Shown here piece after piece: positions 1 through 41,225 of a stretch of DNA of 41,225 bases (positions are counted from its first letter, which is position 1; the number at the start of each line of letters is the position of its first letter). Under the pieces are notes generated by a model. That model saw nothing but the letters and a program-made list of their open reading frames with translations. It made no database searches and was not told the DNA's origin. Made by a program: the position numbers and the translations under genes. The stretch spans positions 1 through 41,225 of IMG/VR virus record IMGVR_UViG_3300036713_000359. One strand, written 5' to 3'. This DNA comes from a virus (Duplodnaviria > Caudoviricetes).

Positions 1-448
1 GTGGGTACCAGTACATCTGCATGAGTTTAAAGTTTTAATGTGTTAAAATTTTCGAAAAATTAACAAATAAGCTATAAGCATCAATTAAATGCAAAAGCTC
101 CTATTTTTCAGCGATGGAAACGGGGGCTTTTTTTTGGACGGTAAAAATTGGCAGAGAATAAAACATTAGCGTTTAAATGCGATCAGTGCGCGGAAAAATT
201 CCGCACGGACGATTATGTGCGCATTGACCTGCCTTCCCGTGACTTCCATCCTTATGATTACCTGGCTATTTGCCCAAACTGCAAACATGAAGGGGTTGTG
301 GTTGAACAATGGCAGATCAACCTGTTTAAAGCCTGGTCTAATGCGACCGGCCCAAAAAATACGGATCTATCCCGCTTTAATGCCATCACCCACGGGCTGA
401 CGGCGGAAGTCGCGCAGGCCCATCCAGCCCGGCCAGGTGGATATGATG
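1..448. repeat. Terminal direct repeat, copy 1 (matches 40778-41225)
   Basis: Aligned by eye: 448 bp, 15 substitutions, no indels. Confidence 0.97.
94..135 (+). terminator. Intrinsic terminator-like hairpin in the leader of the packaging operon
   Basis: AAAAGCTCCT...GGGGGCTTTTTTTT stem followed by a T8 run. Confidence 0.6.
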
Positions 449-1014
449 CGTGTGAGGGTTGTGAGTGGTTAAATAATGGCTGTGGCGATAATGGGAATAA
501 ATATTGCCTGAAGCGTACTGAAATATTCATGCGGCACCAGCTTGCAGCGGATAGCGGCGATATCACCTCACTAAAAAAGCTTTTTGCGAACTCACAGGCC
601 AGTTATCAGATTATTTTAGACAATATCATTATGGCAATTGCGCGGCGTGGGGTTGAGGTGCATGAGCCTATCACGATGAAAAATAAAAACGGGCAGCTTG
701 AAATCGCTAAAATAATCGATGGTGAATCCGGAAAATTAGTCACATTGACCACGATAAAAGCACATCCACTGATTAAACCGTTAATAGAAATGATGTCTAA
801 AAATGGCATGTCATTATCGGATATGATGCTGACCCAAAAGCAACAGGGGGAAGATGCAAACCTTAAAGGGTTCCTGGAAGATGAGCAGGAAAACCGCGAA
901 GAAACCCGAAAACGCGCTGAATTGTTTGCAGAAAGGCAGGGTAAACTGCTGGAGCTGGTGAAAAACGGTAAAAATCCGCTGGATAATATCAAGCACCTCC
1001 AGGTAGGCGAATAG
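148..1014 (+). CDS. Probable terminase small subunit with Zn-binding Cys clusters
   Basis: Abuts the terminase large subunit gene; CxxC...CxxC motifs; RFNAITHGL motif; TTG start. Confidence 0.65.
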   Translation: MAENKTLAFKCDQCAEKFRTDDYVRIDLPSRDFHPYDYLAICPNCKHEGVVVEQWQINLFKAWSNATGPKNTDLSRFNAITHGLTAEVAQAHPARPGGYDACEGCEWLNNGCGDNGNKYCLKRTEIFMRHQLAADSGDITSLKKLFANSQASYQIILDNIIMAIARRGVEVHEPITMKNKNGQLEIAKIIDGESGKLVTLTTIKAHPLIKPLIEMMSKNGMSLSDMMLTQKQQGEDANLKGFLEDEQENREETRKRAELFAERQGKLLELVKNGKNPLDNIKHLQVGE

Positions 1015-2742
1015 ATGGCCATCACGGCAACCCAGCACATCAAGCTGCACAATGTTGCTGAAAAGGAAATCATGAAATATGCGGGGGACCATGTTAAATG
1101 GCACCAGCACATCCATAATGTTTCGATCGACCCGTTGCAGGCGCTTAAATGTGAAGAAATGGACCTATACAAAAACACGGTTGATTTTTCTTCACGGCGT
1201 ACGCGTAAGACATCCATCAAAGAGCTGTACCAGCTTAAGTGGAATGCAACCCACCCATATCAAGAGCTAGGAATTACCGCGCCGCGCTTAAAGCAGGCGC
1301 AAACGAACCTCAAATACCATACCGATGCGATTAACCGTAGCGAGATTTTAAAATCCTACATCCTGCGCGAACGGGGCAGGCGGCAACTGGCTGATACCTA
1401 TTACAAATTTGCGAATCACTCCGGCGCGAGTGCCTACGGCATCATGTCGCAGGTGGATGGTGATGATATTACCGCCGCGAGCCTTGAAGAAGTGGACGAT
1501 ATGCCCGCCAAGCGCCTCGGCAACTTCCTGCTGATGATGGCAGCCACCGAACGGATGGGCGCCAGTCTCAGTGCAGATAATGACCCACAGATAAGAATAA
1601 CCGGCGTATACAAAGGCGCAGATACATTATCTGAGATGATCACAGCTAAAGACGAAACTGGAAAGGCCCTATATCACGTATTAGGCGCATACCGTGGCCC
1701 CCGCGCGATTGATGAAATAAAGTCATTTATTGATAGTGGCTTGCTGGACCCGTCGCTGGTTGATTTGAATAGCTATGAATATCCGGTACCGATTGGCAAC
1801 GCGCCGATGGGTATAGAATTGGGTTTATTGAACCAGGAATTCATTGAGTCCATGCAGAACACCCTTTCGCCAGATGAATTTGCGCGTCAATTGTTGTGCA
1901 TCAATTCATCCAGCCGGAATCTTATCTGGGATTCATGGCGGCAGAAGGCGGTACAGCTCGGGGTTAAGGTTGGGCTGGAAGTTTGCCCGCCGATGCCAGG
2001 TGGAAAGTACAAAAAGCGTGGTCTGTTATCCTTTGGTTATGACCACACCGGGCACGGTGAAAGTCCTGAAGCGTCAAAATCATCGTTAGTGGTTGCGGAA
2101 GAAATGGGCGGGTTTTTTGTACCGCTCTGGGTGAAAACATGGCCAGCGGGTACCGATGACAATATTATCCGCAAGGATTTAATTTCATTCTGGCGTTATT
2201 ATATGCCGGACTATGCGGTGGGTGATGCCTACGGCGTGGGAATGCTGACCAGCCTGAATGATGATCTGTATGACCAGGGATTAACTACGGTAAACCGCCG
2301 CACCTTGAACAGCGGGCAAAGTTCGGCATCACACTGGCCGCAGTGGCCGTTTGCGCCTTTGCAATTTGAAGGCATGACCAAACACGCGATGGCTCAGGGT
2401 TTGAGAACCTTATATAGCAAAGGGCGGGTGGCACATCCCTACATTGGGAATATTGACCTGACCGATAAAGACCGGAAAAGCGACCCGGACACGGACGGGC
2501 TGATTATTTATAACCAGCAGCTTACGAATATCAAAATAATGAACACGAGCAAGGCTTATAGTTCATACAAGATGGTTAAAACCTCGATTGGGGATGACTG
2601 CTTTGATGCGGCGATGGCTGCATCCTGGGCGCTGATTGCCAGGGGTGGGGGTTCGGTTAAAACGGTTATTACTTCCAGTTCGAAAACCCGTGAACAGTTA
2701 TTAACCGCAAACAATAGCCTGGGATTATTGGGAATATCTTAA
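1015..2742 (+). CDS. terL: Terminase large subunit
   Basis: Deviant Walker A (SRRTRKT), Walker B (SLEEVDD), RNase H-like acidic motifs (GYD, GDA, GDDCFDA); lies before the portal. Confidence 0.85.
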   Translation: MAITATQHIKLHNVAEKEIMKYAGDHVKWHQHIHNVSIDPLQALKCEEMDLYKNTVDFSSRRTRKTSIKELYQLKWNATHPYQELGITAPRLKQAQTNLKYHTDAINRSEILKSYILRERGRRQLADTYYKFANHSGASAYGIMSQVDGDDITAASLEEVDDMPAKRLGNFLLMMAATERMGASLSADNDPQIRITGVYKGADTLSEMITAKDETGKALYHVLGAYRGPRAIDEIKSFIDSGLLDPSLVDLNSYEYPVPIGNAPMGIELGLLNQEFIESMQNTLSPDEFARQLLCINSSSRNLIWDSWRQKAVQLGVKVGLEVCPPMPGGKYKKRGLLSFGYDHTGHGESPEASKSSLVVAEEMGGFFVPLWVKTWPAGTDDNIIRKDLISFWRYYMPDYAVGDAYGVGMLTSLNDDLYDQGLTTVNRRTLNSGQSSASHWPQWPFAPLQFEGMTKHAMAQGLRTLYSKGRVAHPYIGNIDLTDKDRKSDPDTDGLIIYNQQLTNIKIMNTSKAYSSYKMVKTSIGDDCFDAAMAASWALIARGGGSVKTVITSSSKTREQLLTANNSLGLLGIS

Positions 2743-2782
2743 ATGTTTATTAAATATATCACCCTACTTATAGGAGTTTTTT

Positions 2783-2950
2783 TTGAATATAAAACCAAGA
2801 ATTTATTTGTTTGAACATAAACAATGGAAATGCAGCAGTTACCAATTTGCAGACGAAGAAAACAGAGAATTTGGTTATGACTGCGCAGGTGATAAGCGAG
2901 TGCCTTTTTATTGTAAAAAATGTTTGAAATATAAACCTGCAAAAAGATAA
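2783..2950 (+). CDS. 55-aa AT-rich Cys-containing hypothetical protein (not in the ORF track)
   Basis: AGGAG at 2772-2776, TTG start, MNIKPRIYLF...FYCKKCLKYKPAKR; fills most of the terL-portal gap. Confidence 0.55.
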   Translation: MNIKPRIYLFEHKQWKCSSYQFADEENREFGYDCAGDKRVPFYCKKCLKYKPAKR

Positions 2951-2963
2951 CAGGGCCAAAGAA

Positions 2964-4313
2964 ATGAGCGAAATCAACAGAACAAACATTGATACATCAG
3001 GCGGTAAACCTGTGATATTAACGCCGCGAACCAGCGAGCGAGGTTACAGGGCGACGGATGAATCACGGCTTCGGGCGATGTACATGCGCATGTATGCTGA
3101 CCCGTCCTTTGTGGCGATGGTGCGTGATATCCGCATTATGGACCGGCGTGATCCTCGGGTTAAAAACATCCACAAGAAATCAGCGGAGGCGATGACCAAA
3201 ACGGGTTTATTGCTGGAAAATACCAGTGATTTAAAGTGGCTGAGAAAAGAATGGAAAGAATTCGAGAAGCGCCTGGGGCTGGCTAACCGGAATAAACTGA
3301 TATCGGATGCGAAAGGTGCATTGATGGAGGGGAATCTGGCGCTGCAGTGGGTGCTGGATGATACAGGGCAGAATGTGGTGCGCGCGATCAGGATGCCGAC
3401 CGAAACACTGCGCCCGGATGTGAATGATAATGGACAGTTCCGCGATCCATCCAACGCATGGGAGCAATGGGACCAGTTAACCGGACGCGCGGTGGCTAAA
3501 TTTGCGCTGTGGCAGATGACGGTGGGCAGGATTGACCCGGACAACTTTGATGATATGGGTTCGATGGGCAGGCCCCTGCTGGATGCGACACGCGAAGGCT
3601 GGAAAAAACTGGTAATGACCGAAGAGGATCTGGTGATCCGCAGGCGTGAACGCGCACCGATGCGCACCGCGCATACGCTGGAAGGAGCGTCACCTGCCGA
3701 GCTGGAAACATACAGGGCGCAGGTAGAAGGCGACCAGCAATCCATCACCACAAACTATTATTTGAATAAGGCCGGAGGGGTTGCTGCGGTGCAGGGTGAT
3801 GCGAATCTTGACCAGATACTTGATGTGGTGCATTTACTGGATACCTTCTTTTCCGGTGCGCCGGGGCCTAAAGCATTGTTTGGATATCCCGGCGATACGA
3901 ACCGAGATGTACTGGAAGACCTGAAAAAGGACTGGTTTGATGTGCTGGATACCCTGCAGGACGTTATTTCATGGGTGTATGAGCAGGGATTCCGCCTGCA
4001 ATTATTGTTAAAAGGGCGCAATCCTGATTTTTATGATTTTAAAGTAAAATTCTCTGAACGCCTCACTACTACACCAAACCAGAAAATGGATATGGCATTG
4101 AAAGCGGGGGCGCTGGGTGCGAGCAAGGTCACGGTATTTGAAACTGCCGGACTGGATGCAGAACTGGAACGGACACGGCTGGACAAGCAGCAGGAAACAG
4201 ACCCCTTTAATCCTTACCCGTCAAAGAATGAGATTTTACCGAAAAAGCGGGTGAAAATAACCGAAGATAATGCGAGCAAAGGCGAGAGCGCCACCGATAT
4301 CGCAACCGCGTAA
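2964..4313 (+). CDS. Portal protein (Mu gp29/DUF935-like)
   Basis: 449 aa, follows terL, portal-like GRPLL motif. Confidence 0.8.
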   Translation: MSEINRTNIDTSGGKPVILTPRTSERGYRATDESRLRAMYMRMYADPSFVAMVRDIRIMDRRDPRVKNIHKKSAEAMTKTGLLLENTSDLKWLRKEWKEFEKRLGLANRNKLISDAKGALMEGNLALQWVLDDTGQNVVRAIRMPTETLRPDVNDNGQFRDPSNAWEQWDQLTGRAVAKFALWQMTVGRIDPDNFDDMGSMGRPLLDATREGWKKLVMTEEDLVIRRRERAPMRTAHTLEGASPAELETYRAQVEGDQQSITTNYYLNKAGGVAAVQGDANLDQILDVVHLLDTFFSGAPGPKALFGYPGDTNRDVLEDLKKDWFDVLDTLQDVISWVYEQGFRLQLLLKGRNPDFYDFKVKFSERLTTTPNQKMDMALKAGALGASKVTVFETAGLDAELERTRLDKQQETDPFNPYPSKNEILPKKRVKITEDNASKGESATDIATA

Positions 4314-4460
4314 TATGCCCGGTACCGCTTTCCTTTTTGGATACGTGCCGGCTCTCTATTTTGCTATACTGTGCTTTTATCAGGGAGTGTTCTCAAATAC
4401 CATATTTCCCAAGCGGGAAAATTGGTAAAACACACCCCCCGGCTTTTAAGGGTTTTTACT

Positions 4461-4694
4461 ATGGGTCATATCAAAGCGAAATTAGTCCCGGCTTACGAGC
4501 CTGAATCATCGGTGACGATGCGCATTACCCCTAAAGAGATAGGTACCCTGATTGCGGCGGTGCCTGATGCCGGACTTTCGTATGTGTTTGACCAGTTGGT
4601 TGATGAATCCATCTTTACTACACAGGAACGGCGCGCGTGGTTGATCCAGATCATGCAGGGCACGGCGGCCAAACTGGAAGATCATAATAAATGA
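4461..4694 (+). CDS. Hypothetical protein, 77 aa (likely start 4461)
   Basis: TAAGG upstream of the ATG; stop overlaps the next start (ATGA). Confidence 0.6.
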   Translation: MGHIKAKLVPAYEPESSVTMRITPKEIGTLIAAVPDAGLSYVFDQLVDESIFTTQERRAWLIQIMQGTAAKLEDHNK

Positions 4695-5716
4695 GCATCA
4701 CCAGCCAAAGAGCTGCCGCGATTCGAAGGGCCGAAGCGGCGGCGCAGAAAGCCACCACCGCGCTGGATGCAGGTGCTTTACGCGAGCTTGAAACGATTTA
4801 CAAAGAAGCCTCGCTGGCTATCCGTGAACAAATACTGAATGCTGCCAGTCCTGATGGGACGCTGGTGGTTGAGGTTCTGAGGCCGTTACTGTCACAGATC
4901 GAACAATTAATGGCACAGGTAGGGGCGCAGCGTGATGCGCTACTGGGTACATCGATGCAGGAGGCGGCGACGCTGGGGGCGAATATCATGCGCGCCGAAT
5001 CGGCGGTGGTTTCCATCAGTATGGTGAATGCGGCACAGGATGCGCTGGAGTTTGTGGTTAATTTTACCGCCGAAGATGGCTTGCAGTTATCGGATAGGCT
5101 GTGGCGTTTAAACCAGGGCGCAACTAAAACCATTGGCGATGTGATCAAGCAGGGAATCATCCAGGGAATGGATGCAACCCAGGCGACCGATGCGATTTTA
5201 TCCGCGAATGCGGCAGAGATTGCGAAAAATGCGGGGAATGCGCTGATTATTGGCGAAGGTTCGCCGCGATCACAGGCGATGCGGCTGGTGCGTACCGAGA
5301 TTAACCGCGCGCATGGTGAAGCCTTTAAAAATGCGGCTTTTGAACATCCTGATGTGATTGGTACTAAATTTAACCTGTCACCCAGCCACCCGCGCAAAGA
5401 TATCTGTGACATGCACTCAAAAGTGAACCGTTATGGCCTGGGTAACGGGGTTTACCCGAAAGGACGCAGCCCATGGCCCGCACACCCGAATACACTGAGC
5501 TATGAAAGCGTGGTGTTCAAGGATGAAGTGACCGACGCAGACCGCGCAGGCAAGGAAGACCGGATCGCCTGGTTAAAAAAACAATCGACGGATACACAGG
5601 TTTCGGTATTGGGTAAAGGCAAAGCCGGTTATTTGCAGTCGGGTGATTTATCTGAAAGGATGATTCGCAGTAAGCTGTCGAATGTGATTAAACGGGTGGA
5701 AAAAGCAAAGGTTTGA
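4691..5716 (+). CDS. Minor head morphogenesis protein (Mu gpF/SPP1 gp7-like)
   Basis: LSDRLW, RLVRTE, DICD and PAHPN motifs; follows the portal. Confidence 0.85.
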   Translation: MSITSQRAAAIRRAEAAAQKATTALDAGALRELETIYKEASLAIREQILNAASPDGTLVVEVLRPLLSQIEQLMAQVGAQRDALLGTSMQEAATLGANIMRAESAVVSISMVNAAQDALEFVVNFTAEDGLQLSDRLWRLNQGATKTIGDVIKQGIIQGMDATQATDAILSANAAEIAKNAGNALIIGEGSPRSQAMRLVRTEINRAHGEAFKNAAFEHPDVIGTKFNLSPSHPRKDICDMHSKVNRYGLGNGVYPKGRSPWPAHPNTLSYESVVFKDEVTDADRAGKEDRIAWLKKQSTDTQVSVLGKGKAGYLQSGDLSERMIRSKLSNVIKRVEKAKV

Positions 5717-5789
5717 GAACACTCCCGAATAAAAACACACCCCCCGCCTTTTAGGCACTTTTTACTGTGCTTTTATCAGGGAGTGTTCT
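5716..5789. repeat. 24-bp imperfect inverted repeat enclosing a C-rich box
   Basis: 5716-5739 vs 5766-5789, 21/24 complementary; the right arm is duplicated within 4367-4393. Confidence 0.85.
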
Positions 5790-5837
5790 TGACTAAATAA
5801 CCTGATAAAATACCCACTAGAATAAAACGGGGCTTTT

Positions 5838-6023
5838 ATGGCAGATCACTCAGAACAAAGGGACGAAATACATTGCACGGTTTGCCGTTTTAAAATATTC
5901 GATGGGCTGGTGATCCGGTCTAATGTGGTGAGGGTGACAAAAGACAGCTCGGAGGCTAAGTGCAAACAGTGCAAAAACTGGGTTAAATTGCCGTTAGTTT
6001 ACAAAAGTACTGAAAGCGCCTAA
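5838..6023 (+). CDS. Mu Com-like zinc-ribbon regulator
   Basis: 61 aa, IHCTVCRFKIF...EAKCKQCK. Confidence 0.7.
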   Translation: MADHSEQRDEIHCTVCRFKIFDGLVIRSNVVRVTKDSSEAKCKQCKNWVKLPLVYKSTESA

Positions 6024-6065
6024 AATGCAGGGGCATACAGGCAGACTGTAAGTATATTCAAATAC

Positions 6066-6105
6066 AAAAAGTCGCAAGTGGATTACTCCGCTTGCGGCTT
6101 TTTTT
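6066..6105 (+). terminator. Terminator-like hairpin directly before the protease-capsid gene
   Basis: AAAAAGTCGCAAGTGG/CCGCTTGCGGCTTTTTTT. Confidence 0.7.
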
Positions 6106-8709
6106 ATGGGCGAAAAAAATGAAATGACTAAAAAACCAACACGGTTCCAGTTAAAAGATAAAGACCATAACCAGCAACGGCGCTTCCTTGCTGGCACCTC
6201 AGTGTCTCTGGGTGAAAACACGAAATCAACGTGGGTAACTTTATTACGTCAGGGTTCTTTTTATCATCCTCAGCACGGCAATTTTGATGTCACCAAGGAA
6301 TTACTCGAAGGATTTATCCGCAATTTTGAGGCCCGCACTTACGGCCAGGATATCTTCATTGATGTAGCGCACGAACCGCAAAAGGGCGCGGCGGGTGAAA
6401 TCAAAAAGCTTTCGGTTGAAGGTGGGCGCTTACGCGCATTTGTTGAATGGACCCAATACGGAATCAAGGCGATTAAAGAAAAAGGCTTTAAATATTTAAG
6501 CGCCGATTACTGGGATAACTACACGGACAATGAGCAACGTTTGGAGCATGGGCCATTACTGGCTGGCGCTGGACTGGTGACACGTCCGCACATTAAACGC
6601 ATGGATCCGGTCACGCTGTCTGAATACGATGATTCAATCGTGATCATAGATCCTAAATTTGCTAAAAAACTAATTGAAGAGGCACAGAAAACCATGAAAA
6701 AACATTTACTAGCATTAACGGCATCACTTGCTACGATGAAGCTGAATGAAGCGACACAAAAGCAACTGGGTGAGCAGTTCGAAGTACAGGCAAAGAACCT
6801 GGGCGATGACGAGAAGGCGCTTAAATCACTACAACAATCGTTTGAGACATTGGGTTCAAGCATTGTAAAACAACTTGCAGAGGCAGGAAAACCAGCCGAT
6901 GCACCGGCGAATATCACGATTCAACTGGCAGAAGCCGCGACAAACGGCAAGTCACTGGCTGAACAGATCCAGCAGGCGATTGATGCACGTGATGCAGCTA
7001 CCGCGAAAAAACTGGCGGAAGACAATAGCAGCCTTTCTGCGAAAAAGAAGATTTTCAGTGATGCGCTGGATGCGGCTACAGGTTTGAGTGACAGCACTAA
7101 AAAATCATTGACTGAATCAGTTGATGGTTTGATTACGCTGAATATCACGGATGAGCAGGTGACAAAACTGGCAGAAAGCCAGATTACACTCGGCAACCAG
7201 ATGGAAGCGAACAAGAAGCTTTCTGAAATGGGCTACCAGTTCAATGGTACGCCGCATGTTGTAGTGGGTGGCGACCAGTCTTCCATGCGTTTGCAGGAAA
7301 CCATGAACAACCATTTAAAAGGCACGTCTGCTTATGCTAACAAGCGTTTGAAATTGCTTGAAGATAAAGAGATTAATGGCTTTGTTAAAGTGGTATTGAG
7401 CGAGTTCGACCGTATCCACGGCGCGCGCATGATGCAGGAAAACAAGGTTCTCGCTGGCGAAGAAACGATGATTGCGGATACCAGCCTGCCGGTTGGGGTT
7501 CAAAGAACCGTAATTATGGAGGCTTTATCTGATTTGCGCGTACTGGAGCTGGTTCAGACATTGACCGACCCAAGCGCCCAGGCCACGACACAGATTCCTT
7601 ACGAGGTACGCGATACATCCGGCGTACTAAATGGCGGTGTTGTATTTGAAGGACAGGGAATCCGCGCGGCATCGGTTCAGCAGAAAATGGACCTTGCGTA
7701 TATCTTGCCAAAGAAACTGGCGATGAAGTTATCCAATGAGGTGATCCACTTTACCCGCGCTTCAGCGATTAACTGGGATGCAATGGCACGAAATATCCAG
7801 TCCAATGCACGGGTGATGCGCGAATTGCTGATGGCATTGATTGCGAATGAAATACAGCGTACTTCTGACGCATGGAATGCGGTTGCGGTAACGGCTGAGG
7901 ATGTGGCAACACGCCTCGACGGATCAGAAAGCATGATCAAGACGGTTAATTTCCCGGTGGTTAGACCCCATCAGGATTACACGCTTGACGGCACCACCAT
8001 CGGATCAGTCAAGAACGGCATTACCCTGGTGCTGGATGCGACAACCATCACGGCATACGACGGATCAGGCACGCAGGCATCCGGCACTTATTATGTGTTG
8101 ACTAGCCTGAACCTCGGGTATATCTCGCTGGTTAGTGAGTTGGGTGTTGCGGTTACTCCATCAGTTACCACGGGAACGATTGCTTATAGCTATGCAACCA
8201 ACGTTGTTAAATGGGATATTGACCTACCCGCCAGCACTACGCTTGAAACACACCTTAACAAGTTGTTACAGGCAGTCGGTGCGCGTAAAGCAGTAATGAA
8301 CCAGGACCGTTATATCAGCCCTGAGTTTTTGCTGATGTCTCCTACCCTGAACGACACCATCACCAATGCTTCTCAGTTTGAGCGCGATAGCCAGAAAAGT
8401 GGCACATCACAAACCGCTAGCGGTGACCTGGCCACAATCAAAGCCTTGCCATCATTTGGCACCAATGCGCCGGGGATAGACCTGGGTGATGAACGTATCC
8501 ACATGGGACAGCGCGGCACTACCTCTTATGTGATTGCAAAGCCTTACATGATGGGTCAGCCTTTTGAGGCAGTGGATTCAAACGGACGCGCAACGGGCGA
8601 GAAGATGGCCTACGGCGAAGAGTACAGCGCGATCCATACACCGCTGTCTATCCGTAACCGTGGCACCGGCATCATCGTTTATTCTGCAGACGCAAGAACA
8701 GCGGCTTAA
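6106..8709 (+). CDS. Fused Mu-like prohead protease, scaffold and major capsid protein
   Basis: N-terminal Mu gpI-like motifs (IDVAH, VEWT, YLSA, AGLVTRP), central Ala/Lys/Gln-rich coiled coil, capsid-sized C-terminal region; no other capsid candidate in the window; start may be 6124. Confidence 0.85.
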   Translation: MGEKNEMTKKPTRFQLKDKDHNQQRRFLAGTSVSLGENTKSTWVTLLRQGSFYHPQHGNFDVTKELLEGFIRNFEARTYGQDIFIDVAHEPQKGAAGEIKKLSVEGGRLRAFVEWTQYGIKAIKEKGFKYLSADYWDNYTDNEQRLEHGPLLAGAGLVTRPHIKRMDPVTLSEYDDSIVIIDPKFAKKLIEEAQKTMKKHLLALTASLATMKLNEATQKQLGEQFEVQAKNLGDDEKALKSLQQSFETLGSSIVKQLAEAGKPADAPANITIQLAEAATNGKSLAEQIQQAIDARDAATAKKLAEDNSSLSAKKKIFSDALDAATGLSDSTKKSLTESVDGLITLNITDEQVTKLAESQITLGNQMEANKKLSEMGYQFNGTPHVVVGGDQSSMRLQETMNNHLKGTSAYANKRLKLLEDKEINGFVKVVLSEFDRIHGARMMQENKVLAGEETMIADTSLPVGVQRTVIMEALSDLRVLELVQTLTDPSAQATTQIPYEVRDTSGVLNGGVVFEGQGIRAASVQQKMDLAYILPKKLAMKLSNEVIHFTRASAINWDAMARNIQSNARVMRELLMALIANEIQRTSDAWNAVAVTAEDVATRLDGSESMIKTVNFPVVRPHQDYTLDGTTIGSVKNGITLVLDATTITAYDGSGTQASGTYYVLTSLNLGYISLVSELGVAVTPSVTTGTIAYSYATNVVKWDIDLPASTTLETHLNKLLQAVGARKAVMNQDRYISPEFLLMSPTLNDTITNASQFERDSQKSGTSQTASGDLATIKALPSFGTNAPGIDLGDERIHMGQRGTTSYVIAKPYMMGQPFEAVDSNGRATGEKMAYGEEYSAIHTPLSIRNRGTGIIVYSADARTAA

Positions 8710-8786
8710 AACCGCTGTTGTTATAGGCAGCTGCCGGGAAAACCCTGGTGGTTGCTTAATCACTCATTAGAGAAGGAATAAAGACC

Positions 8787-9152
8787 ATGAAAAAACCATT
8801 TCAAAACAACAGTGATAAGCCGCTTTACAAAGGCGCTACGCTGATTATGCCAGGTCAATGCCGCGATGTTGACGAACAATATCTGGATCAACCAAAAGCT
8901 ACTGAAGACGTGGCTGCGCCAGTTACCCTGGTAAAAGAAATCCACGGCCTGAGTATCGGCAAAGCCAAGGCACGTTTTGATGAACTCGAAACACCACAGT
9001 TGATTGACCTTAAATCGCTGGAAGAATCGGGCGATGAGCCACGCAAAGGCATGCTTGATGCTATCACTGAGGAATTGCTGGAACGCGAAGCGGCGGCGGA
9101 TGATGCGCTGGTTAATCCAGACCTTGATGATACCGGTTTAGATACTGAGTAA
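8787..9152 (+). CDS. Hypothetical head-associated protein
   Basis: AAGGA RBS, follows the capsid gene, PRKGMLDAI-type C-terminal motif. Confidence 0.7.
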   Translation: MKKPFQNNSDKPLYKGATLIMPGQCRDVDEQYLDQPKATEDVAAPVTLVKEIHGLSIGKAKARFDELETPQLIDLKSLEESGDEPRKGMLDAITEELLEREAAADDALVNPDLDDTGLDTE

Positions 9153-9155
9153 AGC

Positions 9156-9584
9156 GTGAAACTTAACCATTTCATAGAATCAGAATTCCGGGGCTGGTAC
9201 GAACGTATGAGCCCCGAATTATTAGTGCGCTCTGATGTATTCCGCGAACTATTGGGTTATCCGGTTATAGCATCACCCGCAGAAGGTGCAATAGGGCGGC
9301 ATGCCAGGGAAAGTACCTCGGGACACAATATTGACCGTTACCTTGAAGTGCAGGCCACCGACTTTATGCCTGAAATTATAGAGCCAGAAAAATGGATATG
9401 GGCAGCAAAGAAAGCAGGGTTCCGAGGTATTGGTATCTATCCACACTGGAAGCCAAAGCCAGGGATTCATCTTGATGTTAAAGAAGGGCCATTCAGGACA
9501 TGGGGCGCAATCAGGCCAGATAGAAGCAAACCGCAGGTTTATGTTTCGCTGGATGAAGCATTAAAGTGGTTTTCCCATGGCTAG
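9156..9584 (+). CDS. Endolysin, M15-family Zn peptidase
   Basis: SGH...ATDF and GFRGIGIY...IHLDV motifs. Confidence 0.8.
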   Translation: MKLNHFIESEFRGWYERMSPELLVRSDVFRELLGYPVIASPAEGAIGRHARESTSGHNIDRYLEVQATDFMPEIIEPEKWIWAAKKAGFRGIGIYPHWKPKPGIHLDVKEGPFRTWGAIRPDRSKPQVYVSLDEALKWFSHG

Positions 9585-9912
9585 TAAAGAGTGGTTTGGT
9601 CTTGACGGCTTTAACCATGGCATTTATTCACTGTTGGTTATGTGTGCCACCGGGTTTTTCACTTTCCTGTTTTTCAGCATTGTATGGATCACGGTTGCAC
9701 TTGGAATTGCATGGGGAATCTTGACTGTAGTCTGGTTTGGCTTTGAATATACACAAGAGAAAGCAATGGGCAGGGGGCTGGAAAAAAAGCCGCTAAGATG
9801 GTCAATTTCGCGATTTAAAGATATGGGCTGGCCACAGTTTTTTTGTAGTGTGGTGTTTTTAAGCTGGGTTTATTTTTCAAGGGATTATGTGAATGCAATT
9901 ATCACTGGATAA
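9577..9912 (+). CDS. Membrane protein (holin/antiholin candidate)
   Basis: About three hydrophobic segments; overlaps the endolysin stop. Confidence 0.55.
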   Translation: MASKEWFGLDGFNHGIYSLLVMCATGFFTFLFFSIVWITVALGIAWGILTVVWFGFEYTQEKAMGRGLEKKPLRWSISRFKDMGWPQFFCSVVFLSWVYFSRDYVNAIITG

Positions 9913-10426
9913 AGCTTTAGGCGTTGGCTGGATTAAATATGCGGTTTTTTCAGTATTACTGATTGTGGTGGTTGCGGTTGTTTACAACTGGGATTCAGTC
10001 CGCATTGATGATGCCGAAAAAAAAGGCTTTGGCACGGCTGTTGTCAAAACAAATGAAGCGAGCAAGCAGTTAAATAAGGAGATATCTGAAGATGTTGAAA
10101 AAAACACTAAAAATACTGCTGGTCTTCCTGATACTGGGCTTAATAGCGAGCTGTTCAAATTCTCGCCCCGATATCAGCCAGCGCCAGATCGTAGTAAAAC
10201 CCTTATGTCCATCGGACATGATGCCCCTTATTATCCAGACCCAGGATATAGCGATTATACCAAGCCTGAGCAGAGAACTCAGGGAGTGGATGCTGAATAC
10301 CGAAAAAACACGGCAGATTTATATGAAATCATGCCAGAAATCTATATTACCCCGCTAGAAAAAACCGACTTTGAGTCGCCAAGTCAAATGACTCACGGGA
10401 ATAATCCGTGTATGGATTGTGAATAG
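9893..10426 (+). CDS. Rz-like inner-membrane spanin
   Basis: Single N-terminal TM helix followed by a helical region; contains an embedded lipoprotein ORF. Confidence 0.7.
   Translation: MQLSLDKALGVGWIKYAVFSVLLIVVVAVVYNWDSVRIDDAEKKGFGTAVVKTNEASKQLNKEISEDVEKNTKNTAGLPDTGLNSELFKFSPRYQPAPDRSKTLMSIGHDAPYYPDPGYSDYTKPEQRTQGVDAEYRKNTADLYEIMPEIYITPLEKTDFESPSQMTHGNNPCMDCE
10092..10358 (+). CDS. Rz1-like outer-membrane lipoprotein spanin, fully embedded in the +1 frame
   Basis: Basic N-terminus, hydrophobic core, lipobox LIAS-C, AAGGAG upstream, additional Cys residues. Confidence 0.75.
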   Translation: MLKKTLKILLVFLILGLIASCSNSRPDISQRQIVVKPLCPSDMMPLIIQTQDIAIIPSLSRELREWMLNTEKTRQIYMKSCQKSILPR

Positions 10427-10428
10427 TT

Positions 10429-10866
10429 GTGGACATGTTTTTAGCAAAAGTTCTGCTGTTTATACAGTCGAACTTTCCAGTACTTGGAGGGACACTTCTG
10501 CATCTTGCTGTTCTTAAAAAGAAAGGAAAACAGGAGGCTGGTTTGTTTGGCTGGCTGGTATTGATCATTATTTCACTATTGACCGGATTATTGATGCGCT
10601 ATATCACTGTAGGCTATTACGAATGGAAAGGCTTGCCGGAAAAAAAGGGGGTTATTGAAGCTGCCATGTTTATTGGTGGAATGATGGGGTTTACCGGCTT
10701 GATGTGGTTTAGCAGCAAGCTGCAAAGTGCCTGGGATACGGCTGTAAAAATCGTAGAAACAAAGTATTCGAAAAAAGGTCGTGATAACTCTTACATCAAT
10801 GATAATAACTATGGTTATCGCCCAAATGAAACCCATGAGATAGAACCCGATGAAAAGGAGCGATGA
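10429..10866 (+). CDS. Holin-like membrane protein
   Basis: Three hydrophobic segments and a charged C-terminal tail, in the lysis cluster. Confidence 0.6.
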   Translation: MDMFLAKVLLFIQSNFPVLGGTLLHLAVLKKKGKQEAGLFGWLVLIIISLLTGLLMRYITVGYYEWKGLPEKKGVIEAAMFIGGMMGFTGLMWFSSKLQSAWDTAVKIVETKYSKKGRDNSYINDNNYGYRPNETHEIEPDEKER

Positions 10867-11362
10867 AATGATGAAGGGTGTACCCTCACTGGTTGAGCTG
10901 ATGCGCTTTATTCTTTATTTGTTGGTTGCTGCTGCACTGCTCATGCTGTTTATATTGCCTATTATTGACTATGTCTCAAGCAAATATCCGACTATTAGTT
11001 ATTGGGTAGACTACGGACCTATTGACGTTGGAAGTGTTTACCCGGTCGGAGCAGAAAAAATAACAGTAGAGACATTTTCCAACTGGAAGCAGGACAATAT
11101 CTACACTACCTACTCCAGCGTGCTTTTCTGCATGTTTAGCGATGACAAATGGATTAAAGAGGATTTCTCAAAACCTTATTCAACAACTCGCAATAAAAAA
11201 AATAATACGGATAAGCCTGTAAGATGGAAATTGAGGATTAATTTGCCGCTTGAGCCTGCAAAATGTTATATCCGCCACTCGGTAACGATAAATACCCGTT
11301 ATGGTCCAAGGAATACCAAAGTAAATTCAAATGTATTTGACGTGGTTGAACTCATACAATAA
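10850..11362 (+). CDS. Membrane-anchored hypothetical protein
   Basis: N-terminal TM helix and beta-rich remainder. Confidence 0.6.
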   Translation: MKRSDEMMKGVPSLVELMRFILYLLVAAALLMLFILPIIDYVSSKYPTISYWVDYGPIDVGSVYPVGAEKITVETFSNWKQDNIYTTYSSVLFCMFSDDKWIKEDFSKPYSTTRNKKNNTDKPVRWKLRINLPLEPAKCYIRHSVTINTRYGPRNTKVNSNVFDVVELIQ

Positions 11363-11365
11363 CAC

Positions 11366-12103
11366 ATGGAGCTTATCACCCAAGGCGGTAAATACGGCAA
11401 CATTGACCTGACAGGTAAAGGCGCCTACCGTAATGATGACCGGGATATACTTTTAATCATTAACGCACCTGGCGAAACGGTGGAAATTGACTGTTTCAAG
11501 GGGCGTGACTGCTGGCTTCCTTTGTGGATTCGCAACGTGGGCAAGCTGGTGATCAATGACTACCAGGCAGACGCGTTCATGAATGATGGCCTGCATATCC
11601 GATCCAGCCATGTGCATATCAAGAAAGCGCGCATTTTCAGCGATATCAAGAAAGTCTACGGCCCTAAAAACCACCCGGATAATATCCAGATATTCACAGA
11701 TAAGCCGGGTGGCAGGATTGGCAATATCCAGATCGACCGGCTCACGATGTACAACCGCAACACGCCGGAACACATGGGTGTACACCTGACCGAGCGCGAT
11801 TATTACCATGATATCTACATCGGGGCTGATGGGCTTATCTACGATAGCGATGCCACCACACCCTACTGGTTTTCGGCGAATACGCTGGAAAATGCGATTA
11901 TCGGACACCCGGATATGTTTGTGAGTGACAAGGGAATACGGATACTGGATGTAAAAGACTCAGGCAAGCCAATTGATGGGGTTTACCTGATCGGGATGAA
12001 TAGGGAACTGATCAAATGCGCGCCGGGTTATATCGACAGCCGCATCCATCTCAACCAGTTCAGCCGCGCCGAATTGAAAGCGGTTGCTGATTTGACTAGA
12101 TAA
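11366..12103 (+). CDS. Putative right-handed beta-helix (pectin lyase-like) protein
   Basis: DGLHI, HPDNIQI and GNIQI repeats typical of parallel beta-helix rungs. Confidence 0.55.
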   Translation: MELITQGGKYGNIDLTGKGAYRNDDRDILLIINAPGETVEIDCFKGRDCWLPLWIRNVGKLVINDYQADAFMNDGLHIRSSHVHIKKARIFSDIKKVYGPKNHPDNIQIFTDKPGGRIGNIQIDRLTMYNRNTPEHMGVHLTERDYYHDIYIGADGLIYDSDATTPYWFSANTLENAIIGHPDMFVSDKGIRILDVKDSGKPIDGVYLIGMNRELIKCAPGYIDSRIHLNQFSRAELKAVADLTR

Positions 12104-12154
12104 CCAGGATAATTAATGGTATCAATGACACCCCCTAACTTTTAAGGCGTTTTT

Positions 12155-12439
12155 ATGAAATCGATCAAGCAACACAGCACCGCTACTGTATTATCCGAAA
12201 TTACAGGCGCGCTATTTTTTCTCGGCGGTTTTGGTGTGGCGGCCTACAGTTTTATTGAAAACCAGAATATCTTCATCGCCATCGGTATTATTACCGTGGG
12301 CTTGTTTCTGGCGCTGGTATTAAATTTAATGGTGGAGATATTGCAGTCTGTGTGGCGCGCCGAAGGCCATCTAGCCAAGGGCAACTATGATTACTGTTAC
12401 GTGAACAAATTGGGAGCTCAGGCCGATAATGTGGATTGA
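12155..12439 (+). CDS. Two-TM small membrane protein
   Basis: Two hydrophobic segments; TAAGG RBS. Confidence 0.65.
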   Translation: MKSIKQHSTATVLSEITGALFFLGGFGVAAYSFIENQNIFIAIGIITVGLFLALVLNLMVEILQSVWRAEGHLAKGNYDYCYVNKLGAQADNVD

Positions 12440-12447
12440 ATAGAACT

Positions 12448-12476
12448 TTCGCCATTTTTTCGCTTTATGCTACAAT
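12448..12476 (+). promoter_or_regulatory. Sigma70-like promoter
   Basis: TTCGCC-17 bp-TACAAT with extended -10 TG. Confidence 0.5.
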
Positions 12477-12545
12477 GCCAGACATAAAACGAGTCAGGCT
12501 ATAAGTAGTAAACGCTTTTTTATTGAAGCGCTTGCAAATACATAA

Positions 12546-12584
12546 GGCCCGCCACACAGGAAACTGTCTGGCGGGCTTTTTTTT
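12546..12584 (+). terminator. Intrinsic terminator
   Basis: GCCCGCCA...TGGCGGGC followed by T8. Confidence 0.85.
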
Positions 12585-12854
12585 GTTTTAAATTTCATGG
12601 TTGCCGCACTCCTTAAACGTTTTGCTGGTTGCCTGGTAGATCATAAAGTTTGTTCTGTTGATTATTGATGCCCAGGTCTTACATATCATCAAAATTTAAC
12701 GGGCTAGTGGCTAAACTGGGCGGCGTAATCTAAAACCAGTGAAAACAGGCTGATATCAGGACTTATTTTGATAAACAGCGGTAAAAACAAGCGCCGTACG
12801 CTGATAGAACAGGGTATAGCGCCACACAATTTAATTTCAGGTGCGTAGCAGAGC

Positions 12855-13451
12855 GTGATAAAAAGCGAAATTACGGTTTTATTGAAGGATAGTGTCGCCG
12901 GGGCAGGAAATGCAGGCGACCGGCTGGCTTCGGTTGATATTGAACAGGCGATTCGTGCGGGTTTACATGCACTGCAGAAATCACGCCCTTATTATGTAGA
13001 TGCTTCGATCACGCTGGTCGCGGACCAGGAACGCTATACCCCGCCGGATGATTTTGTGCAGCTTGATTTTTCTGCCTGGGGTACCGGCAAGCGCTCGTAT
13101 GACTATAACCTGGGGATCCGCCCGCATATCCTCTCCGTTTCCGGGACGATCCAGTTCACTCCCGCACCCACCGCCGAACAAATGGCGATCTGGGGTAGCA
13201 CGTTCAATTATATCTACCGCGCAAAACACGTACTGAATGAAACACCCGCAGAATGCACCCTGCAGGATGAAGATGAAGGCTTGCTATTACTGCGCGCCAG
13301 TGCCGAATTAATGCGGATACTGGCCAGCCGCAATGTGGTAGAGCCGGTACAGTTGCACAACGGCATCGGCAATGTGCCAACATCCGGAACGCCGGGTGTG
13401 ATGTATGAAAAGCTGATGGCTGAATACCGTCTGCAGGCGGCGAACCGATGA
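12855..13451 (+). CDS. Head-tail adaptor-like protein
   Basis: First gene of the neck cluster; ITLVADQERYTPPDDF motif. Confidence 0.6.
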   Translation: MIKSEITVLLKDSVAGAGNAGDRLASVDIEQAIRAGLHALQKSRPYYVDASITLVADQERYTPPDDFVQLDFSAWGTGKRSYDYNLGIRPHILSVSGTIQFTPAPTAEQMAIWGSTFNYIYRAKHVLNETPAECTLQDEDEGLLLLRASAELMRILASRNVVEPVQLHNGIGNVPTSGTPGVMYEKLMAEYRLQAANR

Positions 13452-13918
13452 AAGTCTCATTACGTTTAAAAGGTGATTTCAGCCGCATAAAACAGTTGCC
13501 TGGGCAGGTTAGCAAGGTTAATAACAGCGTGACGCACCGGCTGGCACTGCAAGCGCAGCGTGATATGAAGGATGGTGTGGCAAAAGCCACCAGTATTACT
13601 GCAAACAGTATCCAGATTAACAAAATCGGTGATGCACATTATTCGGTGGGTCCTACGGTCAAGCACGGTTTCTGGCTTGAATTTGGCCGTTCACCCGGTA
13701 AAGCACCGCCTAAAAACGCCATTCTGGACTGGATGAAAGTAAAAGGGATACGGGTCCCAGCGGATAAACAGGATGCCGTGGCTTTTTTGATTGGGCGCAA
13801 GATTGCGAAAAAAGGCACCAAGCCACAACCGTTTGTGTCACCCGTAGCGCGGGATAAAAAGTGGCAGATGCGCTATCACGCATTAATCCAGAAAGAAATG
13901 GATAAGGTGCTGGCATGA
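13448..13918 (+). CDS. HK97 gp10-like neck/tail completion protein
   Basis: WLEFGR and GTKPQPF motifs; basic protein. Confidence 0.8.
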   Translation: MKVSLRLKGDFSRIKQLPGQVSKVNNSVTHRLALQAQRDMKDGVAKATSITANSIQINKIGDAHYSVGPTVKHGFWLEFGRSPGKAPPKNAILDWMKVKGIRVPADKQDAVAFLIGRKIAKKGTKPQPFVSPVARDKKWQMRYHALIQKEMDKVLA

Positions 13919-14340
13919 GTTTATTCATGCTGGAGTCGGTCAATTCGCTGTATGACTATTTTGATGATGACGTTACCTTTACCGCTGAAACCCTGCTGGG
14001 GTTTGGTGGTGAAATACCGCGCAAAACACATATCAGGGTGTGCTGGGGTGATGGTTCACTGGAAGAAGGCAGCGGCGAGTTTGATTCGAACCAGGGCATT
14101 TATATTGAAGGCTGGGTGTTTGATGATGACGGCAATGCGCGTTATGCCGCCTACCAGGCTTTATCGACGTTATTGCGCGCGGTGATTAAACGCCTTTATT
14201 TATGGCGCGATGCGCACCCGGAGCTGGATCTGGACATCAGCGTGTTAAACCATGCAGATGCTTTTGCACCGTTATATGGTTTCCAGATTAACGCAAACAC
14301 GAGCAGCAATCATATTTGCAGGGTGATTGATGCGTTATAA
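13915..14340 (+). CDS. Tail terminator-like protein
   Basis: Acidic 141-aa protein between the gp10-like and tube genes. Confidence 0.55.
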   Translation: MSLFMLESVNSLYDYFDDDVTFTAETLLGFGGEIPRKTHIRVCWGDGSLEEGSGEFDSNQGIYIEGWVFDDDGNARYAAYQALSTLLRAVIKRLYLWRDAHPELDLDISVLNHADAFAPLYGFQINANTSSNHICRVIDAL

Positions 14341-14357
14341 CAAAGAGGATTTTAACC

Positions 14358-14537
14358 ATGGCGGAAAATAAAGGTGGTGCCTACCGCATTGATGAAGATG
14401 GAAACACGGTCGCCGATGGTGTTGCGACACAACCCGCTGACGGCTTGCCAAAGCTGGACAGCCAAGCAGTGGCGGTGAAAACGGCCAAAGAAAAAACACC
14501 GCCCGCTAAACCGACAGCATCCAAGAAAGGAAAATAA
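14358..14537 (+). CDS. 59-aa hypothetical protein (not in the ORF track)
   Basis: GAGGA RBS, MAENKGGAYRIDEDG...SKKGK, stops 2 bp before the tube start. Confidence 0.7.
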   Translation: MAENKGGAYRIDEDGNTVADGVATQPADGLPKLDSQAVAVKTAKEKTPPAKPTASKKGK

Positions 14538-14539
14538 TC

Positions 14540-15463
14540 ATGACACCCTTAAAAATACGCAAGACGGTTATCCAAACCGCGATTGAAACCACTTATGGTA
14601 CTTATGTCCCCCCCAGCGATGTGATGTTTGCAGAAAACATTAATATTGAACCGTTGCAGGGGTCGCGCATTGTTGATGATGTGATGTGCGCCAAACTCGG
14701 CGCAAGGCCATCCGTTATGGGTGGCGAATACGTTGCCATCAGTTTCGATTTTGCCTTCCGCGGCGGTGGTGCATTAGGTACCAAGCCGAATTACGACACC
14801 ATCATGCGCGCCGGGTGCAGATCCAGCACGGTATCTGCCGGGGTTTCTGTGACTTATGCACTGGTTTCAGATGCTTTCGAATCGATGAGCCTGGCTATCT
14901 ATTACGACGGAAACCTGCACAAGGTGTCCGGCTGCCGTGGTGCCATCTCGCATTCCGGTACCGCTGGCGATAAAGCCAAGTTTACCTTTAGCGGATTGGG
15001 GCTTTATATCGCACCGGAAGCAGCCACCGCACCGACGCTGGACTGTGCCGGATTGCTCACCACGCCGCCACTGGTGGTTGATGCGGATGGTGCCTTTACG
15101 GTGTTTGGTTTAACCCCTCCTTTGCAGTCCTGGGCGGTGTCTTTCGGCGCAGCCGCAGAATATGAAGAAACCATTAACCAGCAGGAAGTGGTGCTGGATG
15201 ACCGGAATATGACGTCAAAACTGCAATTCAAAGCCAATAAACTGGATGAATATGATTTTTTCGCGGATGTACTGGCGAGCGCGTCGGGTGTGGTGAATAT
15301 CACCATCGGCGCAACGGCGGGGCATATTGTGGAAATACAGCACCCCATTATGCAGCTCACCAATATCGCGTATACCGAACGCAAGAGCCATTATGATTAT
15401 GTGCTGGATGGTTCACTGTTGCCGGGTGTGGGTGATTTGGATGAGACCATCATCGTCCGATAA
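14540..15463 (+). CDS. Major tail tube protein
   Basis: IETTYGT N-terminal motif, DGNLHKVSGCRG, beta-rich; precedes the chaperones and tape measure. Confidence 0.85.
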   Translation: MTPLKIRKTVIQTAIETTYGTYVPPSDVMFAENINIEPLQGSRIVDDVMCAKLGARPSVMGGEYVAISFDFAFRGGGALGTKPNYDTIMRAGCRSSTVSAGVSVTYALVSDAFESMSLAIYYDGNLHKVSGCRGAISHSGTAGDKAKFTFSGLGLYIAPEAATAPTLDCAGLLTTPPLVVDADGAFTVFGLTPPLQSWAVSFGAAAEYEETINQQEVVLDDRNMTSKLQFKANKLDEYDFFADVLASASGVVNITIGATAGHIVEIQHPIMQLTNIAYTERKSHYDYVLDGSLLPGVGDLDETIIVR

Positions 15464-15605
15464 TATGAGTGCTTACCTTATGCCCAATCTCTGCGTTGCT
15501 GTTTCGTACTCGAATGATCACATATTTCAATATGCTCACATTCTCTGTGCGAAACGCGACTTGATCTTGAACATAATCTAAACACTCAATGAGGAAATAA
15601 ATATT

Positions 15606-15869
15606 ATGGATTTTTCAAAAGCATTGAAAAAAATTAAAGAAGGCCAGAAAGTACAACGGGCAGGATGGAATGGGAAAGGTATGTTTATTTTTCTGGTTGC
15701 AGGATCAACTTTTAAAGTTAATAGACCACCATTATTAGGCATCTATCCAGAAAATACTGAGATTAATTATCATGGTCATATAGACATGAAAACTGCTGAT
15801 AATATGGTTGTACCCTGGCTTGCTTCACAAACTGACGTACTAGCAGATGACTGGCAGGTATTAGACTAA
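15606..15869 (+). CDS. tad2: DUF2829 family protein (Tad2-like anti-defence sponge)
   Basis: MDFSKAL...RAGWNGKGMF...PWLASQTDVLADDW family signature. Confidence 0.8.
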   Translation: MDFSKALKKIKEGQKVQRAGWNGKGMFIFLVAGSTFKVNRPPLLGIYPENTEINYHGHIDMKTADNMVVPWLASQTDVLADDWQVLD

Positions 15870-16238
15870 ATGGCACAATTCAAAACATCGCGCAAGTTCA
15901 GGCATGAATTTGTACTGAGATGGAAAGAAGGCAACAAAACCAACGAAGAAGACTGCTGGGCGGTGTTCAATATGCTGCCCACCAATGAGATCGAGGAAAA
16001 GTTTGCAACGGCGCTGAAGTTGGCTAAAAACAAAACCGCGAACCAGGCTTTGCTGAGTGTGCTGGTGGATGATTTTGGCGGTTTAGAGATGGTTGATAGC
16101 AAAGGTAAGGAACTGGCGGCAGAACACCGGCTGGCGGCGGCGATCCTTGACCCTGTAATCAGTTCGACCTTGCTGGTTGAATGGAACCAGGGACGTGCCG
16201 GGATCGGTAGCGAGGGAAATTCCTCACCCAAAACCTGA
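15870..16238 (+). CDS. Tail assembly chaperone (gpG-like)
   Basis: Lies between tube and tape measure; in-frame slippery site near the 3' end. Confidence 0.75.
   Translation: MAQFKTSRKFRHEFVLRWKEGNKTNEEDCWAVFNMLPTNEIEEKFATALKLAKNKTANQALLSVLVDDFGGLEMVDSKGKELAAEHRLAAAILDPVISSTLLVEWNQGRAGIGSEGNSSPKT
16214..16220 (+). other. Programmed -1 frameshift heptamer G GGA AAT
   Basis: X XXY YYZ in the gpG frame; the -1 frame is open into 16247-16597. Confidence 0.85.
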
Positions 16239-16246
16239 AGGGCGCG

Positions 16247-16597
16247 GTGGGGTTTTGGGTCAAGCACTATGCCCGCGAAGATAACGAAGAAGATGAACGC
16301 AAGGCATTGCGTAAATCGTTGCAGCAAAATGGCAGCAGCCGCGCCGAGATAGACGCAATCATGGCATCGGAATACGGAACGCCTGGCAGCGATGACGTAT
16401 TTGAAGTGCTGGAACAGAACAGCAAAGCCTGGGGCGCTTACCTGAATGTATGCAGCGAGTGGGAACGCACAGAAAGCGGGCCGAAACTGAACAAACTGGC
16501 GGTGGGTGAGATTATCAACCGGCTGCAACTGGATATCGGCAAGGATGATTACCATAAAATCCTGCTGATTGAACAATTAGTGATTAAAGAGCTGTAA
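16247..16597 (+). CDS. Tail assembly chaperone, gpT-like frameshifted extension
   Basis: FEVLEQN..AW...CSEW pattern; reached by the -1 slip. Confidence 0.75.
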   Translation: MGFWVKHYAREDNEEDERKALRKSLQQNGSSRAEIDAIMASEYGTPGSDDVFEVLEQNSKAWGAYLNVCSEWERTESGPKLNKLAVGEIINRLQLDIGKDDYHKILLIEQLVIKEL

Positions 16598-16599
16598 AC

Positions 16600-18855
16600 A
16601 TGCCCAAAAAGTACACTGTTGAATTTGAACTGAAAGGCAATGGCACAGATGCCGAAAAAGCCATTAAAGGTGTGTCTGGCGAAGTCGATAAACTCGACAA
16701 AAGTGCAAAAACAGCCGCAAAAGGCGGGCTTAAAGACGCAGACAAGGCGGGTGGTTCACTCACTAAAACATTTACCAGTTTAAAAACACCGATTACCGCA
16801 GCGATTACCGCGCTGGTGGGCCTCGGTTCACTCAATGGCATCCGTTTGCTGGCTAAAGATGCGCGTGACCTTGACAATGCCGCCCAATCACTGGGAATCG
16901 GGGTGAATACACTCAGCCAGTACCAGTACGCCTTCCAGCAGCTCAATATAGACGGTTCAAAAACCGTGGATATGTTCAAGGATATCAATGAGCGCGTGGG
17001 TGAATTTGCGAATACCGGCGGTGGTGAACTGGCAGATATCATCAAGCGCACCAACCTCAATATCCGCGAGCTGGTCACACTCAGCCCGGACCAGCAATTA
17101 CTCAAAATATACGACGCGCTGGAAAAGATCGACGGTATCACACAGTCCGAAATAACCGCTTACCTTGAACAACTGGTGAGCGATGCGGCTATCTTACAGC
17201 CCCTGTTAGCGAATGGCGCCGCCGAACTGAAACGCTTTGCGGCAGAAGGCGAGGCGCTGGGGGTAACGCTGGATGCGATTGAGGTGGAAAAACTCAGGCA
17301 GGCCGATGAAGAGATCCGCAAGCTGAGTGCAAGCTGGTCTGGTTTGAGTAATGATCTTAGTATTGCTTTTATCCCCATATTGACCGATGTATTAGGTTTG
17401 ATTGGCGATAGCGCAAGAGAGATGATCAACCTTAAAAATAATATAGCGGATACTAATCAAGTTACACAGACGGCTGGTGAAACTAATGATTTTCTGGCGC
17501 AGGCCATGAAACGCACAGAGCAGGCGGCTTATGACTATATCGGTGCATCAAAAGAACAACGGGCAGAAAAAAGGGCATCAATAAAAGCGGATATTGCCAA
17601 GGTGAACAGCCTGATCGATGAACAAAAAGCGACTTTAAGACTGGCTGAAATTCAGGTGGCAGGCGCACAAGCCAGGAAATTACTCAGCTTTGACCCTTTG
17701 TCCCGATTCATTGCAAGCCTGCAAGGGAAGCACTATGAGGGTGAAATCAATGGAATTTCAACAGCGATAGCTGAATTAAACAAACAAAAATTAAGATTTG
17801 AAGATATTGAAGGGAACCTGGGAAATACAGCCAAACTGCCATCGAGAACCACTGCAACGGGACTCACTTATGGGCAGAAAACAGCGGCAGCCAAAACCAG
17901 CGCGCAGAAAACGGCTTTAAAAGGACTCACCGAAGCGCGCAAAGCCGATACACAGGCCGTTAAGGATGCGCAAAAAGCACAGGACGAACTGAACCAGCAG
18001 GCGCAACTGGTCACGGATACCTGGATGGCGCATACCGCCGAGCTGGAACGCGAACGCTTTGTGCTGGGTAAAACGACCGATGAAATCTATGCCTATGACC
18101 TGGCACAGGAAACAGTCGGTAAAAGCAAAGCGAAATGGACGGAAGAAGAAATTCGCTGGCTGGTAGAGTTCAGGAAAGGCACCACAGCGCGCATCAAGGC
18201 AAACGAAGAGCAGGCCAAAGCACAAGACCTGCTGAACCAGAAAACAGAAGATTCAATACGCTTACAACATGAGTTTACCGATATCATCGACAATGAATTA
18301 AGCAGCTCATTATCGCGCCTGGTAAATACCGGGGTGCCGTTGCTGGATAAACTGATTGATAAGTTTATCGAGGCCGCGATTCAGGGACGCGACCTTTCTT
18401 CTATTTTAGGCGGTGGATTTGGCGGCGGTGGCGGAATTGGCGGGTTTATTTCCAGCCTGTTTGGCGGTGGTAGTTCATACAGCCCGATTAATGCAGCCGG
18501 ATCGACTAGCGGGTTTAATCTGAACCTTCCCACATTTGCGGATGGTGGCTACCACTCCGGCGGATTGCGCATTGTGGGTGAGAATGGCCCGGAGCTTGAA
18601 TATACCGGACCCAGCCAGATTCTAAACAATGCCAGTACCAGTAAACTATTAAACACTGGCTCAAACGGTAGTGGCGTATCCCTGAAAGTAGAAACACACT
18701 TACATGAAGACGCGAGCAAAGCGGGGCAGGTGCAACAGCGTAGCGGGGCAGATGGCAAGCAGATCATTGACGTGTTTGTATCCAATATCCGCAGCGGTGG
18801 TGCTGCAGCCAGTGCGCTGGAAAGTTCCTACCTGTTAAAACGGCAGGGACGCTGA
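16600..18855 (+). CDS. Tape measure protein
   Basis: 751 aa, Ala-rich and helical, with C-terminal FADGG...VGENGPE. Confidence 0.92.
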   Translation: MPKKYTVEFELKGNGTDAEKAIKGVSGEVDKLDKSAKTAAKGGLKDADKAGGSLTKTFTSLKTPITAAITALVGLGSLNGIRLLAKDARDLDNAAQSLGIGVNTLSQYQYAFQQLNIDGSKTVDMFKDINERVGEFANTGGGELADIIKRTNLNIRELVTLSPDQQLLKIYDALEKIDGITQSEITAYLEQLVSDAAILQPLLANGAAELKRFAAEGEALGVTLDAIEVEKLRQADEEIRKLSASWSGLSNDLSIAFIPILTDVLGLIGDSAREMINLKNNIADTNQVTQTAGETNDFLAQAMKRTEQAAYDYIGASKEQRAEKRASIKADIAKVNSLIDEQKATLRLAEIQVAGAQARKLLSFDPLSRFIASLQGKHYEGEINGISTAIAELNKQKLRFEDIEGNLGNTAKLPSRTTATGLTYGQKTAAAKTSAQKTALKGLTEARKADTQAVKDAQKAQDELNQQAQLVTDTWMAHTAELERERFVLGKTTDEIYAYDLAQETVGKSKAKWTEEEIRWLVEFRKGTTARIKANEEQAKAQDLLNQKTEDSIRLQHEFTDIIDNELSSSLSRLVNTGVPLLDKLIDKFIEAAIQGRDLSSILGGGFGGGGGIGGFISSLFGGGSSYSPINAAGSTSGFNLNLPTFADGGYHSGGLRIVGENGPELEYTGPSQILNNASTSKLLNTGSNGSGVSLKVETHLHEDASKAGQVQQRSGADGKQIIDVFVSNIRSGGAAASALESSYLLKRQGR

Positions 18856-19223
18856 TGATTACCACGGCCATCGATTACCCTTCCATCCTGCCGAGTTTCC
18901 GCAAAAACTATGCGCTAAAAAAAGGCAACAACATCAGCCGCACGGTGTTCAAAAGCGGTTTTGCGCGAAGTCGCAAGCGCTTTGCGGATAATCCGTCAGT
19001 TTTCTCGCTGGAATTAAAACTGGATGATGCGGAATTATCGGTATTTGAAGCCTGGCGCCACTGGACCCTGGGTGATGTGGGCTGGTTTAACGCACAACTG
19101 AAAAACGGCGTGGCGCTGGAATCGTGGGTCTGCCGTTTTATCTCCATCGATGAACCCAAAAACAATATAACCGGATCGCAAAAATGGCTGATCAATTTTG
19201 ATGTGATGGGGTTTAAATCATGA
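18855..19223 (+). CDS. Distal tail protein-like (copy A)
   Basis: Follows the tape measure; YP..LP, RSRKRF and GWF motifs. Confidence 0.7.
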   Translation: MITTAIDYPSILPSFRKNYALKKGNNISRTVFKSGFARSRKRFADNPSVFSLELKLDDAELSVFEAWRHWTLGDVGWFNAQLKNGVALESWVCRFISIDEPKNNITGSQKWLINFDVMGFKS

Positions 19224-19696
19224 TTGACTTCCCCGCCACATTACCCTGCTTTCAAGCGGGCCATGCGTATTCACAATTCAACACGGTTGCCAGTAGTGGT
19301 ATGGGCCATGGTTTGCAGGGCGTGAAGCGCATCGCGCCAGAATCATCGGTTTATTTCCCGTTATCGCTACTGCTGACCTCTGCCGAACTGGAAACGTTTG
19401 ATACATGGGTCGAAACAACCCTGGATTATGTGAACTGGTTTAATGCCACAATCAAAACCGCGAACGCGCTAGAAGTGCGCATTGTCAAATTCATTAAAAC
19501 AGACTACCAAAAGCAGTATCTAGGCGGTGACTACTGGCGCTTAAACTTTGAACTTGAAGCGGCTAAAAACAACTATTTCAGCGCGGATTCATTGGAATTC
19601 ATTTTAGCTTTTGGACTTCCGCTAGATGAATTACCAAACTTTTTCAATGAATTTGAAAACATTGCAAACGCAGATTTTTATGGAGTATTACCTTAA
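19220..19696 (+). CDS. Distal tail protein-like (copy B)
   Basis: IDFPATLP...ELETFDTW...NWF, similar to copy A. Confidence 0.65.
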   Translation: MIDFPATLPCFQAGHAYSQFNTVASSGMGHGLQGVKRIAPESSVYFPLSLLLTSAELETFDTWVETTLDYVNWFNATIKTANALEVRIVKFIKTDYQKQYLGGDYWRLNFELEAAKNNYFSADSLEFILAFGLPLDELPNFFNEFENIANADFYGVLP

Positions 19697-21844
19697 ATGG
19701 CATCATTACTAGAACAAGTAGAAGAATGGAAGCTCGATAAAATATCTTGCGGGGAATTTACGAAAGCTACGCCTGATTATGTCGCGCCACGGCTGGGCGG
19801 TTCATATCCGAATATGGCAAAGATTGCCGATACAGGCGCATGGGTGGTATTGGGTGACTTTGGCGATGTAGTCACTATTGAGATTCGCGGCCAGCTAATG
19901 CTTGACGGTTCAGGTGATACATGGCGCTATGATGGAACGTTGCCTTATACAACAGGCGTCGGAGATTTGCCAACCGACCCAAACTGGACACAGGTTGATG
20001 TAAGTCCAGACAAGGCGAGGATTAATGAATTAACTGGTCATTATATTGTTGAAACTAAAGCAGAAGCGGTTGCGCTTGGGGTTTTACCAGTTGGCACAAT
20101 TGTTGAAATTAGCAGTGACTCTGGTAAAGGATTCCGATGGGTAAGTGTTGCTTCATCTACCTATACAGACACAGGTGATCCTGATTATTGTGAGAATTTC
20201 ATTGAGGTTCTAGCAGGTGCTGGCTTGGAAAAATCAATTGTCAGCGGTATTTTAAATTATCTATTAACTAACGAGACACTAGATTCAGCCTATCGTCGAC
20301 GCAAAACAACAGTCATTAAAAATGACCACGTACTGACCGCACAACATATCATGGCAGATGGCGAGCGGTTACTCGGGGAGGGTATGAGAAATGGAACACT
20401 TTACAATAATACAACAGCACCTCTGCTGGCAACTTATGATGACGTTGGTGCTGTTAAAACTTACAATCAAGAGATTGATGGGGTAACAATTACCAGCTCT
20501 GACGGTAGTTTGGTAAACCCGAGCGCGGCAATCAGTATTGTCGATACTGGAAAAAACAGAGTAAGCAATTCATACATCAAGAAACACGCTATCGGTATTC
20601 AATTCGAGGCGAGTGTTGGTTACAACAGTAACGACTTATCATTAATACAAAATACAACTGCATTAAAATTCATCTCACCGTCAAATGTGGGCGGCTGCAC
20701 ATTTACGACATTTAATAAAACTGTAATCACACAAAGCACCAATATTTTATCGTTTGATGGATTTAGTCGCGGTCTGCATTTCAATGAATGTAGTTTCGAG
20801 GTATCAACAAATTTTGTGGATACAGCAGGAAACGGTGCATTACACAATTTTGTGATTAGGAATAGCTGGTTTGAGGGAATGACTAACATCAATCTCGATG
20901 ATGCTAACGTCGGAATTTTAGATACTTGTTATTTTGCGGGGGACAATACTGTTAGTGGTCATGTTAAAATACTAAATGGCCATGTTACTCCTTCCAGTGT
21001 TATAGGCCAATTATATACTGATACAGAAATTTCTGAAGTATCAGCTACTTCGATCACATATCCAGGGAATAACGCACAGCATGGGCTGTTGTTAACAATG
21101 CCTCAGATTGGCAGCGCGTCAACACCCGTTGATCACCAACAAAATCAAGCAACCCAACAATCGGTCTTAATGGCTTCACACGCTGGAACATTATTCGGCT
21201 ATTGCCCAAAACCGATAAAAAACCTGATAAACAAAATTTCACAAACGGCATACAATCCTGGTGGATACTGGCCCTATGGCGGGGCTACTGTAACAACAGG
21301 TCAAGCTGATATGTTTGGCACAAACACGGCGGCTACATTGTCTTCTGGTTCTGATAGGGGAAGTTCAAATATCCCCACTGTTGCAGGGCAATGGTACTCA
21401 TTTCAAATGGCGTTTGAATCTGCTGTTAATAATGTTTTTAAAATCACCGTAACGGGACAAACTGGCAGCAATTTATTAAAAACAAATGGTTATAAGGTTG
21501 GAGATGATGATGTGCGCGTGGTTCACATGCTATTTAAAGCAGATTCGGCATCCGTTAGAATTAATATTATTACAACAGTCGGCACTTTAAAAATACACCG
21601 TTTGGGCGTTTTTGCTGGAACTCAGTTAAGACCGATGATTCCAGAATTGAGAAATGTGGCCGTACCATTTATAAATAAGTTTACTAATATTGAGGCTTTC
21701 GCAGCAGCAGCCCCTACAACTGGGGAGTGGAAAGTAGGCGACAAAATAATAAACACAACTCCTGCTAGTGGCGGGAGTATTGGGTGGGTATGCACAACAG
21801 CGGGAACGCCTGGCACGTGGAAAACTTATGGTGTAATTTCATAA
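19697..21844 (+). CDS. Tailspike / receptor-binding protein with probable beta-helix
   Basis: N-terminal WRYDGTLP anchor motif, Asn/Thr/Ser-rich centre, C-terminal APTTGEWKVGD...GWVCTTAGTPGTW; AT-rich DNA. Confidence 0.8.
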   Translation: MASLLEQVEEWKLDKISCGEFTKATPDYVAPRLGGSYPNMAKIADTGAWVVLGDFGDVVTIEIRGQLMLDGSGDTWRYDGTLPYTTGVGDLPTDPNWTQVDVSPDKARINELTGHYIVETKAEAVALGVLPVGTIVEISSDSGKGFRWVSVASSTYTDTGDPDYCENFIEVLAGAGLEKSIVSGILNYLLTNETLDSAYRRRKTTVIKNDHVLTAQHIMADGERLLGEGMRNGTLYNNTTAPLLATYDDVGAVKTYNQEIDGVTITSSDGSLVNPSAAISIVDTGKNRVSNSYIKKHAIGIQFEASVGYNSNDLSLIQNTTALKFISPSNVGGCTFTTFNKTVITQSTNILSFDGFSRGLHFNECSFEVSTNFVDTAGNGALHNFVIRNSWFEGMTNINLDDANVGILDTCYFAGDNTVSGHVKILNGHVTPSSVIGQLYTDTEISEVSATSITYPGNNAQHGLLLTMPQIGSASTPVDHQQNQATQQSVLMASHAGTLFGYCPKPIKNLINKISQTAYNPGGYWPYGGATVTTGQADMFGTNTAATLSSGSDRGSSNIPTVAGQWYSFQMAFESAVNNVFKITVTGQTGSNLLKTNGYKVGDDDVRVVHMLFKADSASVRINIITTVGTLKIHRLGVFAGTQLRPMIPELRNVAVPFINKFTNIEAFAAAAPTTGEWKVGDKIINTTPASGGSIGWVCTTAGTPGTWKTYGVIS

Positions 21845-21848
21845 TACT

Positions 21849-22358
21849 ATGACAATATTACAAACATTATACGCAAGCGGTGGTACAGAAGTTCGAATGC
21901 CCTGCCTGTCATTCCGTTGCAGTGAGTGGGCGTCTATCCATATCTGCCAAGGCTATGAAGATATAACCGCTACGCTGGAGACAGCCGAAGTCGTCACATT
22001 CACAGCGGCTGATTTTGGCGCACAACTGGCAGAGCGTGGCAATGGTGGCAGGCAGAACTTGCAGTTTATTGTGGGTGTTACGGATGCGTACGGGCTGGAC
22101 AACGGCATACTGGAAAAAAGCGATGCGGCAATGGAAGCAGGAGCAAAAATCTTTGTGGATTACCGTGAATTTCTGTTGTCTGATTTAACCGCGCCTGCTC
22201 AGGCAGTGCAAACACTGACTGTTATGCCGTATGAGTACGAACTTGGAAGTCCCGTTATAGCATTCAGCGCGGGCACGAATGATACGGTGAATAAAGCATG
22301 GCCGCGCAGACGTTATACCAGCACTTTTGCACCGGGACTAAAATATTATGGCTCATGA
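21849..22358 (+). CDS. DUF1833-like tail tip protein
   Basis: LYASGG...GYEDITATLE...WPRRRY..FAPGL. Confidence 0.8.
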   Translation: MTILQTLYASGGTEVRMPCLSFRCSEWASIHICQGYEDITATLETAEVVTFTAADFGAQLAERGNGGRQNLQFIVGVTDAYGLDNGILEKSDAAMEAGAKIFVDYREFLLSDLTAPAQAVQTLTVMPYEYELGSPVIAFSAGTNDTVNKAWPRRRYTSTFAPGLKYYGS

Positions 22359-22749
22359 CTTTAGCCGCTACAAAATGGCTCAATATCTGGATGGTGGTCG
22401 CGGGAATGGTCAGTATGATTGTTGGGGATTGGTGCGCGAAGTGTTGCATGAATATTATGACGTGCCCGAGCTTGAAAGCTTTGGTGCGGTGCGGGCAAAA
22501 GACAAACTTAGTATGAGCAAAGCGGCGCAGGAATTGTACGATTTATTTAATGAAGTAGTCGCGCAGGAAGGAGTGCTAGCTTGTGTATATGTCGGCGAAT
22601 TATTGTGGCATGTCGGCGTAGTGATTAAAGTCGATGGATTATTGAAAGTGTTACATGCGGGTTCAGCGTTTGGCGTGATGATGCAAAGCGTTTCCGTCTT
22701 TGAAAAGCTATCAGACGGCACAATCAGGTATTACCAATGGCGCAAATAG
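22348..22749 (+). CDS. NlpC/P60 tail assembly protein
   Basis: GGR...YDCWGLV and HVGV...VLH motifs. Confidence 0.85.
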   Translation: MAHDFSRYKMAQYLDGGRGNGQYDCWGLVREVLHEYYDVPELESFGAVRAKDKLSMSKAAQELYDLFNEVVAQEGVLACVYVGELLWHVGVVIKVDGLLKVLHAGSAFGVMMQSVSVFEKLSDGTIRYYQWRK

Positions 22750-25193
22750 AAGTCAGGGATAAACTCAGTAATAAACTGCTTGAGCAGCATGAAATAGCCA
22801 ATGGCGAATCACTGCAACACTGGATTAATGTCAATATCCCCAATTACGATAAGGCACTGCCCACACGTTTTTCAATCGCTAAAAAAAACAGGCTGATACT
22901 GCAAAAGCAATGGGCTTCGACGGTTGCGAAAAATGACAGTGTTTTTGTTTTGTGTCCTGAGCCGGGTGATCCTGGAACAATAGGACTTTTTATCCTTAAA
23001 ACAATCGCAACGATAGCGATTAATTACGCAATCAGCGCCTTACTCGCACCCAGCGACAACTACAACCGGACAGTGCCAGAAGGCTCCAGCATCTATGATG
23101 TGAATGCGCAGGGCAACCGTCCGCGACTGAATGGGGTGATTCCTGAATTATTCGGGACGCATCCGATGTATCCCGATAACCTGAATCAGCCGAGCGCGAT
23201 CTATGTTGATAATGTATTAAAAAAGCGTTTTATGCTGAGTTGTGGTGTGGGTGAGTATGATATTCTGGAATCGAATATCAGTAATACGCCTATTGATCGG
23301 TACGGCACTGATATTGCCTCAGAAGTATTCGCACCTGGCGCTGATGTGAGTGGAAACGTAGCGCACCGGAATATTTACACATCGCCAGAAGTGGGCGGCA
23401 CGTCGGTCAATGTGGGCTTTGAGTTGGGTTTGACCGCTGAAATTGATCCGGCGGGAACAACGATGCCGACAACGGTTGTTTATTCACAGACTGAGGGTGT
23501 TAGCGAATTTAGGGCGTATCTGGCGGCTGATGGGACAGATTATGACTGGCCGTATGCAGTGGATGATTATATCCGCGTTTCAAGTTCCTGGGATTTTATA
23601 TCAGGTGATTACAAGGTTTCGGCTGTATCAACCAATATACTCACCGTAGTTAATCTGGACGGTTCGTCCGTAACGGATTTCAGGGGGCATAATTTAACCG
23701 CACTGACGATAGAACAATTAGAAGACCCAAGCGGCGGCATTGATGAGTATCACGGGCCGTTTCTTGCCTGCCCTAAAAATGAAACCACTGAAACCATCAT
23801 GGTCAATCTCTTCTATCCAGAAGGCGTTGGCAAACTAACACCTGATGGGACAATGGAAAACGTCTCTGTTGTTACAGAACTAGATTGGCGCGAGGTTGGA
23901 ACAACAACATGGACAACGGTTGAATATACCAAAACAGATAACACGCGCGACCAGCAAGGCGACACGCATACTATTACCCTGCCAAGCGCGATAACCCCAG
24001 AAGTGCGGATGCGCAAAACATCGGCTGAGTCGAGTGACACGTCAACGTTTGATAAAGTGCTTTGGCAGACATTAATGTCAATACTGCCAACCGTCACAAG
24101 CTATGCCGATATAACCACCATGGCCGTCGAGATAACAGGCACAAACGCGCTGGCTAATTCCGCACAAAATACATTCAACACACTGCAACAAAGAAAGCTG
24201 CCGATCTGGAACGGCACGTCATGGACTGCACCTACAGCCACCAATGCCATCGCACCTGTATTCGCTTATATCCCGAAGGACTGCGGCTATACCGATGATC
24301 AACTGGCACTTGATGAAATGTACGCGCTGCACACGCTTTGGGAAACGCGCGGTGATGAATTCAGTGCGGTATTCGATACGGATTCGACGCTTTATGAGTC
24401 ACTTAAAAGGGTTCTAGCAGTCGGTTATGCTGAACTGATACAGGATAACGGGAAACTAAAGCCAGTCCGCGACGGTATCCGCACCGACTACGGCCAGTTT
24501 TTCAGCATAGACAACACAACATCAATCAAAGAATCAGGCAATCATTATGACCCAGATGAAGCGGATGGGGTTGAAGTTGAATATTTTGATGTAGACACCA
24601 AAAAGACAGAAAAAATAACCTACCTGCTGTCTGGTGATGCAGGTATTAACCCAGAGCAAGTACGCGCTTTTGGTATAACGGATGCAACAAGGGCATGGCG
24701 TTTCGGTGCCAGGGTTAGACGCGCAAAAGCTTTCCAGCGCAAGAGCTATGCGATTGACACTGAGATGGAAGGCTTGAACGCATTGCCCGGTGATTTGTGC
24801 AGCATTCCGGGAAGGAAAACACAAATGGGATGGCTTGAAGCTGTCGCAGGCACCGTTTATACACTACAGTCAAAAGTAACCTTTACCGCTGGCGTGGATA
24901 ACTGGATCGGGCTGAGAAAGCCGGATGGTTCATTATCTGGACCGTACCTCTGTACACAGATTGATGATTACAACGTGAACATTGCCGCCGCGCTGGATTT
25001 TACCCCAGATGTAGACGGGCCCGCAGATCCACCATTATTCAAATTGGGAACGCTGGCTGAATGGCATACGCCGGTTATCGTGCGCAAGGTGTCACCCGGT
25101 ACACCGGACGAGACAGGTAGTATTCCGGTAGGTGTCGATGCGGTGATCTATGATGAACGGGTATTTGCTGAAGATGACAACGCGCCCGCCTGA
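22737..25193 (+). CDS. TipJ-like host specificity / central tail tip protein
   Basis: AQGNRPRL..IPELFG...YPD, GPF.ACP, DGVEVEY. Confidence 0.88.
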   Translation: MAQIEVRDKLSNKLLEQHEIANGESLQHWINVNIPNYDKALPTRFSIAKKNRLILQKQWASTVAKNDSVFVLCPEPGDPGTIGLFILKTIATIAINYAISALLAPSDNYNRTVPEGSSIYDVNAQGNRPRLNGVIPELFGTHPMYPDNLNQPSAIYVDNVLKKRFMLSCGVGEYDILESNISNTPIDRYGTDIASEVFAPGADVSGNVAHRNIYTSPEVGGTSVNVGFELGLTAEIDPAGTTMPTTVVYSQTEGVSEFRAYLAADGTDYDWPYAVDDYIRVSSSWDFISGDYKVSAVSTNILTVVNLDGSSVTDFRGHNLTALTIEQLEDPSGGIDEYHGPFLACPKNETTETIMVNLFYPEGVGKLTPDGTMENVSVVTELDWREVGTTTWTTVEYTKTDNTRDQQGDTHTITLPSAITPEVRMRKTSAESSDTSTFDKVLWQTLMSILPTVTSYADITTMAVEITGTNALANSAQNTFNTLQQRKLPIWNGTSWTAPTATNAIAPVFAYIPKDCGYTDDQLALDEMYALHTLWETRGDEFSAVFDTDSTLYESLKRVLAVGYAELIQDNGKLKPVRDGIRTDYGQFFSIDNTTSIKESGNHYDPDEADGVEVEYFDVDTKKTEKITYLLSGDAGINPEQVRAFGITDATRAWRFGARVRRAKAFQRKSYAIDTEMEGLNALPGDLCSIPGRKTQMGWLEAVAGTVYTLQSKVTFTAGVDNWIGLRKPDGSLSGPYLCTQIDDYNVNIAAALDFTPDVDGPADPPLFKLGTLAEWHTPVIVRKVSPGTPDETGSIPVGVDAVIYDERVFAEDDNAPA

Positions 25194-25646
25194 TTATTCG
25201 CGGTTTTTATCCAGCCACTCCGAATAGTCCTGGTAATTCTTTTTAAAATCTATTTCAAACCACGCCTGTTCATCATCGCTGTGGTTTCGTAGCCATTGGT
25301 TGATGAATACGGTGAGGCGCTGCGCCCTGGCGCTGCCCGGGTATTCATAATTGATGTGGTCTTCGGCAAGTTTCTGCTGGATAAAGGCTTCGGTGACGGC
25401 GCGCGGATAGGGTGTTTCCAGAAACATCGTGCCTTTTCCGGTGAGGAGCCAGTCGATGGATCCCCCAGTTTTTACGAAACCCCTCAAAACTTTCGGACCC
25501 AGCGGATTGTTGTCATAAACCGAATTTTGCAGTGTTCTTTCTGATACACCTATTTCTTTAGCAAAATCAGATAGTTCCATATTCCTTTCTTTCAGGAATG
25601 AAACAAGCCTGTTTATTTCACCTATTTTATTCTTATAATCACTCAC
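25194..25646 (-). CDS. XRE-family HTH repressor (CI-like)
   Basis: FAKEIGVSERTLQN helix-turn-helix and SIDWLLTGKG; divergent from the early operon. Confidence 0.85.
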   Translation of the reverse strand: MSDYKNKIGEINRLVSFLKERNMELSDFAKEIGVSERTLQNSVYDNNPLGPKVLRGFVKTGGSIDWLLTGKGTMFLETPYPRAVTEAFIQQKLAEDHINYEYPGSARAQRLTVFINQWLRNHSDDEQAWFEIDFKKNYQDYSEWLDKNRE

Positions 25647-25653
25647 TTTTTAC

Positions 25654-25683
25654 TTGACCTCCCGTAAAAACTAGGTGTAATAT
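25654..25683 (+). promoter_or_regulatory. Candidate early lytic promoter in the switch region
   Basis: TTGACC-18 bp-TAATAT, followed by several ACCAC repeats. Confidence 0.45.
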
Positions 25684-25720
25684 AACCACCACTGACCACA
25701 AATCACCACTGGATTATAGA

Positions 25721-25906
25721 ATGAATACTGAACAATCACAAAACTCAAAACAATCAACTTCGATGAAGATAAGACTCCCTCAAACGGTTTATGACCGATG
25801 TAAAGCACTGGCAGAGGAGGAGCGCCGCACCATCCACAATATGGTTGTGGTAATGGTTGAAGATGAAGCAGCAAGGCGTTGCAAAGAGATTGAAGACAAG
25901 CAGTAG
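25721..25906 (+). CDS. Ribbon-helix-helix (Arc-like) regulator in the Cro position
   Basis: MKIRLP..VYDRCKALAEEERRTIHNMV. Confidence 0.75.
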   Translation: MNTEQSQNSKQSTSMKIRLPQTVYDRCKALAEEERRTIHNMVVVMVEDEAARRCKEIEDKQ

Positions 25907-25956
25907 TTTAAAACTTTAAAAAACAAAAACTACGAGTAAACAAGGGCTGTTCTCAC

Positions 25957-26439
25957 ATGAATGAATTATTCACCACCGCACAGATCGCGTATTACGAGCT
26001 GGTGCACAATTTCAGGAAGGGCAAAACACCGAGCGGCGCGGCAGCACTGGCACCGCTGGTGGGAATGAACCCTGGGACACTGAACAATAAAGTAAACCCG
26101 AATATTGACAGCCATCACCTGAGCGCGGCAGAAGGTGTGGCACTACAGGCAGCGGCGCGTAATTACGCACCAATCAGTGCCGAAGCGGCGACCCTTGGGG
26201 GTGTTTTTACCCTGATAGAACCGCTGGATGACAATACCGACGAACGGCTTTTAAAACTGTTCCTTGAATTGCACGAAGAACAGGGCGAAACCGCTGAAAC
26301 GGTACGCATCGCGCTGGAAGATGGCAGGGTGAGTGCCAACGAACTGAAAGACATTACCCGCGAAGTATTCGAAGACATGGCGAAACAGATGCAGTTATTG
26401 CAAGCCTTAACCTCATTATCACAGGAGCAAAAATCATGA
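25957..26439 (+). CDS. Phage regulatory CII-family protein (186-type)
   Basis: GAAALA..VGM.PGTLNNKVNP...HHLS and ALEDGRVS..E motifs. Confidence 0.85.
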   Translation: MNELFTTAQIAYYELVHNFRKGKTPSGAAALAPLVGMNPGTLNNKVNPNIDSHHLSAAEGVALQAAARNYAPISAEAATLGGVFTLIEPLDDNTDERLLKLFLELHEEQGETAETVRIALEDGRVSANELKDITREVFEDMAKQMQLLQALTSLSQEQKS

Positions 26440-26603
26440 AAATCATAAAAAAAATGATACGTACCTTTAACGACTGGTGTGACCAGGCAGACAACCACCA
26501 CCACTTCCACAAACTCTGGTCATCTGCAGTTGGAATGCCGGGATATAACAAAGCAGACTGGATCAAGGTGCAGGAGCAACTGATCAAGAACAATATTATT
26601 TAA
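26436..26603 (+). CDS. 55-aa hypothetical protein (not in the ORF track)
   Basis: AGGAG RBS, ATGA overlap with the CII stop, FHKLWSSAVGMPGYNKADW. Confidence 0.7.
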   Translation: MKIIKKMIRTFNDWCDQADNHHHFHKLWSSAVGMPGYNKADWIKVQEQLIKNNII

Positions 26604-26685
26604 CCCTCTCCTCGCGGCATTTGGCGGGGTGTTAAAACCCTGCCCTTTTTGCCTTTTTGGACCCGTTTTAAATAAGGACAGAAAA

Positions 26686-26946
26686 ATGTATTTATCCATA
26701 CCAGAAGAAAAAGACCTGAAACGCCGCGAATGTACCGTGAATGCCGGCGCGCAGCTTTTACCCGCCGGGGTAACACTAATCCACTTTTATGATGCGCAGG
26801 GCAATAGCCCGTTAAAAGTCGCGTTGCAAAAAGATGAAGTGGATAAGTTCATCAAAATTTTACAACTCAGCAAAAAACGCCCTGACCTGGGTGAAATGCT
26901 GATGTTTTCCGATACAACAAAAACAACAAAGAGGGATCAACCATGA
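26686..26946 (+). CDS. Hypothetical protein
   Basis: AAGGA RBS before ATG 26686. Confidence 0.6.
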   Translation: MYLSIPEEKDLKRRECTVNAGAQLLPAGVTLIHFYDAQGNSPLKVALQKDEVDKFIKILQLSKKRPDLGEMLMFSDTTKTTKRDQP

Positions 26947-27215
26947 AAGACAGCAGCCGCAACAAGATTATCACTGGCTTATTTTTAGCCATGCTGATCA
27001 CCAATGGCTTTACAAAAGCAGAAGCCGCACCGCTGCGCTGGAGTGAATCGCAAAAGCAGGATCTGGCCAATTGCTACAAACACCGCGATGCGGTCTGTGC
27101 AAAGGAGTTTTATCAAATACACGAGGCGCGCCGTTGGGCAGTTCAGATTCAGGCGCAGGGTGATGATTTTGACCGTGCTGTGAGTGAGTTCATCCGCGAA
27201 TTGGGGGATTTATGA
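26943..27215 (+). CDS. Exported or membrane-anchored hypothetical protein
   Basis: Signal-peptide-like N-terminus ending AEA. Confidence 0.6.
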   Translation: MKDSSRNKIITGLFLAMLITNGFTKAEAAPLRWSESQKQDLANCYKHRDAVCAKEFYQIHEARRWAVQIQAQGDDFDRAVSEFIRELGDL

Positions 27216-27940
27216 TATCAAAAACAGAAATTACCTTGTTTGGAAGCACCTTTTTATTCGTATTTGGAGCGATGACACTTTATAGCGAGTACAAACAAGT
27301 GAGACCGGATTACACCATAACGCTAACCGAGAAAGTGCATTATCCACCCGTGATGCCACCGTTATTCATCCCGGCAGCACCGCAACCACTGAAGGCGCAG
27401 CCTGCCGTATTAAAACCGGCACCGTCAAAAGTGACCTACAGCGCGCAGGATGATTCCATTTTTTGGGACAAAATGCACCAGATCGAAAGCCTGGGCGGGA
27501 TGCTTAAATACCAGGGCGATGATAAGGATTGTAAAACAACCCGACGCTACTGCGGACATTTCCAGATCGGCTATGAAGCGCTTAAAGATATCAATTGCAC
27601 CAGCGCGCAATGCAAGGCGGACCGTGATGATTATGATAAATCACTGGCGATGGCGAAGCAGATACTAAAAAAGAAGCTGGCGCGGTTTGAGGTTGCTGAA
27701 AACTGGCTTAAATATACGTTGTACCAGCAAGGTGCCAACGGATTGAAAGAAGTCCACAGGGCGGCAAAAGGCCAGGTAAAGCTCTCAAAAGCAGCGCTTA
27801 AACGGCTGGCACGGAATAGCATGTACACCGTCCGCGAATTAAAGATGCTGGGCAGTAAAAAAGCGGCTAAAAGCTATCTGAATGAGTGGAAAAAGCGCTG
27901 GGATGATGCCGGATCGCTAAAAATTGCGAGTGGTGAATGA
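27212..27940 (+). CDS. Membrane-anchored lysozyme-fold protein
   Basis: TM helix, Pro-rich linker, QIES.G catalytic Glu motif, CGHFQI. Confidence 0.6.
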   Translation: MISKTEITLFGSTFLFVFGAMTLYSEYKQVRPDYTITLTEKVHYPPVMPPLFIPAAPQPLKAQPAVLKPAPSKVTYSAQDDSIFWDKMHQIESLGGMLKYQGDDKDCKTTRRYCGHFQIGYEALKDINCTSAQCKADRDDYDKSLAMAKQILKKKLARFEVAENWLKYTLYQQGANGLKEVHRAAKGQVKLSKAALKRLARNSMYTVRELKMLGSKKAAKSYLNEWKKRWDDAGSLKIASGE

Positions 27941-28589
27941 TATGTCGGATTTTAAATACTTCACCCGCGCCGAATTCAAAAAACTGACCGCCACCATCCG
28001 GCGTAATAAAACCATTGAAGCGAGGCGCGATTTAAACTGGATCAGTATTATGCGTTATACCGGCATCCGCCTGTGCGTGATGCGCCAGTTTACCCTGGAA
28101 GATGCTCAGAACTGCATCGCCAAAGGGCGTTTTATCGCAAGGGCTGAAACCAATAAGGGCGGGGTTCGCAAAGACCTTACAGTGCGGAAATCAAAAGCGG
28201 TGGATATGCTACTCACTGAAAAAGTCAAAGAAGCGCTGATTGACCTGATCGACATGCGCCGCGAATACAAGGCGATTCATTCAAGTCCTGAGTTGATTTT
28301 GTCGCGGATTGGCAAGGGTTTATCCGCCAGGAGTTACCAGGACAGGCTGGACCAGTGGAAAACCATTGCCGGGCTTAAACATTGCGAGGGTGTGAGTGTC
28401 CACGGTTTGCGCCATACCTACGCCATGATGTGGCTGGAATCATCGAGCAATGTACTGGGTTCGGAGCTGAAAGCCTTGCGGCAGTTAAGCAAAAACATGA
28501 ACCACAGTTCGATTAATTCAACTTTGATCTACCTCGATGCACTGAGCAAAGACCAGGTGGAACTGTGCGAACAGGCGGCGGCATTGTGA
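27924..28589 (+). CDS. Minimal tyrosine recombinase, catalytic domain only (start probably 27942)
   Basis: TGIR, HGLRH, NH and LIY catalytic set. Confidence 0.85.
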   Translation: MRVVNDMSDFKYFTRAEFKKLTATIRRNKTIEARRDLNWISIMRYTGIRLCVMRQFTLEDAQNCIAKGRFIARAETNKGGVRKDLTVRKSKAVDMLLTEKVKEALIDLIDMRREYKAIHSSPELILSRIGKGLSARSYQDRLDQWKTIAGLKHCEGVSVHGLRHTYAMMWLESSSNVLGSELKALRQLSKNMNHSSINSTLIYLDALSKDQVELCEQAAAL

Positions 28590-28831
28590 GTATCGATATC
28601 TACCCCCACACACTCAGCCCGCAGGATAAACGCATCTTTTTTGAAGGGGTAAAGAAATTGCGGCCACAACTGGCTGAAATGATGGCAAAAGATGCCTTTT
28701 TGCAGGGATTGAAAGACAAATTCGGCGCGGTGCATGTGTTTGATGAGGCAGAATATAAGCGGCTTTATCAGGCGGGGCTTGACGTGATTGAACAACTTAA
28801 ACAACAGGAGAAATCAAAAAATGAGCAATGA
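28586..28831 (+). CDS. Hypothetical protein
   Basis: GTGA overlap with the upstream stop. Confidence 0.6.
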   Translation: MSIDIYPHTLSPQDKRIFFEGVKKLRPQLAEMMAKDAFLQGLKDKFGAVHVFDEAEYKRLYQAGLDVIEQLKQQEKSKNEQ

Positions 28832-29102
28832 ATTATCAACATTAAACGATGCTTTGTTTGACCAGCTTAAACGGCTGAATGACACTGATTTAGAGGATAA
28901 ATCACTGGCCAGGGAAATAGAACGCAGCAATGCCATAACCAAAGTCAGTAAAGAAATACTGAACAGCGGCAGGCTGGAAGTTGATGCAAAGAAACTGGCG
29001 CTTGAGTATGGGGTAAAAGATGCAAAGAATACTTCAGTCTCCAAGCTGATCACCCCCGCGAATATGCCCACAGCACCACTGGCAAGGATAGGCGGAGCAT
29101 GA
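28821..29102 (+). CDS. Phage hypothetical protein of the type found before HNH genes
   Basis: AGGAG RBS; LNDALFDQLKRL...EIERS motif. Confidence 0.7.
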   Translation: MSNELSTLNDALFDQLKRLNDTDLEDKSLAREIERSNAITKVSKEILNSGRLEVDAKKLALEYGVKDAKNTSVSKLITPANMPTAPLARIGGA

Positions 29103-29704
29103 GCAGGGCGCAGAAAATAAGCTATTCAGCAGAAGAACTGGCGTGGGTAAAAAAGCATAAAACACTGGCAAGGCGCGAATTGACCTGGCTATTTAATCAG
29201 GAATTTGGCAGGGAGTTATCACATGAGCAACTCAAAAGCCTGTGTACTCGCAAAGGCTGGAGCACAGGACGGTCCGGTAAATTCTACAAGGGCCAGCCAA
29301 GGGTTGCAGGCTCTGGCGCAAAAGCGGCGAATAGAACATCGTTTAAAAAAGGCAGCAGGCCACACAACTACCTGCCGGTGGGCAGCGAGCGAATCACCAC
29401 AGATGGTTATATGGAAGTGAAGGTGGCAGACCCTGCAACCTGGAAGGCTAAAAGCTGGATAGTTTGGGAGGCTGAACACAATAAGCCGATGCCTAAAAAC
29501 TGGGTGATGCACTATCGTGACGGGAATAATTTAAATACTGAAATCGGCAACCTTGAACCTATCCCCAGGGCGCTGCAGGTCAGGTTAAACCAGCATAAAT
29601 ATAACACCGCACCCGAAGCGCTTAAAGCAAGCATAAAACTACTGGCTGAAGTTCAGAACGCCACTGGAAAATTGAATAAAAACACAAAGGAGGTAAACCC
29701 ATGA
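29099..29704 (+). CDS. HNH endonuclease-family protein
   Basis: FKKG..PHN..PVGSER, DGY and HYRDGNNLN...NLE. Confidence 0.8.
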   Translation: MSRAQKISYSAEELAWVKKHKTLARRELTWLFNQEFGRELSHEQLKSLCTRKGWSTGRSGKFYKGQPRVAGSGAKAANRTSFKKGSRPHNYLPVGSERITTDGYMEVKVADPATWKAKSWIVWEAEHNKPMPKNWVMHYRDGNNLNTEIGNLEPIPRALQVRLNQHKYNTAPEALKASIKLLAEVQNATGKLNKNTKEVNP

Positions 29705-30141
29705 AGCTGGTTAAAACCAATGGCGAAGCTGTTATTGAAGGCAAAAACGTGCAGATTGTCGCGGGTATTGATCCTGGGCAAATGGTCAAGGTTAGCGAGA
29801 TTATCCAGCCGACTGCTGATAATCCAATGGGAATGGTGATTGTGGACCGTGACAAAAGCGGCTGGCGCCAGTATTACCCTTTTGTGATCGGCGCGCATTT
29901 TATTGATGACGATGGAATACCCTATACAGGCTTTGAACCACGCGAAAACAGCACCGCGAGCAAAGATGAAATACTCGAAATCGCGGTGTGCATGGCGCAG
30001 GAGTTGCAGGATCTGGTGGATGAAGCCGAACAGCCTGATGGTGAAAACCCTTTATCCGGTGCAAGCCAATTACTGGATGAATGGGATGAGGTGTATAAAC
30101 GAAGCTGGCAGATGATGCCGGTGGCTGGGGTGGCAGCGTGA
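29701..30141 (+). CDS. Hypothetical protein
   Basis: AGGAGG RBS; translationally coupled. Confidence 0.7.
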   Translation: MKLVKTNGEAVIEGKNVQIVAGIDPGQMVKVSEIIQPTADNPMGMVIVDRDKSGWRQYYPFVIGAHFIDDDGIPYTGFEPRENSTASKDEILEIAVCMAQELQDLVDEAEQPDGENPLSGASQLLDEWDEVYKRSWQMMPVAGVAA

Positions 30142-30401
30142 TCACCTGGCATCCACACACCGATAAACCAGCCCTGCGCCAGTGTTTTTTAATTGCAGTC
30201 AATGACCCTGGTGATGCCGAAGAGCCGCATCGACTCGAACACGGTATTTTCTATATCAGTAACGATGGAAAACTGCTGGAAGAGAAATCCAGTGTGCATA
30301 AGGCGCATATCACAGAATACTGGTGGGCCTATGAGCGCGATTTGCTGGCGGGAATTATTTTTAAAGAGCCACCCGCAGAAGATCAATTGAGCTTTTTATA
30401 A
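30138..30401 (+). CDS. Hypothetical protein
   Basis: GTGA overlap. Confidence 0.6.
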   Translation: MITWHPHTDKPALRQCFLIAVNDPGDAEEPHRLEHGIFYISNDGKLLEEKSSVHKAHITEYWWAYERDLLAGIIFKEPPAEDQLSFL

Positions 30402-30470
30402 TTTAAAACACACCCCCCCACTTTCAGGCACTTTTTAAAGGTGGGGATACTCATAAAAATAGGGGAATCC

Positions 30471-33185
30471 GTGGCAATCGACAAACACCAGATTATTACC
30501 CGCCTGATGGGCGACTATTCAATGCGCAATGCAGGGGCTTTTTTACGTGATGGGCGTTGCCCGGCGTGCAACAAGAAGTCTCTCTTTATCGAGACTGAAA
30601 GCCCGTTTAATTTAAAATGCGGGCGCGAGAATAAATGCCAGAATGGGAATCCGTGGCAGATGAAAACCCGCGAGCTTTATCCTGAGTTATTCAAGCCCCT
30701 GCACGAACAATACCCGCCGACAAAAGAAAACCGCAACGCCACAGCGGATGCCTACCTGTTATACCAGCGCGGTTTTAACCCTGAAAAACTCAGGACCAAT
30801 AATGTGCCATGGTTTGAACAGGCGCAGCGTGTCGAGCGCCATGCGGTGGATGAAAAAGGCCATACCATTACCGCTTCGTCTGAAACGGTGCGCTTTTACC
30901 TGGATAAAGACAAAACGCGCTGGTGGGAAAAGTTTATCCAGCCGATCCAGATGGAAAGCGGCGAGAAACACACCCACTTTGACGGCAAGCGCAAGGATGA
31001 CGGAAGCAAAAGCATTTACAAGGGCGACTGGTGGCAAGCGCCTATCAAGTACCATTTTGAACGGGACCAGGAGGTGTATCTGGTGGAAGGTATTTTTGAT
31101 GCGATCGCGCTGATACTGGCAGGCAAGCAGGCGGTGGCGTTGTTTAGCTGCTATAACTTCCCTGAGCACAGTATTAAACCGCACCTGGGCAAAAATGTAC
31201 GCTGGGTCGTGGCTCTGGATAATGATATCGCCGGTAAAAAATACGCGCAGCGATGGCGCAAACGGCTATTCGATATGAAAGAGAAGGTGCGCATCTGTGT
31301 GGCACCGGATGGCGAGAAGAAAGACTGGAATGATGTTTATAAAGAGCATGCGGGGAAAATTCCGGAGAAGGTATTCAAGGACTGGGATTACCAGGGGGAA
31401 TTGCTGGCGGCTTTTAGTGCGCTGAATAAAGCGAATATCATCCACCGCCATGAGGGGCACATAAAACCGCAGTTTATCTTCGAGTTTAATAATAATCTAT
31501 ACCATGCAGCGCCGACAAAAGAGAAAGGCGCGGATGATGATGTGGTAATGCAGATTGTAAACATCAGTAATTGCTACCCTGAATTCCTCTATTATCAGAA
31601 AGATGTGATCAACCGCGAATCGATCTATTTTGTAAGGGTGACGCGAGCCGATTCTGGCAGGAAGTACCAGGAGGAATTCAAGGCATCCCACATCACCAGT
31701 TCCAGTGCGTTCAAACAGCAGTTACTGGATACCGGACCCGGTTTGTTTTTTACCGGATCAGCGACGCAACTGGATAGCTACCTGAAGAATTTCTGGTTTA
31801 AAAATGCCTACCCTGCGGAAGTCTCCGCGATCAATTTTATGGGTTATTCCAAAGAGTTCAAAGCGTGGATTTTCCAGAAACATTGCATCTATAACGGCAA
31901 GCTTTATGAGCTGAACAACGATGATTACTTTGAACTTGGCGACCAGCATATCAAGACCACTTTTAAGCCGCAGGAGCCGATACGCCTGACGGATAACAAT
32001 AAGCCGGAGTTATGGCTGGAAGATTTTCGCCTTGCTTATGGTTTGAATGGTTTGACTGCGCTGGCTTTCTGGTTTGGTACTTTGTTTGCGGAGCAGATCC
32101 GCAGCGCCATGGGAAGCTGGCCATTTCTTGAAATGAGTGGGGTGCCGGGTACCGGTAAAACAAAATTACTGGAATTTTTGTGGATGCTGGTGGGGCGCTA
32201 TGATTACGAGGGCATTGACCTGGCTAAAGCCACCCATGCTGGGCGATGGAATACTTTCTCACAACTGGGCAACCTGCCCACGGTATTGATCGAGGGAGAC
32301 CGCAAGAATGAGCGCGGGCACCAGTCATCACAGTTTGATTTGAACGAAGCCAAGCCACTTTTTAATGGCCGTGGGATGCGCGCAAAAGCAACCATTCGCG
32401 GTAATGAAACGATTGAGCCGCCGTTTCGGTCGGCGCTGGTGATTGCGCAGAATGAACAGGTGGACACCGATGAAGCGGTGATGGAACGCATTATCCACTG
32501 CCACTTTAGCAAGGCGACGCACAGCATCGAGGGTAAGGTAGCAAGTGACCGGCTATCTGCGCTGGATATGGATGAAATCAGCGGCTTTGCGGTGGCGGCC
32601 TGCATTAAACAGCATGACGTGATGGAATCCATCAAAAAACATTTTAAAGCGTACCAGCAGAAATTCAGCGAGGTGCTGGTGACACAGGCGCAGAAACCGC
32701 TTAAAAACCAGCGCATCCGTGACAATCATGCGCAACTGATGGCGTGTGCTGCGGCCATGAGCGACCTGAATATTGTGCCACTAAGCATGGATGATCTGGA
32801 ACGCCTTTATAAACACCTGGTGGAACGCGCGTGGAAACGGCATCAATCGATCAAGGCAGACCACCCACTGGTGCAGGAATTCTGGGAGGTTTACGATTAC
32901 CTTGAAAGCAAGGCTAATGTGCCAAGGCGCGGGGCAGAAGGTGCATTAATAAGTAACGTTGTTAACCATCACAAAAAAGACAACTGGATAGCGATCAACT
33001 TTCCTCAATTCATGAGCCTGGCAGCAGACAATAATCTGCGCATCAACAATGCCAGCGAGCTGAAAAAACTGATCAAGAACAGTAAATACTTCCGTTTTGA
33101 TGGCTACAAGCCGGTTGAATCGGTGATTAATGGCAAAAGCACTAAGTGCTTTGTTTTTGAACGAAAAAAGGAGATTGGCAAGTGA
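30471..33185 (+). CDS. P4-type DNA primase-helicase
   Basis: Zn finger CPAC...C...C, TOPRIM (VEGIFDA, LDND), Walker A GVPGTGKT; the ORF can extend to 30441. Confidence 0.9.
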   Translation: MAIDKHQIITRLMGDYSMRNAGAFLRDGRCPACNKKSLFIETESPFNLKCGRENKCQNGNPWQMKTRELYPELFKPLHEQYPPTKENRNATADAYLLYQRGFNPEKLRTNNVPWFEQAQRVERHAVDEKGHTITASSETVRFYLDKDKTRWWEKFIQPIQMESGEKHTHFDGKRKDDGSKSIYKGDWWQAPIKYHFERDQEVYLVEGIFDAIALILAGKQAVALFSCYNFPEHSIKPHLGKNVRWVVALDNDIAGKKYAQRWRKRLFDMKEKVRICVAPDGEKKDWNDVYKEHAGKIPEKVFKDWDYQGELLAAFSALNKANIIHRHEGHIKPQFIFEFNNNLYHAAPTKEKGADDDVVMQIVNISNCYPEFLYYQKDVINRESIYFVRVTRADSGRKYQEEFKASHITSSSAFKQQLLDTGPGLFFTGSATQLDSYLKNFWFKNAYPAEVSAINFMGYSKEFKAWIFQKHCIYNGKLYELNNDDYFELGDQHIKTTFKPQEPIRLTDNNKPELWLEDFRLAYGLNGLTALAFWFGTLFAEQIRSAMGSWPFLEMSGVPGTGKTKLLEFLWMLVGRYDYEGIDLAKATHAGRWNTFSQLGNLPTVLIEGDRKNERGHQSSQFDLNEAKPLFNGRGMRAKATIRGNETIEPPFRSALVIAQNEQVDTDEAVMERIIHCHFSKATHSIEGKVASDRLSALDMDEISGFAVAACIKQHDVMESIKKHFKAYQQKFSEVLVTQAQKPLKNQRIRDNHAQLMACAAAMSDLNIVPLSMDDLERLYKHLVERAWKRHQSIKADHPLVQEFWEVYDYLESKANVPRRGAEGALISNVVNHHKKDNWIAINFPQFMSLAADNNLRINNASELKKLIKNSKYFRFDGYKPVESVINGKSTKCFVFERKKEIGK

Positions 33186-33409
33186 TAAAATATAAACCGA
33201 CTGAAGTTGATCTGGCGCTTTCTGTGATGTGTGCCACCCTGAATACACTGGAAAGGACAGGACTGGTACCGCCTGGTATTAATTTCAATACGCATGAAAT
33301 CGCTGATGTGTGCGGATGTTCACCTCAGACGATTAGTAAGGTGGTAGTTCGCATCAAGAAAAAACTGCGCGCCAGCCCGCAACTTAGACAGCAATACCTG
33401 GAGAGTTGA
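33182..33409 (+). CDS. Small HTH protein (sigma region 4-like; late activator or excisionase candidate)
   Basis: THEIADVCGCSPQTISKV. Confidence 0.65.
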   Translation: MIKYKPTEVDLALSVMCATLNTLERTGLVPPGINFNTHEIADVCGCSPQTISKVVVRIKKKLRASPQLRQQYLES

Positions 33410-33606
33410 GCATGTTGACGATTGAAGAAATAGCCATAAAACACACAGCCCGGCTGGCTGATGAAGAATCTGATTATTCAGAATTTGATAAACTGGATGT
33501 AAGCAAGAAAGAAAGGCAGCTGCAGGCACGGCGCAGGGTGGAAGACGACCTGGAACGGAAACGCCTGGTGCGTGAAAATTTGGATGTTTGGGATCAGGAT
33601 TTTTAG
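33406..33606 (+). CDS. Small charged hypothetical protein
   Basis: Coupled ORF, RRRVEDDLERKRL. Confidence 0.6.
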   Translation: MSMLTIEEIAIKHTARLADEESDYSEFDKLDVSKKERQLQARRRVEDDLERKRLVRENLDVWDQDF

Positions 33607-33656
33607 AATGTTTTAATATCTAAAGTTGAAAACTTATTAACAGGAGATAAGCAAAA

Positions 33657-33830
33657 ATGAAAGAATGTAATTGTTCGAATAAAAAACTAATGGTTCAAGA
33701 GTACACCTATTGTGAACTTCAGCAGATTGAAAAAAGAAGAGCTGCTTTAGTGCAGGATAAATTGAACCGGATAAACAGAGATAGAGCGGCTGGGATTGAT
33801 AGAGCGGTTGATGGGGCTCGGTTGATATAA
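33657..33830 (+). CDS. 57-aa hypothetical protein whose stop lies in the first attC-like core (not in the ORF track)
   Basis: AGGAG RBS, MKECNCSNKK...GARLI, stop TAA within ATATAAC. Confidence 0.65.
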   Translation: MKECNCSNKKLMVQEYTYCELQQIEKRRAALVQDKLNRINRDRAAGIDRAVDGARLI

Positions 33831-33891
33831 CCCTTGCATTAGCAGGCAATGAAGCCCTGCGGAATTGCTCTGCTGGAGCGTGTTGTTAGCC
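33825..33891 (-). repeat. attC-like site 1
   Basis: ATATAAC...GTTAGCC; stem TAGCAG-GCAAT/ATTGC-T-CTGCTG with an unpaired T. Confidence 0.75.
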
Positions 33892-33911
33892 ACAAAAAAG
33901 AGAGATTTATT

Positions 33912-34247
33912 ATGAGTTACGAACGAGATTCAGATAAGGCAATGGGCAAGAAATTAAGTGTATATCCACAGCCAGTTAAATTATATGCAGAGCGCGATGT
34001 TATAGCGCAAAAAGAATATTACACAAAGCATGTAGACCACATGACATGTGAAGGGCTGCACAGTAAATCCGATATTGCCGCAGAATTAGCGCACAGAGAT
34101 ATTATAATTGATGAATTGAAAAGCGCGGCAGGCATGGCATTAGGTAGTTTAACAGGTGGTATGGATGGAACATGGGACGCTTTTGATGACCCGATTGAAG
34201 CGCTAAGAGAAGCACTAAATAAAACTGATGCGCGTAGCGCTGGCTAA
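33912..34247 (+). CDS. Cassette gene 1: phage protein with MTCEGLHSKSDIAAELAHRD motif
   Basis: Bounded by GTTAGCC and GGCTAAC; stop lies in the core site. Confidence 0.8.
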   Translation: MSYERDSDKAMGKKLSVYPQPVKLYAERDVIAQKEYYTKHVDHMTCEGLHSKSDIAAELAHRDIIIDELKSAAGMALGSLTGGMDGTWDAFDDPIEALREALNKTDARSAG

Positions 34248-34325
34248 CCCTGAGATAATCAGGCGCAATAAAATGCGCGAATAAAAACCCTGACAATGCC
34301 GCTCTGATTGAGCGCGTTGTTATAC
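34242..34325 (-). repeat. attC-like site 2
   Basis: GGCTAAC...GTTATAC; GATAATCAG-GC/GC-T-CTGATT-G-AGC with extrahelical T and G. Confidence 0.8.
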
Positions 34326-34344
34326 GTGTATTGAGTAATAAATA

Positions 34345-34434
34345 ATGGAAGAACTTCTAATAGGCGGACTGATAATATATTTTATAGTTGCGGTTATTCT
34401 CGTAATTGTTATAAATGAAGAGAGAAGAAATTAA
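34345..34434 (+). CDS. Cassette 2 gene a: 29-aa single-TM peptide (not in the ORF track)
   Basis: MEELLIGGLIIYFIVAVILVIVINEERRN; stops 1 bp before the next ATG. Confidence 0.5.
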   Translation: MEELLIGGLIIYFIVAVILVIVINEERRN

Positions 34435-34435
34435 C

Positions 34436-34666
34436 ATGAGCACAACGGAGTTTAAAAAGTATTTGAATGAAGTAATAAAAACAGTTTTCAAAAATGAAGA
34501 TAAATTTATAGAGGCTTTTGCTGAAGTTATCGGTGGCGCTGAAAATATAGAAGAATTCTATATGGCTAGTGAGAGGTGCAGGATTGTCACAACGACACAT
34601 GATGGAATTAGAACAACAACTACAATTAATACAACGGCTGTTTTAGATTGGATCGAAGCAGTATAA
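34436..34666 (+). CDS. Cassette 2 gene b: acidic hypothetical protein
   Basis: Stop TAA lies within the GTATAAC core. Confidence 0.7.
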   Translation: MSTTEFKKYLNEVIKTVFKNEDKFIEAFAEVIGGAENIEEFYMASERCRIVTTTHDGIRTTTTINTTAVLDWIEAV

Positions 34667-34722
34667 CCTGAAAGCTCAGCGGAACGAGCGAAGCGAGATT
34701 CCGATGGGGCTAGTTGTTAGGT
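34661..34722 (-). repeat. attC-like site 3
   Basis: GTATAAC...GTTAGGT; GCTCAGCGGAA/TTCCGATGGGGC; loop GAGCGAAGCGAG. Confidence 0.8.
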
Positions 34723-34773
34723 AATATTTTAAGCACACCCTGCCACTTTTAGGCACTTTTTAAGGATTAAAAA

Positions 34774-35103
34774 ATGAATTTATTAGCAAAAAACAATGAA
34801 ATGATTCAAGAGGCAAAGGCTAGAAACAAAGAAGACCCTAGCAAAACAACACACGAACATTTAACTGAAATAGAAAAAAGAGAGTTTAATAATAGAAATT
34901 ATGTAGGCAAAGGAAGGCAGGACCCTCTTTATCAAGAAGCAATAGATACCGTTAAAAAAGAACAAAGAGCAAGTATTTCTATGCTCCAAAGAAAATTAAA
35001 AGTTAGCTATACCAGATGCAATGAAATGGTTATAGCAATGCAAGAAGATGGAGTAGTAAGTGACTTTCAGTCAAATATGACTAGAAGCGTATTAGTTAAG
35101 TAA
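34774..35103 (+). CDS. Cassette gene 3: stand-alone FtsK gamma (winged-helix) domain protein
   Basis: DPLYQEA...RASISMLQRKLKVSYTR...GVVS....R.VL. Confidence 0.85.
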   Translation: MNLLAKNNEMIQEAKARNKEDPSKTTHEHLTEIEKREFNNRNYVGKGRQDPLYQEAIDTVKKEQRASISMLQRKLKVSYTRCNEMVIAMQEDGVVSDFQSNMTRSVLVK

Positions 35104-35123
35104 GCGATAGAACTGCAAGTTCT

Positions 35124-35184
35124 ACCTAACGTTAAAGCATCTTATCTGTTTGCCGCAGGCATACAGATAAGTGTCTTGTTGGAC
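35124..35184 (-). repeat. attC-like site 4 (atypical)
   Basis: ACCTAAC...GTTGGAC; stem CTTATCTGT/ACAGATAAG; CC-GCA-GG tip. Confidence 0.65.
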
Positions 35185-35444
35185 TTAGCCGCCTGGCACG
35201 GTGGTCGATACCCATCTATATAAGGGGATTGTATTTTGAAAGCCCGTTTGGTCAATATCACTTTGTCGTATTTTCGGCAGTAACAGCCCATCCATTGCCT
35301 AGTTTGACATCTTTTTTTGATTTATTGACATCGTTTATTGGCCCAACAATAGCACAAATATAGGTTAATTCCAGTCTTTGCCCAGCCACTATCCTGACGC
35401 TTTAGCATCACGTTATTATGATTTGTCAGCCTCGGTAACGTTCG

Positions 35445-36587
35445 TCATCCGCCTTCAAGGCGCTGTGGTTTTATCAGGGTGCTAATGAACATGATGGCTT
35501 TTTTACAGCAGGGACAGGGTAACCCTTCAAAACGCTCTGGTTGCGGGTTTGTTTTCTCACCAGTCGTTTCTTTCGGGTCGGCTTTACCCTGTGTGATAGC
35601 CGCCCTGACCAGGGGCAGTTTTTTTGCTCTGCTAGCATTGGCAAGCCAGCCAAAGTGGCGTACCCGCATAAAACCTTTCGGTAACACGTGTTGCAAAAAA
35701 CGCCGCAGAAACTCTGTTCCTGTCAGCGTCATCACCTTTTTCTGATTATCACTATAATCCCGGTAGTAGAAGCTGACCTGCTTCTGATCCATATGACTCA
35801 AGCGGCTATCAGACAGTGCAATGCGGTGGGTATATCGCCCCAGGTAGTCAACAACACTACGGGTATGGTGTAAACAAGGCTTGGCAAAGACCACCCACGG
35901 AGTTTGCATTAAACTGTCCAGTAGGGTATCCACTTCATGAGGGCGGGTAACTCGCGTCAGTTTGCCCTGATTGGCGGCTTCACGCAGTGCACTGACCATT
36001 TTTCCTCGAAAGACCTTCGACAGGGCTCTAACCGGAAACAGGTAAGTACTTTTAGCCTCATTCCATTCACCCGCGCGGCTAAGTGCTCCACCGGGGATCA
36101 GGCAATGTAGGTGAACATGCTGGTCCAGTGCCTGTCCCCAGGTATGCAATACAGCGCTCATGCCCAATCCGCCATTCAGATGTTTCGGGTCTTTAGCAAA
36201 GGCGGACAGTGTTTGCCATACACAGGCAAAGAACAGACCATAAATCACCCGTGGGTGCAGCCTGATCCAGCCATTGAGTGCGTGTGGCAGTGTAAATACC
36301 AGATGATAATAAGTGATCGGTAACAGATAACTCGCCTGTTTGTCACACCACTGTTGGGTAGCCTGTTGCTGGCAGCGGGTGCAATGCCGATTACGGCAGG
36401 CATGATACAGTGTGGTTTCATTCCCACAGTGTCCGCAGTGTAACGTAAATCCACCCAGTGCCTCAGTACGGCATTGCTGTAAATGACGACAAACCGTCAG
36501 TTGCTGGTGGCTCAGTGCCTGTTGCTGTTGTAATGCGGGTAAAAACTGCGTCAGTACCTGTTGCAGCCGCAGACTAGACATGGTCAT
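35445..36587 (-). CDS. IS91-family rolling-circle (Y2 HUH) transposase
   Basis: Zn-binding CRT..LGG...CRNRHC, HLVFTLP, HVHLH (HUH), YLGRY; start 36587 or 36581 overlaps the recombinase stop. Confidence 0.93.
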   Translation of the reverse strand: MTMSSLRLQQVLTQFLPALQQQQALSHQQLTVCRHLQQCRTEALGGFTLHCGHCGNETTLYHACRNRHCTRCQQQATQQWCDKQASYLLPITYYHLVFTLPHALNGWIRLHPRVIYGLFFACVWQTLSAFAKDPKHLNGGLGMSAVLHTWGQALDQHVHLHCLIPGGALSRAGEWNEAKSTYLFPVRALSKVFRGKMVSALREAANQGKLTRVTRPHEVDTLLDSLMQTPWVVFAKPCLHHTRSVVDYLGRYTHRIALSDSRLSHMDQKQVSFYYRDYSDNQKKVMTLTGTEFLRRFLQHVLPKGFMRVRHFGWLANASRAKKLPLVRAAITQGKADPKETTGEKTNPQPERFEGLPCPCCKKAIMFISTLIKPQRLEGG

Positions 36588-37431
36588 CAAGCGACAGTTC
36601 ACCCAGTAGATCAACCACACGACCACCTTCACCCGTTTGCGGTAACCAGTGCGTATAGCGCAAAGTAGAATGTAGATTTTGATGTCCCAACTGTTGTTGT
36701 AACTGATGGATGGGTACGCCCTGTTGCAGGCAATGGGTCGCATAGGCATGGCGCAGACTGTGGATGCCCCCTGATTTACGGATATTTACCGCTTCTTTGG
36801 CGTGTCGGAATACTTTCTGTGGTGTTGTAACACCGATATGTGAACCTGGTTTGTTTCCACAGAATAGGAAGCCCTGTGGACGATAGCGAACCCAGTAACG
36901 TCGCAAATGTAGCAGCAGGGTTTCACCAATAGGTACCAGCCTGTCTTTACCTCCCTTTCCCTGAGTCACCCTCAATAATTTTTGTTGCCCGTCAATATCC
37001 ACCACAGCGACACGCACCAACTCATTGACGCGCAGACCACAGCCGTAGCACAGTTTCAACAACATGCGGTCACGTGTGCTGGCGGGTGCAGATACGATGC
37101 TTGCAACTTCTGAAAAATTCAAAAGCGCGGGTATTTGCTGACGGTTTTTGGGCAGGATAAAACCGTAGTTGGCGAAATCCTTGCGTTTAAGGACACGGAT
37201 AAACAGAAAACTGACGCTGTTGAAATACAGCCGAATGCTGGCAGGTGCCAGTTGTCGCTCCTTAACCAGATATAAAAGCCACTGTTCAATCTGTTTTAGA
37301 GACAGATGATCAGGAGGCTGTCGGGTGTAACGAGCTAAGTCTTGAACTCCAGACAAATAGGTAGTCTGTGTCCGTTGTGCTAAACCATGCAGTAGCATGG
37401 TATCAATCATTTGTTGACGTAGATGCTTCAT
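36574..37431 (-). CDS. Tyrosine recombinase associated with the IS91-like transposase
   Basis: YGCGLR, GKGGKDR, HSLRHAYATH, LGH, LRY; AAGGAG RBS. Confidence 0.93.
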   Translation of the reverse strand: MKHLRQQMIDTMLLHGLAQRTQTTYLSGVQDLARYTRQPPDHLSLKQIEQWLLYLVKERQLAPASIRLYFNSVSFLFIRVLKRKDFANYGFILPKNRQQIPALLNFSEVASIVSAPASTRDRMLLKLCYGCGLRVNELVRVAVVDIDGQQKLLRVTQGKGGKDRLVPIGETLLLHLRRYWVRYRPQGFLFCGNKPGSHIGVTTPQKVFRHAKEAVNIRKSGGIHSLRHAYATHCLQQGVPIHQLQQQLGHQNLHSTLRYTHWLPQTGEGGRVVDLLGELSLDDHV

Positions 37432-37550
37432 TTTAAATCTCCTTTGAGTAATAGAAACTCCCTATGGAGTCACTCAAAGTGTGGTTCAAAATGTAGAAGT
37501 TGGAGCTGGGAAAGGAGCGTGAAAGTAGCAAAGCTCCGCGAAGCGGCTTA

Positions 37551-37623
37551 GTTCAACACTTTATTAGACAGCGTAGGATATAACAGAAATAGACAGCGTA
37601 GGATATAACAGAAATATACAGCG
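37551..37623 (-). other. attI-like site with 25-bp tandem direct repeats
   Basis: Minus strand reads GTCTAAT-AAAGT-GTTGAAC (7-5-7); TAGACAGCGTAGGATATAACAGAAA at 37565-37589 and 37590-37614, plus a partial third copy. Confidence 0.6.
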
Positions 37624-37699
37624 GCATTTATCTGCAGTTGTGAATCTTCAATTCATTTACTCGTAGCGCACTGCATAGTCTTGCTTTAAAGTCCGCGCA

Positions 37700-38770
37700 A
37701 TGGGAAGAAATTCAAAAGACGGGATCTATTTACCCGCTGGCCGTGTTGTTTGGTATTGCCGATTCACTGATTCTAAAGGTAAAAAAGCACGTTTATCAAC
37801 CGGTGAAAAGAACGAGAAAAAAGCACAGTTAGTCTGTTTGCAGATGATGCAAAAAGCCGATGCCGGCGAGCTTTCCCTGGAAGCTGAAAATATTACACTT
37901 CCACAGGTTTTGAACCTTTATTTTTCTGGCTATGGTGACAACCTTAAAAGCAGGGGATATCTATACGCCAGGGATAACCTGCTAAAATTCTTCAAAAATA
38001 AAAAATGGAGAGATATCTGTAAGCAGAATGGTAAAAACGTACTCAATTATATTAAAACACGCCAGAAGAAGGTGAAACCGGACACTATTAATAAAGAGTT
38101 GGGCTTATTGTCTGCAGCTGCTAATTATGTGCGCCAGCAGCAGGGAATCATGGTTGTTAATCCGGTACCAGGGAAAAAGCTGAAGGTTAAACGCTTTCAA
38201 TATTCTTGGATCACCGTTGAACAAGCTGAAAACCTGATTGATAAAGCAAAGACTTTGGATAAAGCACCTTACCTCGCTGATTACATCATTATTTCACTCA
38301 GTACCGGAATGCGCTTGAGTGAGGTACTGACCATTAAAAAATCATTTATCGATTTGAATAAAGGTTTTATCTATCTACCTACCACAAAATCAGATCAACC
38401 GCATGAAGTGCCAATGAGTGATCAAGTAAAAGACTCGGTTAAAAACCTGCTGAAAATGAGCCATAAAAAATCTGTGTGGCTTTTTACCCATGAAAATGGG
38501 GAACGCATTAAAAGCATACGCCGTGGATTTAAAACAGCCTGTGAAAAAGCGGGGATTGCAACCACAGACAGGAAAAAAGGAATACAGGGATTCAGGATAC
38601 ATGACCAGCGCCACACTGTAGCCAGTTGGTTAGTATCAAGCGGAACACCACTGGCAGACGTTCAGGATCTGTTAAATCATGAAAATATTCGCACAACAGA
38701 ACGCTATGCGCACCTGGCTCCTGAAAACCGTATCAAAACAGTAAAATCACTCCCAAAACTGACAAAGTAA
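37700..38770 (+). CDS. int: Phage integrase (tyrosine recombinase with arm-binding N-terminus)
   Basis: WYCRFTD...STG N-domain; TGMR, TKS, HDQRH, LNH, RY; adjacent to attP. Confidence 0.92.
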   Translation: MGRNSKDGIYLPAGRVVWYCRFTDSKGKKARLSTGEKNEKKAQLVCLQMMQKADAGELSLEAENITLPQVLNLYFSGYGDNLKSRGYLYARDNLLKFFKNKKWRDICKQNGKNVLNYIKTRQKKVKPDTINKELGLLSAAANYVRQQQGIMVVNPVPGKKLKVKRFQYSWITVEQAENLIDKAKTLDKAPYLADYIIISLSTGMRLSEVLTIKKSFIDLNKGFIYLPTTKSDQPHEVPMSDQVKDSVKNLLKMSHKKSVWLFTHENGERIKSIRRGFKTACEKAGIATTDRKKGIQGFRIHDQRHTVASWLVSSGTPLADVQDLLNHENIRTTERYAHLAPENRIKTVKSLPKLTK

Positions 38771-38796
38771 CTATTTACGCTTATAAAATCATGAAG

Positions 38797-39047
38797 TGTG
38801 CTTTTATTGTGCTTATATCCGCACACATTACCTTATTTAAGCACATTACCATCCACCTAAATAATTGATTAACTTCAAAATTTAACACAAGCCGCTCCCC
38901 TGCTAAGGGAGTATACGGTTTATCCCGTATCGAGGGTTCGAATCCCTCCTTCTCCGCCATCTATAAGGCTTTCAGCCTTTCCATTAAATCCTTATCTATT
39001 CCATAAATACAGAGTGTGCCTTTATCTGTGCTTTTACTGTGCTTTTA
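38797..39047 (+). other. attP region with arm-type repeats TGTGCTTTTA
   Basis: Copies at 38797 and 38808 (left) and at 39015, 39027 and 39038 (right), around a tRNA fragment; IHF-like site at 39077-39090. Confidence 0.8.
38893..38959 (+). other. attP core: 3' portion of tRNA-Ser(GCU)
   Basis: Anticodon arm CTCCC-CTGCTAA-GGGAG, long variable arm, GGTTCGAATCC, CCA end; the 5' acceptor strand and D-arm are absent. Confidence 0.9.
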
Positions 39048-39121
39048 TAATTACAAGACTTTAACGGTTTTGCATGTAAGTTGTTGATATTTGCTTTTCA
39101 TCTCAAAGTAGGGGGGGGGGC

Positions 39122-39399
39122 TGGGAGAATGGTCTAAAAGGTAAGTTTTTTTATTTTATGTTATAAGTATATGATTATACTAAATATATTTAAATCTAAA
39201 AAGGTAAGGAAAACGGTTATCAAATGGTAAGTTTCTTACCTTTTAAAAGGTAATTTATCAAAAAACTAAGTTACTGATTTATATACAATTAACTTTTTAC
39301 TTACCTTTTACTTACCATTCAATGGTAAGTTTTTATTTGTTATTTATCATATAGTTACAATGCAAAAAACCATAACTTACCTTTTAGACTATTCTCCCA
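39122..39399. repeat. AT-rich origin-like region with GGTAAG/CTTACC iterons, bounded by 26-bp inverted repeats
   Basis: 39122-39147 vs 39374-39399, 25/26 complementary; multiple GGTAA(G) copies in both orientations. Confidence 0.75.
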
Positions 39400-39456
39400 C
39401 ACCATAGGGGTTTCTCAGCGTGATAATTTGTATGTCATAATGTTATTTTTTACTGT

Positions 39457-40485
39457 TTGGTGGTTTTTATGAGTGGTGATCATGATATTTTGGCGAGCTA
39501 TTTATACTATTTGGAGCATGACCTGGACCGTGCTCAAAATACCAGTTCCACTTATCGTTTGTTTTTGGTTCGGTTTATTGATTTTTTGGAGAGTAAGAAC
39601 AGCCATATTTTAGAATGTGGGTCGAATCTTGTTTTTGAGTATGCTGAGATAGAATCGCATCGAAAGGAATTAAGCAGAGCCAGCCGCCATCCTTTGGTTG
39701 CTGCATTGAAAAGTTTTTTTAAGTGGCTTCATTTTAAAAATTACCGTGATGATAATCCAGCGAAATCATTGAAGTATCCGAAGAAGGGCCGGAAGCTTCC
39801 TATACCTATGACCAACGAAAATGCAGAACGGTTGATGTTGAAGATACCGCTTGATACGTTAAAAGGTGTTCGTGATGCGGCCATTATCGCTATGTTTTTA
39901 GGTACGGGTATGCGCCTGGGTGGGTTGGTTGGGTTGAATGAATCCAGTCTGAGCGTGATCGAGGTGGATGGGGACAAGCGATTTATTGTCAAATCATTAG
40001 AGAAAGGCAACAAAGAGCACCTGAAACCTTTACCGAATAGTGTGGTGCTGTATCTGAAAGCTTATCTATCTCACCCGGATCTTGATGCTATCGACCGCAA
40101 GTTACCCAATGGGGATAAAGTTTTATTCATTTCTACAACTAATACGACGGTATCACCTGAAGATTATTATGGCGAGACCAGGCGATTATGCGAACGATCT
40201 GTACAAAGAATGATGGAGGTGTACGGTAATAAGGCTGGAATTCCACGCAATCAATGTCATCCACACGCCTTGCGCCATTCATTCGCTACTGAATTAGTCG
40301 AGGATAACGTGGATTTAAAGCACGTCCAGTCTTTACTAGGCCATGCCAATCTTAATACAACCGCTATTTATATTACTGTTGCCATCAGAAAGACGCTGGC
40401 CATTGTTGATAAGTCTTCACCGATTGCAAAGATCAACACACCCGTAACAGACCTGGCTGGAATCATGGCCGCAAGCGGGCTTTGA
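39457..40485 (+). CDS. XerC/XerD-like tyrosine recombinase (start probably 39469)
   Basis: SAM-like N-domain, NPA...PK..RKLP, RD.AI, TGMR, KGNKE, HPHALRHSFAT, LLGH, IY. Confidence 0.9.
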   Translation: MVVFMSGDHDILASYLYYLEHDLDRAQNTSSTYRLFLVRFIDFLESKNSHILECGSNLVFEYAEIESHRKELSRASRHPLVAALKSFFKWLHFKNYRDDNPAKSLKYPKKGRKLPIPMTNENAERLMLKIPLDTLKGVRDAAIIAMFLGTGMRLGGLVGLNESSLSVIEVDGDKRFIVKSLEKGNKEHLKPLPNSVVLYLKAYLSHPDLDAIDRKLPNGDKVLFISTTNTTVSPEDYYGETRRLCERSVQRMMEVYGNKAGIPRNQCHPHALRHSFATELVEDNVDLKHVQSLLGHANLNTTAIYITVAIRKTLAIVDKSSPIAKINTPVTDLAGIMAASGL

Positions 40486-40777
40486 TTTATGCCCTTTTCA
40501 TCGCATAAGGTTCATACTACGATACTCCACATTCTTTATGCCTTATCAAACTCAATGGCTGTAGCAGGTGCCATAACAGGCAAAATAAACGAGAACAAAT
40601 ATTTATAGGGTGTTGCGCTTAATATACTAATGCGCAGTTGAGTAGATGCACTGGCTATGTTTATCAATGGTTTAGGGTGTGGGTATTTACGGTAATGCGC
40701 AGTTGATTATGGATAGTTGGGTGTTTGGGTAGGGGGTGGGGGTTCGGCATATAGATTGGTTCTATCTGGTTGGTAGT

Positions 40778-41225
40778 GTGGGTACCAGTACATCTGCATG
40801 AGTTTAAAGTTTTAATGTGTTAAAATTTTCGAAAAATTAACAAATAAGCTATAAGCATCAATTAAATGCAAAAGCTCCTATTTTTCAGCGATGGAAACAG
40901 GGGCTTTTTTTTGGACGGTAAAAATTGGCAGAGAATAAAACATTAGCGTTTAAATGCGATCAGTGCTCGGAAAAATTCCGCACGGACGATTATGTGCGCA
41001 TTGACCTGCCTTCACGTGACTTCCATCCTTATGATTACCTGGCTACTTGCCCGAACTGCAAGCACGAGGGGGTTGAGGTTGAACAATGGCAGATCAACCT
41101 GTTTAAAGCCTGGTCTAATGCCACAGGCCCAAAAAATACGGATCTATCCCGCTTTAATGCGATCACCCACGGCCTGACGGCGGAAGTCGCGCAGGCCCAT
41201 CCTGCCCGGCCAGGCGGATATGATG
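40778..41225. repeat. Terminal direct repeat, copy 2, containing the 5' part of a variant terminase small subunit gene (TTG at 40925)
   Basis: Offset of 40777 bp from copy 1. Confidence 0.97.

Follow-up and report, generated by a model that had tools for sequence, protein, structure and literature searches.

CALINs, attC clusters with at least two sites within 3 kb and no IntI nearby, are already in print for phages: 17 were found in 10,705 phage genomes, including that of TJE1, and the Shewanella prophage M16-3 carries one with its own attI (Qi, Rajabal, Ghaly, Tetu, Gillings 2023, PMC9892861). In the same study, IntI1 recombined five of the six phage attC sites tested, and block capture from chromosomal integrons was documented for Vibrio phages. 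The attG insertions, SALINs and small CALINs treated by Loot et al. involve IntI in trans and cassettes placed at G|TT away from an integron, and the preprint proposes that small CALINs arise by such trans insertion (bioRxiv 10.1101/2022.09.11.507474).

The window analysed here, the whole 41,225-nucleotide stretch of a temperate sediment phage (Caudoviricetes, IMG/VR record IMGVR_UViG_3300036713_000359), carries an integron docking site and four gene cassettes, and a gene for IntI is absent from it. With more than two attC sites in less than 3 kb it is a CALIN by the published definition. Like the phage CALINs of PMC9892861, it combines an attC cluster without IntI in a phage with an attI at the array head, and the Shewanella attI printed there ends in an L/R core very similar to that of the window. 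In TJE1 and M16-3, the two of the 21 phages of that paper covered by our comparison, the model matches all share the strand of the genes next to them, the canonical arrangement, whereas the small genes of the window are reversed; unlike the window phage, M16-3 also encodes IntI. Complete integrons (class 1 and gammaproteobacterial chromosomal ones) share with the window the anatomy of attC, the chain of cores, a 7-5-7 L/R site with two direct repeats and, in the case of the gammaproteobacterial genome G103 (see below), the attI family. They differ in that the window has a phage integrase in place of intI and carries genes antisense to the top strand of attC, which Pc would therefore not read. 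The docking site also differs from a centred attG: it is an L/R site of one-sided build, has direct repeats and belongs to a family associated with intI.

A covariance model built in-house from 44 bacterial attC sites gave eight matches in the window at E<=5. The first four in rank coincide exactly with the four 61-84 bp TAAC...GTT sites of the original prediction, and all lie on the minus strand (top strand of the site on minus, bottom strand on plus). They are s1 of cassette 1 (33825..33891, 67 bp, 12.7 bits), s2 of cassette 2 (34242..34325, 84 bp, 22.9 bits), s3 of cassette 3 (34661..34722, 62 bp, 23.8 bits) and the atypical s4 at the end of an IS91 element (35124..35184, 61 bp, 14.2 bits); taken alone, s1 (E 0.57) and s4 (E 0.25) are weak. 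The invariant AAC and GTT are present in the R'' and R' cores of all four sites, and an L''/L' stem with an extrahelical base and spacers of 5 nt and 5-6 nt in s1, s2 and s3. In s4 the spacer before the crossover core (L'-R') measures 10 nt, against the canonical 5-6 nt, and the minimum-energy fold of s2 (-15.3 kcal/mol) differs from its constrained attC fold (-5.5 kcal/mol). A loose hairpin scan (133 candidates) and a second scanner proved too unspecific or too insensitive, and the covariance model was used instead.

The cores at the two ends of each unit are complementary, exactly (7/7) in three units and at 6/7 positions in the fourth (GTTGGAC/GTTCAAC, the latter at 37551), while the cores inside one site agree at 4-5/7 only; this too had been predicted. 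Against a null of cores taken from bacterial arrays, such a chain has a P of about 9e-4. A rule-based scanner found three sites in 33600-35500, compared with none in 295 and one in 5 of 300 dinucleotide shuffles. As originally noted, the stop codons of three open reading frames (33657-33830, 33912-34247 and 34415-34666) lie within TAAC cores; that of the FtsK-gamma frame falls 26 nt short of its core. The attC sites and their array are thus confirmed as real, beyond chance.

Each attC goes with the unit to its right, and in s1 the arm with the extrahelical G is the right end. The opposite, plus-strand polarity of the array was considered and ruled out by the model strand, by arm geometry of the s1 type and by the unit boundaries in a contig of an independent sequencing run (X4, see below). 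Since the attC belongs to the right-hand unit, the three small genes run opposite to those of bacterial cassettes and in the direction of the early operon. The original prediction had overlooked both this minus-strand polarity and the identity of the fourth unit.

Between crossover points, cassette 1 (33831..34247, 417 bp, minus), the farthest from the docking site, carries on the plus strand, reversed relative to attC, a gene for a putative phage protein of 111 aa (33912..34247; phrog_34533, E 3e-12), with a frame open from an ATG at 33849 within s1 and partial matches in 136 phage records. Cassette 2 (34248..34666, 419 bp, 35% GC, minus) likewise holds a reversed plus-strand gene (34415..34666) for a protein of 77-83 aa (phrog_15603, E 7e-5), without a match in the phage records searched. 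The reversed plus-strand gene of cassette 3 (34667..35129, 463 bp, 35% GC, minus) encodes a 109-aa protein with an FtsK-gamma winged-helix domain (34774..35103; PF09397, 66.9 bits). The cargo genes are mostly without assigned function. To the left of the array, a 57-aa plus-strand frame (33657..33830) contributes the stop codon that forms the leftmost crossover; it matches no family, no attC model match lies to its left, and it is treated as a flanking gene.

Only cassette 4 has its open reading frames on the attC top strand, the canonical situation. The scanner assigned polarity correctly in 67 of 70 matches in 20 regions beside bacterial intI. Among 28 linked units of viral contigs, a set biased by its selection with an s2-derived pattern and including the three units of the window, 16 were reversed, 5 canonical and 7 ambiguous; 39 linked units of bacterial arrays comprised 31 canonical, 8 ambiguous and no reversed ones, the longest-ORF calls behind both counts being crude for short units. 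The s2-derived pattern occurs at 121 viral loci (104 distinct), mostly by chance; 10 passed the scanner, and 21 hand-picked loci went to the covariance model. Genes so reversed cannot be reached by transcription from the attI side. A search for Pc gave 6 promoter-like sites against 8.3 in shuffles, and scanning for promoters and terminators remained near chance level. The reversed genes may be promoterless and read, in place of Pc, by early-operon transcription from the left. With reversal, a cassette would then be read by early transcription in the phage and left unread by the Pc of a host integron, and the phage and host gene pools could stay separate despite common sites and a common enzyme. 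We found no published account of reversed cassette polarity.

At the other end of the array lies an attI-like docking site (37551..37625, minus), with an L box GTCTAAT, a 5-nt spacer and an R core; the crossover falls between 37557 and 37556. Neither a covariance-model match nor a hairpin was found at 37551. Two GTTATAT direct repeats stand 27 and 52 nt upstream, a spacing that resembles that of attI1 (-32, -51). In line with the predicted attI, one gammaproteobacterial genome (G103) has a matching attI next to a true intI, at the head of a canonical array, and the same family includes a site on a Thiothrix plasmid and in four other phage contigs (L327, L341, L371 and L420). In these four contigs the 15-nt docking core closes a unit with an exactly complementary core and stands behind differing cassettes, with a model-supported attC in three of them. 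The exact 16-nt core is present in 2 of 401 genomes; the docking-site pattern gave 120 loci, of which 80 were tested with the covariance model and 4 had matches, L322 and L431 being ambiguous. The L/R motif does not mark attI in general: it was found in 3 of 22 regions upstream of intI, two of these being attC ends. That the site is a candidate acceptor of attC finds indirect support in the boundary of the IS91 element at its core.

The IntI-specific insertion reads the extrahelical bases of attC. The window encodes four tyrosine recombinases (at 27924, 36574..37431, 37700..38770 and 39457), and none has this insertion in alignments; scores against TIGR02249 were 155, 42.8 and 89.1 bits, the cut-off for IntI being 265, in agreement with the claim that IntI is missing. 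Arrays or the site are also present in four phages judged 99-100% complete by CheckV (G002, G404, G407 and G408) in which no tyrosine recombinase was found. Together, these observations make a host IntI acting in trans the likeliest source of activity; IntI occurs in 103 of 301 gammaproteobacterial genomes sampled. Of the two enzymes originally proposed for loading, a host integrase and one of the phage's own four recombinases, the former is therefore favoured and the latter is not, one of the four moreover belonging to the IS91 element. We consider it probable that the locus is an integron platform without an integrase, whose cassettes a host IntI inserted successively at the docking site. 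Directly shown are the anatomy and polarity of the sites, their chain of cores, the boundaries of cassette 4 and its other contexts, the family to which the docking site belongs, and that the window has no IntI. Each cassette would have come in as a circle, with recombination at G|TT, in the order cassette 1, 2, 3 and then the IS91 element. Excision or circle joints at the cores were absent from Logan contigs of runs X1-X4 and X6, which is uninformative because contigs drop rare variants. In favour of this reading, G002, the nearest relative of the window phage among those retrieved (primase 50% identical), has an array of its own downstream of the primase; its genes are different, its polarity is the same, and it has five exact links and an end site of similar type. 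Against it, the platform does not extend through the lineage: no model matches were obtained at 77 other primase loci (1.03 Mb, default filters) and none in L006 and L106, L080 has a canonical array instead, and none of the close relatives differs from the window phage by one cassette. The early operon ends, as originally proposed, in a modular accessory region, which would then be a compact case in which phages use the integron system for accessory genes without an integrase of their own.

Cassette 4 (35130..37556, 2,427 bp, minus), which adjoins the docking site in canonical polarity, was expected to be a further small-gene unit; the separate small genes hold for cassettes 1-3, and the fourth core-bounded unit is instead a 2.4-kb IS91-family element with its own tyrosine recombinase. 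On the minus strand it encodes a Y2 rolling-circle transposase of 378 aa (35445..36581; NF033538, 434.7 bits for a cut-off of 125; PF04986, PF14319) and the recombinase of 285 aa (36574..37431; PF13495, PF00589; TIGR02249, 155 bits). IS91-family elements have oriIS and terIS ends and a tetranucleotide target; the outer boundaries of this one are G|TT cores, and a motif at 35216-35231, which we take to be oriIS-like, lies inside it. A contig from run X4, independent and from another study, equals 35127-37558 with 6 substitutions and different flanks, its letters being unlike the window beyond the left core. Run X3 provides a third left context, and the left boundary falls at 35127-35128 in X3, X4 and X6. 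The X3 and X4 contexts fix the extent of the unit (s4 plus the IS91 element) and its minus polarity. The element is present in other samples and genomes, in other contexts and with the same core-defined ends, and cassette 4 is the only unit seen to recur in this way. Its presence here and in conventional arrays elsewhere shows that units cross between the phage and bacterial pools; on the Thiodictyon plasmid pTs485, a complete integron has a relative as its second cassette.

In all 12 relative loci the element begins at G|TTGAAC, and a long-spacer attC (9-10 nt) is a family trait; the attC-like end is part of the element and conserved across its relatives. A published IS91-type IS beside attC inside an array likewise has a Y2 transposase above the NCBIfam cut-off; in the part of that account available it is an IS next to attC, whereas here the attC-like end belongs to the element and sits at a phage attI. 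The recombinase of two-gene IS91 elements thereby gains a defined attC-like end and an attI as candidate substrates; ISShvi3 reportedly has an upstream recombinase. We found no published account of attI homing by these elements. A pattern for the element start gave 121 loci, with such an element in one contig only, and a GTDB scan with its recombinase gave 3 loci, all distant.

Activity may alternatively be supplied by the recombinase of the element, or by an IntI-like recombinase of another phage, a reading that we regard as rather unlikely. The Y2 transposase would produce a single-stranded circle, the ends of which fold to an atypical attC that the element's recombinase inserts at G|TT, and the same enzyme might also move cassettes 1-3. 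It has an N-terminal domain of the IntI type, with IntI4 (2a3v) as best PDB match, and the common start and long-spacer attC of the relatives are in keeping with it, as are six copies of the element dispersed at G|TT or G|AT sites in G273, a genome with only a partial IntI match. Nevertheless, the recombinase is without the IntI insertion, the element is the newest unit, so that its enzyme could not have loaded cassettes 1-3 in cis, and the four array-bearing phages show no recombinase. Since IntI by itself places cassettes at GWT sites throughout the genome (bioRxiv 10.1101/2022.09.11.507474), the dispersed copies are also explained without it. An extended version, which we find doubtful, is that phages maintain reversed cassettes as a pool separate from that of bacteria, at attI sites shared with host integrons, the IS91 rolling-circle enzyme making a single-stranded circle that the IntI-like recombinase, despite its missing insertion, integrates at attI. 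If so, the docked element would provide an integrase-less array with a shuffling enzyme and form a bridge between phage and bacterial cassette pools. Under the preferred reading of loading by a host IntI, the element could have reached the site via its attC-like end, through that IntI or through its own recombinase.

It is also unlikely that attI and cassettes 1-3 came in together in a single event of ordinary recombination, with another phage or a host integron as donor, and have been mostly static since, with only the IS91 element added later. The precedent of the Vibrio phages (PMC9892861), the degraded look of s1 and s2 and the existence of near relatives without the site favour such a capture. 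Against a single capture, the leftmost core of the array is identical to both docking-site repeats (GTTATAT), as expected from growth in place, the IS91 insertion lies exactly at the crossover, showing that the site was used, and reversed genes were found in none of the 39 linked units of bacterial arrays. Excision or circle joints at the cores were absent from Logan contigs of runs X1-X4 and X6, which is uninformative because contigs drop rare variants.

Very unlikely is a role as the dedicated integrase of the array for the phage integrase (37700..38770, plus; phrog_1, E 4e-62; TIGR02249, 42.8 bits) or for either of the recombinases at 27924 and 39457. A distance of 75 bp separates the docking site from the start of the integrase gene, which is divergent from the array and points away like intI, and the 39457 protein has a short insertion at the place of the long one of IntI. 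However, all three are far below the IntI cut-off or non-IntI by alignment; G002 has an array and no homologue of any of the four recombinases of the window. The integrase adjoins a tRNA-like att fragment at about 38880-38960 (ARAGORN found no whole tRNA), and a relative 60% identical has neither array nor attI-like site in the 1,179 bp available upstream. Alignment of the window integrase gave only distant viral matches and, among 8 metagenome loci, a single close one; in IMG/VR, scans with the integrase alone and with the primase alone returned no matches. That the array consists of chance palindromes or is an assembly chimera is hardly credible, in spite of a 448-bp terminal repeat with 15 mismatches, two alleles of 37590-37729 in the source sample and, among the X2 pieces listed, none that bridges 34703-34705 or 35389-35391, given the model ranks, the shuffles and X2 pieces, non-independent as they come from the same sample as the likely source, that bridge s1 to the backbone, s2, s4 and the docking site.

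Two minor observations may be added. The possibility that the 39457 recombinase lies in host DNA outside the prophage was excluded by the terminal repeat of the contig. The proteins of cassette 3 and of a cassette in another locus (L004) gave no alignment with each other; a 21-nt motif that occurs nowhere else in IMG/VR is common to the two cassettes.

All of the array features in the original prediction are present, namely four attC sites of 67, 84, 62 and 61 bp, three stop codons within TAAC cores, and a chain of complementary cores with three exact links and one matching at 6 of 7 positions. A covariance model of 44 attC sites, picked by a scanner from arrays beside intI in gammaproteobacterial genomes (89% of cells paired), confirmed them as the top four of 8 window matches, at exact coordinates and all on the minus strand: s3 (34661-34722, 23.8 bits), s2 (34242-34325, 22.9 bits), and the weakly scoring s4 (35124-35184, 14.2 bits) and s1 (33825-33891, 12.7 bits). 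The best match beyond these scored 10.4 bits; E-values from this model are rough. The minimum-energy fold of s2 differs from the attC fold. The array is a real CALIN, a cluster of attC sites without a nearby integron integrase (IntI) gene, with an attI-type site and no complete integron. Its notable features are reversed cassettes and an IS91 element docked at a phage attI. Short GATAGAGCGG repeats (33780-33825), within a 57-aa ORF, abut the first crossover on the left.

The arm with the extrahelical G lies on the right side of s1-s3 on the plus strand, in agreement with the aadA7 bottom strand given in the PMC9892861 supplement. This makes the plus strand the bottom strand and assigns each attC to the unit at its right. 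Delimited by crossover points, cassettes 1 to 4 span 33831-34247, 34248-34666, 34667-35129 and 35130-37556, all on the minus strand. The genes of cassettes 1-3 run opposite to their attC sites, in the direction of the early operon. Among linked units on viral contigs, a set seeded by an s2-derived pattern and counting the window's own three units, 16 of 28 are reversed, 5 canonical and 7 ambiguous; in bacterial arrays none of 39 is reversed, 31 being canonical and 8 ambiguous (unlinked neighbour pairs, 6/34 viral and 3/42 bacterial, were excluded). Two published phage arrays, those of TJE1 and M16-3, prove canonical when the same covariance model is applied, unlike the window with its reversed small genes. 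No paper on reversed-gene phage arrays was found in the literature searched, whose coverage left out most subscription journals.

Cassette 4 carries genes for an IS91-family Y2 transposase (434.7 bits against a cut-off of 125) and a 285-aa tyrosine recombinase. A contig from an independent study (run X4) matches 35127-37558 with 6 substitutions, its right end lying one letter beyond the boundary; past the left core it has 115 unlike letters. On the minus strand, the 30 letters displayed of this left flank resemble a ribosome-binding site plus ATG, suggesting that a conventional cassette comes next. The left context differs again in run X3, and a contig from run X6 likewise starts at 35127. All 12 loci of relatives, from two plasmids and five of 400 genomes, begin at G|TTGAAC, and 7 of the 8 whose flanks are long enough share a terminal long-spacer attC-like hairpin, so that the odd spacer of s4 and its 6/7 link are family traits. 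Judged by eye, the targets of the 12 are attI-type sites in four cases, attC ends in two and dispersed G|TT sites in six (all copies in genome G273). Among the 12, one serves as second cassette in a complete integron and another occupies a near-copy of the intI-adjacent attI of its own genome. Searches covering neither ISfinder nor most subscription journals returned no paper in which IS91 elements that carry a recombinase home to attI. A CAATCCCCTTATATAG-like motif (35216-35231, minus strand), some 45 bp inward of the attC-like end and present by eye in 8/8 relatives with enough flank, resembles the oriIS of IS91/ISCR elements and may be a rolling-circle nick site. Both element ends (35178-35195 and 37540-37557) lengthen the R-box stem by ~8 bp, an extension kept in most relatives; the circle junction would thus fold into a stem exceeding that of ordinary attC sites in length.

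On the minus strand, the docking site (37551-37625) has an L box and an R core separated by a 5-nt spacer, and GTTATAT is repeated at -27 and -52; attI1 has GTTA at -32 and -51. The array's leftmost core likewise reads GTTATAT, as expected for array growth inside the docking site. The site is closely similar to an attI adjoining intI and heading a canonical array in genome G103, and to a Thiothrix plasmid site that holds the IS91 element; in four other phage contigs its core terminates a unit whose opposite core is exactly complementary. Among 22 other intI-upstream regions the L/R motif matched three, two of them at attC ends, and the exact core occurs in 2 of 401 genomes; these results speak against a general attI signature. 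G103 also has three solitary attI-like sites (L558-L560, with matches at L554-L556:1501), each with one shared ORF-less unit of ~300 bp. These units, 98-100% identical, with an internal repeat, an attC-like end and unlike flanks, look like a MITE-style cassette. The source sample contains two alleles of 37590-37729, with 0 and 10 differences (runs X1-X3, window 37532-37729, from docking site to integrase). Left of 37532 a source-sample contig has other letters and shares only the first 26 bp of the IS91 element; it could come from a sister phage whose docking site is occupied by a different IS91-type element.

Integron integrases carry a specific insertion that reads the extrahelical bases of attC. 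Loading of the array by one of the phage's own four tyrosine recombinases, as had been proposed, was not borne out: none of the four has this insertion, and the three scanned fell far under the cut-off. IntI is absent from five other array- or site-bearing phages; only one of these has any tyrosine recombinase, and the three with a completeness rating of 99-100% lack one. IntI occurs in 103 of 301 genomes of the likely host class, Gammaproteobacteria. Phage attC sites recombine with IntI1 (PMC9892861), and cassette insertion by IntI also takes place away from integrons (bioRxiv 10.1101/2022.09.11.507474). On these grounds a host IntI acting in trans is probably the best reading of array loading. 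The cassettes would then have passed through circular intermediates and arrived in the order 1, 2, 3 and 4, and would be expressed with the early operon. It is unlikely that the IS91 element's own recombinase (36574-37431) supplies the activity, and likewise improbable that the array was captured as a block in a single event. None of the window's four recombinases has a homologue in G002, the most closely related phage retrieved. The early-operon enzyme (27924-28589, 221 aa) is a catalytic domain only, without the N-terminal SAM-like domain. The XerC-like one (39457-40485), past the tRNA-like att fragment yet inside the circle, has a short insertion where IntI has a long one.

In G002, whose primase is 50% identical, an array follows the primase and apparently continues at the contig start; it shares with the window its polarity and a similar end site, has five exact links, and carries different genes. 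A canonical-polarity array lies directly after a 37%-identical primase at L080:5940-7870, the same position. The 77 other primase loci searched jointly gave no covariance-model match, and neither did L006 or L106, the latter a locus with a 60%-identical integrase. Judged from these loci, the platform thus recurs but is distributed patchily. The phage integrase (37700-38770), though beside the docking site, is very unlikely to serve the array. Least credible is an artefact: the core chain has P ~9e-4 (empirical null), and a rule-based scanner found three matches against at most one in any shuffle. G002 (L004, L118, L119) is P2-like and rated 100% complete; it has a tRNA-like att fragment yet lacks a tyrosine recombinase, and among its reversed cassettes is one for a PAPS-reductase-family protein whose ATG falls within the core. 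Two unrelated cassettes close, just before the core, with nearly the same 21-nt motif, which includes a small palindrome (window 35103-35123, L004:14727-14748) and has no further occurrence in IMG/VR.

The window, a single virus record of 41,225 bp, probably represents the circular genome of a temperate phage, given a 448-bp terminal repeat (1-448 and 40778-41225, 15 mismatches); the mismatches suggest that its ends derive from sister phage variants. Its recognisable genes include tail genes, CI, CII, a 914-aa toprim primase and an integrase. The named homologues suggest a host among the Gammaproteobacteria, and the best-matching runs are sediment metagenomes. After the integrase, a 3' tRNA fragment (~38880-38960), which we read as tRNA-Ser, is probably attP and has matches to numerous host tRNA contigs in each run compared.
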